From Phenylobacterium sp. (GTDB taxonomy: Bacteria > Pseudomonadota > Alphaproteobacteria > Caulobacterales > Caulobacteraceae), in assembly GCF_025351295.1 (NCBI RefSeq), contig NZ_JANXWD010000087.1:25785-89784 (forward strand): a stretch of 64,000 nt of DNA, read 5' to 3'. A program made the translations under genes and the position numbers. This document shows positions 1 to 64,000 of this stretch, piece after piece. A model generated the notes under the pieces. The model worked only from the letters and a program-made list of their open reading frames with translations. It had not been told where the DNA came from and did not search any database. The first letter of the stretch is position 1. Every line of letters starts with the position of its first letter.

Positions 1-732
1 CAGGTCCACGGCGACAAGGGCCCGGTGATCCTGCTGACCCACGGCTATTCGGCGACGTCGCAGATGTGGGAGGGCCAGGTCGAGGCGTTGTCGAAGGACC
101 ACAAGCTGGTGATCTGGGACATGCGCGGCCACGGCCAGTCCGACAGCCCGGAGGATCCCGCGCTCTATTCCGAGCCGGCCACGGTGGCCGACATGGCGGC
201 CTTGCTGGACGCGGTGGGCGCCGGGACCGCCATCGTCGGCGGGCTGTCGCTGGGCGGCTACATGTCGCTGGCCTTCAACCGGGTGCATGGCGACCGGGTC
301 GAGGCCCTGCTGATCATCGACACGGGTCCCGGCTACAAGAACGACCAGGCGCGCGAAGGCTGGAACAAGACCTCGTTGAAGACCGCCGAGCGCTATGAGA
401 TCGAAGGCCTGGCGCTGCTGGAGAAGGGCAGCGCGGAGCGGCGGACGGCGCGGCACAAGTCCGCCAAGGGGCTGGCCCTGGCGGCGCGGGGCATGCTGAC
501 CCAGCGCGACGCGGGGGTGATGGCCTCGCTGCCGGAGATCAAGGTCCCTGCGATCGTGGTGGTGGGCTCGGAGGATACACCGTTCCTGGCGGCCAGCGAC
601 TACATGGCCGCCAAGATCCCCGGCGCGAAGAAGGCGATCATCGAGGGCGCCGGTCACGCCGCCAACATCGACAAGCCCGAGGCGTTCAACGCCGCGATCC
701 TGGGCTTCCTTAGTGGCCTCAAACAAAGTTGA
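1..732 (+). CDS. alpha/beta hydrolase (5'-truncated by window edge)
   Basis: Frame is open from base 1. HG oxyanion motif (LTHGY), DMRGHG, nucleophile elbow GLSLGG, catalytic His in GAGH. Confidence 0.9.
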   Translation, partial: QVHGDKGPVILLTHGYSATSQMWEGQVEALSKDHKLVIWDMRGHGQSDSPEDPALYSEPATVADMAALLDAVGAGTAIVGGLSLGGYMSLAFNRVHGDRVEALLIIDTGPGYKNDQAREGWNKTSLKTAERYEIEGLALLEKGSAERRTARHKSAKGLALAARGMLTQRDAGVMASLPEIKVPAIVVVGSEDTPFLAASDYMAAKIPGAKKAIIEGAGHAANIDKPEAFNAAILGFLSGLKQS

Positions 733-778
733 GCCGTAACAACGGTCGCTTAACCGTGGCCGTGGGACACTCGCGACC

Positions 779-1063
779 ATGGAAGTTGTGAACGGCTACG
801 TGTGCAAGAACTGCACGGACGTGGACTACGCCAAGAAGAACATCGACCCCGCCAAGCCCAAGGACGGGCCGAACGGCGTCTATGCGACCGACAAGGCGAA
901 GGCCGCGGAAAAATCCAGGGACGCGGCGAAACCCGCCGACGGTCCGGTGGACCGCGGCCCGGCCGTGACCCTCAGCGGCGCCCTGGCCAATGTGACCCAG
1001 GTCCCCAGGGCCGAGGCGCAGCAACCCTACAAGCCCGGCTCCGGCTTCACCTTCACCGCCTGA
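779..1063 (+). CDS. small hypothetical protein with N-terminal CxxC
   Basis: 94-aa ORF with GC3-rich codons; VNGYVCKNC motif. Confidence 0.75.
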   Translation: MEVVNGYVCKNCTDVDYAKKNIDPAKPKDGPNGVYATDKAKAAEKSRDAAKPADGPVDRGPAVTLSGALANVTQVPRAEAQQPYKPGSGFTFTA

Positions 1064-1098
1064 CGGCCTAAGCTGCCCCATCGTGGGAGGGTAGGCGG

Positions 1099-2793
1099 AT
1101 GCGCGCGGCTCTGGCTCTGATCGCGGCGATGTGGGCGGGCCCCGCGCTTGCCCAGCCGCACGACATGTCCAAGATGACCGGGATAAGCATGGGCCTGCCG
1201 CCCATGCCGTCGATCTACGCCGGCGAGGCGGACAAGCCCGGCGCACCGGTGTTCAAGGGCCTGGGCGACCACAACATGCCGGTCACGGCGACGCCGCAGG
1301 CCCAGGCGTTCTTCGACCAGGGCGTCAACCTGATGTTCGGGTTCAACCACGCCGAGGCCATCCGCTCGTTCCGCGAGGCCGCCCGGCTCGATCCCGACTG
1401 CGCCATGTGCTGGTGGGGCCTGGCCATGGCGCTGGGCTCCAACATCAACCTGCCAATGCCCGACGACGCGATCGCCCCGGCCTGGGCGGCGCTGAACAAG
1501 GCCCGGGCCCTGGCGCCCAAGGTCACGCCGCGCGAACAGGCCTGGATCGCGGCCCTGGGCAGCCGCTACGCCGCCGACCGCAAGGCCGACCGCGGCCTGC
1601 TGAACGAGGCCTTCGCCGAGGCCATGCGCGGGCTCGCCGCCCGATATCCGGACGACCTCGACGCCCAGGTGTTCTGGGCCGAGGCGATGATGGACACCCA
1701 GCCCTGGGATTACTGGCAGGCCGACGGCATGACGCCCAAGGGCCACGCCGCCGACATCGTCGAGGTGCTGGAGAAGACCATCGCGCGGTCGCCCAACCAC
1801 CCGGGCGCGCTGCATCTCTACATCCACGCCGTGGAGGCCTCGACCACGCCGGAGCGGGCGGAGGGTCCCGCCGACCGCTTGCTGACGCTGATGCCGGGCG
1901 CGGGCCACGTCGTCCACATGCCCAGCCACATCTACTACCGCGTCGGCCGCTACGCCGACGCCGCGCGGGTCAACGAGGACGCCGCCCTGGTGGACGAGCA
2001 GTACATCGCCGCCTGCAAGGCTCAGGGCTTCTATCCGGCCGGCTACTACGGCCACAACCTGCACTTCCTGTGGACCTCGTCGGAGATGGAGGGCCGCTAC
2101 CAGTCGGCCATCGACGCCTCGCGGCGGCTGGTGAAGGCGGTGGATGCGCCGAACCTGTCCAGGCAGATGTCGCTGGCCGAGCTCTACAACTTCACGCCGG
2201 TGGTCACGCTGATGCGGTTCGGCAAGTACCAGGCGGTGCTGGCCGAGCCGCCGCCGGACCGCATGCTGACCCTGGACATGGCCATGTGGCTCTACGCCCA
2301 AGCCTTCGCCCACGCCAACCTCGGCGACCTGCCCACCGCCAAGGCCGACCGCGCCAGGCTGGCCGCACTGCAGACGGCGAAGTTCGCCCGCTACGACGCC
2401 TACAATGTCCCCGCCGCCGCGATGATCGCCGTGGCCCTGGCCTCGGTGGACGGCGAGATCGCGCGCAAGTCCGGGGACCTGCCGGGCGCGGTGGCCGCCT
2501 TCACCAAGGCCCGCGACCTGGAACTGGCGCTGCCCTACACCGAGCCCGCCTACTGGCACCGCCCGGTGGCGCACCTGCTGGGCGCGGCCCTGCTCGAAGC
2601 CGGCAAGCCCGCCGAGGCGGAAGCCGTCTACCGCGACAGCCTGAAGGCCTACCGCCGCGACGGCTGGGCCCTGACCGGGCTGGCGGCCGCGTTGCAAGCC
2701 CAGGGCAAGGTCGGCGACGCCGCCCGCGCCACAGCCGACGCGGCCGAGGTCTGGCGGCGCGCGGACACGAAGATCACCACCTCGCGGCTGTAG
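1099..2793 (+). CDS. secreted TPR-like helical protein with His-rich motifs
   Basis: Signal peptide (ALA-QP); TPR-like repeats; HPGALHLYIH, GHVVHMPSH and GHNLHF motifs. Confidence 0.85.
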   Translation: MRAALALIAAMWAGPALAQPHDMSKMTGISMGLPPMPSIYAGEADKPGAPVFKGLGDHNMPVTATPQAQAFFDQGVNLMFGFNHAEAIRSFREAARLDPDCAMCWWGLAMALGSNINLPMPDDAIAPAWAALNKARALAPKVTPREQAWIAALGSRYAADRKADRGLLNEAFAEAMRGLAARYPDDLDAQVFWAEAMMDTQPWDYWQADGMTPKGHAADIVEVLEKTIARSPNHPGALHLYIHAVEASTTPERAEGPADRLLTLMPGAGHVVHMPSHIYYRVGRYADAARVNEDAALVDEQYIAACKAQGFYPAGYYGHNLHFLWTSSEMEGRYQSAIDASRRLVKAVDAPNLSRQMSLAELYNFTPVVTLMRFGKYQAVLAEPPPDRMLTLDMAMWLYAQAFAHANLGDLPTAKADRARLAALQTAKFARYDAYNVPAAAMIAVALASVDGEIARKSGDLPGAVAAFTKARDLELALPYTEPAYWHRPVAHLLGAALLEAGKPAEAEAVYRDSLKAYRRDGWALTGLAAALQAQGKVGDAARATADAAEVWRRADTKITTSRL

Positions 2794-2840
2794 GTCACAC
2801 TTACGCTGAACAGGGCTGCTCCAGCGACTCTCTTCCCACC

Positions 2841-2970
2841 ATCGTCATGGCCGGGCTTGTCCCGGCCAACCATAAACGCCAGCAGTCGGAAGATGGGCTT
2901 GGCGGGCGCCGCCGCGAACCTGGAGCCATCGGTGCGTATGGGTGGCCGGGACAAGCCCGGCCATGACGAT
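2841..2970. repeat. CGTC-tagged REP-like palindrome doublet
   Basis: Perfect 28-bp inverted repeat ATCGTCATGGCCGGGCTTGTCCCGGCCA (2841-2868 / 2943-2970). Each arm is itself a hairpin. Lies between convergent genes. Confidence 0.9.
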
Positions 2971-3002
2971 CAGCGTGGAGTAACGGGGCGCGACGCTCCG
3001 TC

Positions 3003-3758
3003 CTAGAACCACCCCGCTGCCTTCAACGGCGCGGCGTTGCTGCGGCTGATCGGGACGGTGAGGCCGCACTTCAGCCTGGCCTCGCCCCGGCCGCGCCGCC
3101 AGCGGACCTCGTCGATGGCGTCGGCCGCCACCCACCAGGAGCGGTGGGTCTGGAAGCCCGGGGCGGCTGCGAGTTCGGCCAGGGCGTCGCCGAAGCGGGC
3201 GGTGATCAGTTCGTCGCCGGCGTCGGTGTGGACCCGCAGGTAGTGGTCCTCGGCCTCCACCGCGATCAGGGCGGCGGCGCGGCGCTTGGCCGACAGGCGC
3301 AGGCGGAAGGCCTGGCTCGGGTCTGTCTCCGGGTCTGGGGCGGGCGTGGCGGCGGCCGGCGGCCGGTTCCAGACCAGCTGGCGGAACAGCATGGCGGCGA
3401 AACAGACAACGAACACCTGGAACCACGGCTGCGTCAGGTTCTTCAACGTCAGGTGCATGCCGGCCAGATAGTGGTTGGTCAGGGCGACCAGGACGGTCAC
3501 CCCCGGCGTCATCAGCACGCTGACCGCCATCAGCCGAACCCAGAACTGGCCGGTCAGCCGCTGGACCGGTCGATCGATGGCGACGCCGATCACTCCACCG
3601 CCGACCATGCAGATCAGCCAGTAGACGATCCGCTCCGGCAGCGACCGCTCGGACGAGCCGAACGGTCCCAGCACAGCCATCACCAGGCCGATCCCCGCCC
3701 ACAGGGCCATGTCGGCGGCGAGTCGGGTGACGCGGTGCTGGAACAGGGCGTTCGGCAT
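3003..3758 (-). CDS. membrane-anchored LytTR-family transcriptional regulator
   Basis: About four N-terminal TM segments; C-terminal LytTR domain (AEDHYLRVHT, QTHRSWWV, VPISR). Confidence 0.9.
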   Translation of the reverse strand: MPNALFQHRVTRLAADMALWAGIGLVMAVLGPFGSSERSLPERIVYWLICMVGGGVIGVAIDRPVQRLTGQFWVRLMAVSVLMTPGVTVLVALTNHYLAGMHLTLKNLTQPWFQVFVVCFAAMLFRQLVWNRPPAAATPAPDPETDPSQAFRLRLSAKRRAAALIAVEAEDHYLRVHTDAGDELITARFGDALAELAAAPGFQTHRSWWVAADAIDEVRWRRGRGEARLKCGLTVPISRSNAAPLKAAGWF

Positions 3759-3779
3759 GGCCTCGGGGTGCGGCGGATT

Positions 3780-3876
3780 CGTTCGCGCGATCCTGCCACG
3801 ACTGGCGGATCGACGGCATTCATTCGCGCAGATTGGGCGCCGTTCGCGTCTTGCCGGTGGCGGCGGTTTTCGCGAC
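3780..3876 (+). promoter_or_regulatory. candidate LytTR direct-repeat operator
   Basis: TTCGCG at 3782, 3823, 3843 and 3869 (spacings 41, 20, 26) between the divergent LytTR and DUF2306 genes. Confidence 0.5.
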
Positions 3877-3917
3877 TTGGCATCCCGGTCTCGTCAAAGT
3901 GCGGAGCCGAGAGTCCG

Positions 3918-4535
3918 ATGAATGCCAAGCTTTCCCGAGGGTTGTGGGGCCTGGGCGCCTTTCTGAGCGTCGGCGTGGCGTTGTTCTCCTACCGCTACCT
4001 GGGCCCGCCCAACGTGACGGAGTCGCCGCAAATCCTGGCCAACCTGTTCGCCAGGCCGTTCCTGACGGTGCACGTGGCCGGGGCGGCGACGGCGCTGCTG
4101 GTCTGCGGCTTTCAGTTCCTGCCCGCGTTGCGCCGCCGCCGCGCCATCCACCGCTGGCTCGGACGAGCCTATGTGACAGCCTGCATGGTCGGCGGGGTCG
4201 GCGGACTGGTGATGGCCTTCGGAACCACCTCCGGACCGGTGGCGGCCTGGGGCTTCGGGTTGCTCGCACCGACCTGGATCTTGGTGACGGCGCAGGGTTG
4301 GCTGGCGGCGCGCGCCCGGCGCTTCGACGAGCACCGCGCCTGGATGATCCGCTCGTTCGCCCTGACCTTCGCCGCCGTGACCCTGCGCCTCTATCTTGGC
4401 GCCCTGCAGGCGTCCGGCCTATCGTTCGAGGAGGCCTATCCGATCACCGCCTGGATCTCCTGGGTCCCGAACCTGATCGTCGCCGAGCTCTACCTGCGGC
4501 GGGGCATGAGCCGGCGGCTGCAGGCTGCCGAATGA
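3918..4535 (+). CDS. DUF2306-like membrane protein
   Basis: Six hydrophobic segments; HVAGA, HRWLGRAY and HRAWMIRSFALTFAAVTLR motifs; start taken at MNAKL. Confidence 0.85.
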   Translation: MNAKLSRGLWGLGAFLSVGVALFSYRYLGPPNVTESPQILANLFARPFLTVHVAGAATALLVCGFQFLPALRRRRAIHRWLGRAYVTACMVGGVGGLVMAFGTTSGPVAAWGFGLLAPTWILVTAQGWLAARARRFDEHRAWMIRSFALTFAAVTLRLYLGALQASGLSFEEAYPITAWISWVPNLIVAELYLRRGMSRRLQAAE

Positions 4536-4541
4536 GGTCAT

Positions 4542-4567
4542 CCTGCTGACATACTGATGTCAGCAGG
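4542..4567. promoter_or_regulatory. perfect palindromic operator upstream of GST
   Basis: CCTGCTGACAT-ACTG-ATGTCAGCAGG (11-bp arms; core TGACA-N6-TGTCA); -10-like TAGGGT at 4580-4585. Confidence 0.7.
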
Positions 4568-4607
4568 CAGGGTGCTTGATAGGGTCAGTCGTAATGGGAG
4601 CCCAACG

Positions 4608-5243
4608 ATGTCCGACCTGACCTTCTACACCCACCCCATGTCGCGCGGCCGCATCGTCCGCTGGATGCTGGAGGAAGCGGGCCAGCCCTACGAGACCCGG
4701 CTGCTGGGCTACGGCGAGAGCATGAAGGGGCCGGAGTACCTGGCGATCAATCCGATGGGCAAGGTGCCGGCGATCCGGCACGGCGACACCGTGGTGACCG
4801 AGTGCGGGGCGATCTGCGCCTATCTGGCCGACGCTTTCCCGCAGGCCGGCCTGGCGCCGGCGCACGGCAGCCCGGATCGCGGGCCCTACTATCGCTGGCT
4901 GTTCTTCGCCGCCGGGCCCGTCGAACAGGCCACCAGCCTCCGCTCGCTCAAGGTCGAGGTCCCGACCGAGCAACAAGCCATGGTCGGGTTCGGCAGCATG
5001 TCGGCCGTACAGGACGCCATCGAAGGCGCCCTGAAGGGGCGCGAGTATGTGGCCGGCGACCGCTTCACCGCGGCCGATCTCTACCTGGGCTCGCACCTCG
5101 GCTGGGGCATGCAGTTCGGCGGGATCGAGCGGCGGCCGGTGTTCGAGGCCTACGTGGCGCGGCTCCACGCCCGGCCGGCGGCGATCCGGGCAGTCGAGAT
5201 CGACGACGCGCTCATGGCGAAACAGTCCCAGCCCGCTGAATGA
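4608..5243 (+). CDS. glutathione S-transferase family protein
   Basis: MSRGRIVRW, INPMGKVP cis-Pro loop, TECGAI and FTAAD N-cap motifs. Confidence 0.92.
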   Translation: MSDLTFYTHPMSRGRIVRWMLEEAGQPYETRLLGYGESMKGPEYLAINPMGKVPAIRHGDTVVTECGAICAYLADAFPQAGLAPAHGSPDRGPYYRWLFFAAGPVEQATSLRSLKVEVPTEQQAMVGFGSMSAVQDAIEGALKGREYVAGDRFTAADLYLGSHLGWGMQFGGIERRPVFEAYVARLHARPAAIRAVEIDDALMAKQSQPAE

Positions 5244-5607
5244 GGTCCCAGCGGGTCCCATAGAGGTCCTCGAACACCGCCACGGATCCATAGGGTTCGT
5301 GGCGGGGGGCTTCCAGGAACCGCACCCCGGCGGCGCTCATGCGGGCGTGGTCGCCGGCGAAGTCGTCGGTCTCCAGGAACAGGAACACCCGCCCGCCTGC
5401 CTGGTCGCCGATCCGGGCGGCCTGCTCGCCGACGGCCCTGGCCAGCAGCAGCGCCGCGTCCGAGCCCGGCGGCCTGACCACCACCCACCGCTTGCCGCCA
5501 CCCTGGTCGGTCTCCTCGACCAGCTCGAACCCGGCCTTGCCGACATAGAAGGCGATGGCGTCGTCATAGTCGGCGACGAGGAGGGCGGTGAGGGAGAGGC
5601 GCTGCAT
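5212..5607 (-). CDS. VOC (glyoxalase/bleomycin resistance) family protein
   Basis: DYDDAIAFY, RWVVV, EPYGSVAVFEDLYGTRWDL. Confidence 0.9.
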   Translation of the reverse strand: MQRLSLTALLVADYDDAIAFYVGKAGFELVEETDQGGGKRWVVVRPPGSDAALLLARAVGEQAARIGDQAGGRVFLFLETDDFAGDHARMSAAGVRFLEAPRHEPYGSVAVFEDLYGTRWDLIQRAGTVSP

Positions 5608-5627
5608 CCCGCCGTACTACCGCGCCC

Positions 5628-5778
5628 TTCCTCTTCCGCGAAGCGGGAGAGGGGGACCGTCGCCGAAGAGCCGATGGTGGAGAGGGCAGGCCTCAGGCTC
5701 CGCGGATCGTTTGCCCGCCCAGGACTCACAGACCGGTGCTTGCCCTCTCCACCCCTCTCCCATTGAATGGGAGAGGAA
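5628..5778. repeat. CCTCTCCC/GGGAGAGG hairpin doublet element
   Basis: Arms 5628-5688 and 5741-5778 are imperfect inverted copies; the right arm lacks the internal hairpin. Confidence 0.8.
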
Positions 5779-5787
5779 GATCGGATG

Positions 5788-7815
5788 CTAAGCCCGCGCG
5801 CCCTGCGCCGCCTCCTCGGCCAGGCGCCCGTGCAGCTCCGACATGTGGTCGAAGTCGGCCTCGAAGGCGCCCAGGCCCTGGGTCAGGCCGCGCAGTTCGG
5901 CGATCAGGTCCTGGCGCTCGCTCTGCGGCAGGAAGGCCTCGATGCGTTCCCAGCCGCGCCAGTCCTCGCGGGGGCTGAGGCCCAGGATCTGGCCGCGGCG
6001 GGCGGTCAGCGCCGAGGTGACGTTCGAGGCGCTGGGGCTGGGGGAATAGACGATCAGCTTCTCGATCGGCTCCAGCAGGATCGACCCGACGGCCTTCAGC
6101 GCCTCCTCGATCCCCATGCGGCCGGCGATGCGGAAGGCCATTTCGGAGCTATCCACCGCATGGCTCTGGCCGTCGGTCAGGGTGACCTCCAGGTCGGTGA
6201 CGGGGAACCCGAGCGGGCCCTTCACCAGGCCGTCGCGGACCCCGACCTCCACGGCGGGGATCCACTGCCGGGGGACGGAGCCGCCGACCACCTTGGACAG
6301 GAACACGAAGCCGGAGCCACGGGGCAGGGGGCGGACCTCGATGCTGACATCGGCGAACTGGCCGTGGCCGCCGGACTGCTTCTTGTGCCGGGCCCGGTGG
6401 CCGATCGCCTTGGCCACGGTCTCGCGGTAGGGGGTGCGCGGCTGGACCGTGTCGATCTCGACGCCGTAGCGGCGTTTCAGCCGTTCCAGGGCCAGGCGCA
6501 CATGGCCCTGGCCCTGCCCGGCCAGCAGCACCTGGCGCTGCTCGGCGTCGTGGGTCAGGGAGAGGCCGGGGTCCTCCTCGACCAGCTTGCCGAGCGCGCC
6601 GGACAGGCGGACGTCGTCGTTGCGGTTGCGGGCCATCAGGGCCACGGCGTAGAGCGGCCGGCGCGACCCCGCGGCCGAACGGACCTGCTGGGTCTGGCCG
6701 GTGGTCGACAGGATCTGGCCGCCGCCGGCCTGCTCCACCTTGCCGATGGCGCAGATGTCGCCGACCGGCGCCTTGGCGATCTTCTTCAGGGTCGAGCCCT
6801 GCACCTGGCTGAGGCCTCCGGCGCGGCTCTTCTGGCCGTCGGACATGACGAAGTCCGCGCCGTCCGGCAGGTCGGCGCCGAACACCCGCGCATAGGCCAG
6901 CTTGCCCGACTGGCCGGCATAGGCCGCCTTCAGCACATAGGCGCCCCTGGTGATGCCGAGCCGCTCGGCGGCCTGGGACGATGGCGGGGTCTCGTGGCGC
7001 AGCGCCTTCAGCAGCCGGCGGATGCCGAAGCCGTTCTGGGCCGAGCCGAAGAAGACCGGCACGATCTGGCCGTCGTTCATCTCCTTGACCAGGTCGGCGA
7101 ACACCGCGTCGCGGCTGGGGGTGACGTCGGAGAGCAGCTGCTCCAGGAGTTCGTCGTCGAAGTCGGCGATCTGCTCCAGCATGTGGAAGCGGGCGTCCGC
7201 CTCCTCCTGCTGGAGGTCGCCGGGGATGTCGACCTGTTCGGACGGCTTGCCGGGCCGGTAGACGAAGCAGCGCTCCAGGGCCAGGTCGATGAAGCCGGTG
7301 ACCTTGTCGCCGCTCCAGGTAGGCACCTGCCGGGCGACGAAGGGGGCGGAGGAGACCGGCGCCAGCGCTTCCAGCAGCGCCTGCAGCGAGCCGCGGGCTT
7401 GGTCCATCTTGTTGATGAACAGGGCGTGGGGCACGCCCATCCGCTCCAGTTCGCGCAGCGCCGGCTGCAGCAGCACGGCCTTGGCGGGGTCCGGCTCGGC
7501 GACCACGATGGCCAGGTCGACGGCCGGCAGGGCGGGATCGATCTCGGCGCAGAACTCCAGGGAGCCGGGGCAATCGACGATCACATAGCGGTCGCCCATG
7601 AACTCGAAACCGGCGAGGTTCAGTTCCACCGAGTGGCCGCGGGCGCGGGCCTCCGGGCTGGAGTCGCCCACCTCGCCGGGGCGCACGGCGGTGCCGGTGG
7701 CGGCTTCCAGCAGGGCCTCCATCAAGGCGGTCTTGCCGGCGCTCGTGGGGCCGACGAGCGCCAGCGCCCGAACCGACCCCCCGGATCTGACGCCCACAAT
7801 GTCCTGGATTGCCAT
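5788..7815 (-). CDS. elongation factor G-like GTPase (EF-G2 type)
   Basis: GPTSAGKT P-loop, DCPG, NKMD; domain IV KKQSGGHGQF and HAVDSSEMAF; switch I is RGHSV rather than RGITI. Confidence 0.92.
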   Translation of the reverse strand: MAIQDIVGVRSGGSVRALALVGPTSAGKTALMEALLEAATGTAVRPGEVGDSSPEARARGHSVELNLAGFEFMGDRYVIVDCPGSLEFCAEIDPALPAVDLAIVVAEPDPAKAVLLQPALRELERMGVPHALFINKMDQARGSLQALLEALAPVSSAPFVARQVPTWSGDKVTGFIDLALERCFVYRPGKPSEQVDIPGDLQQEEADARFHMLEQIADFDDELLEQLLSDVTPSRDAVFADLVKEMNDGQIVPVFFGSAQNGFGIRRLLKALRHETPPSSQAAERLGITRGAYVLKAAYAGQSGKLAYARVFGADLPDGADFVMSDGQKSRAGGLSQVQGSTLKKIAKAPVGDICAIGKVEQAGGGQILSTTGQTQQVRSAAGSRRPLYAVALMARNRNDDVRLSGALGKLVEEDPGLSLTHDAEQRQVLLAGQGQGHVRLALERLKRRYGVEIDTVQPRTPYRETVAKAIGHRARHKKQSGGHGQFADVSIEVRPLPRGSGFVFLSKVVGGSVPRQWIPAVEVGVRDGLVKGPLGFPVTDLEVTLTDGQSHAVDSSEMAFRIAGRMGIEEALKAVGSILLEPIEKLIVYSPSPSASNVTSALTARRGQILGLSPREDWRGWERIEAFLPQSERQDLIAELRGLTQGLGAFEADFDHMSELHGRLAEEAAQGARA

Positions 7816-8007
7816 GGCTACGTTCTCCCATCGCCGATGGCGCCGAGGGCGCCCGACTTTGCGGGAGGTCGTGGCGCCCTTGCGCGCGGTTATGGACGGT
7901 CGCAGACCGGTCGAGGCCAGCCAGCGCCGCCCTATGGGATCGAGCCTACGCCCCTATTTTCGCTGAGCACAAACGGCATGGGTCCGCGCTCAAGAGAATG
8001 TGAGGCG

Positions 8008-9627
8008 TCAGCCCCATTCGCCTTGCTTGCGCTCGCGGGCCATGCGGGTCGCCAGGCGCCCGTCGCCCCGCGCCTGCCCGCGGCTGGCGGTGAGGGCCGC
8101 GGCGTCGGCCGGCGTCTCGGTGGCGCGGCCATAGAGCCAGCCCTGGGCGTAGTCGACGCCCGCGCGGCGCACGGCGTCCTCCGCCTCCGCCGTCTCGACC
8201 ATCTCGGCCAGGGTTTCCACCTTCAGCTCGGCGCACATGTTCACCAGATGCTTCACGAAGGTGGCTTCGCGGCCCCCGTGCTGCAGATCGCGGATGTAGC
8301 GGCCATCGATCTTCAGCAGGTCCAGGGTCAGCTGCTGGAGGTAGGCCAGCGAGGCGGCGCCGGCGCCGAAGTCATCCAGGCACCACTTGCAGCCCACCGC
8401 GCGCAGCGCCTGCAGGCGGCGGTCCGCGGCGGGCAGGTCCTCCACGGCGGCGCTCTCGGTGAGCTCGAACATCAGCCGGCCCTGGATGTCCGGGTTCTCG
8501 CGTACCAGTCGCAGAGCCGTATCGACGTAGCTGTCGCCCATCAGGCTGCGGCCGGAGACGTTGACCGCCAGGATCATGTCCGGCGTGCGCAGCAGGACTG
8601 CGAGCGTTTCCTCGAGGATCGCCACGTCCAGCGACTCGATCAGGTCCAGTTCCTCGGCCAGGCGGATGGTCGGGAACGGACTGCCGTTGGCGCCGAAGCG
8701 GACCAGGACCTCGTGGTGGTGCACGCTGCCGTCGGTGAGCAACACCACCGGCTGGTAGGCCAGGCTGAAGCGCTTGTGCCTGATCGCCGCCCCCAGTTGC
8801 CCGGCGTTGCTGAGGGTGGAGCGCAGGGACTGTTCCAGCACGGCGGCGAAGTCGCTGGGCAGGGCCTTGCCCAGGCCGTGCTCCATCACCTGGTTCAGCG
8901 CGAAGCGGAGCGCCTGGGTGACCTGTCGCGGGCGGTCCAGCCCGGTCATCGGCACCGCCGCGGCCTCCGTGCTGACGCCGCGCACGCCGGCGTTCGCGAG
9001 CGTCCGGTCGATCCGGTCGGTCAGCGAGTCCACCGTATCCTCGCGGGCGCGGATCAGCGCATAGCGCTCCGTGCCCAGGGAGGTGGGCGCCTCGCCACGA
9101 TAGGCCTGGGCGCGCAGCACCCCGGCGACCAGCGCCTGCAGCTTGTTCGGGTCGGTGTCGGCCTTCGACAGCCCGCCCAGTTCGACGAACGCCAGCTCCA
9201 GCTCCTGGGTCGCCCCGGCCAGCAGTTCGGCGGCGCGCGCCTCGAAGCTTTCGCGGCTGTGGAGCACGGCGGGTCCGCGGCCCGTCGCGCGGGCAAGGGC
9301 GCAGGAGATGGCGCCCTGGTTCTGCGGCAGCCGGATGGCCGTCAGGCTGGCATACCGGGACGGCTGCCTGGGCGGCGTCGCGATCCCGACCACGACCGGG
9401 CCGGCGCGGGCGCTCTCGCCCATGCCGGCGAACATGGCCTCCACCATGCCGTGGTCCTCGGTGGCCACGAACGATGTCCACGGTCGGTTGCTCAGCGCGG
9501 TGTCTGCGACGCCGACCACGGTTTCGCCCGCCCCCAGGCCGAACGTCACGCGCCCGTCGGGCCGGATCTCCAGCAGGAGATCGGCGCCGGCGAAGCCGAA
9601 CCCCAGGAACCTGTGTGGCGTTGACAA
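8008..9627 (-). CDS. EAL-domain c-di-GMP phosphodiesterase with PAS-like N-terminus and degenerate GGDEF-like region
   Basis: HEVLVR, NVS, FELTE, LDDFGAG, KID, AEMVE and QG residues intact. Confidence 0.9.
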   Translation of the reverse strand: MSTPHRFLGFGFAGADLLLEIRPDGRVTFGLGAGETVVGVADTALSNRPWTSFVATEDHGMVEAMFAGMGESARAGPVVVGIATPPRQPSRYASLTAIRLPQNQGAISCALARATGRGPAVLHSRESFEARAAELLAGATQELELAFVELGGLSKADTDPNKLQALVAGVLRAQAYRGEAPTSLGTERYALIRAREDTVDSLTDRIDRTLANAGVRGVSTEAAAVPMTGLDRPRQVTQALRFALNQVMEHGLGKALPSDFAAVLEQSLRSTLSNAGQLGAAIRHKRFSLAYQPVVLLTDGSVHHHEVLVRFGANGSPFPTIRLAEELDLIESLDVAILEETLAVLLRTPDMILAVNVSGRSLMGDSYVDTALRLVRENPDIQGRLMFELTESAAVEDLPAADRRLQALRAVGCKWCLDDFGAGAASLAYLQQLTLDLLKIDGRYIRDLQHGGREATFVKHLVNMCAELKVETLAEMVETAEAEDAVRRAGVDYAQGWLYGRATETPADAAALTASRGQARGDGRLATRMARERKQGEWG

Positions 9628-9709
9628 AGGCGCGTTTCCCTTCGCCGCCCAGGATGTGCGAGCCGGCCTTAAGATCGGGTTTGCGCGCCGGGGTCCCCGA
9701 AGGGCGGCC

Positions 9710-9970
9710 TCAGCCGTCGACGTCCTTGCGCTTCAGCATCCGTTGGCGGCTCTGCAGGACGGTGTAGAGGCGCTCGCGCTGATGGTCGCCGACCGGCAGG
9801 GCGATGCGGGTGTGGCCGATCTCCAGGTCGTGGACCGCGTCGCCGGCCAGCCGGTTCATGGCGGTGGGCGAGACCTGCCAGAGGATGTGGATCAGGTCGG
9901 TCGCCAGCAGTTCCAGCGTCGCCACGCGAGCGATCAGATCGCGCTTGCTGGTGGGAAGATCGTCCTTCAT
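9710..9970 (-). CDS. hypothetical protein (86 aa)
   Basis: ORF from MKDDL with typical codon bias; predicted helical. Confidence 0.65.
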   Translation of the reverse strand: MKDDLPTSKRDLIARVATLELLATDLIHILWQVSPTAMNRLAGDAVHDLEIGHTRIALPVGDHQRERLYTVLQSRQRMLKRKDVDG

Positions 9971-10043
9971 CGAAAGGTTCGTGCTTCTGGAGCTGCTGTG
10001 GTCCCGGAGATTGGGGCGATCGGGCTTAAGGCATCGATAGTCC

Positions 10044-10550
10044 GTGGCCAGGTTGATGAAAAAACACGCTTCCGCGACCCCCGTTCGGCCGACCGCCCGC
10101 GTCCTGCTGCTGGACCGCGACGACCGCATCCTGCTGATGAAGGGGCGGCTGCCCGGTCGGCCGCCGGGGCACGGGGCATGGTTCACGATCGGCGGTGGGG
10201 TGGAGGCGGGCGAGACCTATCTCGAGGCCGCGGCCCGCGAGATCCGGGAGGAAACCGGCATCGCGGAGTTCGAGCTGGGGCCGGCCGTCTGGCTGCGCGA
10301 GGGCGTCCTGGGGATCCCGGAACCGACCCTCTTCCGCGAGCAGTATATCGTCGCGCGGTGCCACGGCGCCGAGCCGAGCCGGGCCGGCTGGAACGCCCTG
10401 GAGCGGGACCTGATCGACGACATCCGCTGGTGGACCGTGCAGGCGCTCACGACCACGCAGGAGCCGGTCTTCCCGCCGGGCCTGGCGCGTCTGCCGCGGG
10501 TGCTGGCCGGAGACCTGCCGGCCGAACCACGCCGCATTCCCTGGGACTAG
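10044..10550 (+). CDS. NUDIX hydrolase
   Basis: Nudix box GGGVEAGETYLEAAAREIREETG; start may be the ATG at 10056. Confidence 0.92.
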   Translation: MARLMKKHASATPVRPTARVLLLDRDDRILLMKGRLPGRPPGHGAWFTIGGGVEAGETYLEAAAREIREETGIAEFELGPAVWLREGVLGIPEPTLFREQYIVARCHGAEPSRAGWNALERDLIDDIRWWTVQALTTTQEPVFPPGLARLPRVLAGDLPAEPRRIPWD

Positions 10551-10592
10551 GCTTCACCCTACTGTCTACGCCTTCGGACTGAGGATCGCCCC

Positions 10593-11690
10593 ATGCTCGC
10601 CGCCCTGCTCGCCGCCGCCGCCGTCTCCGCCGCCTGCGACCTGGAGGCGCCGTCCGGCCAGCCGGGCTGCACGCGCGCGGCGGTCGACGCCCTGCCGATG
10701 AACGCCATCCAGGTGATCGGCACCCACAACAGCTACAAGATGGCCATCGCTCCCAACGAGATGGCGACCATCCGCGGGGCCAACGCCAAGGAGGCGGACG
10801 CGATCGACTATTCGAAGCCGTCGCTGACCACCCAGCTGAACCAGGGCGCCCGGCAGCTGGAGATCGACGTGGTCTACGACCCGGAGGTCGGCCACTACGC
10901 CAGGCCGCTGGGCTATGTCATGGCCGGCAAGGCCGCGGTTCCCTACGACTTCGCGCCGCTGAAGCAGCCGGGGCTGAAGGTGCTGCACGAACCGTCGGTG
11001 GACTACCGCTCGGTCTGCCCGCTGTTCACCGGGTGCCTGGGCGAGATCCGCGCCTGGTCGACGGCGCACCCGGACCATGTGCCGATCCTGATCATCATGA
11101 ACCTGAAGGAGGGTGGGCTGCCGATTCCGGGCGCGACCAAGGCGCCGCTGTTCGACGCCAAGGCGATGAACGAGATCGACGCCGAGATCCGATCCGTCTT
11201 CCCGGAGGCCGCCCTGATCACGCCGGACCAGGTCCAGGGCCGGCACGCGACCCTGCGCGAGGCGGTGGCCATCGACGGCTGGCCGACCCTGAAGGCCGCG
11301 CGGGGCCGGGTGATGGTCGCCCTGGACTGCCCACCGGACCAGGTCGCCCGCTACCGCGAGGCCCGCAAGGTGCTGGAGGGCCGCGCTGCCTTCGTGAACA
11401 TCGACGTGGGCTCGCCGGCGGCCGGCTACATCACCCTGAACGAGGTTCCGGAACTCTCTGACCAGATCACGGCGGCGGTGAAGGCCGGGATCATCGTGCG
11501 CACCCGCGCCGACGCCGACACCGTGGAGGCGCGCAAGAACGACACCCGCCGCCAGGTCGCCGCGTTCGCCTCGGGCGCGCAGTATGTGTCGACGGACTAC
11601 CTGACCCCCGACACCCGCTTCAGCCCCTATGTGGCCGCGCTGCCGGGCGGCGGGGTGGCGCGGCTCTCGCCGGTGCAGCCAGCGCGCTGA
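10593..11690 (+). CDS. secreted PI-PLC-like phosphodiesterase
   Basis: Signal peptide; GTHNSY, GARQLEIDV and LKVLH motifs. Confidence 0.85.
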   Translation: MLAALLAAAAVSAACDLEAPSGQPGCTRAAVDALPMNAIQVIGTHNSYKMAIAPNEMATIRGANAKEADAIDYSKPSLTTQLNQGARQLEIDVVYDPEVGHYARPLGYVMAGKAAVPYDFAPLKQPGLKVLHEPSVDYRSVCPLFTGCLGEIRAWSTAHPDHVPILIIMNLKEGGLPIPGATKAPLFDAKAMNEIDAEIRSVFPEAALITPDQVQGRHATLREAVAIDGWPTLKAARGRVMVALDCPPDQVARYREARKVLEGRAAFVNIDVGSPAAGYITLNEVPELSDQITAAVKAGIIVRTRADADTVEARKNDTRRQVAAFASGAQYVSTDYLTPDTRFSPYVAALPGGGVARLSPVQPAR

Positions 11691-11756
11691 CGGCCGGTCG
11701 GCGCCCCATGGCCGATGGCAGGGCCCACCGCGGTGCGGCGGGCCCGCTGTCCCGGT

Positions 11757-12446
11757 CTAGCCCGTGACCTTCAGGTTGGTCGCGGAGGTCTTGCCGCTAC
11801 GACGGTCCTGTTCGAGGTCGAAGTTGACCGTCTGGCCCTCGTTGAGGCCCGACAGGCCGGCCTGCTCGACCGCGGAGATGTGGACGAAGATGTCCTGGCC
11901 GCCGCCATCGGGCTTGATGAAGCCGAAGCCCTTGGTGGGGTTGAACCACTTCACCGAGCCGGTGCCGGAGCCCGCGACCGTGCCGCGCGGACGATCGCCG
12001 CCACCGCCACCGCCACCAAAGCCGCCGCCGCCGCCACCGCTGCTGCCGCCGAAGCCGCGATCCCGGCCGCCACCGCCGCCGTAACCACCGCCGCCGCCGC
12101 CGCCGCCGTAACCACCGCCGCCGCCGCCGTAGCCGCCGCGATCGCCGCCGCCGCCACCACCACCGTAGCCGCCACGATCACCGCCGCCGCCGAAGCCGCC
12201 GCCGCCGCCGGCGCGACGGGGTTGGGGCTCGCCCGCTGCCGTCACGACGATGCCGGTCGCCGCCAATTTTCCCGAACGTCGATCCTGCTCGAGTTCGTAA
12301 TCCACCTTGTCGCCTTCATTCAGGCTGTCCATGCCGGCCTGGTTCAGGGCCGAGATGTGAACGAAGACGTCTGATCCGCCGTCGTCCGGTTGAATGAAGC
12401 CAAAACCCTTAGCCGTGTTGAACCACTTGACTGTGCCGCTCGCCAT
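11757..12446 (-). CDS. cspC: two-domain cold-shock protein with Gly/Arg/Tyr-rich linker (CspC-like)
   Basis: Two CSDs (GTVKWFN..KGFGFI, VFVHISA) joined by a roughly 90-aa Gly-rich linker; start MASGTVKW. Confidence 0.9.
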
Positions 12447-12632
12447 ATCGTCGCAACCTAACCGGAGAGAAAGTCCCACGCCGCACGCATGGCGGCGCCC
12501 GGCTAATCTTGCTGAAGAGCCGTGAACGAATTTGTAGCGAGGGATTTCGAGCAAGGCCAGCGCCCGTGACAGGCGCGTGCAATCAGCCTAAGGGAGCGAC
12601 CGTTTCGCAACAGCGTTGTCCGGGGCGCCCCT

Positions 12633-13223
12633 TTGAAGAGCATCTGCGTCTTTTGCGGCTCCTCGCCCGGGACCGATCCCAGGTTCATGGACGAGGCTGT
12701 CCGCTGCGGGACGCTGATCGCGCAGGCGGGGCTGACCCTGGTCTATGGCGGCGGCCGGGTGGGCCTGATGGGGGCCGTCGCCGACGCGGCCCTGGCGGCG
12801 CGGGGCAAGGTGACGGGGGTCATGCCGGTCGACCTGGTCAACCAGGAAATCGCCCACCGGGGCCTGACCGAGCTGCGCGTGGTCAATTCGATGCATGAGC
12901 GCAAATGGGCCATGGCCGAGCTGGCCGACGGGTTCCTGTGCCTGCCGGGCGGCCCGGGGACGTTCGAGGAGATCTTCGAGCAGTGGACCTGGGCCCTGCT
13001 GGGCTTTCACGCCAAGCCGTGCGGCTTCGTCAATGTCGGCGGCTACTACGACCTGATGCGCGCCACCATCCAGCAGATGGCCGACAACGGCTTCATCGCC
13101 CAGCCCTACGTCGACATGCTGATCTACGCCGACACCACGCCCGAGGTGATCGATGCCTTCCGTACCTACGTCGCCCCGCCGCCCAAGTGGGGCCTGGCGA
13201 AAGTGGCCGTTTCCCTCCCTTAA
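12633..13223 (+). CDS. LOG family (Rossmann-fold) phosphoribohydrolase
   Basis: LVYGGG, MHERK and PGGPGTFEE motifs; TTG start. Confidence 0.92.
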   Translation: MKSICVFCGSSPGTDPRFMDEAVRCGTLIAQAGLTLVYGGGRVGLMGAVADAALAARGKVTGVMPVDLVNQEIAHRGLTELRVVNSMHERKWAMAELADGFLCLPGGPGTFEEIFEQWTWALLGFHAKPCGFVNVGGYYDLMRATIQQMADNGFIAQPYVDMLIYADTTPEVIDAFRTYVAPPPKWGLAKVAVSLP

Positions 13224-13230
13224 TAGGGAC
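13211..13230. repeat. truncated copy of the hairpin repeat overlapping the LOG stop codon
   Basis: TTCCCTCCCTTAATAGGGAC versus TTCCCTCCCTTAATGGGGAGGGAC (reverse complement of 44266-44289): identical apart from a 4-nt deletion. Confidence 0.6.
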
Positions 13231-13237
13231 CGTTGCG

Positions 13238-13379
13238 TAGTTGAGCGTGTCGAGCGTTTGGGACGTTGGGCGGTTTGGGACGAGTCCGGAATCGCCCGCG
13301 ATTTCGCGGCGCTGCGGTCTTCCTTGCCGGCCGCGTGGCGGATTACATGCACGGCGCCAGCGTCCCCGTGGACGGCGGC
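13238..13379 (+). pseudogene. 3' remnant of an SDR (kduD-like) gene, frameshifted
   Basis: Reads VERVERLGRW...RDFA, then after a 1-nt deletion at about 13309, AAVFLAGRVADYMHGASVPVDGG, the C-terminal SDR/KduD signature. No 5' part or start codon. Confidence 0.7.
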
Positions 13380-13397
13380 GCACCCCAGGAGACCGCC

Positions 13398-14069
13398 GTG
13401 GCCCGTGACCGCCTGACCGTGCTGACCGCCATGATGGACCAGGGCGTGATCCCGGTGTTCTACCACCCCGACCCCGAGGTCTGCGTGAAGGCGATCCAGG
13501 CCTGCGCCGACGGCGGGGCCAAGTGCATCGAGTTCACCAACCGCGGCGACTTCGCGAGCCAGGCGTTCCTGGAGGTGACCCGGCACTTCGCCAAGGCGGA
13601 CCCCAGCGTGATCATGGGCGTGGGCTCGGTGGTCGATGCGCCGACCGCGGGGCTGTTCATCGCCAACGGGGCCAGTTTCGTGGTCGGGCCGATCCTGAAC
13701 GCCGACGTGGCCAGAGTCTGCAACCGCCGGATGATCGCCTATTCGCCGGGCTGCGGCACGGCGAGCGAGATCAGCCAGGCCCAGGAACTGGGCTGCGAGA
13801 TCGTCAAGCTGTTCCCCGGCGGCGCGGTGGGCGGGCCGGAGTTCGTCAAGGCGGTGCTGGGGCCGATGCCGTGGAGCAAGATCATGCCGACCGGCGGCGT
13901 CGATGTCACCGAGGCCTCGCTCAGGCCGTGGTTCGAGGCCGGGATCGTGGCCTGCGGCATGGGCTCGAACCTGATCACCAAGGTCCTGCTGGACGCCGGC
14001 GACTACGCCGGGATCGAGGCGCGGGTGCGCGACACGGTGCAACTGATCAAGACCATCCGGGGACTCTGA
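13398..14069 (+). CDS. eda: KDPG/KHG aldolase
   Basis: IEFTNR, GVGSV, VKLFPG and MPTGGV motifs; GTG start with AGGAG SD. Confidence 0.88.
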   Translation: MARDRLTVLTAMMDQGVIPVFYHPDPEVCVKAIQACADGGAKCIEFTNRGDFASQAFLEVTRHFAKADPSVIMGVGSVVDAPTAGLFIANGASFVVGPILNADVARVCNRRMIAYSPGCGTASEISQAQELGCEIVKLFPGGAVGGPEFVKAVLGPMPWSKIMPTGGVDVTEASLRPWFEAGIVACGMGSNLITKVLLDAGDYAGIEARVRDTVQLIKTIRGL

Positions 14070-14102
14070 TGTTCGGCGACGCCGAGGGAGTTTAAGGGCT
14101 AT

Positions 14103-14127
14103 GCAACAACTGACCGTTGCTTGCGTT
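14103..14127 (+). promoter_or_regulatory. candidate EcfG/SigT promoter
   Basis: GCAAC-N16-CGTT upstream of a HisKA_2 kinase. Confidence 0.5.
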
Positions 14128-14227
14128 CTATACGCCGAGCGCCAACCCATGCTCGGGCGCAACTCCTTATAATCTGCCTGGGTACGGCTTTCGCCTTGCG
14201 AGCCTCCAGTTTTGTGAAGGGCGAGCC

Positions 14228-15328
14228 GTGGCTGCCCAGACCCCGACCTATTCGGAGGAAGCCGCGCTCAGCCTGACCCTGGCGATCGTCGCCTCGTCGC
14301 CGGGGCCGCTGCTGCTGCTGGACGGGGACCTGCGGATCGTCGCCGCCAGCGCCTCGTCCGCCGAGGCCTTCGAGATCGACGTCCTGGGCACGCCGGGCGT
14401 CTCGCTGTCCAGCCTTGGCGCCGGGGAATGGAACTTGCCGCAGCTTCGGTCGCTGCTAGACGCCACCCTGGCCGGCGCGGCAAAGATCGAGGCCTATGAG
14501 ATGGACCTGAAGCGGCCAGGGCGGCCGACGCGGCGCCTGGTCGTCCACGCCCAGCGGCTGGTCTATCTGGATGCCGACAACCAGCGGCTGCTGGTGGCCG
14601 TGACCGACGTGACGGACGCGCGCGCTAGCGAAGCGGCGAAGGACGAGGCGCTTCGCCACAACCTGATCCTGCTGCAGGAGGTCCGCCACCGGGTCGCCAA
14701 CAGCCTGCAGATCATCGCCAGCGTCCTGCTGCAGAATGCCCGCAAGACAGACCCGGACGAGACTAGAAGCCACCTGAACGACGCGCACAACCGGGTGATG
14801 TCGGTGGCCGCCCTGGAGCGCCAGCTCGCCGGATCCGGCGAGGCGCATGTCGAGCTGAGCGCCTATTTCACCAACCTTTGCAGTAACTTGGCCGCCTCGA
14901 TGATCGCCGACAGCGAGCATATCTCCCTGGTCGTCACGGGCGCGCGGGGCGTCGTCGAGGCCCGGGTGTCGGTCAGCCTGGGCCTGATCGTCACCGAACT
15001 GGTGATCAACGCCCTGAAGTACGCCTTTCCGGACCGTCGGCCCGGCAAGATCGCCGTGGACTGCAAGTTCCAGGGGCCAAACTGGACCTTGACGGTCGCG
15101 GACAATGGCGTGGGCATGCCTAGCGACCCTGCCCTGGTGCAGGTCGGCCTTGGGACCAGCATCGTGCGGGCCCTGGTGAAACAGCTGTCGGCGACCCTTG
15201 AAATCGCCCCCGCGCACCCCGGCACGCGCGTCACCATCGACCGCACCCGGATCGCGCTGGTCGACGACGACGCGGGCGGCGTCGCCGCGAATTCGGCCGC
15301 CGGACATCCCGTGGCCCAGGCCAGCTGA
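14228..15328 (+). CDS. PAS-like domain HisKA_2 (HWE/HisKA2 superfamily) histidine kinase
   Basis: H-box EVRHRVANSLQ; ELVINALKYAF, DNGVG and GLGTSIV ATPase boxes. Confidence 0.9.
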   Translation: MAAQTPTYSEEAALSLTLAIVASSPGPLLLLDGDLRIVAASASSAEAFEIDVLGTPGVSLSSLGAGEWNLPQLRSLLDATLAGAAKIEAYEMDLKRPGRPTRRLVVHAQRLVYLDADNQRLLVAVTDVTDARASEAAKDEALRHNLILLQEVRHRVANSLQIIASVLLQNARKTDPDETRSHLNDAHNRVMSVAALERQLAGSGEAHVELSAYFTNLCSNLAASMIADSEHISLVVTGARGVVEARVSVSLGLIVTELVINALKYAFPDRRPGKIAVDCKFQGPNWTLTVADNGVGMPSDPALVQVGLGTSIVRALVKQLSATLEIAPAHPGTRVTIDRTRIALVDDDAGGVAANSAAGHPVAQAS

Positions 15329-15360
15329 ATGACCGTCGCCGCTGAAAGTGGAGCGTAGCC

Positions 15361-15807
15361 ATGGATCGTGAGACCCTGCCCGGCGCCGGCGTCACCCTGC
15401 TGATCGTCGAGGATGAGATCCTTCCCGCGATGGCGCTCAGGGACGAGCTGGAAGACGCGGGCTATCGGGTCATGGACCTGACCAGCCGCCCGCAGGAGGC
15501 GCTCGACGCCGCGCTGGGCCGCAAGCCCGATCTCGCGCTGGTGAACATCCAGCTGCACGGCCGCGACGACGGCATCGAGCTCGCCCGGGAGCTGAAAAGC
15601 ATGGGGATCCCGGTGCTCTTCATCAGCGGCCAGGGGAGCCGGGCCAGGATGTCCCGGACCGCGGCGATCGGCTCCCTGCCCAAACCTTACAGCAGCCGGG
15701 ACATGGTTCTGGCCGTGACCTATCTGCTGGGCCGCCTGAAGGGCGATGCTACCCGCGAACGACCCCCTGGCCTCGAGGTCTTCGACGCCGTGCCGGACGC
15801 TGCGTAG
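15361..15807 (+). CDS. single-domain response regulator lacking the phosphoacceptor Asp
   Basis: LIVEDE, PDLALVN (Asn at the Asp position), FISG and LPKPY. Confidence 0.88.
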   Translation: MDRETLPGAGVTLLIVEDEILPAMALRDELEDAGYRVMDLTSRPQEALDAALGRKPDLALVNIQLHGRDDGIELARELKSMGIPVLFISGQGSRARMSRTAAIGSLPKPYSSRDMVLAVTYLLGRLKGDATRERPPGLEVFDAVPDAA

Positions 15808-15898
15808 AGGCCGGAAACGACATCTCGACCCGGGCGTATATCCAGACCATGACGGCGGTGGGGGATCGACCTAGGTTGGGTCGAACCGGAGAGTCCCT

Positions 15899-16321
15899 AT
15901 GCGCCTGATCCTTGCCGCGGCCCTGGCGCTGGCCTCGGGCGGCGCCCTGGCGCAGGTGGTGAACCATGACCCGCCGGTGCAGGCGATCATGGCGACCGCC
16001 GTGAACCCCGGCGCGCTGGCGTTCTGGGCCGGCGGCAACGACCCGCCGGACGACGAGACCAAGGCCGACGCCAGGATCCGCTGGGCCGAGGCCGTGAAGG
16101 GCGCCCAGGTCATGCAGGCGAAGGGCAAGGCACTGCTTGACCATTCGCGCCCCGGCCCCTGGAACACCTTCGCCCAGCTGATGGTCGACACCGCCAAGGC
16201 CGGCGAGGTCGCGGCCAAGGCGAAGGACGCGCCCAAGGCCTTCGAGATCGGCGGGCAGCTCTACGATGCCTGCAACGGCTGCCACAAGACCTACATCCCG
16301 AGCCCACCGCGGCCCGATTAG
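15899..16321 (+). CDS. cytochrome c'-like periplasmic protein
   Basis: Signal peptide; helical; single C-terminal CNGCH haem motif. Confidence 0.8.
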   Translation: MRLILAAALALASGGALAQVVNHDPPVQAIMATAVNPGALAFWAGGNDPPDDETKADARIRWAEAVKGAQVMQAKGKALLDHSRPGPWNTFAQLMVDTAKAGEVAAKAKDAPKAFEIGGQLYDACNGCHKTYIPSPPRPD

Positions 16322-16447
16322 CCAGCCTCACCACCGTCCGCCTGCGCCACGGGCGCCGGGCCGAAGGCGGGCGTTGCATCGCGCGATGCCGGCTGACGCG
16401 CCCTGGGCTTGCGGTATGATGGCCGGACCCGCCGGAGGAGCCCGCCG

Positions 16448-25869: not shown

Positions 25870-27732
25870 ATGACCCCTGCCGACGACCAAGGCGCCGCCA
25901 TCGCCAGCGGACCCGCCGCGACCCTGCCGCCGTTCAAGGCCCTTCCGCAGAAGGCCCCCGACGTCAGCATCGAGAAGACGGCGGACGGGACCTATTACGT
26001 CCGCTCCAACCATGCGCCGGGCGCCGGCCCGCGCTCCATCGCCCACCTGCTGGCCGAGCGCGCCGCGGCCCATCCCGACCGGCCGTACATCCGGCAGCGC
26101 GCGCCAGGCCACGGCCCCTGGGGCGGGGTCACCTATGGCGAGGCCAAGCGCGCGGCGGACGGCATCGGCCAATGGTTGCTGGACCGCGGCCTGACCGGCG
26201 CCGACAGCGTCATGGTGTTGTCGGCCAACTCGGTGAACCACGGCCTGATCATGCTGGGCTGCTACACCGTGGGCGTGCCGATCGCGCCGATCAGCCCGGC
26301 CTACAGCCTGATCTCCACCGACCACGCCAAGCTCAAGCACGCCTTCGCGACGGTCCGGCCCAAGGTGGTGTTCGCCGAGCACAGCGCGCAGTTCGAGCGG
26401 GCGTTCGCGACGCTGCGGGCCCTGGACCCCGCGCTCACCTTCGTGACGGTCGATGGGGGGGCGGGGACCACGCCGCTGGCGGAGCTGACGGCCACCGCGC
26501 CCACCGCGGCGGTCGAGGTCGTACGGGCGAACATCGACCATTCGACGGTGGCCAAATACCTGTTCACCTCCGGCTCGACCGGCATGCCGAAGGGCGTGCC
26601 GCAGACCCACGGCATGTTCGCGGGCGTGATCGCCGGCGGCGAGGGGCTGCGGACCGAGCCCGCCGACCCCGGCATCATCCCGCAGAGCCTGGAGTGGATG
26701 CCCTGGAGCCACATCTCGGCCGGCACCATCGGCTTCAACGCCGTGCTGTGGGGCGGCGGCACGCTGCACCTGGACGAGGGCAAGCCGATTCCCGGCCAGT
26801 TCGAGACCACGATCAAGAACCTCTACGAGATCTCGCCCATGGGCTTCGGCTCGGCGCCGGTGGCGTTCGGGATGCTAGTGGAGGCGATGGAGCGCGACCT
26901 CGCGCTCAGGGCCAGCTTCTTCAAGAACCTGCGCAGCTGCGGCTATGGCGGGGCGACCCTGTCGTCGGACGTCTCTGACCGCCTGCAGGCCCTGGCGATC
27001 GCCGAGACCGGCTTCCGCATCCCGCTGACCACCATGTACGGCGCGACCGAGACCCTGGGCATCACCGTGGTCCACTGGATCACGGAACTGGTCGGGCTGA
27101 TCGGCCTGCCGCTGCCCGGCATCACGCTCAAGCTCGTGCCGAACGGCTCGAAGCTGGAGGTACGGGTGAAGGGCCCGACGGTCACCACCGGCTACCACAA
27201 CGACCCGGAGAAGACCGCCGCCGCCTTCGACGAGGAGGGCTACTACAAGCTGGGCGACGCCTGCCGGTTCCTTGACCCCGAACACCCCGAGCTGGGGATC
27301 GTGTTCGACGGCCGGGTGACCGAGGACTTCAAGCTGGACTCCGGCACCTGGGTCTCGGTGGGGACCCTTCGGCCCGACCTGGTCGCCGCCTGCACGCCCT
27401 ATGCCTTCGACATGGTGATCGCCGGCCAGGACAAGCCGTTCGCCGCCGCCCTGATCTGGCCCTCCCCGGCGGCGCTGCCAACGCTGGGGGACAACCCGCT
27501 GGCCAAGCTGACCGAGGTATTGAAGGCGCGGATCGGCGAGTTCAACCGCACCGCCGGCGGCTCGTCGCGCCGGGTCGCCCGGTTCATCGTGCTGACCGAA
27601 CCGCCCTCGATCGACGGCGGCGAGATCACCGACAAGGGCTATGTGAACCAGCGCGCGACCCTGGACCGCCGCGTGGACCTGGTGAAGGCGCTCTACGCCA
27701 ACCCGCCCGGCGATGGGGTGGTCGTTGTCTAG
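25870..27732 (+). CDS. feruloyl-CoA synthase-like AMP-binding acyl-CoA synthetase
   Basis: FTSGSTGMPK, MYGATE, YYKLGD and GRVTEDFKL motifs; GGAGG SD. Confidence 0.88.
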   Translation: MTPADDQGAAIASGPAATLPPFKALPQKAPDVSIEKTADGTYYVRSNHAPGAGPRSIAHLLAERAAAHPDRPYIRQRAPGHGPWGGVTYGEAKRAADGIGQWLLDRGLTGADSVMVLSANSVNHGLIMLGCYTVGVPIAPISPAYSLISTDHAKLKHAFATVRPKVVFAEHSAQFERAFATLRALDPALTFVTVDGGAGTTPLAELTATAPTAAVEVVRANIDHSTVAKYLFTSGSTGMPKGVPQTHGMFAGVIAGGEGLRTEPADPGIIPQSLEWMPWSHISAGTIGFNAVLWGGGTLHLDEGKPIPGQFETTIKNLYEISPMGFGSAPVAFGMLVEAMERDLALRASFFKNLRSCGYGGATLSSDVSDRLQALAIAETGFRIPLTTMYGATETLGITVVHWITELVGLIGLPLPGITLKLVPNGSKLEVRVKGPTVTTGYHNDPEKTAAAFDEEGYYKLGDACRFLDPEHPELGIVFDGRVTEDFKLDSGTWVSVGTLRPDLVAACTPYAFDMVIAGQDKPFAAALIWPSPAALPTLGDNPLAKLTEVLKARIGEFNRTAGGSSRRVARFIVLTEPPSIDGGEITDKGYVNQRATLDRRVDLVKALYANPPGDGVVVV

Positions 27733-27744
27733 CGCCCGGCAAAT

Positions 27745-27930
27745 CTCCTCTCCCCCGCGAAGCGAGAGGGAAAGGGTAGGGAGAGGGTCGGCTCGGCGAC
27801 CGGTCTCCCACGACGGTCGGGCGAGGGCCCGCCCGCTCAGGATCCTGGTTCAAACCGGAGCGGCTACCGCGCAGTCCTGCGCCGACCCTCTCCCTGCCCT
27901 CTCCCTCTCCGCTTCGCGGGGGGAGAGGAG
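27745..27930. repeat. hairpin doublet element (CTCCTCTCCC/GGGAGAGGAG)
   Basis: Arms 27745-27792 and 27881-27930 are near-perfect inverted copies. Confidence 0.85.
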
Positions 27931-27943
27931 GAGTACGTCCTAG

Positions 27944-28852
27944 ATGGCCGACATCATCCTCCACCACTACGACGCCTCGCCGTTCTCCGAGAAGGTGCGG
28001 CTGATGCTGGGGATCAAGGGGTTGGCGTGGCGCTCGGTGATCCAGCCGGTGATCATGCCCAAGCCCGACCTGATCCCGCTGACCGGCGGCTATCGGCGCA
28101 TCCCGGTGATGCAGATCGGGGCGGACGTCTATTGCGACAGCCAAGTGATCCTGGCCGAGCTGGAGCGGCGCTATCCCAACCCGCCGGTGGTGCGCGGGGC
28201 CGACTGGGCGGTGAACCTGTGGGCCGACCGGCTGTGGTTCCAGGCCAGCGTGGCGGTGATCTTCGCCGAGATGGGCGACGCCGTGCCCAAGGACTTCATC
28301 GCCGACCGCGAGAAGCTGTCGGGCCGCCCGTTCGACGTGAACGCCATGAAGGCCGCCGCGCCGTTCATGCGCGCCCAGTGGCGGGCCTATGCCGCCTGGC
28401 TGGAGGACGGCCTGGCCGCGGGCGACTTCCTGGGCGGGGCGACGCCGTCGCTGTCCGACGTGGCCGCCTGGATGAACATATGGTGGGCCGGCGGCGCGGT
28501 CCCCAAGGTCTCGGAGGGGCTGCTGGCCGGCTTCGACCGCACCGCGGCCTGGCGCGACCGCCTGCGCGCCATCGGCCACGGCCGGCGCAGCGAGATGACG
28601 CCGGGCGAGGCGGTGCAGGTGGCGATCAACTCCGCCCCGTCCGACGACTGTCCCGGCGATCCCAACGACCCGTCCGGGCTGACGGCGGGCGACCCGGTGG
28701 TGGTCCAGGCCGACGACTACGGCCGCGATCCCGTCGAGGGCGTGCTGGTGGCCGCGACCCGAAACCGCGTCACCCTGGCCCGCGAGTGCGGCGAGCTGGA
28801 CGTGGTGCATGTGCATTTCCCGCGCGCCGGCTACGTGCTGGCTCGCCGCTAG
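27944..28852 (+). CDS. glutathione S-transferase family protein with C-terminal extension
   Basis: SPFSEKVR, YRRIPVMQIG and CDSQVI motifs. Confidence 0.9.
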   Translation: MADIILHHYDASPFSEKVRLMLGIKGLAWRSVIQPVIMPKPDLIPLTGGYRRIPVMQIGADVYCDSQVILAELERRYPNPPVVRGADWAVNLWADRLWFQASVAVIFAEMGDAVPKDFIADREKLSGRPFDVNAMKAAAPFMRAQWRAYAAWLEDGLAAGDFLGGATPSLSDVAAWMNIWWAGGAVPKVSEGLLAGFDRTAAWRDRLRAIGHGRRSEMTPGEAVQVAINSAPSDDCPGDPNDPSGLTAGDPVVVQADDYGRDPVEGVLVAATRNRVTLARECGELDVVHVHFPRAGYVLARR

Positions 28853-28951
28853 GTCGCTCAGCGACCTGGCGGCTCATTTTTGGATGCGCTCTCCGGGCGG
28901 CGAACCGGTACCCACTTTGCCTGAGAGCGCAACGCTAGGAGGACTTAAGCG

Positions 28952-29797
28952 ATGAACGACCGGATCACGGTGGATATCCAGGGTGGCGTCGCTGACGTGC
29001 GCCTGGTGCGGACCGACAAGATGAACGCCCTCGACAACGCCATGTTCGAGGCCCTGATCCAGACCGGCGAGCGGCTGAAGAGCGAGCCGGGCCTGCGCGC
29101 CGTGGTGCTGTCCGGCGACGGCCGGGCGTTCTGCGCCGGGCTGGACACCTCCAATTTCGCCGCCATGGCGTCGGGCGAGCGGGGCGCCAGCGCCGGGCTG
29201 GTGACGCCGAAGCGCTCGGCGAGCGGCGCCAATCGGGCCCAGCACGCGGTGATGGTCTGGCGGGAGATCCCGGTGCCGGTGATCGCCGCGGTGCATGGCG
29301 TGGCGTTCGGCGGCGGCTACCAGCTGCAGCTCAGCGCGGACCTGCGGTTCGTGACCGCCGACGCCAGGCTGTCGGTGCTGGAGATCAAGTGGGGCCTGAT
29401 CCCCGACATGGCCGGGATGGCGCTCCTGCGCGGCCTGGTGCGCGACGACGTGGCGCGCGAGCTGACCTATTCGGGCCGCATCTTCTCAGGCCAGGAGGCC
29501 CTGGCGATGGGCCTGGCCACCCGCGTCTGCGAGGACCCGCGGGCCGAGGCGCTGGCCTTCGCCCGCGACGTGGCCGGCAAGAACCCCGACGCCATCCGCG
29601 CCGGCAAGCGGCTGCTGAACCTGATGGTCGAGGGCGACCAGCATGAGATCCTGCTGGAGGAGAGCCGCGAGCAGACGGCGCTGATCGGTTCGCCCAATCA
29701 GGTGGAGGCCGTCCGCGCCAGCCTGGAGAAGCGCACGCCGAACTTCGCCGAGCCCGAGGTCGAGACCCGGGCGCCGGTTCCGTTCGGCGCGAGCTAA
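28952..29797 (+). CDS. crotonase/enoyl-CoA hydratase family protein
   Basis: FCAGLD, AFGGGYQL and EIKWGLIPD motifs. Confidence 0.92.
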   Translation: MNDRITVDIQGGVADVRLVRTDKMNALDNAMFEALIQTGERLKSEPGLRAVVLSGDGRAFCAGLDTSNFAAMASGERGASAGLVTPKRSASGANRAQHAVMVWREIPVPVIAAVHGVAFGGGYQLQLSADLRFVTADARLSVLEIKWGLIPDMAGMALLRGLVRDDVARELTYSGRIFSGQEALAMGLATRVCEDPRAEALAFARDVAGKNPDAIRAGKRLLNLMVEGDQHEILLEESREQTALIGSPNQVEAVRASLEKRTPNFAEPEVETRAPVPFGAS

Positions 29798-29830
29798 CGC
29801 GCGTCGCCGGATGTTGGCGACGGCCGCCGA

Positions 29831-30574
29831 TCACCCACGGCCGATGTAGGGCATCTGGGTCGCCATCACAGTCATGAACTGGACATTGGCCGAGAGCGGC
29901 AGGCCGGCCATGTAGAGCACGGCGTCGGCGACGGCCTGGACGTCCATGGTCGGCTCGGCCTTCAGCGAGCCGTCGGCCTGGAGCGCGCCGCGGGCGATGG
30001 CGCGGGTCATGTCGGTGGCGGCGTTGCCGATGTCGATCTGGCCGCAGGCGATGTCGAAAGCCCGGCCGTCCAGGGCCGTGGACTTGGTCAGGCCGGTGAT
30101 CGCGTGCTTGGTGGCGGTATAGGCGATCGAGCCGGGACGGGGCGTGTGCGCCGAGATGGAGCCGTTGTTGACGATCCGCCCGCCGTGCGGGTCCTGGGCC
30201 TTCATCAGCCGGAAGGCGGCGCGGGTGCAGAGGAAGGCGCCGGTCAGGTTCACGTCGACCACGCGCCGCCAGTGCGCGATGGAGTGGTCCTCGATCGGTC
30301 CGGGCGGGGCGCCTGTGCCGGCGTTGTTGAACAGCAGGTCCAGCCGCCCGAACCACGTCTTCACGGCTTCGAACAGGGCCTCGACGCTGTCAGGGTCGGC
30401 GACGTCGGTGGCGTGGGCGAGCGCCTCGCCGCCCTCGGCCATCGCGGCGGTGGCGTCCAGCGCCTCGGCGCGGCGGCCGGCCAGGGCGACGCTCCAGCCG
30501 GCCTTCAGTAGCGCCAGGGACACAGCCCGGCCGATCCCGCTACCGGCCCCCGTCACGATTGCGACCTTAGCCAT
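29831..30574 (-). CDS. SDR family oxidoreductase
   Basis: [12 protein letters not shown] and YTATK motifs. Confidence 0.93.
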
Positions 30575-30649
30575 TGCGCTCTCCCGTGGGTGTCATTAGC
30601 CCCATAGGGCGCCATCTGGCGCGCCGCCATACCAGATTTACGAGCTGTC

Positions 30650-32653
30650 ATGCCCGCCTTGCCGCCGCCGCCAGCGCCCGAAGTCGAAGTCGTGGTCGTC
30701 CACCCCCCGCGCCTGGCGCCGCTCGGCGGGGAGGCGGCGTTCAGCACGATCCAACTGGGCCCCGAAATCCTCCAGACCGCGCCGCGCCTGGACGACGCGC
30801 TGAAAAACGCGCCCGGGGTCTCGCTCTTCCGCCGCACAGGCTCGGGCGCGGCCAACCCGACCACCCAGGGCCTGTCGCTCCGGGCCATCGCGCCCTCCGG
30901 GGCCGGCCGGGCGCTGGTGACGCTGGACGGCGCGCCGCAGAACGATCCGTTCGGCGGCTGGGTGATCTGGAGCGCCCTGCCCGCCGAGGGGCTGGACGGT
31001 GCGACCATCGTGCGCGGCGCGGGGGCGGGCCCCTATGGCGCCGGCGCCCTGACCGGCGTGGTGGCGTTGCAGGAACGCGGGACGGTCGACGGCCTCGCCG
31101 CGGCCTCGGCCTCGGCGGGCGAGCGCGACAGCTACCGGCTGGTGGCGGTGGGCGGCGGGCCAGGCGTGCTGGTCACGGCCGAGCGGTCCGGGACCGAAGG
31201 CTACTACGCGGTCCGCGGCCCGCGAAAGGGCGCGGTGGACCAGCGGCTGAAGCTGGACGACGCCTCGCTGGCCATGCGGGTGCAGCACGACTTCGACGGC
31301 GTGCAGGCCGCCGTGCGGCTGGCCGGATTCCAGGTGCGGCAGGGCGCGGGCCTGATCGGCGCGCGCTCGGAGGCCTCCGGCGCCTCGGCAACGCTGACCC
31401 TGGCGCAGCCGGCATCGCAGGGGGTCGGCGGCTGGCGGCTGCAGGGCTGGATCCGCGGCAGCGACCTCCAGAACAGCTCCGTGGCGGTGGCCGCCAACCG
31501 CGCCACGACCACACCGGCCAGCAACGAATACCGCACGCCCGCCGTCGGCTACGGCCTCAACGCCGCCGTCCAGGGCAAGACGGCCAACATAGCCTGGGAG
31601 GTCGGGACGGACGTGCGGCTGGCCGACGGGACCGACCACGAGCGGTTCCGCTTCCTGAGCGGCGTCTTCACCCGCGACCGCGAGGCGGGCGGCAAGACCC
31701 TGGTGGCCGGGGTCTATCTGGAGACCGCCCTGGACCAGGGGCCCTGGATCGTCACCGGCGGCGTGCGGCTGGACCGGTCGCGGGCCTATGACGCCGTGCG
31801 GCGCGAGCGCGACACCGCCACCGGGGCGATCACCCTGAACCAGAGCTTCGCCAACCGCGCCGACACCACGCCCACCGGCCGGGTCGGAGTGCGCTATGCG
31901 CTGAGCGACAGCGTCTATCTGCGCAGCGCGGCCTACGCCGGGTTCCGGCCGCCGACGCTCAATGAGCTGCACCGGCCGTTCCGGGTCGGCAACGACATCA
32001 CCGAGTCCAACCCGACCCTGAAGCCCGAGACCCTGCAGGGGATCGAGGCCGGGATGGGCGGCGACGGGGCGATCCATTGGGGCGCCACGCTGTTCTACAA
32101 CCAGCTGAACGACCCGATCACCAACGTCACCATCGGGGTCGGTCCCGGCACGTTCCCGCTGGCCGGCTTCGTGCCGGCCGGCGGCACCCTGCGCCAGCGC
32201 CAGAACGCCGGCCAGATCGACGCCTGGGGCGTGGAGGCCGACAGCTCGGGGGCGATCAACCCGACGATCGGCTGGCGCGCGGCGTTCGCCTATACCCACG
32301 CCGAGATCCACGGCGGATCGAGGGTCCCGCAGCTCACCGGCCTGCGCCCGGCCCAGACCCCGCGCTGGACGGTGACCGGCGGGCTCGACGTCCACCCCAC
32401 CGACGCGATCACCGTGTCGGGCGACCTGCGCTATGAGAGCCTGCGCTTCGACGACGATCTCAACAGCCGCCGCCTGTCGGCCGGGCTCAACCTGGACGCC
32501 AAGGCCGCCTGGCGCTTCCGGCCCGAAACCGAGCTCTACGTCGCGGTCGACAACCTGGCCGACAAGGACCTCGAGGTCGGGCAGACGGCGGACGGCGTCG
32601 AGAGCTTCGCCGCGCCGCGGACGTTTCGGGTGGGCGTAACCTACCGCCGCTGA
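30650..32653 (+). CDS. TonB-dependent receptor (no recognisable signal peptide)
   Basis: TonB-box-like EVVVV; plug motifs (LVTLDG, IVRG...YGAGALTGVV); beta-barrel pattern; NL.D near the C-terminus. Confidence 0.88.
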   Translation: MPALPPPPAPEVEVVVVHPPRLAPLGGEAAFSTIQLGPEILQTAPRLDDALKNAPGVSLFRRTGSGAANPTTQGLSLRAIAPSGAGRALVTLDGAPQNDPFGGWVIWSALPAEGLDGATIVRGAGAGPYGAGALTGVVALQERGTVDGLAAASASAGERDSYRLVAVGGGPGVLVTAERSGTEGYYAVRGPRKGAVDQRLKLDDASLAMRVQHDFDGVQAAVRLAGFQVRQGAGLIGARSEASGASATLTLAQPASQGVGGWRLQGWIRGSDLQNSSVAVAANRATTTPASNEYRTPAVGYGLNAAVQGKTANIAWEVGTDVRLADGTDHERFRFLSGVFTRDREAGGKTLVAGVYLETALDQGPWIVTGGVRLDRSRAYDAVRRERDTATGAITLNQSFANRADTTPTGRVGVRYALSDSVYLRSAAYAGFRPPTLNELHRPFRVGNDITESNPTLKPETLQGIEAGMGGDGAIHWGATLFYNQLNDPITNVTIGVGPGTFPLAGFVPAGGTLRQRQNAGQIDAWGVEADSSGAINPTIGWRAAFAYTHAEIHGGSRVPQLTGLRPAQTPRWTVTGGLDVHPTDAITVSGDLRYESLRFDDDLNSRRLSAGLNLDAKAAWRFRPETELYVAVDNLADKDLEVGQTADGVESFAAPRTFRVGVTYRR

Positions 32654-32671
32654 GCGCACGATGGAGGCCGG

Positions 32672-33091
32672 ATGAAACCCATCGACATCGCCAAGGCGCT
32701 GGGGGTCGGTCTCGCCGTGCTGGTCCTGAACCTGCTGGCGACCACGGCCATCATCACCGCCTACGCGGTGCTGGTCGCTCCAGGCCATCCGCCGGCTTTC
32801 TACCAGGCCGCCGCGCCCAGGATCGGGGCCTGGTCCGGCCCGGCCGGCGGGGTCCTGCTGCTGTTCGCCGCGAGCTGGTGGCTGGGCCGCCGGCGCCGCG
32901 AGCGGAACGCCCTGCTGTTCGCCGCGGCCGTCGGGGTGGCGTATGGGCTGGTCGACCTGGGCAGCGGCGCGGCAATGGCGGGCGCAGCGGCCATGGCGAA
33001 CGTGACCTTCGCCGTGTCCATGCTGCTGGCCCTGCTCGCCGCCCTGGCCGGCGGCCTCCTCGCGAGCCGCAAAGGAAGGGGCGCGGCTTAG
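32672..33091 (+). CDS. four-TM membrane protein of unknown function
   Basis: Hydrophobic 139-aa ORF with GGAGG SD. Confidence 0.75.
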   Translation: MKPIDIAKALGVGLAVLVLNLLATTAIITAYAVLVAPGHPPAFYQAAAPRIGAWSGPAGGVLLLFAASWWLGRRRRERNALLFAAAVGVAYGLVDLGSGAAMAGAAAMANVTFAVSMLLALLAALAGGLLASRKGRGAA

Positions 33092-33903
33092 ACCGGGTCC
33101 GGTGGGAACAGGTCCTGGTGGCGCTCGCAGACGCGGTCCCAGATGCCGGCGGCTTCCGGCAGGTCGAGTTCGAACTCGCGCTTCAGCAGGGCCACGAAAT
33201 CCGGCGCGGTGTCGATCAGGCTGTCCGTCCTGCCGCCGGGCGTCAGCCGGCGGAAGGCGCGGCCGCGCAGCAGGCGGATCTCCTCGCCCATGTGCCGCTG
33301 GGCGACGGCGGTCATCACGAAGATCGAAGTCGGCGAGGTCTGCAGCTCCTGGCACTTGGCGGCCAGGCGGGCGGGGTCGGCCGGCTGCTCGGTGAAGTCG
33401 AAGTTGGGCGCGCCGCCGGCCGGATGGTTGGTCAAGCGCCACCAGTCGGCGTCGATCTTCTCCAGGCCATAGAGATAGCCGTCCGAGAGGATCGGACCCT
33501 GGCGCAGCGGAAACGGATCGCGCGAGCCGTCGCCAAAGCCGACGTCGGCGATCCAGGGTTCGCCGTCCAGGACGACCTTCAGCACCAGGTGATTGCCCAC
33601 TGCGTCGTCGCCCCGCACCGCGCGCATCACGCCGCCGGCTAGCCGGGTGACCTTGAAGCCGATGTCGTCGAGGACAGCGCCCAGCACGCCGTTCATCTCG
33701 TAGCACCAGCCGCCGCGCCGGCCGTGGACCAGCTTGTTGAAGGCGGCGGCCGGGTCGGGGGTGGTCGGGCGGCCCAGCTGGACGTCCATGTTCTCGTAGG
33801 AGATGTTCAGCGAATGGCCCCGGTGCAGGGCGCGCAGGGTCGCCAGGTCCGGACGCGCGACGCCCTTGAACCCGACGCGGTCGAGATAGGCCTGGACGTC
33901 CAT
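33088..33903 (-). CDS. arylamine N-acetyltransferase
   Basis: Triad Cys (RRGGWCYE), His (NHL) and Asp (ADVGFG). Confidence 0.93.
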   Translation of the reverse strand: MDVQAYLDRVGFKGVARPDLATLRALHRGHSLNISYENMDVQLGRPTTPDPAAAFNKLVHGRRGGWCYEMNGVLGAVLDDIGFKVTRLAGGVMRAVRGDDAVGNHLVLKVVLDGEPWIADVGFGDGSRDPFPLRQGPILSDGYLYGLEKIDADWWRLTNHPAGGAPNFDFTEQPADPARLAAKCQELQTSPTSIFVMTAVAQRHMGEEIRLLRGRAFRRLTPGGRTDSLIDTAPDFVALLKREFELDLPEAAGIWDRVCERHQDLFPPDPV

Positions 33904-34002
33904 TCCTACTCCGTCATGGCCGGCGCGGGCGCTTAGCATGGCCGCGCCTTATCGGAGCTCAATCTAGCGGAGGCGAGGCCCGGCGGCGAGCGTGCAGGAA
34001 AC

Positions 34003-35013
34003 TCATTGCTGAGCTTCGAGGAACCGCAGGACCGCCAGTTCGAAGGCGCGCGCGCTTCGGGCGGCCGTCAGGCCGAGGCGGCCTTGCGCGAAGGCCTCCA
34101 GCATGGCCGGATGGATATAGGCGCTGCGGGCCACGGCGGCGGTGTTGCCCAGCACGCCCGCCACGGCCTTGACGCAGGTGTTCACGCTGCGCTTCGGGTC
34201 GGGCAGGGCGGCGCATTCGGCCGAGGTGAGGGCGCGGGCGGCGGCGACGGTGCCGGCCCACGTCCGGAAATCTTTGGCCGAGAAGTCGTCGCCGATGGCG
34301 TCGCGGATGTAGGCGTTGACGTCAGCGGACTCCACGGCGCGGCGCTGGCCGTCGTCGTCGAGGTACTGGAACAGCCGCTGGCCGGGCAGGTCCTGGCAGG
34401 CCTTGACGACGCGGGCCAGCCGACGGTCGCTGAAGCCGGTGGCGTGGACCTTGCCGCTCTTGCCGCGGAACTCGAACATCGCCTTGGCGGCGCCGATCCT
34501 GGCGTGGCGATTGCGCAAGGTCGTCAGGCCAAAGCTCTTGTTCTGCTTCGCGTATTCCTCGTTGCCCACGCGGATCAGGGTCATCTCCATGACCCGGATC
34601 ACCGCCGCCAGCACCTTCTCGCGCGGCAGGCCGCGGCGGGCCAGGTCCCGGTCCACCCGCTTGCGCAGCCGGGGAAGGGCGCGACCGAAGGCGATCAGCC
34701 GATCGAACTTGCCGCCCGAGCGCGCCGCGCTCCAGCGGGCGTGGTAGCGGTACTGCTTTCGCCGCTTCCGGTCGCGGCCCGTGGCCTGCAGATGGCCGTT
34801 GGCGTTGGGACAGATCCACACCTCAGTCCAGGCGGGCGGGATGGCCAGGGCGCGAATGCGGTCCAGCGTCTTTTCGTCGGCGACCGCCGAGCCGTCGGCC
34901 CGATGGTAGTTGAAGCCGTGGCTCCGGGCCGGGGTGCGGACGATCCCGGCGTCCTGATCGCTGACGTAGCTCAGGCCTTCCGGGGCCGGCTCGTCGTTCA
35001 TGTCCCTGGCCAT
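34003..35013 (-). CDS. bacterial DNA topoisomerase IB
   Basis: RKQYRYH, RVGNEEY, FRGKSGK, KDFRTW and LGNT..V.RSAY catalytic motifs. Confidence 0.93.
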   Translation of the reverse strand: MARDMNDEPAPEGLSYVSDQDAGIVRTPARSHGFNYHRADGSAVADEKTLDRIRALAIPPAWTEVWICPNANGHLQATGRDRKRRKQYRYHARWSAARSGGKFDRLIAFGRALPRLRKRVDRDLARRGLPREKVLAAVIRVMEMTLIRVGNEEYAKQNKSFGLTTLRNRHARIGAAKAMFEFRGKSGKVHATGFSDRRLARVVKACQDLPGQRLFQYLDDDGQRRAVESADVNAYIRDAIGDDFSAKDFRTWAGTVAAARALTSAECAALPDPKRSVNTCVKAVAGVLGNTAAVARSAYIHPAMLEAFAQGRLGLTAARSARAFELAVLRFLEAQQ

Positions 35014-35042
35014 TTCCCGAGCCCCTCTACCGGCTTGGCCGC

Positions 35043-35067
35043 AACGTGATATGCGGACCCCGGTTCC
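35043..35067 (-). promoter_or_regulatory. EcfG/SigT promoter of TopIB
   Basis: Minus strand GGAAC-N16-CGTT, an exact consensus match ending about 30 nt upstream of the ATG. Confidence 0.72.
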
Positions 35068-35095
35068 CGCCCGCAGCCCCAAGCCCCTGGACGCC

Positions 35096-35923
35096 TTGAA
35101 CTATCGCCACGCCTTCCACGCCGGGAACTTCGCAGACCTGGTGAAGCACGCGGCCCTGCTCAGCCTGCTGGCCGAGCTGACCGCCAAGGGCCCGCCGCTG
35201 ACCATCATCGACACCCACGCCGGGCGCGGGCTGTACGACCTGGGCGGGCCGGAGGCGCGCAAGTCCGGCGAGGCGGAGGCGGGGATCCTCCAGTTGATGC
35301 GGGCCAAGGATCCGCCGCCCGAGTTGGCCCGCCTGACCGGCCAGGTGTCGGCGGTGAACGGCGGCGGCGCCATCCGCAGCTATCCGGGCTCGCCGTGGCT
35401 GATCGCCCAGGCGCTGCGGCCGGCCGATCGCTATGTGGCCTGCGAACTGCGGCCCGACGAGCACGAGGCGCTGCGGGTGATCCTGCGGGGCCGGCCGAAC
35501 GTGCGCACACTGTGCGTCGACGGCTATGCCGCGGCGGTGAAGGAATGCCCGCCGACCGGCCGGGTGCTGGTGCTGATCGACCCGCCGTTCGAGCAGGCCG
35601 ACGACTATGACCGGATCGTCCGGACCCTGGCGGCCGTCCGGCGGCGTAACCGCACCGCCCAGGCGCTGGTCTGGCTGCCGATCAAGGACCTGGAGACCCT
35701 GGACGCCTTCCTGCGCGACCTGGAGGACGAGGTCGCCGCGCCGATGGTGGTGGCGGAGACGCGGATGCGTCCCCTGGCCGACCCGATGAAGATGAACGGC
35801 TGCGCCCTGGTGCTGGTGGGCGGGCCGGACCTGGAGGCCCCGCTTGCCGCCATCTGCGGCTGGGTCGCGCAAGCCTTGGGCGCCGGCGGCGGCGCGCGGA
35901 TTTACCCCCTCGCCCCACAATAA
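35096..35923 (+). CDS. rlmJ: 23S rRNA (adenine2030-N6) methyltransferase
   Basis: NYRHAFHAGNFAD, DTHAG, YPGSP and DPPF motifs; TTG start. Confidence 0.93.
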   Translation: MNYRHAFHAGNFADLVKHAALLSLLAELTAKGPPLTIIDTHAGRGLYDLGGPEARKSGEAEAGILQLMRAKDPPPELARLTGQVSAVNGGGAIRSYPGSPWLIAQALRPADRYVACELRPDEHEALRVILRGRPNVRTLCVDGYAAAVKECPPTGRVLVLIDPPFEQADDYDRIVRTLAAVRRRNRTAQALVWLPIKDLETLDAFLRDLEDEVAAPMVVAETRMRPLADPMKMNGCALVLVGGPDLEAPLAAICGWVAQALGAGGGARIYPLAPQ

Positions 35924-35956
35924 TTTCGCAACTGCGAAGAGATGCGCGTGTTATGC

Positions 35957-35968
35957 TGCGGCGCACAA
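35957..35968 (+). promoter_or_regulatory. candidate PhaR-type operator
   Basis: TGCGGCGCACAA fits TGCRNYGCASMA (rhizobial PhaR consensus as recalled). Confidence 0.45.
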
Positions 35969-35992
35969 TCACTGCCGCACAGGAACTTCATC

Positions 35993-36628
35993 ATGGCGTA
36001 TATCGAAACCCCGCCGAAGCCACGGGTCCTCCCGCAGTATCTGGTCGGCGCCGCCTCGCCGCTCTGGGCCTATTTTGGCGTCGCCGCCGCCGGCGGGGTC
36101 GCCTTCTGGTGGATGACCCGCTGGGCCAAGCCGGTGAACCTCGAGGCCGTCCTGGCCATGGCCAAGCCCGCCGCCGAGCCGGTGCTCGACGCGGTCGTGG
36201 AAGCGCCCCTGGCCCTCGTCGAGGCGGTCGAGGCGGCCGCGCCGGAGCCTGTCGCCCCCGAGCCTGTCGCCCCCCTCATGGAGGTCGCCCCGGAACCGCC
36301 GGCGGCTCCCACATTGACCCTGGTGGCGCCCGTCGCCGAGGTCCTTGAGGTTGCGCCGCCCGAGCCGGTCGTTGCCGAAACCGTCCTGGAGCCGCTGCTC
36401 GTCGAGGACATCGTCGCTTCGGAGCCCGCCCCCGTCGTCGAGGACGTACCGGCCGTGGCGGCGCTCGCGCCGGAACCTCCGACCGAAGCCACCGCGGACG
36501 CCTATGCCTGGGTCGAGCCGAAGGCCGACATCGACTTCGGGGCCCCGGAAGAGCCTGCGCCCGTGGCCGCGGCTGTCGCGCCGGCGCCCAAGCCCCGCGC
36601 CACGAAGGCGTCCAAGCCGAAAGCCTGA
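35993..36628 (+). CDS. hypothetical protein with hydrophobic N-terminus and Pro/Ala/Glu-rich tail
   Basis: ASPLWAYFG...FWWMTRW N-terminus followed by a low-complexity region; start MAYIE. Confidence 0.75.
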   Translation: MAYIETPPKPRVLPQYLVGAASPLWAYFGVAAAGGVAFWWMTRWAKPVNLEAVLAMAKPAAEPVLDAVVEAPLALVEAVEAAAPEPVAPEPVAPLMEVAPEPPAAPTLTLVAPVAEVLEVAPPEPVVAETVLEPLLVEDIVASEPAPVVEDVPAVAALAPEPPTEATADAYAWVEPKADIDFGAPEEPAPVAAAVAPAPKPRATKASKPKA

Positions 36629-36665
36629 CGTGGCGCCGCGGCCCCCGCGGCGGTAACAACGCCGG

Positions 36666-37229
36666 GTGCTGAAGCGGGGCTTCGACATCGCCGTCGCGCT
36701 TGCGGGCCTCATGGTGGGCTGGCCCGTGCTGCTGGCGCTTGGCTTGGCGGTGCGGCTGGAGAGCCCCGGCCCGGCGATCCACTGGTCGCGGCGAGTCGGG
36801 CGGGGCAACCGCGTGTTCCCGATGCCGAAGTTCCGCACTATGCGCACCGACACGCCGGACGTGGCCACCCACCTGCTGGACGACCCCGGCCGCTGGATCA
36901 CCCCGCTGGGCCGGGTGCTGCGCCGGTTCAGCCTGGATGAGCTGCCGCAGTTGTGGAGCGTGCTGGTGGGCGACATGAGCCTGGTGGGGCCGCGCCCGGC
37001 GCTGTTCAACCAGGACGACCTGATCGCCCTGCGTACGGCGGCCGGTGTCGAGGTCCTGCGTCCGGGGGTCACCGGCTGGGCCCAGGTCAATGGCCGCGAC
37101 GAACTGCCGATCGCGGACAAGGTGCGGCTGGACCGGGAATATCTGGAGCGGATGTCGTTCGGCCTGGACCTGCGGATCATCGCGACGACGGCGCTGGCGG
37201 CGGTCACCGCGCGCGGCGTCAACCACTAA
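36666..37229 (+). CDS. sugar transferase (polyprenyl-phosphate glycosylphosphotransferase)
   Basis: KRGFD, KFRTM, LDELPQL, SLVGPRP and PGVTGWAQV motifs. Confidence 0.93.
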   Translation: MLKRGFDIAVALAGLMVGWPVLLALGLAVRLESPGPAIHWSRRVGRGNRVFPMPKFRTMRTDTPDVATHLLDDPGRWITPLGRVLRRFSLDELPQLWSVLVGDMSLVGPRPALFNQDDLIALRTAAGVEVLRPGVTGWAQVNGRDELPIADKVRLDREYLERMSFGLDLRIIATTALAAVTARGVNH

Positions 37230-37246
37230 AGCCTTCGGGAATCTGG

Positions 37247-37271
37247 GAAACGACCCGGGAGCCCATGCGTT
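37247..37271 (+). promoter_or_regulatory. candidate EcfG/SigT promoter of AsmA gene
   Basis: GAAAC-N16-CGTT followed by GGAG SD and GTG at 37295. Confidence 0.55.
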
Positions 37272-37294
37272 GAGAGGCCTCCCGGAGATTGTTT

Positions 37295-39331
37295 GTGAGC
37301 CAGCCACCTGTCCAGACGCCGGAGCCCCCGACGCCGCCCCGCTTCCCGCGCCCCAGCCGCAAGGCGCTGACCTGGACCGGCGGGGTCCTGGCGATCCTTG
37401 CCCTGGCGATCGCCATCCTGTTCGCCGTCTGGGACTGGAACTGGTTCCGCGGACCGCTGGAGCGGATCGCCTCGGCGCGGACCCATCGCGAGGTGACCAT
37501 CGCCGGGCCGCTGAACGTCAACCCCTGGTCCTGGCAGCCCAGCGCCACGGTCGATGGCGTCCACATGGCCAATCCGGCCTGGGCGGGGGGCAAGGAAATG
37601 GCCAACGTCCAGCGGATCGCGGTGAGGATCCGGCTGGTCCCGCTGCTGTGGGGCCAGGTCGACCTGCGCCTGCTCAGCTTCGAGCGCCCGAACCTGGCGC
37701 TGTTCGCCGACGCCCGCGGCCGCCGCAACTGGGACTTCTCCGACGGCCGGGTGACGGCGCCTCTGAAGCTGCCGCTGATCCACGACTTCGTCATCCGCGA
37801 CGGCCATCTGCTGTACGTGGATGCGCACCGCAGGCTGCGTCTCGAAGGGGTGATCAACGCCAGCGAGACGGTGGGCGCCGCGAATCGCGGCTTCGCCCTG
37901 GTGGGGACGGGCACGGTCAACCGGGCGCCGTTCCGGATGAACGTGACCGGCGGGCCGCTGATCAACGTCCGGCGCGACCGGCCCTATCCATTCGACGCCG
38001 ACATCCGGGCGGGCGACACCTACATCAGCGCCCACGGCGCCGTGCCCAAGCCCTTCGACCTGGGCCAGTACTATCTGACCGCCACGGTGCGGGGCCCGGA
38101 CATGGCCCGATTGTTCCCCCTGACCGGCATCGCCCTGCCCAATACCCCGCCCTACAACCTGCATGGCCGGCTGACTCGCGACGGCCACACCTACCGCATC
38201 GACGACCTCGGCGGCCGGGTGGGCGACAGCGACCTGAGCGGCGATCTTTCGGTGCAGGCGGGCGGCAAGCGGCCGTTCCTGAAGGCCGACCTGCGATCCA
38301 ACAGCCTGGACTTCGACGACCTCGGCGCCCTGTTCGGCGGCGCGCCGGGCGTGGGTCCGGGCGAGACGGCCTCGCCGGAGCAGAGGGCGGCGCACGCCGC
38401 GCTCAGCGCCCAGCAACGGATGATGCCCGACACGACGCTGGACGTCAGCCGCATCCGGGCCATCGACGCCGACGTGACCTATCGCGCGCTGTCGATCCGC
38501 GACGCGCCGATCAAGCTGGCCTCGGCCTCGGCGCATGTGAAGCTGGACGACGGCCTGATGAACATCGAACCGCTGACGCTGGACCTCTCGCGCGGTCGGG
38601 TGGCGGGGCGTATCGGCCTGGACGCGCGCAAGGCCGTCCCGGTCACCGACCTCGACCTGCGCCTGACCGGCGCGCGGATCGAACAGCTGTTGCCGTTGCG
38701 GTTCGACGGCGCGCCGCCGCTGACCGGCGCCCTGGTGGGGCGGGCCAAGCTGTCGGGCGCGGGCGACAGCCTGCACAAGGCGCTGGCCCACGCCGACGGC
38801 CGGGTGGTGGTGGTGCAGCCGGGCGGCGAGATCCGCCAGGCCTTCGCCGAACTGCTGGGCACGAACGTCGTCAAGGGCCTGGGCCTGCTGAACAAGAAGG
38901 ATACCACGCCGATCAACTGTGCAGTGGCCAGCTTCGAGACCCGGGGCGGGGTGATGCGGGCGGACAACATCGTGTTCGACACCGGCCCGGTGCTGGTGAC
39001 CGGCTCGGGGACCGTCAACCTGGATACCGAGCGGATGGATTTCCACCTGCGCGGCCACAACAAGACGTTCCGCCTGCTGCGGGTGCTGCTGCCGATTACC
39101 GCCAGCGGACCGCTGACCGCGCCGAAGCTGGGGGTCGAGCCGGGCGCCGCCATGGCGCAGGGTGGTCTGGGCCTGGCCTTGGGCGCGCTGAATCCGCTGG
39201 CGGCGATCCTGCCATTCGTTGATCCGGGGCTGGCGAAGGACGCCAACTGCGCCGCGCTGCTGGCCGGCGCCGGCCGCCAGGGCGCCCCGGCCTCCGGGAC
39301 CGTTCCCCTGAAGGCCGCGCCGAAGCGCTGA
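37295..39331 (+). CDS. AsmA family protein
   Basis: N-terminal TM then DWNWFR; beta-taenial repeats; C-terminal NCAV and LGALNPLAAILP motifs. Confidence 0.9.
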   Translation: MSQPPVQTPEPPTPPRFPRPSRKALTWTGGVLAILALAIAILFAVWDWNWFRGPLERIASARTHREVTIAGPLNVNPWSWQPSATVDGVHMANPAWAGGKEMANVQRIAVRIRLVPLLWGQVDLRLLSFERPNLALFADARGRRNWDFSDGRVTAPLKLPLIHDFVIRDGHLLYVDAHRRLRLEGVINASETVGAANRGFALVGTGTVNRAPFRMNVTGGPLINVRRDRPYPFDADIRAGDTYISAHGAVPKPFDLGQYYLTATVRGPDMARLFPLTGIALPNTPPYNLHGRLTRDGHTYRIDDLGGRVGDSDLSGDLSVQAGGKRPFLKADLRSNSLDFDDLGALFGGAPGVGPGETASPEQRAAHAALSAQQRMMPDTTLDVSRIRAIDADVTYRALSIRDAPIKLASASAHVKLDDGLMNIEPLTLDLSRGRVAGRIGLDARKAVPVTDLDLRLTGARIEQLLPLRFDGAPPLTGALVGRAKLSGAGDSLHKALAHADGRVVVVQPGGEIRQAFAELLGTNVVKGLGLLNKKDTTPINCAVASFETRGGVMRADNIVFDTGPVLVTGSGTVNLDTERMDFHLRGHNKTFRLLRVLLPITASGPLTAPKLGVEPGAAMAQGGLGLALGALNPLAAILPFVDPGLAKDANCAALLAGAGRQGAPASGTVPLKAAPKR

Positions 39332-39344
39332 CGCCGATGCCTGC

Positions 39345-39680
39345 CTAGCTGCGGGTCGCGGCGTCGCGCAGCGAGTTCAGCCAGGCGTCTTCGCGCAGCT
39401 TCTCGGCCGCGTGCAGCGCGATCTCGGCCTCTCGCACCAGGGCGTCGTGCTTGCGCCACTCCGACACCGCGCCCTCGCGGGCGCTGCGGGCCGACTCGAT
39501 GGTCGGGTAGCGGGCGAGGACGGCGCGGGTGGAATAGTTCACCGGCGGGCCCACGGTCTCGCGGTCCGGATAGAAGCCGGTGATCGAATCGGTGGTCTCG
39601 CTGTCGATGTGGAACACGTCGGCCCAGCCCGCGTGGTGGCGCATCAGGGCCCAGGGTCGTTCGATCCGGTCGCTCACCAT
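39345..39680 (-). CDS. hypothetical protein
   Basis: 111-aa ORF with GGAG SD and typical codon bias. Confidence 0.75.
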   Translation of the reverse strand: MVSDRIERPWALMRHHAGWADVFHIDSETTDSITGFYPDRETVGPPVNYSTRAVLARYPTIESARSAREGAVSEWRKHDALVREAEIALHAAEKLREDAWLNSLRDAATRS

Positions 39681-39856
39681 TGTCTCCGTCGAAGAAGTCC
39701 TGCCGATTCCGCTGGCCGCGGCGTCTAGCTACTGCCTTTACCGCGCCGCTTCGCCGCGTCCAACGCGGGATCGCGGTTTTTGCCTTTCATTCCGCAACGC
39801 AACCGTGAGAAAGCCGCCGAATTGGGTTCTGATCGTTTTCGGGTGGGCTGTCGATT

Positions 39857-40603
39857 TTGAGCAAGATCGTGATCGGCCGCCAATTTCGCGGCCCGCCGAA
39901 CTCCGGCAACGGCGGCTATGTGTGCGGTGTGCTGGCCAGGGGCCTGGAGGGTCCGGTGACGGCCTTGCTGCGCGCCCCGCCGCCGCTGGATACCGACCTC
40001 GACCTCGAGACCCGCGACGGCGTCATCACCCTGACGGGCGAGGGCGGCGTGCTGATCGGTCAGGCCGGACCCGCGACCCAGACGCTGCCCGAGCCGCCGC
40101 CTGCGCCCAGCCTCGAAGCGGCCCGCGCCGCCGGGGCGCGCAGCCTGGCCTTCGAGCGGGAAGTCCACCCGCCGTGTTTCACCTGCGGCGTGACGCGCGA
40201 GGACGGCCTGCGGGTCCTGCCCGGCCAGCTGGAGGGCGCTGAGAGGGGTGTAGTCGCCTGCGTCTGGACCCCGCACGCCGATTTCGCCGACGCCGACGGC
40301 GTGATCGCCCCGGAAATCGTCTGGGCGGCGCTGGACTGCCCCGGCATCTTCGCCTGGATCGAGACGGAAGGGCGGCCGGGCGGCCTGCTGGGTACGATGA
40401 CCGGCGAGGTCACGGCCCCGGTCCGCGCCGGCCAGGACCATGTCGTCCTGGCCTGGCCGATCGAGGCGAGCGGCCGGAAGAAAATCTCGGGCGTGGCGCT
40501 CTATGACGGCGAGGGCCGCCTGCTGGCCCGCGGCTACCAAGTGTGGATCACCCCGAACCGGGCGCCTGCGCCGCCGGCCGTGGCGGAGACGGCCACCGCC
40601 TGA
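39857..40603 (+). CDS. double hotdog-fold (thioesterase-like) protein
   Basis: GPPNSGNGGY, LRAPPPL and WAALDCP motifs. Confidence 0.8.
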   Translation: MSKIVIGRQFRGPPNSGNGGYVCGVLARGLEGPVTALLRAPPPLDTDLDLETRDGVITLTGEGGVLIGQAGPATQTLPEPPPAPSLEAARAAGARSLAFEREVHPPCFTCGVTREDGLRVLPGQLEGAERGVVACVWTPHADFADADGVIAPEIVWAALDCPGIFAWIETEGRPGGLLGTMTGEVTAPVRAGQDHVVLAWPIEASGRKKISGVALYDGEGRLLARGYQVWITPNRAPAPPAVAETATA

Positions 40604-40662
40604 TGCTTGCGCCCCGTGACCGTCGGCGTCACAAACGCCGCGCCGGGGGAGGGCTCTTGACC

Positions 40663-41805
40663 ATGCGCGCGGCTTCGGTTTCGGACTATCGGGAACTGGC
40701 GCGCCGGCGCCTGCCCAACATCTTCTTCGAATATATCGACGGCGGCTCCTACGCCGAGGTGACGCTGAAGCGGAACGTCGCCGACCTGGAGGCCATCGCG
40801 CTGCGCCAGCGGGTCATGCGCGACATGAGCAAGCTGGACATGAGCGTCCAGACCCTGGGCCAGACCCTCAAGATGCCCGTGGGCCTGGCCCCGGTCGGCA
40901 TGGCGGGCATGTACGCCAGCCGCGGCGAGGTCCAGGCGGCGCGCGCGGCGGCGGCCGCCGGCGTGCCGTTCTGCCTCTCCACCGTGGGCGTCTGCTCCAT
41001 CGAGGAGGTGGCGGCGACGGGGACGCCGCCCTGGTTTCAGCTCTACATGCTGAAGGACCGCGGCTACATGCGCGAGTTGCTGGCGCGGGCCAAGGCGCAG
41101 GCCTGCCCGGTGCTGGTGTTCACCGTCGACCTGCCGCTGCCGGGCTCGCGGTATCGCGACGTCCGCTCCGGCTTCACCGGCGGAAGCGCGCTGCAGGCGA
41201 TGCTCACCCAGGCTCGCGACGGGATCGGCCACCCCGGCTGGACGTGGGACCTGTTCATGCGCGGCCGGCCGCACACCCTGGGCACGGTCCAGGGCGCGGT
41301 GAAGGAGGGGCGGCGGGTGACCGACTTCCTCGCCTGGATCTCCAAGAATTTCGACCGCTCGGTGACCTGGAAGGACATCGACTGGGTGCGCGAGCAGTGG
41401 GACGGGCCGATCGTGGTCAAGGGCGTGCTGGACGCCGAAGACGCGCGCGACGCGGTCAAGGCCGGCGCCCAGGGGCTGGTGGTGTCCAACCATGGCGGCC
41501 GCCAGCTGGACGGGGTGCGCTCCTCGATCGCGGCCTTGCCGCGCATCGCCGACGCGGTGGGCGGCGACCTGGAAATCTACATGGACGGCGGCGTGCGCTC
41601 GGGCCTGGACGTGCTGAAGGCCCTGGCGCTGGGGGCCAAGGCCTGTTTCGTCGGCCGCGCCTGGGCCTGGGCGCTGGGGGCGGGCGGCCAGCCGATGGTG
41701 GCCAGGATGCTCGATACGCTCCGGTCAGAGCTGGCGGTGGCGATGATCCTGACCGGCTGCGCCAATGTCCGCGACGCGGGCAGAGACCTGCTCGACCTGC
41801 CCTGA
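40663..41805 (+). CDS. lldD: FMN-dependent L-lactate dehydrogenase
   Basis: FEYIDGG, WFQLY, VSNHGGRQLDG and DGGVRSG motifs. Confidence 0.92.
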   Translation: MRAASVSDYRELARRRLPNIFFEYIDGGSYAEVTLKRNVADLEAIALRQRVMRDMSKLDMSVQTLGQTLKMPVGLAPVGMAGMYASRGEVQAARAAAAAGVPFCLSTVGVCSIEEVAATGTPPWFQLYMLKDRGYMRELLARAKAQACPVLVFTVDLPLPGSRYRDVRSGFTGGSALQAMLTQARDGIGHPGWTWDLFMRGRPHTLGTVQGAVKEGRRVTDFLAWISKNFDRSVTWKDIDWVREQWDGPIVVKGVLDAEDARDAVKAGAQGLVVSNHGGRQLDGVRSSIAALPRIADAVGGDLEIYMDGGVRSGLDVLKALALGAKACFVGRAWAWALGAGGQPMVARMLDTLRSELAVAMILTGCANVRDAGRDLLDLP

Positions 41806-41910
41806 ATCGCCTATTGCGCGAGCCGCCTTCGCATTTGCGGGAAGACCGTTGTGCAGCGCGAAACTTCCTGCTGTGTTGCGAGTTCCACCCACCACGGCTG
41901 GAGGACGGAC

Positions 41911-42093
41911 ATGCGTGAAGTGAAATCGTTCGCCTATTCCCTGAGCCAGGCCGAGGACGGCTGGCGTTGGTGCGTCTACGACGAGGACGGGGTGACGGTG
42001 GCCGACGGCGCCAACCCCAACCAGGCCGCGGCCCAGGCCGCGGTGGAACACACCCTGCGCCGCGCAGGCGCCGACTTGGACGCCCGGGCTTAG
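41911..42093 (+). CDS. small hypothetical protein (60 aa; DUF1508-like WRW motif)
   Basis: GGAGG SD; DGWRWCVYDEDG motif. Confidence 0.7.
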   Translation: MREVKSFAYSLSQAEDGWRWCVYDEDGVTVADGANPNQAAAQAAVEHTLRRAGADLDARA

Positions 42094-42135
42094 CGGCGAT
42101 TGGTGCGGAACCTTTCGGGTCTCAAGCGTTCCGGC

Positions 42136-42849
42136 ATGATGGACAAGGCTCAGCCGCTCGCCGGCGTCTGGCGTTTCGCGCGACGGTTCGAGGCGCAGGT
42201 GCTGATCGGCCTGATCCTGGCGGCCGGCGCCCTGTGGGCTTTCCTGAACATCGGCGGCGAGATGGCCGACGGCGAGACCTCGACCATCGACCGGCGGCTG
42301 CTCCTGCTGCTGCGCACGCCCGGCGACCCCAGCAACCCGATCGGCTCGCGCAGCGTGGAGGAAGCCATGCGCGACATCACCGCCCTGGGCGGGACGGTGG
42401 TGGTCACCCTGGTGACGGTGGTGGCGGTGCTGACCTTCCTGTTCCACAAGAAGCGTCGCCACGGCCTGGTGATGGCGGGCGCCGTTCTGCTGGCCTGGGT
42501 GTCGAGCGAGGCCACCAAGGCGATCTACAACCGCCCACGGCCGGACCTGGTGCCGCACGGGGCCTACGTCTATTCGGCCAGCTTTCCGAGCGGGCACTCG
42601 ACCCTGGCGGCGGCGACCTATCTGACCCTCGCCATGCTGGTGGCGAGCCTGGAGACCCGGCGGCGCACCAAGGCGCTGGCTTATGGCCTGGCCGGGCTGA
42701 TGCTCACCGCCGTGGGGTTCAGCCGCGTCTACCTTGGCGTCCACTGGCCCAGCGACGTGCTGGCCGGATGGTGCCTCGGCGCGGTGTGGGCGCTGGCGGC
42801 CTGGATCGCGCTCAAGGCGGTCGGCGGTGAGACCCGCGGCCAGGGCTAG
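42136..42849 (+). CDS. PAP2 family phosphatase
   Basis: K....RPRP, SFPSGHS and SRVYLGVHWPSDV motifs. Confidence 0.93.
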   Translation: MMDKAQPLAGVWRFARRFEAQVLIGLILAAGALWAFLNIGGEMADGETSTIDRRLLLLLRTPGDPSNPIGSRSVEEAMRDITALGGTVVVTLVTVVAVLTFLFHKKRRHGLVMAGAVLLAWVSSEATKAIYNRPRPDLVPHGAYVYSASFPSGHSTLAAATYLTLAMLVASLETRRRTKALAYGLAGLMLTAVGFSRVYLGVHWPSDVLAGWCLGAVWALAAWIALKAVGGETRGQG

Positions 42850-44123
42850 GCGAACCCCACCAGGTCCGGCACGCGGCCGTTCCAGCCTGAGACCCGCTCG
42901 TAGGCCGCGCCCAGCGCGACCACGCCCGCCTCGTCGCGCGGCCCACCCAGGATCTGCAGGCCGGCGGGCAGGCCCTCGGCGGTCAGGCCGCAGGGCACGC
43001 TGATCCCCGGCAGGTCTAGGTAGTTGGCGGCTCGCGTCAGGCGGCTGAGCGGGGAGGTGGTCTCGTCGATGCTGTCCAGCGGCGGGGCAGCGATCGGGCA
43101 GGTGGGCGACAGCAGGCCGTCGTAGGCGGCGAGCCAGTCGTGGAACTCGACCTGGCCGGCGGCGCGCTCGCGGTGGACTTCGGCGAGGCGTTGGTCGCTG
43201 ACCTCGCGTCCGGCCTCGAACCGGCGGACGATCCAGGGATCCATGACCGCGCCATGGCGGGCGATGCGGTCCTTCCAGATGCGCCAGCCTTCGCCGGCCA
43301 TCAGCAGGCCGTTGGGCAGGAACGACTGGTCCAGCGCCTGGGGCGGCTGGACCATTTCGACGATCAGGCCGGCCCCGCGCAGCCGCTCCAGCGCCTCCAG
43401 ATAGAGCCGGCCCACCTCCGGATCGATCTCGCCCAGGCCGTGCAGCGGGATGGCGGCCAGGCGGCGGCCGCGCACGTCGGTGGCCAGGGCGGCCTCGGCG
43501 TCGAAGGTCCCGCGGCTGGCGGCAGCCCCGTCCGGACCGGAGATCACCGCCAGGGTTCGGGCGGCGGTCGCCACGTCGCGGGCCAGGGCGCCCACCGTGT
43601 CGAGGGCCGGCGCCAGGGGATGGACGCCGATCAGGCTCACCAGGCCGCGGCCGGGCTTGAGGCCGACCACGCCGCAGACCGCGGCGGGGATGCGGACCGA
43701 GCCGCCGGTGTCGCTGCCCAGCGCCGCGTCGCACAGCCCGGCCGCCACCGCCACGGCGGACCCGGAGGAGGAGCCGCCCGGCGCGCGATGGACCTGGGCG
43801 TCCCACGGGTTCCAGGGCGCGCCGACCGCGCGGTTGGTCCCCCAGCCGCCATAGGCGAGCTCGACGGTGTGGGTCTTGCCGACCACGCTCCAGCCGGCCT
43901 GCAGCAGGCGCTGCACCACGATGGCGTGGCGGGCGGGGTTCGGGTCCAGCGGCGCCCGGGCGCCGCCGCCGGTCGGAACGCCGGCGATGTCCATCAGGTC
44001 CTTGATGGCGACGGTCGACCCGTCCGCCGTCGCGCCAGCCAGCGGCGGGTCGAACACCTGGACGAAGGCCTTCAGGCGGCCATCGTAGCGGCGGATGCGG
44101 GCGAGCGCGTCGGCGGGCGTCAT
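42846..44123 (-). CDS. amidase-signature family amidase
   Basis: IKD, GGSSSGS and GSDTGGSVR motifs. Confidence 0.93.
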   Translation of the reverse strand: MTPADALARIRRYDGRLKAFVQVFDPPLAGATADGSTVAIKDLMDIAGVPTGGGARAPLDPNPARHAIVVQRLLQAGWSVVGKTHTVELAYGGWGTNRAVGAPWNPWDAQVHRAPGGSSSGSAVAVAAGLCDAALGSDTGGSVRIPAAVCGVVGLKPGRGLVSLIGVHPLAPALDTVGALARDVATAARTLAVISGPDGAAASRGTFDAEAALATDVRGRRLAAIPLHGLGEIDPEVGRLYLEALERLRGAGLIVEMVQPPQALDQSFLPNGLLMAGEGWRIWKDRIARHGAVMDPWIVRRFEAGREVSDQRLAEVHRERAAGQVEFHDWLAAYDGLLSPTCPIAAPPLDSIDETTSPLSRLTRAANYLDLPGISVPCGLTAEGLPAGLQILGGPRDEAGVVALGAAYERVSGWNGRVPDLVGFA

Positions 44124-44292
44124 TCCCCTCCCTTAATGGGGAGGGACCGCTCGCGAAAGCGAGCCGGGTGGGGAAGTGTGGGCCGGCCTGCCGATTTTGC
44201 TAAGTGGCCCCTTGCGAGGCGGCGTTTCGGCCCTCACAGCCCCACCCTGGCCGCTGGCGCGGCCTGTCCCTCCCCATTAAGGGAGGGAAATG
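44121..44292. repeat. hairpin doublet element containing both divergent start codons
   Basis: 44121-44147 and 44266-44292 are 26/27 inverted-identical and include the CAT/ATG codons. Confidence 0.9.
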
Positions 44293-45696
44293 AGCGCGAA
44301 CCTCTACGATCTCCTGGAGAGCCGGTTTCCGGCGGATCGCTCGAAAGCCTGCTTCCTGCTGAGCGATGGCTCGGCGATCAGCTACGGCGAACTGGAGCGG
44401 GGCGCCGCCCATGTCGCGGGCCGGCTGGTCGCCGAGGGTGTCGCGCCCGGCGACCGGGTGGCGCTGCAGGCGGAGAAGTCGGCCGCGGCGATCATGGTCT
44501 ACCTGGGGGTCCTGAAGGCCGGCGCGGTCTTCCTGCCGCTGAACCCGGCCTACACGGCGAGCGAGGTCGACTACTTCCTGGGCGACGCCGAACCTAAGGT
44601 GTTCGTCACGGACCCGCCGGCCTGGGTGAGCGAGGCGGTTGACGCGGCGCCGATGGAGACGACCGTTGCACGCGGGGCCGGTGACTTGGCCTGCCTGATC
44701 TACACCTCGGGCACCACCGGCCGCTCCAAAGGGGCCATGCTGAGCCATGGCGCGCTGGCGGCCAATGCGCTCGCCCTGCACGAGGCGTGGGGCTTCACGC
44801 CCGACGACGTGCTGCTGCACGCCCTGCCGATCTTCCACGTCCATGGCCTGTTCGTGGCCCTGCACTGCGCCCTGTTGAGCGGCTGTGCGATGGTCTGGCT
44901 GCCGAAGTTCGCCGACGCCGAGGTGCTGGCGGGGCTGGACCGCGCGACGGTGATGATGGGGGTGCCGACCTTCTACACCCGCCTGGTGGCCAATCCGGGG
45001 TTCACGCGGGCCAGGGCGCAGGGCGTGCGCCTGTTCGTCTGCGGCTCCGCGCCCCTGCTGCCCTCGACCTTCGTGGAGTTCGAAGAGCGCACCGGCCAGC
45101 GCATCCTGGAGCGCTATGGGATGAGCGAGGCGGTGATCATCACCACCAACCCGCTGGCGGGCGGTCGGCTGGCCGGCTCGGTGGGCTATCCGCTGCCCGG
45201 CGTCGAGCTTCGCATCGGCGGGCCGGACCAGACGGGTGTCATTGAGATCCGGGGCCCGAGCGTGTTCTCGGGCTACTGGCAGATGCCGGAGAAGACGACC
45301 GAGGACTTCACCGGCGACGGTTTCTTCATCACCGGCGACGTCGGGCGGCGCGATCCCGACGGCCGGGTGTGGATCTCCGGGCGAGCCAAGGACCTGATCA
45401 TCTCCGGCGGCTACAACGTCTATCCGAAAGAGGTCGAGCTGGTGCTCGACGAGCTGCCGGGCGTCGCCGAGAGCGCGGTGATCGGCTGCCCCCACAAGGA
45501 CTTCGGCGAGGGCGTGGTGGCGGTGGTTATGGGGACCGGCGACGAGGCGGCCATGATCGCCGAGGCCCGCCGGCAGCTGGCGGCCTACAAGGCGCCCAAG
45601 CGGATCGTGTTCGTCGACGAACTGCCGCGCAACGCCATGGGCAAGGTGCAGAAGAACCTGCTGCGCCAACAATACGAACACTTGTTCGAGGGCTGA
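44290..45696 (+). CDS. matB: malonyl-CoA synthetase-like acyl-CoA ligase
   Basis: YTSGTTGRSKG, HALPIFHVHGL, ERYGMSE and PRNAMGK motifs. Confidence 0.85.
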   Translation: MSANLYDLLESRFPADRSKACFLLSDGSAISYGELERGAAHVAGRLVAEGVAPGDRVALQAEKSAAAIMVYLGVLKAGAVFLPLNPAYTASEVDYFLGDAEPKVFVTDPPAWVSEAVDAAPMETTVARGAGDLACLIYTSGTTGRSKGAMLSHGALAANALALHEAWGFTPDDVLLHALPIFHVHGLFVALHCALLSGCAMVWLPKFADAEVLAGLDRATVMMGVPTFYTRLVANPGFTRARAQGVRLFVCGSAPLLPSTFVEFEERTGQRILERYGMSEAVIITTNPLAGGRLAGSVGYPLPGVELRIGGPDQTGVIEIRGPSVFSGYWQMPEKTTEDFTGDGFFITGDVGRRDPDGRVWISGRAKDLIISGGYNVYPKEVELVLDELPGVAESAVIGCPHKDFGEGVVAVVMGTGDEAAMIAEARRQLAAYKAPKRIVFVDELPRNAMGKVQKNLLRQQYEHLFEG

Positions 45697-45741
45697 CAGT
45701 TCGGGCAGGGTCCCGCCCAACGAGATTGGGAGACACGGACG

Positions 45742-46512
45742 ATGGACCTGCAGCTCACGGGCAAGACCGCGGTGATCACCGGCGCGACGCGCGGGATCGG
45801 GCGGGCCATCGCCGAGTGCTTCGCCGACGAGGGCGCCCATGTGGCGATCTGCGCGCGCAACCCCGAGCAGGTGGCCGAGACGGTCAAGGCGCTGGAGGCC
45901 AAGGGCGTCAAGGCGTTCGGCGCCGTGGTGGACATCGCCGACGGGCCGGCGCTGAAGGCCTTCATCGTCGAGGCGGGTGAGACCCTAGGCGGGATCGACA
46001 TCGTGGTCTCCAACGCCAGCGCCCTGGTGCAGGGCAACGCCGAGGACGCCTGGAAGGCGATGTTCGATATCGACATGATGGGCGCCGTGCGCACCTTCGA
46101 GGCGGCGCGCCCATTCCTGGAGCAGGCGGGTCAGGCGAAGGGCGACGCCTGCTTCCTGATCACCTCGTCGATCTCGGCGGCGGAGACCGACAACCCCAAC
46201 TCCTACGGGGCCATGAAGGCCGCCCTGATCCACTTTGCGAAGGGCGTGGCCCGCGAGAACGCGCCGAAGAAGTTGCGCTGCAACGTCGTCTCGCCCGGCA
46301 CGGTGTTTTTCGAGGGTGGGGCCTGGGGCAATGTGAAGGCGGGCATGCCGGCCTTCTTCGAGCAGATGATCAAGCGCAACCCGACCGGCCGCATGGCGAC
46401 GCCGGAAGAGATCGCGGCCGCGACCGTGTTCCTGGCCAGCCCGCGCTCGGCCTTCACCACCGGCATCAACATGGTGGTCGACGGGGCGATTTCGCGGCGA
46501 GCCAACTTCTGA
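45742..46512 (+). CDS. SDR family oxidoreductase
   Basis: TGATRGIG and YGAMK motifs. Confidence 0.92.
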   Translation: MDLQLTGKTAVITGATRGIGRAIAECFADEGAHVAICARNPEQVAETVKALEAKGVKAFGAVVDIADGPALKAFIVEAGETLGGIDIVVSNASALVQGNAEDAWKAMFDIDMMGAVRTFEAARPFLEQAGQAKGDACFLITSSISAAETDNPNSYGAMKAALIHFAKGVARENAPKKLRCNVVSPGTVFFEGGAWGNVKAGMPAFFEQMIKRNPTGRMATPEEIAAATVFLASPRSAFTTGINMVVDGAISRRANF

Positions 46513-47705
46513 TGGCGGGCGCCCTCGCCGGCCTCAAGGTGCTGGACTGCACCCACGTCATCGCCGGCGCCTATTGCTCGATGGTGCTGGCCGACCTGGG
46601 CGCCGACGTCGTCAAGATCGAGCCGCCGGCGGGGGAATCCACGCGGGGCATGCGGGGCGCGGGCGGCGGGTTCCGCGCCTTCGACTACGTCAATCGCAAC
46701 AAGCGCACGGTGGCGCTTGACCTCAGCACCGAGCGCGGCGCGGACGTGGTGCGCAAGCTGGCGCTGACGGCGGACGTCTTCGTGGAGAACTACCGGCCGG
46801 GGTCGATGGACCGCATGGGCCTGGGCTATGCGCGGCTGGCGGCGATCAATCCGCGGCTGGTCTATTGCTCGGTGTCGGGGTTCGGCCTGGACGGGCCCTA
46901 TCGCGAGCGCGGCGGCTTCGACCTGGTCACCCAGGCGATGAGCGGGATCATGAGCTTCGTCGGCGAGGCGGGGAGCGACAAGCCCTGCTCGACGGCGGTG
47001 CCGATCTCCGACCTCAACGCCGGGGTGTTCGGCGCGGTGGGCGTGCTGGCGGCCCTGCAGAGCCGGCACGCCACCGGCAAGGGCCAGCACGTCGAGACCT
47101 CGCTGCTGGAGTCCGCCCTGGCCTACACGATCTGGGAGACCGGCATGTTCCTGTCGACCGGCGAGGTGGCGGAGCGCAATGGCGCGCGCCATCGGCTGGC
47201 CGCGCCCTACGAGCCGCTGAAGACGGCGGACGGCCATATCGTGGTGGGCGTCAACAGCCAGCGACTGTGGAAACGGTTCTGCGAGGCGCTGGGCGATCCG
47301 GATCTCTGCGAGGACGCCGACTTCAACTCGCCCGGCGCTCGCATGAACAACCGCGACGCGCTGCAGGCGCGGATCGAGGCGGTGCTGGCGCGCGACACGA
47401 CGGCTGAGTGGCTGCCGCGGTTCGAGGCGGTGGGCGTGCCGGCCGGACCATTGAACACCATCGCCCAGGCCTGGGACGATCCCCAGATCAAGGCGCGCGG
47501 CCTGCTGGGCGAGGCGGGCGGACGGCGGTTCGTCAAGACGCCGATCAAGCTGCACGATACGCCCGTCGAGCTCGTCCGCGGCCCGGGCGAGGTCGGTGAA
47601 CACACCCGCGAGGTGCTGGCCGAGGCCGGATACTCCGCCACCGAGATCGAGGGCCTGGTCGCCGCCGGCGTCGCGGCCACACAGCGCAAGGAGGTCGCCC
47701 AGTGA
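46512..47705 (+). CDS. CaiB/BaiF family III CoA-transferase
   Basis: LADLGADVVKIE, NRNKR, ENYRPG and GGFD motifs. Confidence 0.93.
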   Translation: MAGALAGLKVLDCTHVIAGAYCSMVLADLGADVVKIEPPAGESTRGMRGAGGGFRAFDYVNRNKRTVALDLSTERGADVVRKLALTADVFVENYRPGSMDRMGLGYARLAAINPRLVYCSVSGFGLDGPYRERGGFDLVTQAMSGIMSFVGEAGSDKPCSTAVPISDLNAGVFGAVGVLAALQSRHATGKGQHVETSLLESALAYTIWETGMFLSTGEVAERNGARHRLAAPYEPLKTADGHIVVGVNSQRLWKRFCEALGDPDLCEDADFNSPGARMNNRDALQARIEAVLARDTTAEWLPRFEAVGVPAGPLNTIAQAWDDPQIKARGLLGEAGGRRFVKTPIKLHDTPVELVRGPGEVGEHTREVLAEAGYSATEIEGLVAAGVAATQRKEVAQ

Positions 47706-48466
47706 GCGATGGGGTGAGCGGTACGGTCCACGTCGAGACGATCGGCCCGGCGGTCATGCTGCTGGAAATCGACAACCCGCCCATGAACCCGCTGGGGGTC
47801 CGGATGCGCGAGATCTTCATGGCGGCGCTGGACCAGGTGGAGCTGAACGACGACCTGCGCTGCCTGATCGTCACGGGACGGGGGCGGTCGTTCTGCGCCG
47901 GCGACGACCTCAAGAACGCCGGGCCGCAGGGCGAGGACCTGGCCGGGTTCGGCCGGCTGCTGGACCGGCTGGAGGCCACGCGGGTCCCGGTGGTGGCCGC
48001 GGTCAACGGCTGGTGCGTCGGCGGCGGCTTCGAGCTGGCGCTGTGCTGCGACATCCGCATCGCCTCGACCGAGGCGAAGTTCGTCTGCGCCGGCGTCAAC
48101 GTCGGGCTGATGGCCTCGACCTACCGGCTGCCGCGGCTGATCGGGGTGAGCCGCGCCAAGGCCATGCTGCTGACCGGCTCGCCGCACGACGCGGCCATGG
48201 CCGAGCACTACGGCCTGGTCACGGGCCTGCATGCGCCGCACGCGCTGCTGGCGGCGGCCATCGTCCTGGCCGAACGGATCGCCAGCCGCGCGCCGCTGTC
48301 GGTGGAGGCCTCCAAACGCACCGCCAACCGCGCGCCCGATCTGTCGCCGGAGGACGCCAATGCGATGCTGGGCCAGGAGCTGCGGGTGCTGCGAAAGTCC
48401 AACGATCACAAGGCCGCGGTCGCCGCCTTCCGCGAGCGCCGCGATCCGGTGTTCACGCGCAGCTAG
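47702..48466 (+). CDS. enoyl-CoA hydratase/isomerase family protein
   Basis: FCAGDD and GWCVGGGFEL motifs. Confidence 0.92.
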   Translation: MSDGVSGTVHVETIGPAVMLLEIDNPPMNPLGVRMREIFMAALDQVELNDDLRCLIVTGRGRSFCAGDDLKNAGPQGEDLAGFGRLLDRLEATRVPVVAAVNGWCVGGGFELALCCDIRIASTEAKFVCAGVNVGLMASTYRLPRLIGVSRAKAMLLTGSPHDAAMAEHYGLVTGLHAPHALLAAAIVLAERIASRAPLSVEASKRTANRAPDLSPEDANAMLGQELRVLRKSNDHKAAVAAFRERRDPVFTRS

Positions 48467-48885
48467 AGGCGCTCGGTGGCGCGGCGGCCGGCGGGGCGGA
48501 TGTCGCCCTGCAGCACCTGGCGCAGGCGGGCGATGAAGATCGGCGCGGTGGCCATCGCCACGCCCAGGATGTCGGCCGTCACCTTGATCGGCGAGATCAG
48601 CTGGCCGGTGATGCAGGGGGCGAGTTCGCTGATCAGCACCACCCAGGCCGCCACCAGGGGAACGTCGCCGCGGCGGACGAACGGCATCAGGCCATAGGCC
48701 GCCGCCGTGCCGGCGTAGAACAGCAGCAGGCGCACCAGGAAGGCGTCGGCGAGCGAGCTGAGCGACAGGGCCAGCACCGCGGCCCCCATGACGGTGGCGG
48801 CGCCCACATAGAGGGGCCGGGGCAGGCTGACGGCCCTGAGCGTGCTGGCGTTCGGTGCGATCATCTCGAGAATGACCGTAAACAT
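48463..48885 (-). CDS. small membrane protein (VanZ-like)
   Basis: Hydrophobic segments; SE and AD..G positions; start uncertain. Confidence 0.65.
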   Translation of the reverse strand: MFTVILEMIAPNASTLRAVSLPRPLYVGAATVMGAAVLALSLSSLADAFLVRLLLFYAGTAAAYGLMPFVRRGDVPLVAAWVVLISELAPCITGQLISPIKVTADILGVAMATAPIFIARLRQVLQGDIRPAGRRATERL

Positions 48886-49017
48886 CAGCCGTCACTTCAG
48901 GCTTAAGTTTCGTGGTTAGGCAGAGGTATCCAAAACCGCGCCATGCGGGTCTGACGGCCCTGCATATCCCTATGCACGCCCTTGCGCCGGCGGCCGCGAA
49001 GGCGTTCAGGAGGTCCC

Positions 49018-49836
49018 ATGGCCAAGCTGTTCTTCGACCTGCACGCAACGCACAATCCGCACCGGTGGTACCTGCCGGTGGAGCCGGCGATCTGCGTGGG
49101 GCCGCCGGGCAAGCTGTTCATGTTCGGCGGGATCGGCATGGCGTCGGCCGTCGCGGCCATGGAGCGCACCTGCGAGCGGCCGCTGATCTGGGCGACGGCG
49201 CAGTACCTGTCCTATGCGCGGCCGGGCAGCATCGTGGACATCGACGTCTGGACGCCGGTGGAGGGCAAGTACAACACCCAGGCCCGCGTCGTCAGCCACG
49301 TGGACGACAAGGAGATCATCACCGTCAACGCCGCCCTGGGCGAGCGGCCCAGCGAATTCTCGCAGCAGTGGATCCAGGCGCCGGACGCCCCGCCGCCGGA
49401 GGACTGCGACCCGGCCGAACACTGGCGCTCGGCCGACGACGGCCTGCACAGCCGCATCGAGGTACGGGTCGCCAAGGGTCGCTATGGCCGCGAGCGGGAC
49501 GGCAACCCGGAAACCGACGGCCGCTCGCTGCTGTGGATCCGGCCGCGGGAGGACTTCGCCATCGACGCCACCATGCTGGCGATCATGGCCGACTTCGTGC
49601 CCTCCGGCGTCGGCAACGCCCTGGGCAAGAACGCCGGCGGCAACAGCCTGGACAACACCCTGCGCATCCGCCGCATCGTGCCGACCGACTGGGTGCTGTG
49701 CGAGATCCGGATCATGGGCGTGCACGGCGGCTTCGCCCACGGCCAGATGTATCTCTACAGTCGCGACGGCGAGCTGATGGCCACGGCCAGCCAGTCGCTG
49801 ATCGTGCGCGTTCGGGAGCGTGCGGAGGACCACTGA
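49018..49836 (+). CDS. TesB-like acyl-CoA thioesterase
   Basis: FGG, YLSYA and SLDNTLR motifs; AGGAGG SD. Confidence 0.88.
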   Translation: MAKLFFDLHATHNPHRWYLPVEPAICVGPPGKLFMFGGIGMASAVAAMERTCERPLIWATAQYLSYARPGSIVDIDVWTPVEGKYNTQARVVSHVDDKEIITVNAALGERPSEFSQQWIQAPDAPPPEDCDPAEHWRSADDGLHSRIEVRVAKGRYGRERDGNPETDGRSLLWIRPREDFAIDATMLAIMADFVPSGVGNALGKNAGGNSLDNTLRIRRIVPTDWVLCEIRIMGVHGGFAHGQMYLYSRDGELMATASQSLIVRVRERAEDH

Positions 49837-49938
49837 TCGCATCTGCGGGCCTGCGCGCTCGCCATGTGCCGCCCGCGGTGTCAGAACCGGCAAAATAGTG
49901 CGCGGGCCGGTTCCGCGCCGGAGGAGAGTCCCCTGCGC

Positions 49939-52077
49939 ATGATCGTTCGCCCGTCCTGGCTCGCCGCGACCGCCGCCGCGGCCTTGCTCACCGCCTGTGC
50001 GACCATGACCAAGCCGGCGCCGGCGCCCGTCGCCGCCCCGGTGGCCGAGGCGCCGCCCCCAGCCCCGCCGCCGCCGCCGCCCCGGCCCAAGCCGCAGATC
50101 GGGACGTTCGGGTTCGACGTGTCGGGCATGGATACGGCGGCGGCGGCGGGCGATGACTTCTTCCGCTATGCGGCCGGCAAATGGGTCGACCGGACCGAGA
50201 TCCCGCCCGACCGCGCCAGCCTGGGCAGCTTCGTGGTGATCGCCGAAAACACCACGGCCCGGATCCGCACGATCATCGAGGACTCGGCCAGGAGCCCGTC
50301 CGCCGACGGCTCCGAGGCCCGCAAGATCGGCGACTATTTCGCCAGCTTCATGGACCAGGACCGCATCGAGCAGCTGGGCGCGGCCCCGCTAAAGCCGGAG
50401 CTGGAGCGGATCGCGGCGATCCGGACCCGCAAGGACCTGGCCTCGGTGCTGGGCGGCCAGATCCGCGCTGATGTGGACGTGCTGAACGCCACCAACTTCT
50501 ACACCGACCGCCTCTTCGGCCTGTGGGTGGCCGAGGACCTCGTCGACACCACCCAATACCGTCCCTACCTGCTGCAGGGCGGCCTGGGGATGCCGGATCG
50601 CGCGTACTACCTGGGCGCCGGCCCGCGCTATGCGGAGTTGCGCGGCAAGTACCAGGCGCACATCGCCAACATGCTGAGACTGGCCGGCTATTCCGAGCCC
50701 GAGGCGCGCGCGAAGCGGGTGTTCGACCTGGAGACGGCGATCGCCAAGGTCCACGTCTCGGTCGACCAGAGCTCGGACGTCACCAAGGGCAACACCGTCT
50801 GGATGCGCGGCGAGATCGCCAAGCGGGCGCCGGGCCTGGACTGGGACGCGTTTCTCAGCGCCGCGGGCCTGGCCGACCAGCCACGGATCGGGCCCTGGCA
50901 GGCGACGGCGATCGTGGGAACCGCGAAACTGGTGGGCAACCAGCCGATCCAGGCGTGGAAGGACTACCTCGCCTTCCACACCCTCGAGCGGGGCGCGCCG
51001 TTACTGCCCAAGGCGTTCGTCGATGAGAGCTTCGCCTTCAACGGGCTGGCCATGACGGGGACGCCGCAGCAGCGGGAGCGATGGAAGCGCGGCGTCGACT
51101 ACACGTCCGGCGCCCTAGGCGAGGCGATCGGCAAGCTCTACGTCGAGCGCTATTTCTCGCCCGAGGCGAAGGCCCAGGCCCGGCAGATCGCCGACAACAT
51201 CCTGGCCGCCTTCGCCCGGCGCCTGGACCGGGTGGCGTGGATGAGCCCGGAGACCAAGGCCCAGGCCAAGCGCAAGCTGGCGAACTTCCACGTCATGGTC
51301 GGCTATCCCGACACGTGGCGCGACTATTCGGGCCTCTCCGTCGTGCGCGGCGACGCCTATGGCAACTGGCAGCGCGCCGGCCTGTTCGAATACCGACGCG
51401 ACCTCGCCAAGCTGGGCCAGCCGGTGGACCGCAACGAGTGGTTCATGACGCCGCAGACGGTGAACGCCCTGTTCGCCCCCAGCCAGAACTCGGTGACCTT
51501 CCCGGCGGCGATCCTGGCCCCGACCTTCTTCGATCCCAACGCCGACGCCGCGGTGAACTATGGCGCGGTGGGCGGGGTGCTGGGCCATGAGGTCAGCCAC
51601 GGCTTCGACGACACCGGCTCGCAGTTCGACGAGAACGGCAACCTGCGCAACTGGTGGACCGACGCCGACATGGCCCACTTCAAGGCGGAGACCAAGAAGC
51701 TGGCCGACCAGTACAGCGCCTATGAGCCGCTGCCCGGCCTGCACATCAACGGCCAGCAGGTGCTGGGCGAGAACATCGCCGACGTGGCGGGCGTGGCCAC
51801 GGCCTACGATGCCTACCGGATCTCGCTGCAGGGCGCGCCGGCGCCGGTGGTCGACGGCTTCACGGCCGACCAGCGGTTCTTCCTGGCCTGGGCACAGAAC
51901 TACCGCACCAAGTACCGCGAGGCGGCGCTGCGCCGGCAGGTGGTGACCGACGTCCACGCCACCGCGCCCTGGCGGGCGCTGACCGTGCGCAATCTGGACG
52001 CCTGGTACCCGGCGTTCGATGTGAAGCCGGGGCAGAGGCTGTACCTGGCCCCCGCCGACCGGGTGAAGATCTGGTAG
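49939..52077 (+). CDS. M13 family zinc metallopeptidase (lipoprotein)
   Basis: Lipobox LLTAC; VNA; HEVSH; GENIAD. Confidence 0.95.
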   Translation: MIVRPSWLAATAAAALLTACATMTKPAPAPVAAPVAEAPPPAPPPPPPRPKPQIGTFGFDVSGMDTAAAAGDDFFRYAAGKWVDRTEIPPDRASLGSFVVIAENTTARIRTIIEDSARSPSADGSEARKIGDYFASFMDQDRIEQLGAAPLKPELERIAAIRTRKDLASVLGGQIRADVDVLNATNFYTDRLFGLWVAEDLVDTTQYRPYLLQGGLGMPDRAYYLGAGPRYAELRGKYQAHIANMLRLAGYSEPEARAKRVFDLETAIAKVHVSVDQSSDVTKGNTVWMRGEIAKRAPGLDWDAFLSAAGLADQPRIGPWQATAIVGTAKLVGNQPIQAWKDYLAFHTLERGAPLLPKAFVDESFAFNGLAMTGTPQQRERWKRGVDYTSGALGEAIGKLYVERYFSPEAKAQARQIADNILAAFARRLDRVAWMSPETKAQAKRKLANFHVMVGYPDTWRDYSGLSVVRGDAYGNWQRAGLFEYRRDLAKLGQPVDRNEWFMTPQTVNALFAPSQNSVTFPAAILAPTFFDPNADAAVNYGAVGGVLGHEVSHGFDDTGSQFDENGNLRNWWTDADMAHFKAETKKLADQYSAYEPLPGLHINGQQVLGENIADVAGVATAYDAYRISLQGAPAPVVDGFTADQRFFLAWAQNYRTKYREAALRRQVVTDVHATAPWRALTVRNLDAWYPAFDVKPGQRLYLAPADRVKIW

Positions 52078-52082
52078 GCGCC

Positions 52083-52895
52083 GCGCCCGCCATCGTCGCG
52101 GTCGACGACCCCGACGACCCGCGCCTGGAGCCCTACCGGGCCGTCCGCGAGCGCGACTTGGCGGGTCGCGACGGGCTCTACATGGCAGAGGGCCGTGTGG
52201 TGCTGGAGAAGGCCATCGCCGCCGATCCGGGCGCCGTGGTCTCGGTGCTGATCGCGGCGCATCGGGCGGAGAGCCTGGCGGGCCTGCTGGCCGGCCTGGC
52301 GCCGGGCGCGGCGGTCTATGCGGCCGGCCAGGCGGCCATGGACCGGGTGGTGGGTTTCCCGATCCATCGCGGCGTCCTGGCGCTGGTGCGACGCCCCGAG
52401 CGGTCGGCGGAGGCGCTGCTGGCCGGCCTGCCCGCGCGGGCGCTGGTGGTGGGGCTGGTCGGGATCGCCAACCACGACAACATGGGCGGGATCTTCCGCA
52501 ACGCCGCGGCGTTCGGCGCGGACGCCGTGCTGCTGGACGCCACCTGCTGCGACCCCCTCTATCGCAAGGCCATCCGGGTCAGCGTCGGCGCAGTGCTGAC
52601 CACGCCGTTCGCCCGGGTGGGCGACGCGGCGAACCTGATGGCGATGCTGGAGGCGGCCGGCGTCCCGGCCGTCGCCCTGTCGCCGCGCGGCGAGACCGAA
52701 CTGCGCGCCTTCGAGCCCGGCCCGCGGGTAGCCGTGCTGCTGGGAGCCGAGGGGCCGGGACTGCCCGCGGCGGTGCTGGCGCGAGCGCGATCGGTGCGGA
52801 TCGACATGGCCGGACGCTTCGATTCGCTCAATGTGGCGACCACCAGCGGCATCGTTCTGCATCACCTGGCCGCACACTGGAACGCCGGGGTCTAA
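52083..52895 (+). CDS. TrmH/SpoU family RNA methyltransferase (start codon unclear)
   Basis: NHDNMGGIFR, LLGAEGPG and DSLNVA motifs; family-like sequence extends upstream of the first canonical start at 52158. Confidence 0.85.
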   Translation, partial: APAIVAVDDPDDPRLEPYRAVRERDLAGRDGLYMAEGRVVLEKAIAADPGAVVSVLIAAHRAESLAGLLAGLAPGAAVYAAGQAAMDRVVGFPIHRGVLALVRRPERSAEALLAGLPARALVVGLVGIANHDNMGGIFRNAAAFGADAVLLDATCCDPLYRKAIRVSVGAVLTTPFARVGDAANLMAMLEAAGVPAVALSPRGETELRAFEPGPRVAVLLGAEGPGLPAAVLARARSVRIDMAGRFDSLNVATTSGIVLHHLAAHWNAGV

Positions 52896-52918
52896 ATCCG
52901 GGCGCGTTCGCGAGATCC

Positions 52919-52989
52919 GGAGACCTTCGACGGCGGGTGTGGGCGCCGGGGGGTACTGCGAAGGTCTCCGGTCCCTCTCGCTGAGAGGG
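52919..52989. terminator. two hairpins between convergent genes
   Basis: GGAGACCTTCG/CGAAGGTCTCC 11-bp IR (52919-52969) and CCCTCTC-GCT-GAGAGGG (52973-52989); no clear U-tract. Confidence 0.4.
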
Positions 52990-53790
52990 TCAGGCGGCGC
53001 GGCCGAACTCCACGGCCGAGACCACCACGTTCATGACCGTGTCGCGGAAGGCGACGACGCCGCGTTCGCCCTGGGCGGCGCCGGCGGCGACCATCAAGGG
53101 CAGCAGATGTTCCTCGCGCGGGTGGGCGTCGCGGCCGTAGGGGGCCTGGTCCCAGTGGGCCAGGGCGGCGTCGCGGCGGGCCGGGTCGGCGACCGCGCCC
53201 TCCAGCCAGGCGTCGAAGGTGATCGAGCGCTCGGTGAAGTCCGGCGTGAAGCCGGCCATGTTGTGCCAACTCATGCCGGAGCCGACGATCAGCACGCCTT
53301 CGTCGCGCAGCGGGGCCAGTGCCCGGCCGGCGGCCAGGTGGGCCTCGGCGTCCAGTCCCGCCTTCAGCGACAGCTGGACGACCGGGATGTCGGCGTCCGG
53401 CGTGATCAGCTTCAGCGGCACGAAGACGCCGTGGTCCCAGCCATGCTCGGCGTCCTCGCCGGCGGCGATGCCGGCGTCGGCCAGCAGCCGGCGGACGCGG
53501 CGCGCCAGGCCGGGGGACCCGGGGGCGCCGAACTCTAGCCGATAGGTAAACTCCGGAAAGCCGTAGTAGTCGAACTCCAGCGCGGGCCATTGGGCCGTGC
53601 CGACGGTGAACTGCGGCGCCTCCCAGTGGCCGGAGACGATCAGGATCGCCTTGGGCCGCTCGGGCAGGCTGGCGACCAGGCCGCGTAGATAGTCCGCGGT
53701 GCGGTCCCAGGTGTCGGCCGGACCCCTCTGCCACTCCATGAAGAAGCAGGGCCCCGCGCCGTGGGGGAGGTAGACGGTGGGCAGGGTCAT
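52990..53790 (-). CDS. DODA-type (LigB family) extradiol ring-cleavage dioxygenase
   Basis: LPHGAGP, SGHW, WDHG, GSGMSWHN and HPREEH motifs. Confidence 0.92.
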   Translation of the reverse strand: MTLPTVYLPHGAGPCFFMEWQRGPADTWDRTADYLRGLVASLPERPKAILIVSGHWEAPQFTVGTAQWPALEFDYYGFPEFTYRLEFGAPGSPGLARRVRRLLADAGIAAGEDAEHGWDHGVFVPLKLITPDADIPVVQLSLKAGLDAEAHLAAGRALAPLRDEGVLIVGSGMSWHNMAGFTPDFTERSITFDAWLEGAVADPARRDAALAHWDQAPYGRDAHPREEHLLPLMVAAGAAQGERGVVAFRDTVMNVVVSAVEFGRAA

Positions 53791-53853
53791 CTTAGGCAAA
53801 CTCCTGGGACCTCTCCGCGGGGGAGCGGAGGGCGGAAACTAGGCGGCCTTGCA

Positions 53854-53984
53854 CCTACCCCCTCTGGGAGAAGTGGCCCGACAACCGAAGGTCGAGGGTC
53901 GATGGGGGAGGTGATCCTCGTCTGACACTTCCCCCATTGTCGCCCGCCTTCGGCTTTGGCGAAATTTCCCCCAAAGGGGGAAGG
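53854..53984. repeat. degenerate hairpin doublet element
   Basis: Arms 53854-53910 and 53929-53984 are imperfect inverted copies. Confidence 0.75.
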
Positions 53985-54002
53985 CGAGATGGCGTCCGGA
54001 CG

Positions 54003-54578
54003 TCACGCGGCCTTGGCGGCCGGGGCGTCGTCGAGGATCTTTTCGATCCAGGCGGCGAAGGCCGCGCCATAGGCGCGCAGGAACTCGCGGGTGCCTTCGT
54101 TGATCAGTTCGCCGTGCTCGTCGAACAGGGCGAACGCGCCGCCGATGTAGGCTTCCTGGCTGAGCAGGGGCACGTTCAGGAACACCAGCGACTGGCGCAG
54201 GTGGTGGTTGGCGCCGAAGCCGCCGATCGCGCCGGGGGAAACGCTGATCACCGCGCCCGGCTTGCCGTTCCAGGCGCTGGCGCCGTAGGGGCGCGAGCCG
54301 ACGTCGACCGCGTTCTTCAGCACGCCGGGGACCGAGCGGTTGTATTCCGGCGTCACGAACAGAACCGCGTCGTGCGCGGCGATCTCGTTGCGGAAGCGGA
54401 CCCACGGGGCCGGCGGCGCGGATTCGAGGTCCTGGTCGAACAGCGGCAGGTCGCCGATATCGACGATGTCGAACTTGAGGCCGGGGGTCAGGGCGGCGAA
54501 GGCCTTGGCAAGCTTGCGGCTGACGGAGTCCTTGCGAAGCGAGCCGACGACGACTGCGACCGAGCGGGGTTGGGACAT
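54003..54578 (-). CDS. NADPH-dependent FMN reductase
   Basis: GSLR, TPEYN and LKNAVD motifs. Confidence 0.93.
   Translation of the reverse strand: MSQPRSVAVVVGSLRKDSVSRKLAKAFAALTPGLKFDIVDIGDLPLFDQDLESAPPAPWVRFRNEIAAHDAVLFVTPEYNRSVPGVLKNAVDVGSRPYGASAWNGKPGAVISVSPGAIGGFGANHHLRQSLVFLNVPLLSQEAYIGGAFALFDEHGELINEGTREFLRAYGAAFAAWIEKILDDAPAAKAA

Positions 54579-64000: not shown

What the first reader, a model, noticed from the sequence alone, without database searches (positions are those of the whole stretch)
44121..44292. One palindromic repeat element forms the entire divergent control region, including both start codons and both RBSs
Seen: CATTCCCCTCCCTTAATGGGGAGGGAC (44121-44147) and GTCCCTCCCCATTAAGGGAGGGAAATG (44266-44292) are inverted copies at 26 of 27 positions. 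The outer triplets are the ATGs of the amidase (minus) and the matB-like ligase (plus), each preceded by GGGAGGG. Each SD sits in the 3' strand of a local hairpin (CCCTCCCC-ATTAA-GGGAGGG). Inference: a repeat insertion has been domesticated as a symmetric translation-initiation cassette, giving matched structure-gated control (for example by temperature or helicase) of both genes; any promoters must lie in the spacer.
Basis: partly seen in the sequence, partly recalled or inferred. Interest (0 to 1): 0.7.

Follow-up and report, generated by a model that had tools for sequence, protein, structure and literature searches.

The report
Mobile hairpin repeat fills a promoter gap
The palindrome between the amidase and matB-like genes is one copy of a mobile hairpin-repeat family of Phenylobacterium whose purine-rich ends sit where ribosome-binding sites belong, so it is a tolerated or co-opted insertion and not a purpose-built switch, and longer family copies carry a DUF559 endonuclease gene.

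Summary
44121-44147 and 44266-44292 are inverted copies (26/27), and the whole 172 nt is a long palindrome touching both start codons. It is not a locus-specific cassette. It is one of about 48 copies (about 110 arms) of a ~145-nt hairpin-doublet repeat in this Phenylobacterium MAG.

Family homology covers 44123-44290 only, so the ATGs belong to the genes. GGGAGGG-AAA is the family's normal terminus.

Relatives show a native 44-46-nt spacer. The element replaces it in four species, one species keeps a truncated copy, and another carries an unrelated palindromic element.

Arms are 86-96% identical between species and the centre 30-58%, so a conserved spacer promoter is unlikely. Both genes stay under purifying selection (dN/dS about 0.2).

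Element ends also sit 0-4 nt before the starts of surE, rpiA, yicC and single-copy ligA. The ends therefore work as, or are tolerated as, portable ribosome-binding regions.

Structure gating is untested. The hairpin is far too stable for a thermometer and is equally conserved at gene 3' ends.

Two long family copies carry a DUF559 endonuclease gene between their arms. DUF559 genes across Alphaproteobacteria commonly have arms of the same build.

The parts
44123..44290 (.). One 168-nt copy of the GGGGAGGG hairpin-doublet repeat family (typical copies are 132-146 nt; this one has a longer centre).
   Evidence: nhmmer hits from other copies span query positions 3-170 of 44121-44292. The arm HMM hits both ends (C151:69907 and 70074 = window 44123 and 44290). 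It is listed as the 168-nt doublet.
44126..44145 (-). Left outer hairpin: stem 44126-44132 / 44139-44145. On the amidase mRNA strand it reads CCCTCCCC-ATTAA-GGGAGGGG, followed by A and then AUG. GGGAGGGG is the SD-like motif.
   Evidence: Sequence. Fold of 44103-44151(-) gives about -15 kcal/mol for the local hairpin (centroid -15.1; MFE -19.7 with an extended stem), with the purine tract paired. It stays closed to above 75 C in the model.
44149..44173 (.). Left inner hairpin GCTCGC-GAAA-GCGAGC (44149-44164) plus the G-block GGGTGGGG (44166-44173).
   Evidence: Sequence. The inner hairpin covaries across 92 distinct arms, paired in 89-92 of 92 with 3-4 pair types per position. The same variant occurs in all four orthologous copies.
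44174..44239 (.). Centre or linker. It is not conserved between orthologous copies, has no GANTC site, and holds an AT-richer GATTTTGCTAAGTGG.
   Evidence: 30-58% pairwise identity among four species against 86-96% for the arms. GANTC is present in 27/39 other copies but absent here. No promoter-like site by consensus scan.
44240..44264 (.). Right C-block CCCCACCC (44240-44247) plus the right inner hairpin GGCCGC-TGGC-GCGGCC (44249-44264).
   Evidence: Sequence. The variant is shared by the orthologous copies in G004 and G026, and by G015 with a different loop.
44268..44287 (+). Right outer hairpin: stem 44268-44274 / 44281-44287, loop CATTAA. GGGAGGG is the SD-like motif, followed by AA and then the matB AUG.
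   Evidence: Sequence. Fold of 44262-44310(+) is -17.4 kcal/mol with GGGAGGG paired. P(unpaired) is 0.0007 at 37 C.
42846..44123 (-). Amidase-signature family gene (425 aa). The start ATG is at 44123-44121.
   Evidence: ORF and translation. NCBIfam amidase models match below their cut-offs, e.g. PRK08310 residues 19-405 to profile 9-387. The N-terminus is conserved from residue 1 in 10 orthologues. dN/dS is 0.11-0.22.
44290..45696 (+). Malonyl-CoA synthase-like (MatB-like) acyl-CoA ligase gene (468 aa), first gene of a + strand run with an SDR gene (45742-46512) and a family III CoA-transferase gene (46512-47705).
   Evidence: NF005702 malonyl-CoA synthase scores 693.8 bits, above its cut-off of 558. 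The N-terminus is conserved in orthologues. dN/dS is 0.16-0.22. Neighbours named by Pfam.

Best explanation
The 172-nt palindrome is one copy (44123-44290) of a dispersed, mobile hairpin-doublet repeat family of Phenylobacterium, comparable to REPINs or MITEs. Each arm reads, from outside in: AAA/TTT, an outer hairpin CCCTCCC(C)-loop-GGG(G)AGGG, a covarying inner hairpin, and a GGGTGGGG block. A copy entered the amidase-matB intergenic region in an ancestor of at least four species and now occupies it completely in place of the native 44-46-nt divergent spacer. The outward-facing strand of every family terminus is GGGAGGG-AAA. Any start codon next to an element end therefore gets a strong SD-like sequence (AAGGGAGG) 2-4 nt upstream. 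This happens here on both sides, and also at surE, rpiA, yicC and ligA elsewhere in the genome. Both genes must now be expressed from 5' regions made of repeat DNA. The element end most likely serves as the ribosome-binding region, or is at least tolerated there. The symmetry, the hairpins and their conservation are properties of the repeat itself, not an evolved two-gene switch. The family appears to be the ORF-less form of longer elements whose identical arms enclose a DUF559 (Vsr-like PD-(D/E)XK) endonuclease gene. Shown: family membership, replacement of the native spacer, inheritance with conserved arms, purifying selection on both genes, repeated abutment to start codons, and the DUF559 association. 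Inferred: use of GGGAGGG as the SD, how the hairpin is overcome, where the promoters are, and the role of DUF559 in mobility.
For: Family: 95 exact hairpin matches against 0 for the control pattern, 39 full-length loci, 115 arm hits, and 46 doublets of 122-187 nt plus 17 single arms. The hairpin is present in 19/41 Phenylobacterium genomes at 1-46 matches each, and sporadically in 8/36 genera of the order. The inner hairpin shows compensatory variation across 92 arms. Locus history: relatives have a 44-46-nt spacer with conserved TGACTATCGCG...CGCGCTAGGTAG that is not significantly similar to the element. G000, G004, G015 and G026 have the element flush with both ATGs and with the same inner-hairpin variants. 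Arms are 86-96% identical, against 37-46% difference at 4-fold sites of the flanking genes, and centres are 30-58% identical. Gene function is kept: dN/dS is 0.16-0.22 between element-bearing species. The SD-like ends are a general feature. Of 111 arm ends, 30 face a gene start, 12 of them within 14 nt. Four are confirmed by profile coordinates: SurE (GTG directly after AAA), RpiA (ATG directly after AAA), LigA (GTG 1 nt after AAA) and YicC (ATG 4 nt after AAA). Empty sites in relatives show that the element sits in former overlapping stop/start junctions, and that it cut off the first 5 codons of single-copy ligA. DUF559: C138:2867-3337 and C151:4194-4749 have full family arms around a DUF559 ORF, and all 7 DUF559 loci of the genome adjoin such arms. 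24/30 DUF559 loci in the genus and 17/29 in other alphaproteobacterial genera have flanking inverted arms of the same build. The DUF559 tree matches arm type. The hairpin family is found only in DUF559-positive genomes (19/19 against 0/11, p = 2.5e-4).
Against: There are no transcript or ribosome data for this MAG or for any start-abutting copy, so use of GGGAGGG as an SD is inferred. In the related Caulobacter crescentus 75% of CDSs lack an SD, and leaderless, non-SD and SD mRNAs are translated equally well (PMC4117421), so an SD may not be needed. If the 5' strand is transcribed, the SD is more than 99% sequestered, which should inhibit initiation strongly. The SD-to-AUG spacing is short at 3-4 nt. 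No target-site duplication and no parent IS transposase were found, and the two Y1/RAYT-like genes are flanked by a different repeat. The C138 DUF559 ORF has no canonical start codon before its conserved N-terminal motif, and the C151 copy has an in-frame stop. The same intergenic sites are colonised by several repeat families, so independent insertions cannot be fully excluded.
Confidence: 0.7

Rival explanations
1. First reader's reading. The repeat has been domesticated as a symmetric translation-initiation cassette. Each SD is locked in a hairpin that is opened by temperature, a helicase or another factor, giving matched control of amidase and MatB.
For: Both SD-like motifs are the 3' strands of stable local hairpins directly before the AUGs. 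The outer stems are identical in four species while the centre has diverged. The two genes could plausibly act in one pathway (amidase plus malonyl-CoA synthase-like ligase).
Against: The same hairpins, equally conserved, occur at about 110 arm ends, most of them behind stop codons. The modelled hairpin does not open below 75 C. G036 lost the matB-side arm but keeps an intact matB. Element-free relatives run the same gene pair from a 44-nt spacer without any such hairpins. The arms are conserved over about 54 nt, well beyond the SD hairpin.
Confidence: 0.08
2. The hairpins and GGGAGGG are irrelevant at the RNA level. Outward promoters in the arms, with for example the loop CATTAA as a -10-like box, start transcription at or within a few bases of the ATG, giving leaderless or very short-leader mRNAs.
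For: CATTAA ends 9 nt before the A of the matB ATG, so a start about 7 nt downstream of it would leave a leader of only 2-3 nt (my reading). Leaderless mRNAs make up 9.6% of CDSs in Caulobacter crescentus and are translated efficiently (PMC4117421). This would explain how essential ligA tolerates the same arrangement. The native 44-nt spacer is also too short for two leaders.
Against: No sigma-70-like promoter was found in 43800-44600. CATTAA/CATGAA is a weak -10, and no -35 match lies at proper spacing in the arm consensus (my reading). Most copies face stop codons, where an outward promoter would give antisense transcription.
Confidence: 0.15
3. The four species acquired their copies independently, because this intergenic region is an insertion hot spot. 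On this view the conserved arms reflect recent insertion, not long-term retention.
For: The same site holds an unrelated 206-nt palindromic element in another MAG (L038) and a hairpin of a sister family in G020. Other junctions (surE, rpiA, C100:35190) carry different repeat families in different species. The matB tree does not resolve the element-bearing species as one clade.
Against: All four copies share the same left (GCTCGC-GAAA-GCGAGC) and right (GGCCGC-N4-GCGGCC) inner-hairpin variants and the subfamily-specific ATTAA/GGGAGGG outer hairpin, although inner hairpins vary widely among copies within one genome. The centres keep patchy similarity (G000 to G004 57%). The G036 remnant is the same left arm.
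Confidence: 0.1

Closest known systems
REPINs / REP doublets (Bertels & Rainey 2011; PMC3116915, PMC3337134)
   Same: Two hairpin-forming repeats in inverted orientation around a short spacer. Tens to hundreds of extragenic copies, with singlets as well as doublets. The elements persist and are inherited at orthologous sites. Hairpin structure is conserved by covariation.
   Different: No RAYT flanked by these hairpins was found; the two Y1 transposase-like genes carry a different repeat. Arms are longer (about 54 nt, two hairpins plus a G-block) and there is no GTAG or CGTC tag. Long copies enclose a DUF559 endonuclease gene, not a tyrosine transposase gene.
Caulobacter CcrM-associated intergenic repeats, CIR1-4 (Chen & Shapiro 2003, as summarised in PMC2229807 and PMC10969869)
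   Same: Same bacterial order. About 110 bp and strictly intergenic. Two long inverted-repeat arms joined by a linker. No known transposase. A GANTC site is frequent, found in 27/39 copies here.
   Different: The window copy has no GANTC. No SD-like termini or DUF559 link are reported for CIR in the reviews I read.
Neisseria REP2 (CREN) and Borrelia IR-A/IR-B repeats (PMC3184786)
   Same: Dispersed repeats that lie immediately upstream of genes and supply their ribosome-binding site, so several genes share a repeat-derived 5' region.
   Different: REP2 and IR carry a promoter, an RBS and the ATG in one orientation, and are not terminal-inverted-repeat palindromes. Here the ATG is not part of the repeat, no promoter was detected, both ends can serve, and most copies sit after stop codons.
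Correia/nemis elements of Neisseria and ERIC elements of enterobacteria (PMC2229807, PMC3184786; RNase III processing recalled from my own knowledge of De Gregorio et al.)
   Same: 100-160-bp MITE-like palindromes co-transcribed with neighbouring genes. They fold into long hairpins and can alter expression of flanking genes.
   Different: Those elements have TA target duplications and IS-like TIRs, and the Correia elements carry outward promoters and IHF sites. None of these was found here.
SD-sequestering RNA thermometers (ROSE, fourU; my own knowledge)
   Same: The SD is paired in a hairpin directly before the start codon.
   Different: Thermometer stems are weak and mismatched and melt at 30-42 C. 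This stem of 7-8 consecutive pairs, nearly all G-C, stays closed above 75 C in the model.
Vsr / DUF559 clan nucleases, including the homing endonuclease I-Bth0305I (PMC3424549, PMC3239194) and Caulobacter VsrA (PMC12907096)
   Same: The ORF inside the long family copies is a DUF559 domain protein (112 bits). The clan contains a proven mobility (homing) endonuclease.
   Different: Known members are mismatch-repair nickases or intron-encoded homing enzymes. I found no report of DUF559 genes framed by palindromic repeat arms.

Membership tests
REPIN (REP doublet mobilised by a RAYT) | Two REP-like hairpins in inverted orientation separated by a short spacer | tested here: met
   46 doublets of 122-187 nt, each arm with conserved hairpins. 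The window copy is 168 nt.
REPIN (REP doublet mobilised by a RAYT) | High-copy, extragenic, with singlets also present | tested here: met
   115 arm hits and 17 unpaired arms. 95 of 111 ends lie within 120 nt of a gene boundary and outside the ORF.
REPIN (REP doublet mobilised by a RAYT) | A cognate RAYT (Y1 transposase) gene flanked by the same REPs | tested here: not met
   Two PF01797 matches (C74, C87). The C74 gene is flanked by the repeat GTAAACTGTCACCGAAGTAG. The arm HMM finds no family arm beside either gene (none on C74; the only C87 arms lie about 9 kb away).
MITE (non-autonomous derivative of an IS) | Terminal inverted repeats and small size (about 100-400 bp) | tested here: met
   The ~54-nt arms are inverted copies and elements are 122-187 nt.
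MITE (non-autonomous derivative of an IS) | Target-site duplication | tested here: inconclusive
   No consistent direct repeat in 39 flank pairs. Filled/empty comparisons show replaced native sequence, with a possible GTGAG duplication at surE only.
MITE (non-autonomous derivative of an IS) | A longer autonomous element with the same TIRs encoding a transposase | tested here: inconclusive
   Two long copies with the same arms exist, but they encode a DUF559 nuclease, not a known transposase. One lacks a canonical start codon and one has a stop.
CIR (Caulobacter CcrM-associated intergenic repeats) | Sequence homology to the CIR1-4 consensus | not testable with these tools
   Chen & Shapiro 2003 (PMC166474) is not held, and no CIR sequence is given in the reviews I read.
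CIR (Caulobacter CcrM-associated intergenic repeats) | A conserved GANTC methylation site within the repeat | tested here: not met
   The window copy has none. 27/39 other family copies have one.
Neisseria REP2-type 5' cassette | The repeat itself contains promoter, RBS and ATG | tested here: not met
   An RBS-like motif is present. The ATG lies outside the family homology. No promoter was found by consensus scan, and the centre is not conserved.
RNA thermometer | The SD-sequestering stem melts in the physiological temperature range | tested here: not met
   P(unpaired) of GGGAGGG is 0.0007-0.01 at 37 C and 0.001-0.013 at 45 C. The stem is still closed at 75 C (a thermodynamic model only).
Rfam Whalefall-1 RNA (RF01762) | Score at or above the gathering threshold of 37 bits | tested here: not met
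   15-24 bits for the window arms and 29-32 bits for canonical arms.
DUF559 (PF04480) nuclease, for the ORF in long family copies | Pfam score above the cut-off of 20.6 bits over nearly the full profile | tested here: met
   C138:2945-3265 scores 112 bits over profile 4-108/109. C151:4321-4641 scores 98.6 bits with one TAG.

The most novel reading that the evidence does not exclude
The hairpin doublets are the non-autonomous form of a widespread alphaproteobacterial mobile element whose autonomous form is 'arm - DUF559 endonuclease - arm'. On this view DUF559 proteins are the mobilising or homing nucleases of a CIR/REP-like repeat superfamily. Its purine-rich termini act as portable ribosome-binding sites, which lets the elements settle in operon junctions and even in the first codons of essential genes such as ligA. 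The amidase-matB region would then be a double use of such a terminus.
Probability: 0.4. Interest if true: 0.7.

Novelty: new variant of a known kind. Interest (0 to 1): 0.5.

Why it matters
For this locus the result is deflationary. A striking symmetric 'control region' is explained by a mobile repeat whose ends happen to look like ribosome-binding sites.

The family itself is worth attention for three reasons.

First, repeat ends directly adjoin the start codons of at least six genes, one of them single-copy ligA. Either the ends are working ribosome-binding sites despite a very stable hairpin, or translation initiation in this lineage is remarkably insensitive to structure. Both possibilities are easy to test with reporters.

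Second, several unrelated palindromic families colonise the same gene junctions in different species. That points to targeting of gene boundaries.

Third, the consistent framing of DUF559 endonuclease genes by arms of the same build gives a concrete candidate partner for repeats such as CIR, which have had no known mobilising enzyme. The framing holds in Phenylobacterium and in 17 of 29 loci from other alphaproteobacterial genera. It also suggests a function for a large domain family of unknown function.

Tried and rejected
1. RNA evidence. No RNA runs hold this MAG's locus; only sediment metagenome DNA does. None hold a G031 copy. Metatranscriptomes hold a G034 copy, but only as contigs and at a convergent 3' site, so I did not lay them.

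2. Rfam. Only spurious miRNA-precursor hits to the long hairpin and sub-threshold Whalefall-1 hits.

3. RAYT as the mobiliser. Two Y1-like genes exist, but no family arm lies beside either; the C74 gene carries a different repeat.

4. Promoters. The sigma-70 consensus scan found nothing. My by-eye matches to the Caulobacter -10 motif in the G000 centre are not conserved in the orthologues, so I dropped them.

5. The idea that the 44-nt 'empty' spacer is a decayed arm. Local alignment is no better than shuffles (p = 0.18-0.26).

6. The idea that the insertion truncated the amidase N-terminus. Orthologues without the element start at the same ATG.

7. RNA thermometer. Rejected by the melting model.

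8. CIR homology. The source paper is not held.

9. Two apparent start-abutting cases are not counted: C35:17841 is a shadow ORF, and the C95:104695 and C100:45069 starts are not supported by profile coordinates.

10. Earlier scan notes by sequence returned nothing.
Full report
**1. Observation**

The two 27-mers are present as described and are 26/27 inverted copies. Their 20-nt core occurs exactly twice in the window, against none expected. The symmetry runs much further, with 66-nt arms (44120-44185 / 44228-44293) at 82% complementarity. The whole stretch folds at -136.5 kcal/mol, z = -12.3.

The outer triplets are the ATGs of a 425-aa amidase-family ORF (42846-44123, minus) and a 468-aa malonyl-CoA synthase-like ligase ORF (44290-45696, plus). 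Each GGGAGGG is the 3' strand of a local 7-8-bp hairpin worth about -15 kcal/mol.

**2. It is a member of a large repeat family**

The hairpin pattern CCCTCCCC-N5-GGGNAGGG has 95 matches in the window's own genome and none for the control pattern. That genome is 4.6 Mb, 70% GC, in 167 contigs. A search with the element finds 39 full-length loci. A profile of the arms finds 115 arms, which form 46 doublets of 122-187 nt plus 17 single arms.

The consensus is TTTCCCTCCCCTTCATGGGGAGGGAC-[inner hairpin]-GGGTGGGG ... CCCCACCC-[inner hairpin]-GTCCCTCCCCATGAAGGGGAGGGAAA. The inner hairpin differs in sequence between copies but stays paired in 89-92 of 92 distinct arms, with three to four pair types per position. 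The structure is therefore under selection.

The element is thus 44123-44290, and the CA/TG of the two start codons is flanking gene sequence.

Record titles of related loci place the genome in Phenylobacterium. The hairpin occurs in 19 of 41 genomes of the genus at 1-46 exact matches, and sporadically in 8 of 36 genera of the order.

**3. History of this locus**

Orthologous amidase-matB pairs were recovered from 11 genomes. They fall into these groups:

- Four have a 44-46-nt spacer with a conserved TGACTATCGCG...CGCGCTAGGTAG core. It is not significantly similar to the element.
- G000, G004, G015 and G026 have the element flush with both ATGs and no trace of that spacer.
- G036 keeps only the first ~36 nt of the element.
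- One MAG (L038) has an unrelated 206-nt palindromic element.
- G020 has a 51-nt spacer with a hairpin of a sister family.

Both protein N-termini are the same in all of these genomes, so the start codons are correct.

The four full copies share the same left and right inner-hairpin variants. Their arms are 86-96% identical, while 4-fold sites of the flanking genes differ by 37-46% and the element centres are only 30-58% identical. The simplest reading is one old insertion with constrained arms and a free-drifting centre. Independent insertion at a hot spot cannot be fully excluded, because the matB tree is unresolved.

Both genes remain under purifying selection among element carriers, with dN/dS 0.16-0.22. 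They are therefore expressed with the element as their only upstream DNA.

**4. The SD-like end is a family trait that several genes use**

Of 111 arm ends, 65 face the stop codon of a converging gene. Sixty of those lie 3-16 nt from the last G of GGGGAGGG. Another 30 ends face a gene start, 12 of them within 14 nt.

After removing doubtful ORFs, four further starts are confirmed by profile coordinates:

| Gene | Start codon | Position relative to the element's terminal AAA |
|---|---|---|
| surE | GTG | directly after |
| rpiA | ATG | directly after |
| ligA | GTG | 1 nt after |
| yicC-family | ATG | 4 nt after |

ligA, surE and rpiA are single-copy in the assembly.

Empty sites in relatives show where the element landed:

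- At surE and rpiA it sits in former overlapping or near-overlapping stop/start junctions.
- At ligA it removed the first five codons, and a new GTG next to the element end is used.
- At C45:26028 it sits between convergent genes that previously had no spacer at all.
- At C100:35190 it replaced a small native hairpin.

The same junctions carry other palindromic families in other species. 'The element forms the whole intergenic region' is therefore the rule for this family, not a peculiarity of the amidase-matB pair.

**5. How it most likely works here**

Shown: both genes' 5' regions consist of repeat DNA. The only SD-like sequence is the repeat terminus, AAGGGAGG, which can form up to 8 pairs with the anti-SD by my reading. 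It lies 3-4 nt before the AUG.

Inferred: this terminus serves as, or is tolerated as, the ribosome-binding region.

The open problem is the hairpin. If its 5' strand is transcribed, GGGAGGG is more than 99% paired at 10-45 C and still at least 95% paired at 75 C in the model. This rules out a thermometer and would normally block initiation. Three ways out remain:

- processing or unwinding of the hairpin;
- a transcription start inside or after the hairpin, giving a leaderless or short-leader mRNA;
- low but sufficient expression.

In Caulobacter crescentus 75% of CDSs lack an SD, 9.6% are leaderless, and the classes are translated equally well (PMC4117421). The second route is therefore realistic. 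I found no promoter by consensus scan.

The outer hairpin is equally conserved at copies that face stop codons, and G036 has lost the matB-side arm without losing matB. I therefore see no evidence for an evolved, matched gate.

**6. What the element is: the DUF559 link**

Two 'wide' family copies, C138:2867-3337 and C151:4194-4749, have complete arms enclosing a DUF559 ORF of about 110 aa. The domain is PF04480, Vsr-like PD-(D/E)XK, and the ORFs score 112 and 99 bits. The second has one in-frame stop. All seven DUF559 loci of the genome lie inside or beside arms of this or sister families.

- In the genus, 24 of 30 sampled DUF559 loci have flanking inverted arms of the same build: a pyrimidine-loop-purine hairpin, an inner hairpin and a G-block.
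- The DUF559 tree is congruent with arm type. The GGGGAGGG-arm genes form a clade with 97/96 support, and 12 label changes are needed against 18 in shuffles, reached in 0 of 200.
- The hairpin family occurs only in DUF559-positive genomes (19/19 against 0/11, Fisher p = 2.5e-4, rho = 0.70). Relatedness is not corrected for.
- In 100 other alphaproteobacterial genera, 17 of 29 DUF559 loci show the same architecture, including one in a locus of only 39% GC.

The Vsr/DUF559 clan includes a proven homing endonuclease (PMC3424549, PMC3239194). Two readings fit. Either the doublets are ORF-less derivatives of DUF559-carrying elements, or DUF559 genes home into doublets. I found no paper linking DUF559 to palindromic repeats, but the library searched is partial.

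**7. Comparison with known systems**

The family works like REPINs or MITEs in form and population behaviour. It fails the RAYT criterion: neither of the two Y1-like genes has a family arm beside it, and the C74 gene is flanked by a different repeat. It also shows no clear target duplication.

It resembles the Caulobacter CIR repeats in host lineage, size, two-arm build and frequent GANTC site. Homology could not be tested because the CIR paper is not held.

Repeats that supply an RBS to downstream genes are known, namely Neisseria REP2 and Borrelia IR (PMC3184786), and REP ends that supply stop codons are known too (PMC3733652). Those are not two-ended palindromes, and REP2 includes the promoter and the ATG.

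Rfam has no matching family. The arms score 15-32 bits against Whalefall-1, below its 37-bit threshold.

**8. Verdict**

This is a repeat-derived 5' region for two divergent genes, conserved in four species. Its symmetry and hairpins are inherited from a mobile family and were not evolved for control. Gating is untested and, for temperature, unlikely.

The wider points are moderately novel and directly testable: portable SD-like termini used even by ligA, junction hot spots shared by several families, and the DUF559 association.

Noticed in passing
G000:C138:2867-3337 and G000:C151:4194-4749 (same contig as the window, about 21 kb upstream of its start): Two long copies of the same repeat family enclose a DUF559 (PF04480, Vsr-like) endonuclease ORF between complete arms. 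All 7 DUF559 loci of the genome adjoin such arms. The pattern holds in 24/30 loci of the genus and 17/29 loci of other alphaproteobacterial genera, and the nuclease tree tracks arm type.
   Followed up: yes
G000:C87:9534-9676 (ligA), C18:8099-8242 (surE), C35:17699-17843 (rpiA), C57:33951-34092 (yicC family): Family copies sit in former overlapping stop/start junctions. At ligA the element removed the first five codons, and a new GTG 1 nt beyond the element end is the only possible start of the single-copy gene.
   Followed up: yes
Loci L080-L088, L038 (orthologous junctions in G004, G015, G023, G026, G031, G036 and a further MAG): The same gene junctions (amidase-matB, surE, rpiA, C100:35190) are occupied by different, unrelated palindromic repeat families in different Phenylobacterium species. 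This suggests targeting of gene boundaries or strong filtering for them.
   Followed up: partly
window 5628-5778, 19107-19240, 27745-27930, 53854-53984: Sister hairpin-doublet families with other pyrimidine/purine outer hairpins (GGGAGAGGAA, GGGGGAGAGGAG, GGGGGAAGG). At 53984 the end GGGGGAAGG is followed by cgag and an ATG, which may be another repeat-derived SD.
   Followed up: no
L035 (G036) amidase-matB spacer; L068 (G036:C58) at the locus orthologous to G000:C44:2890-3033: G036 has single hairpins or truncated arms where G000 has full doublets. This fits deletion between the two near-identical outer hairpins, or separate singlet insertion.
   Followed up: partly
L039, L040, L041, L046 (element-free amidase-matB spacers): The native 44-46-nt divergent spacer has a conserved imperfect palindrome, TGACTATCGCG...CGCGCTAGGTAG. 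It is too short for two leaders, so it may hold overlapping promoters for leaderless mRNAs and/or an operator.
   Followed up: no
window 44122-44175 and 44238-44291; L003, L011, L014: The arms score 15-32 bits against Rfam Whalefall-1 (RF01762, threshold 37 bits). That metagenome-only 'RNA motif' may be an arm of a related repeat.
   Followed up: partly
G000:C74:1392-2114 and flanks: A RAYT-like Y1 transposase gene is flanked on both sides by a different repeat (GTAAACTGTCACCGAAGTAG). It may be a separate REP/RAYT-type system.
   Followed up: no
39 full-length family copies in G000: 27 of 39 copies carry a GANTC (CcrM) site, mostly as GACTC in the inner hairpin or centre, as described for Caulobacter CIR repeats. 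The window copy has none.
   Followed up: partly
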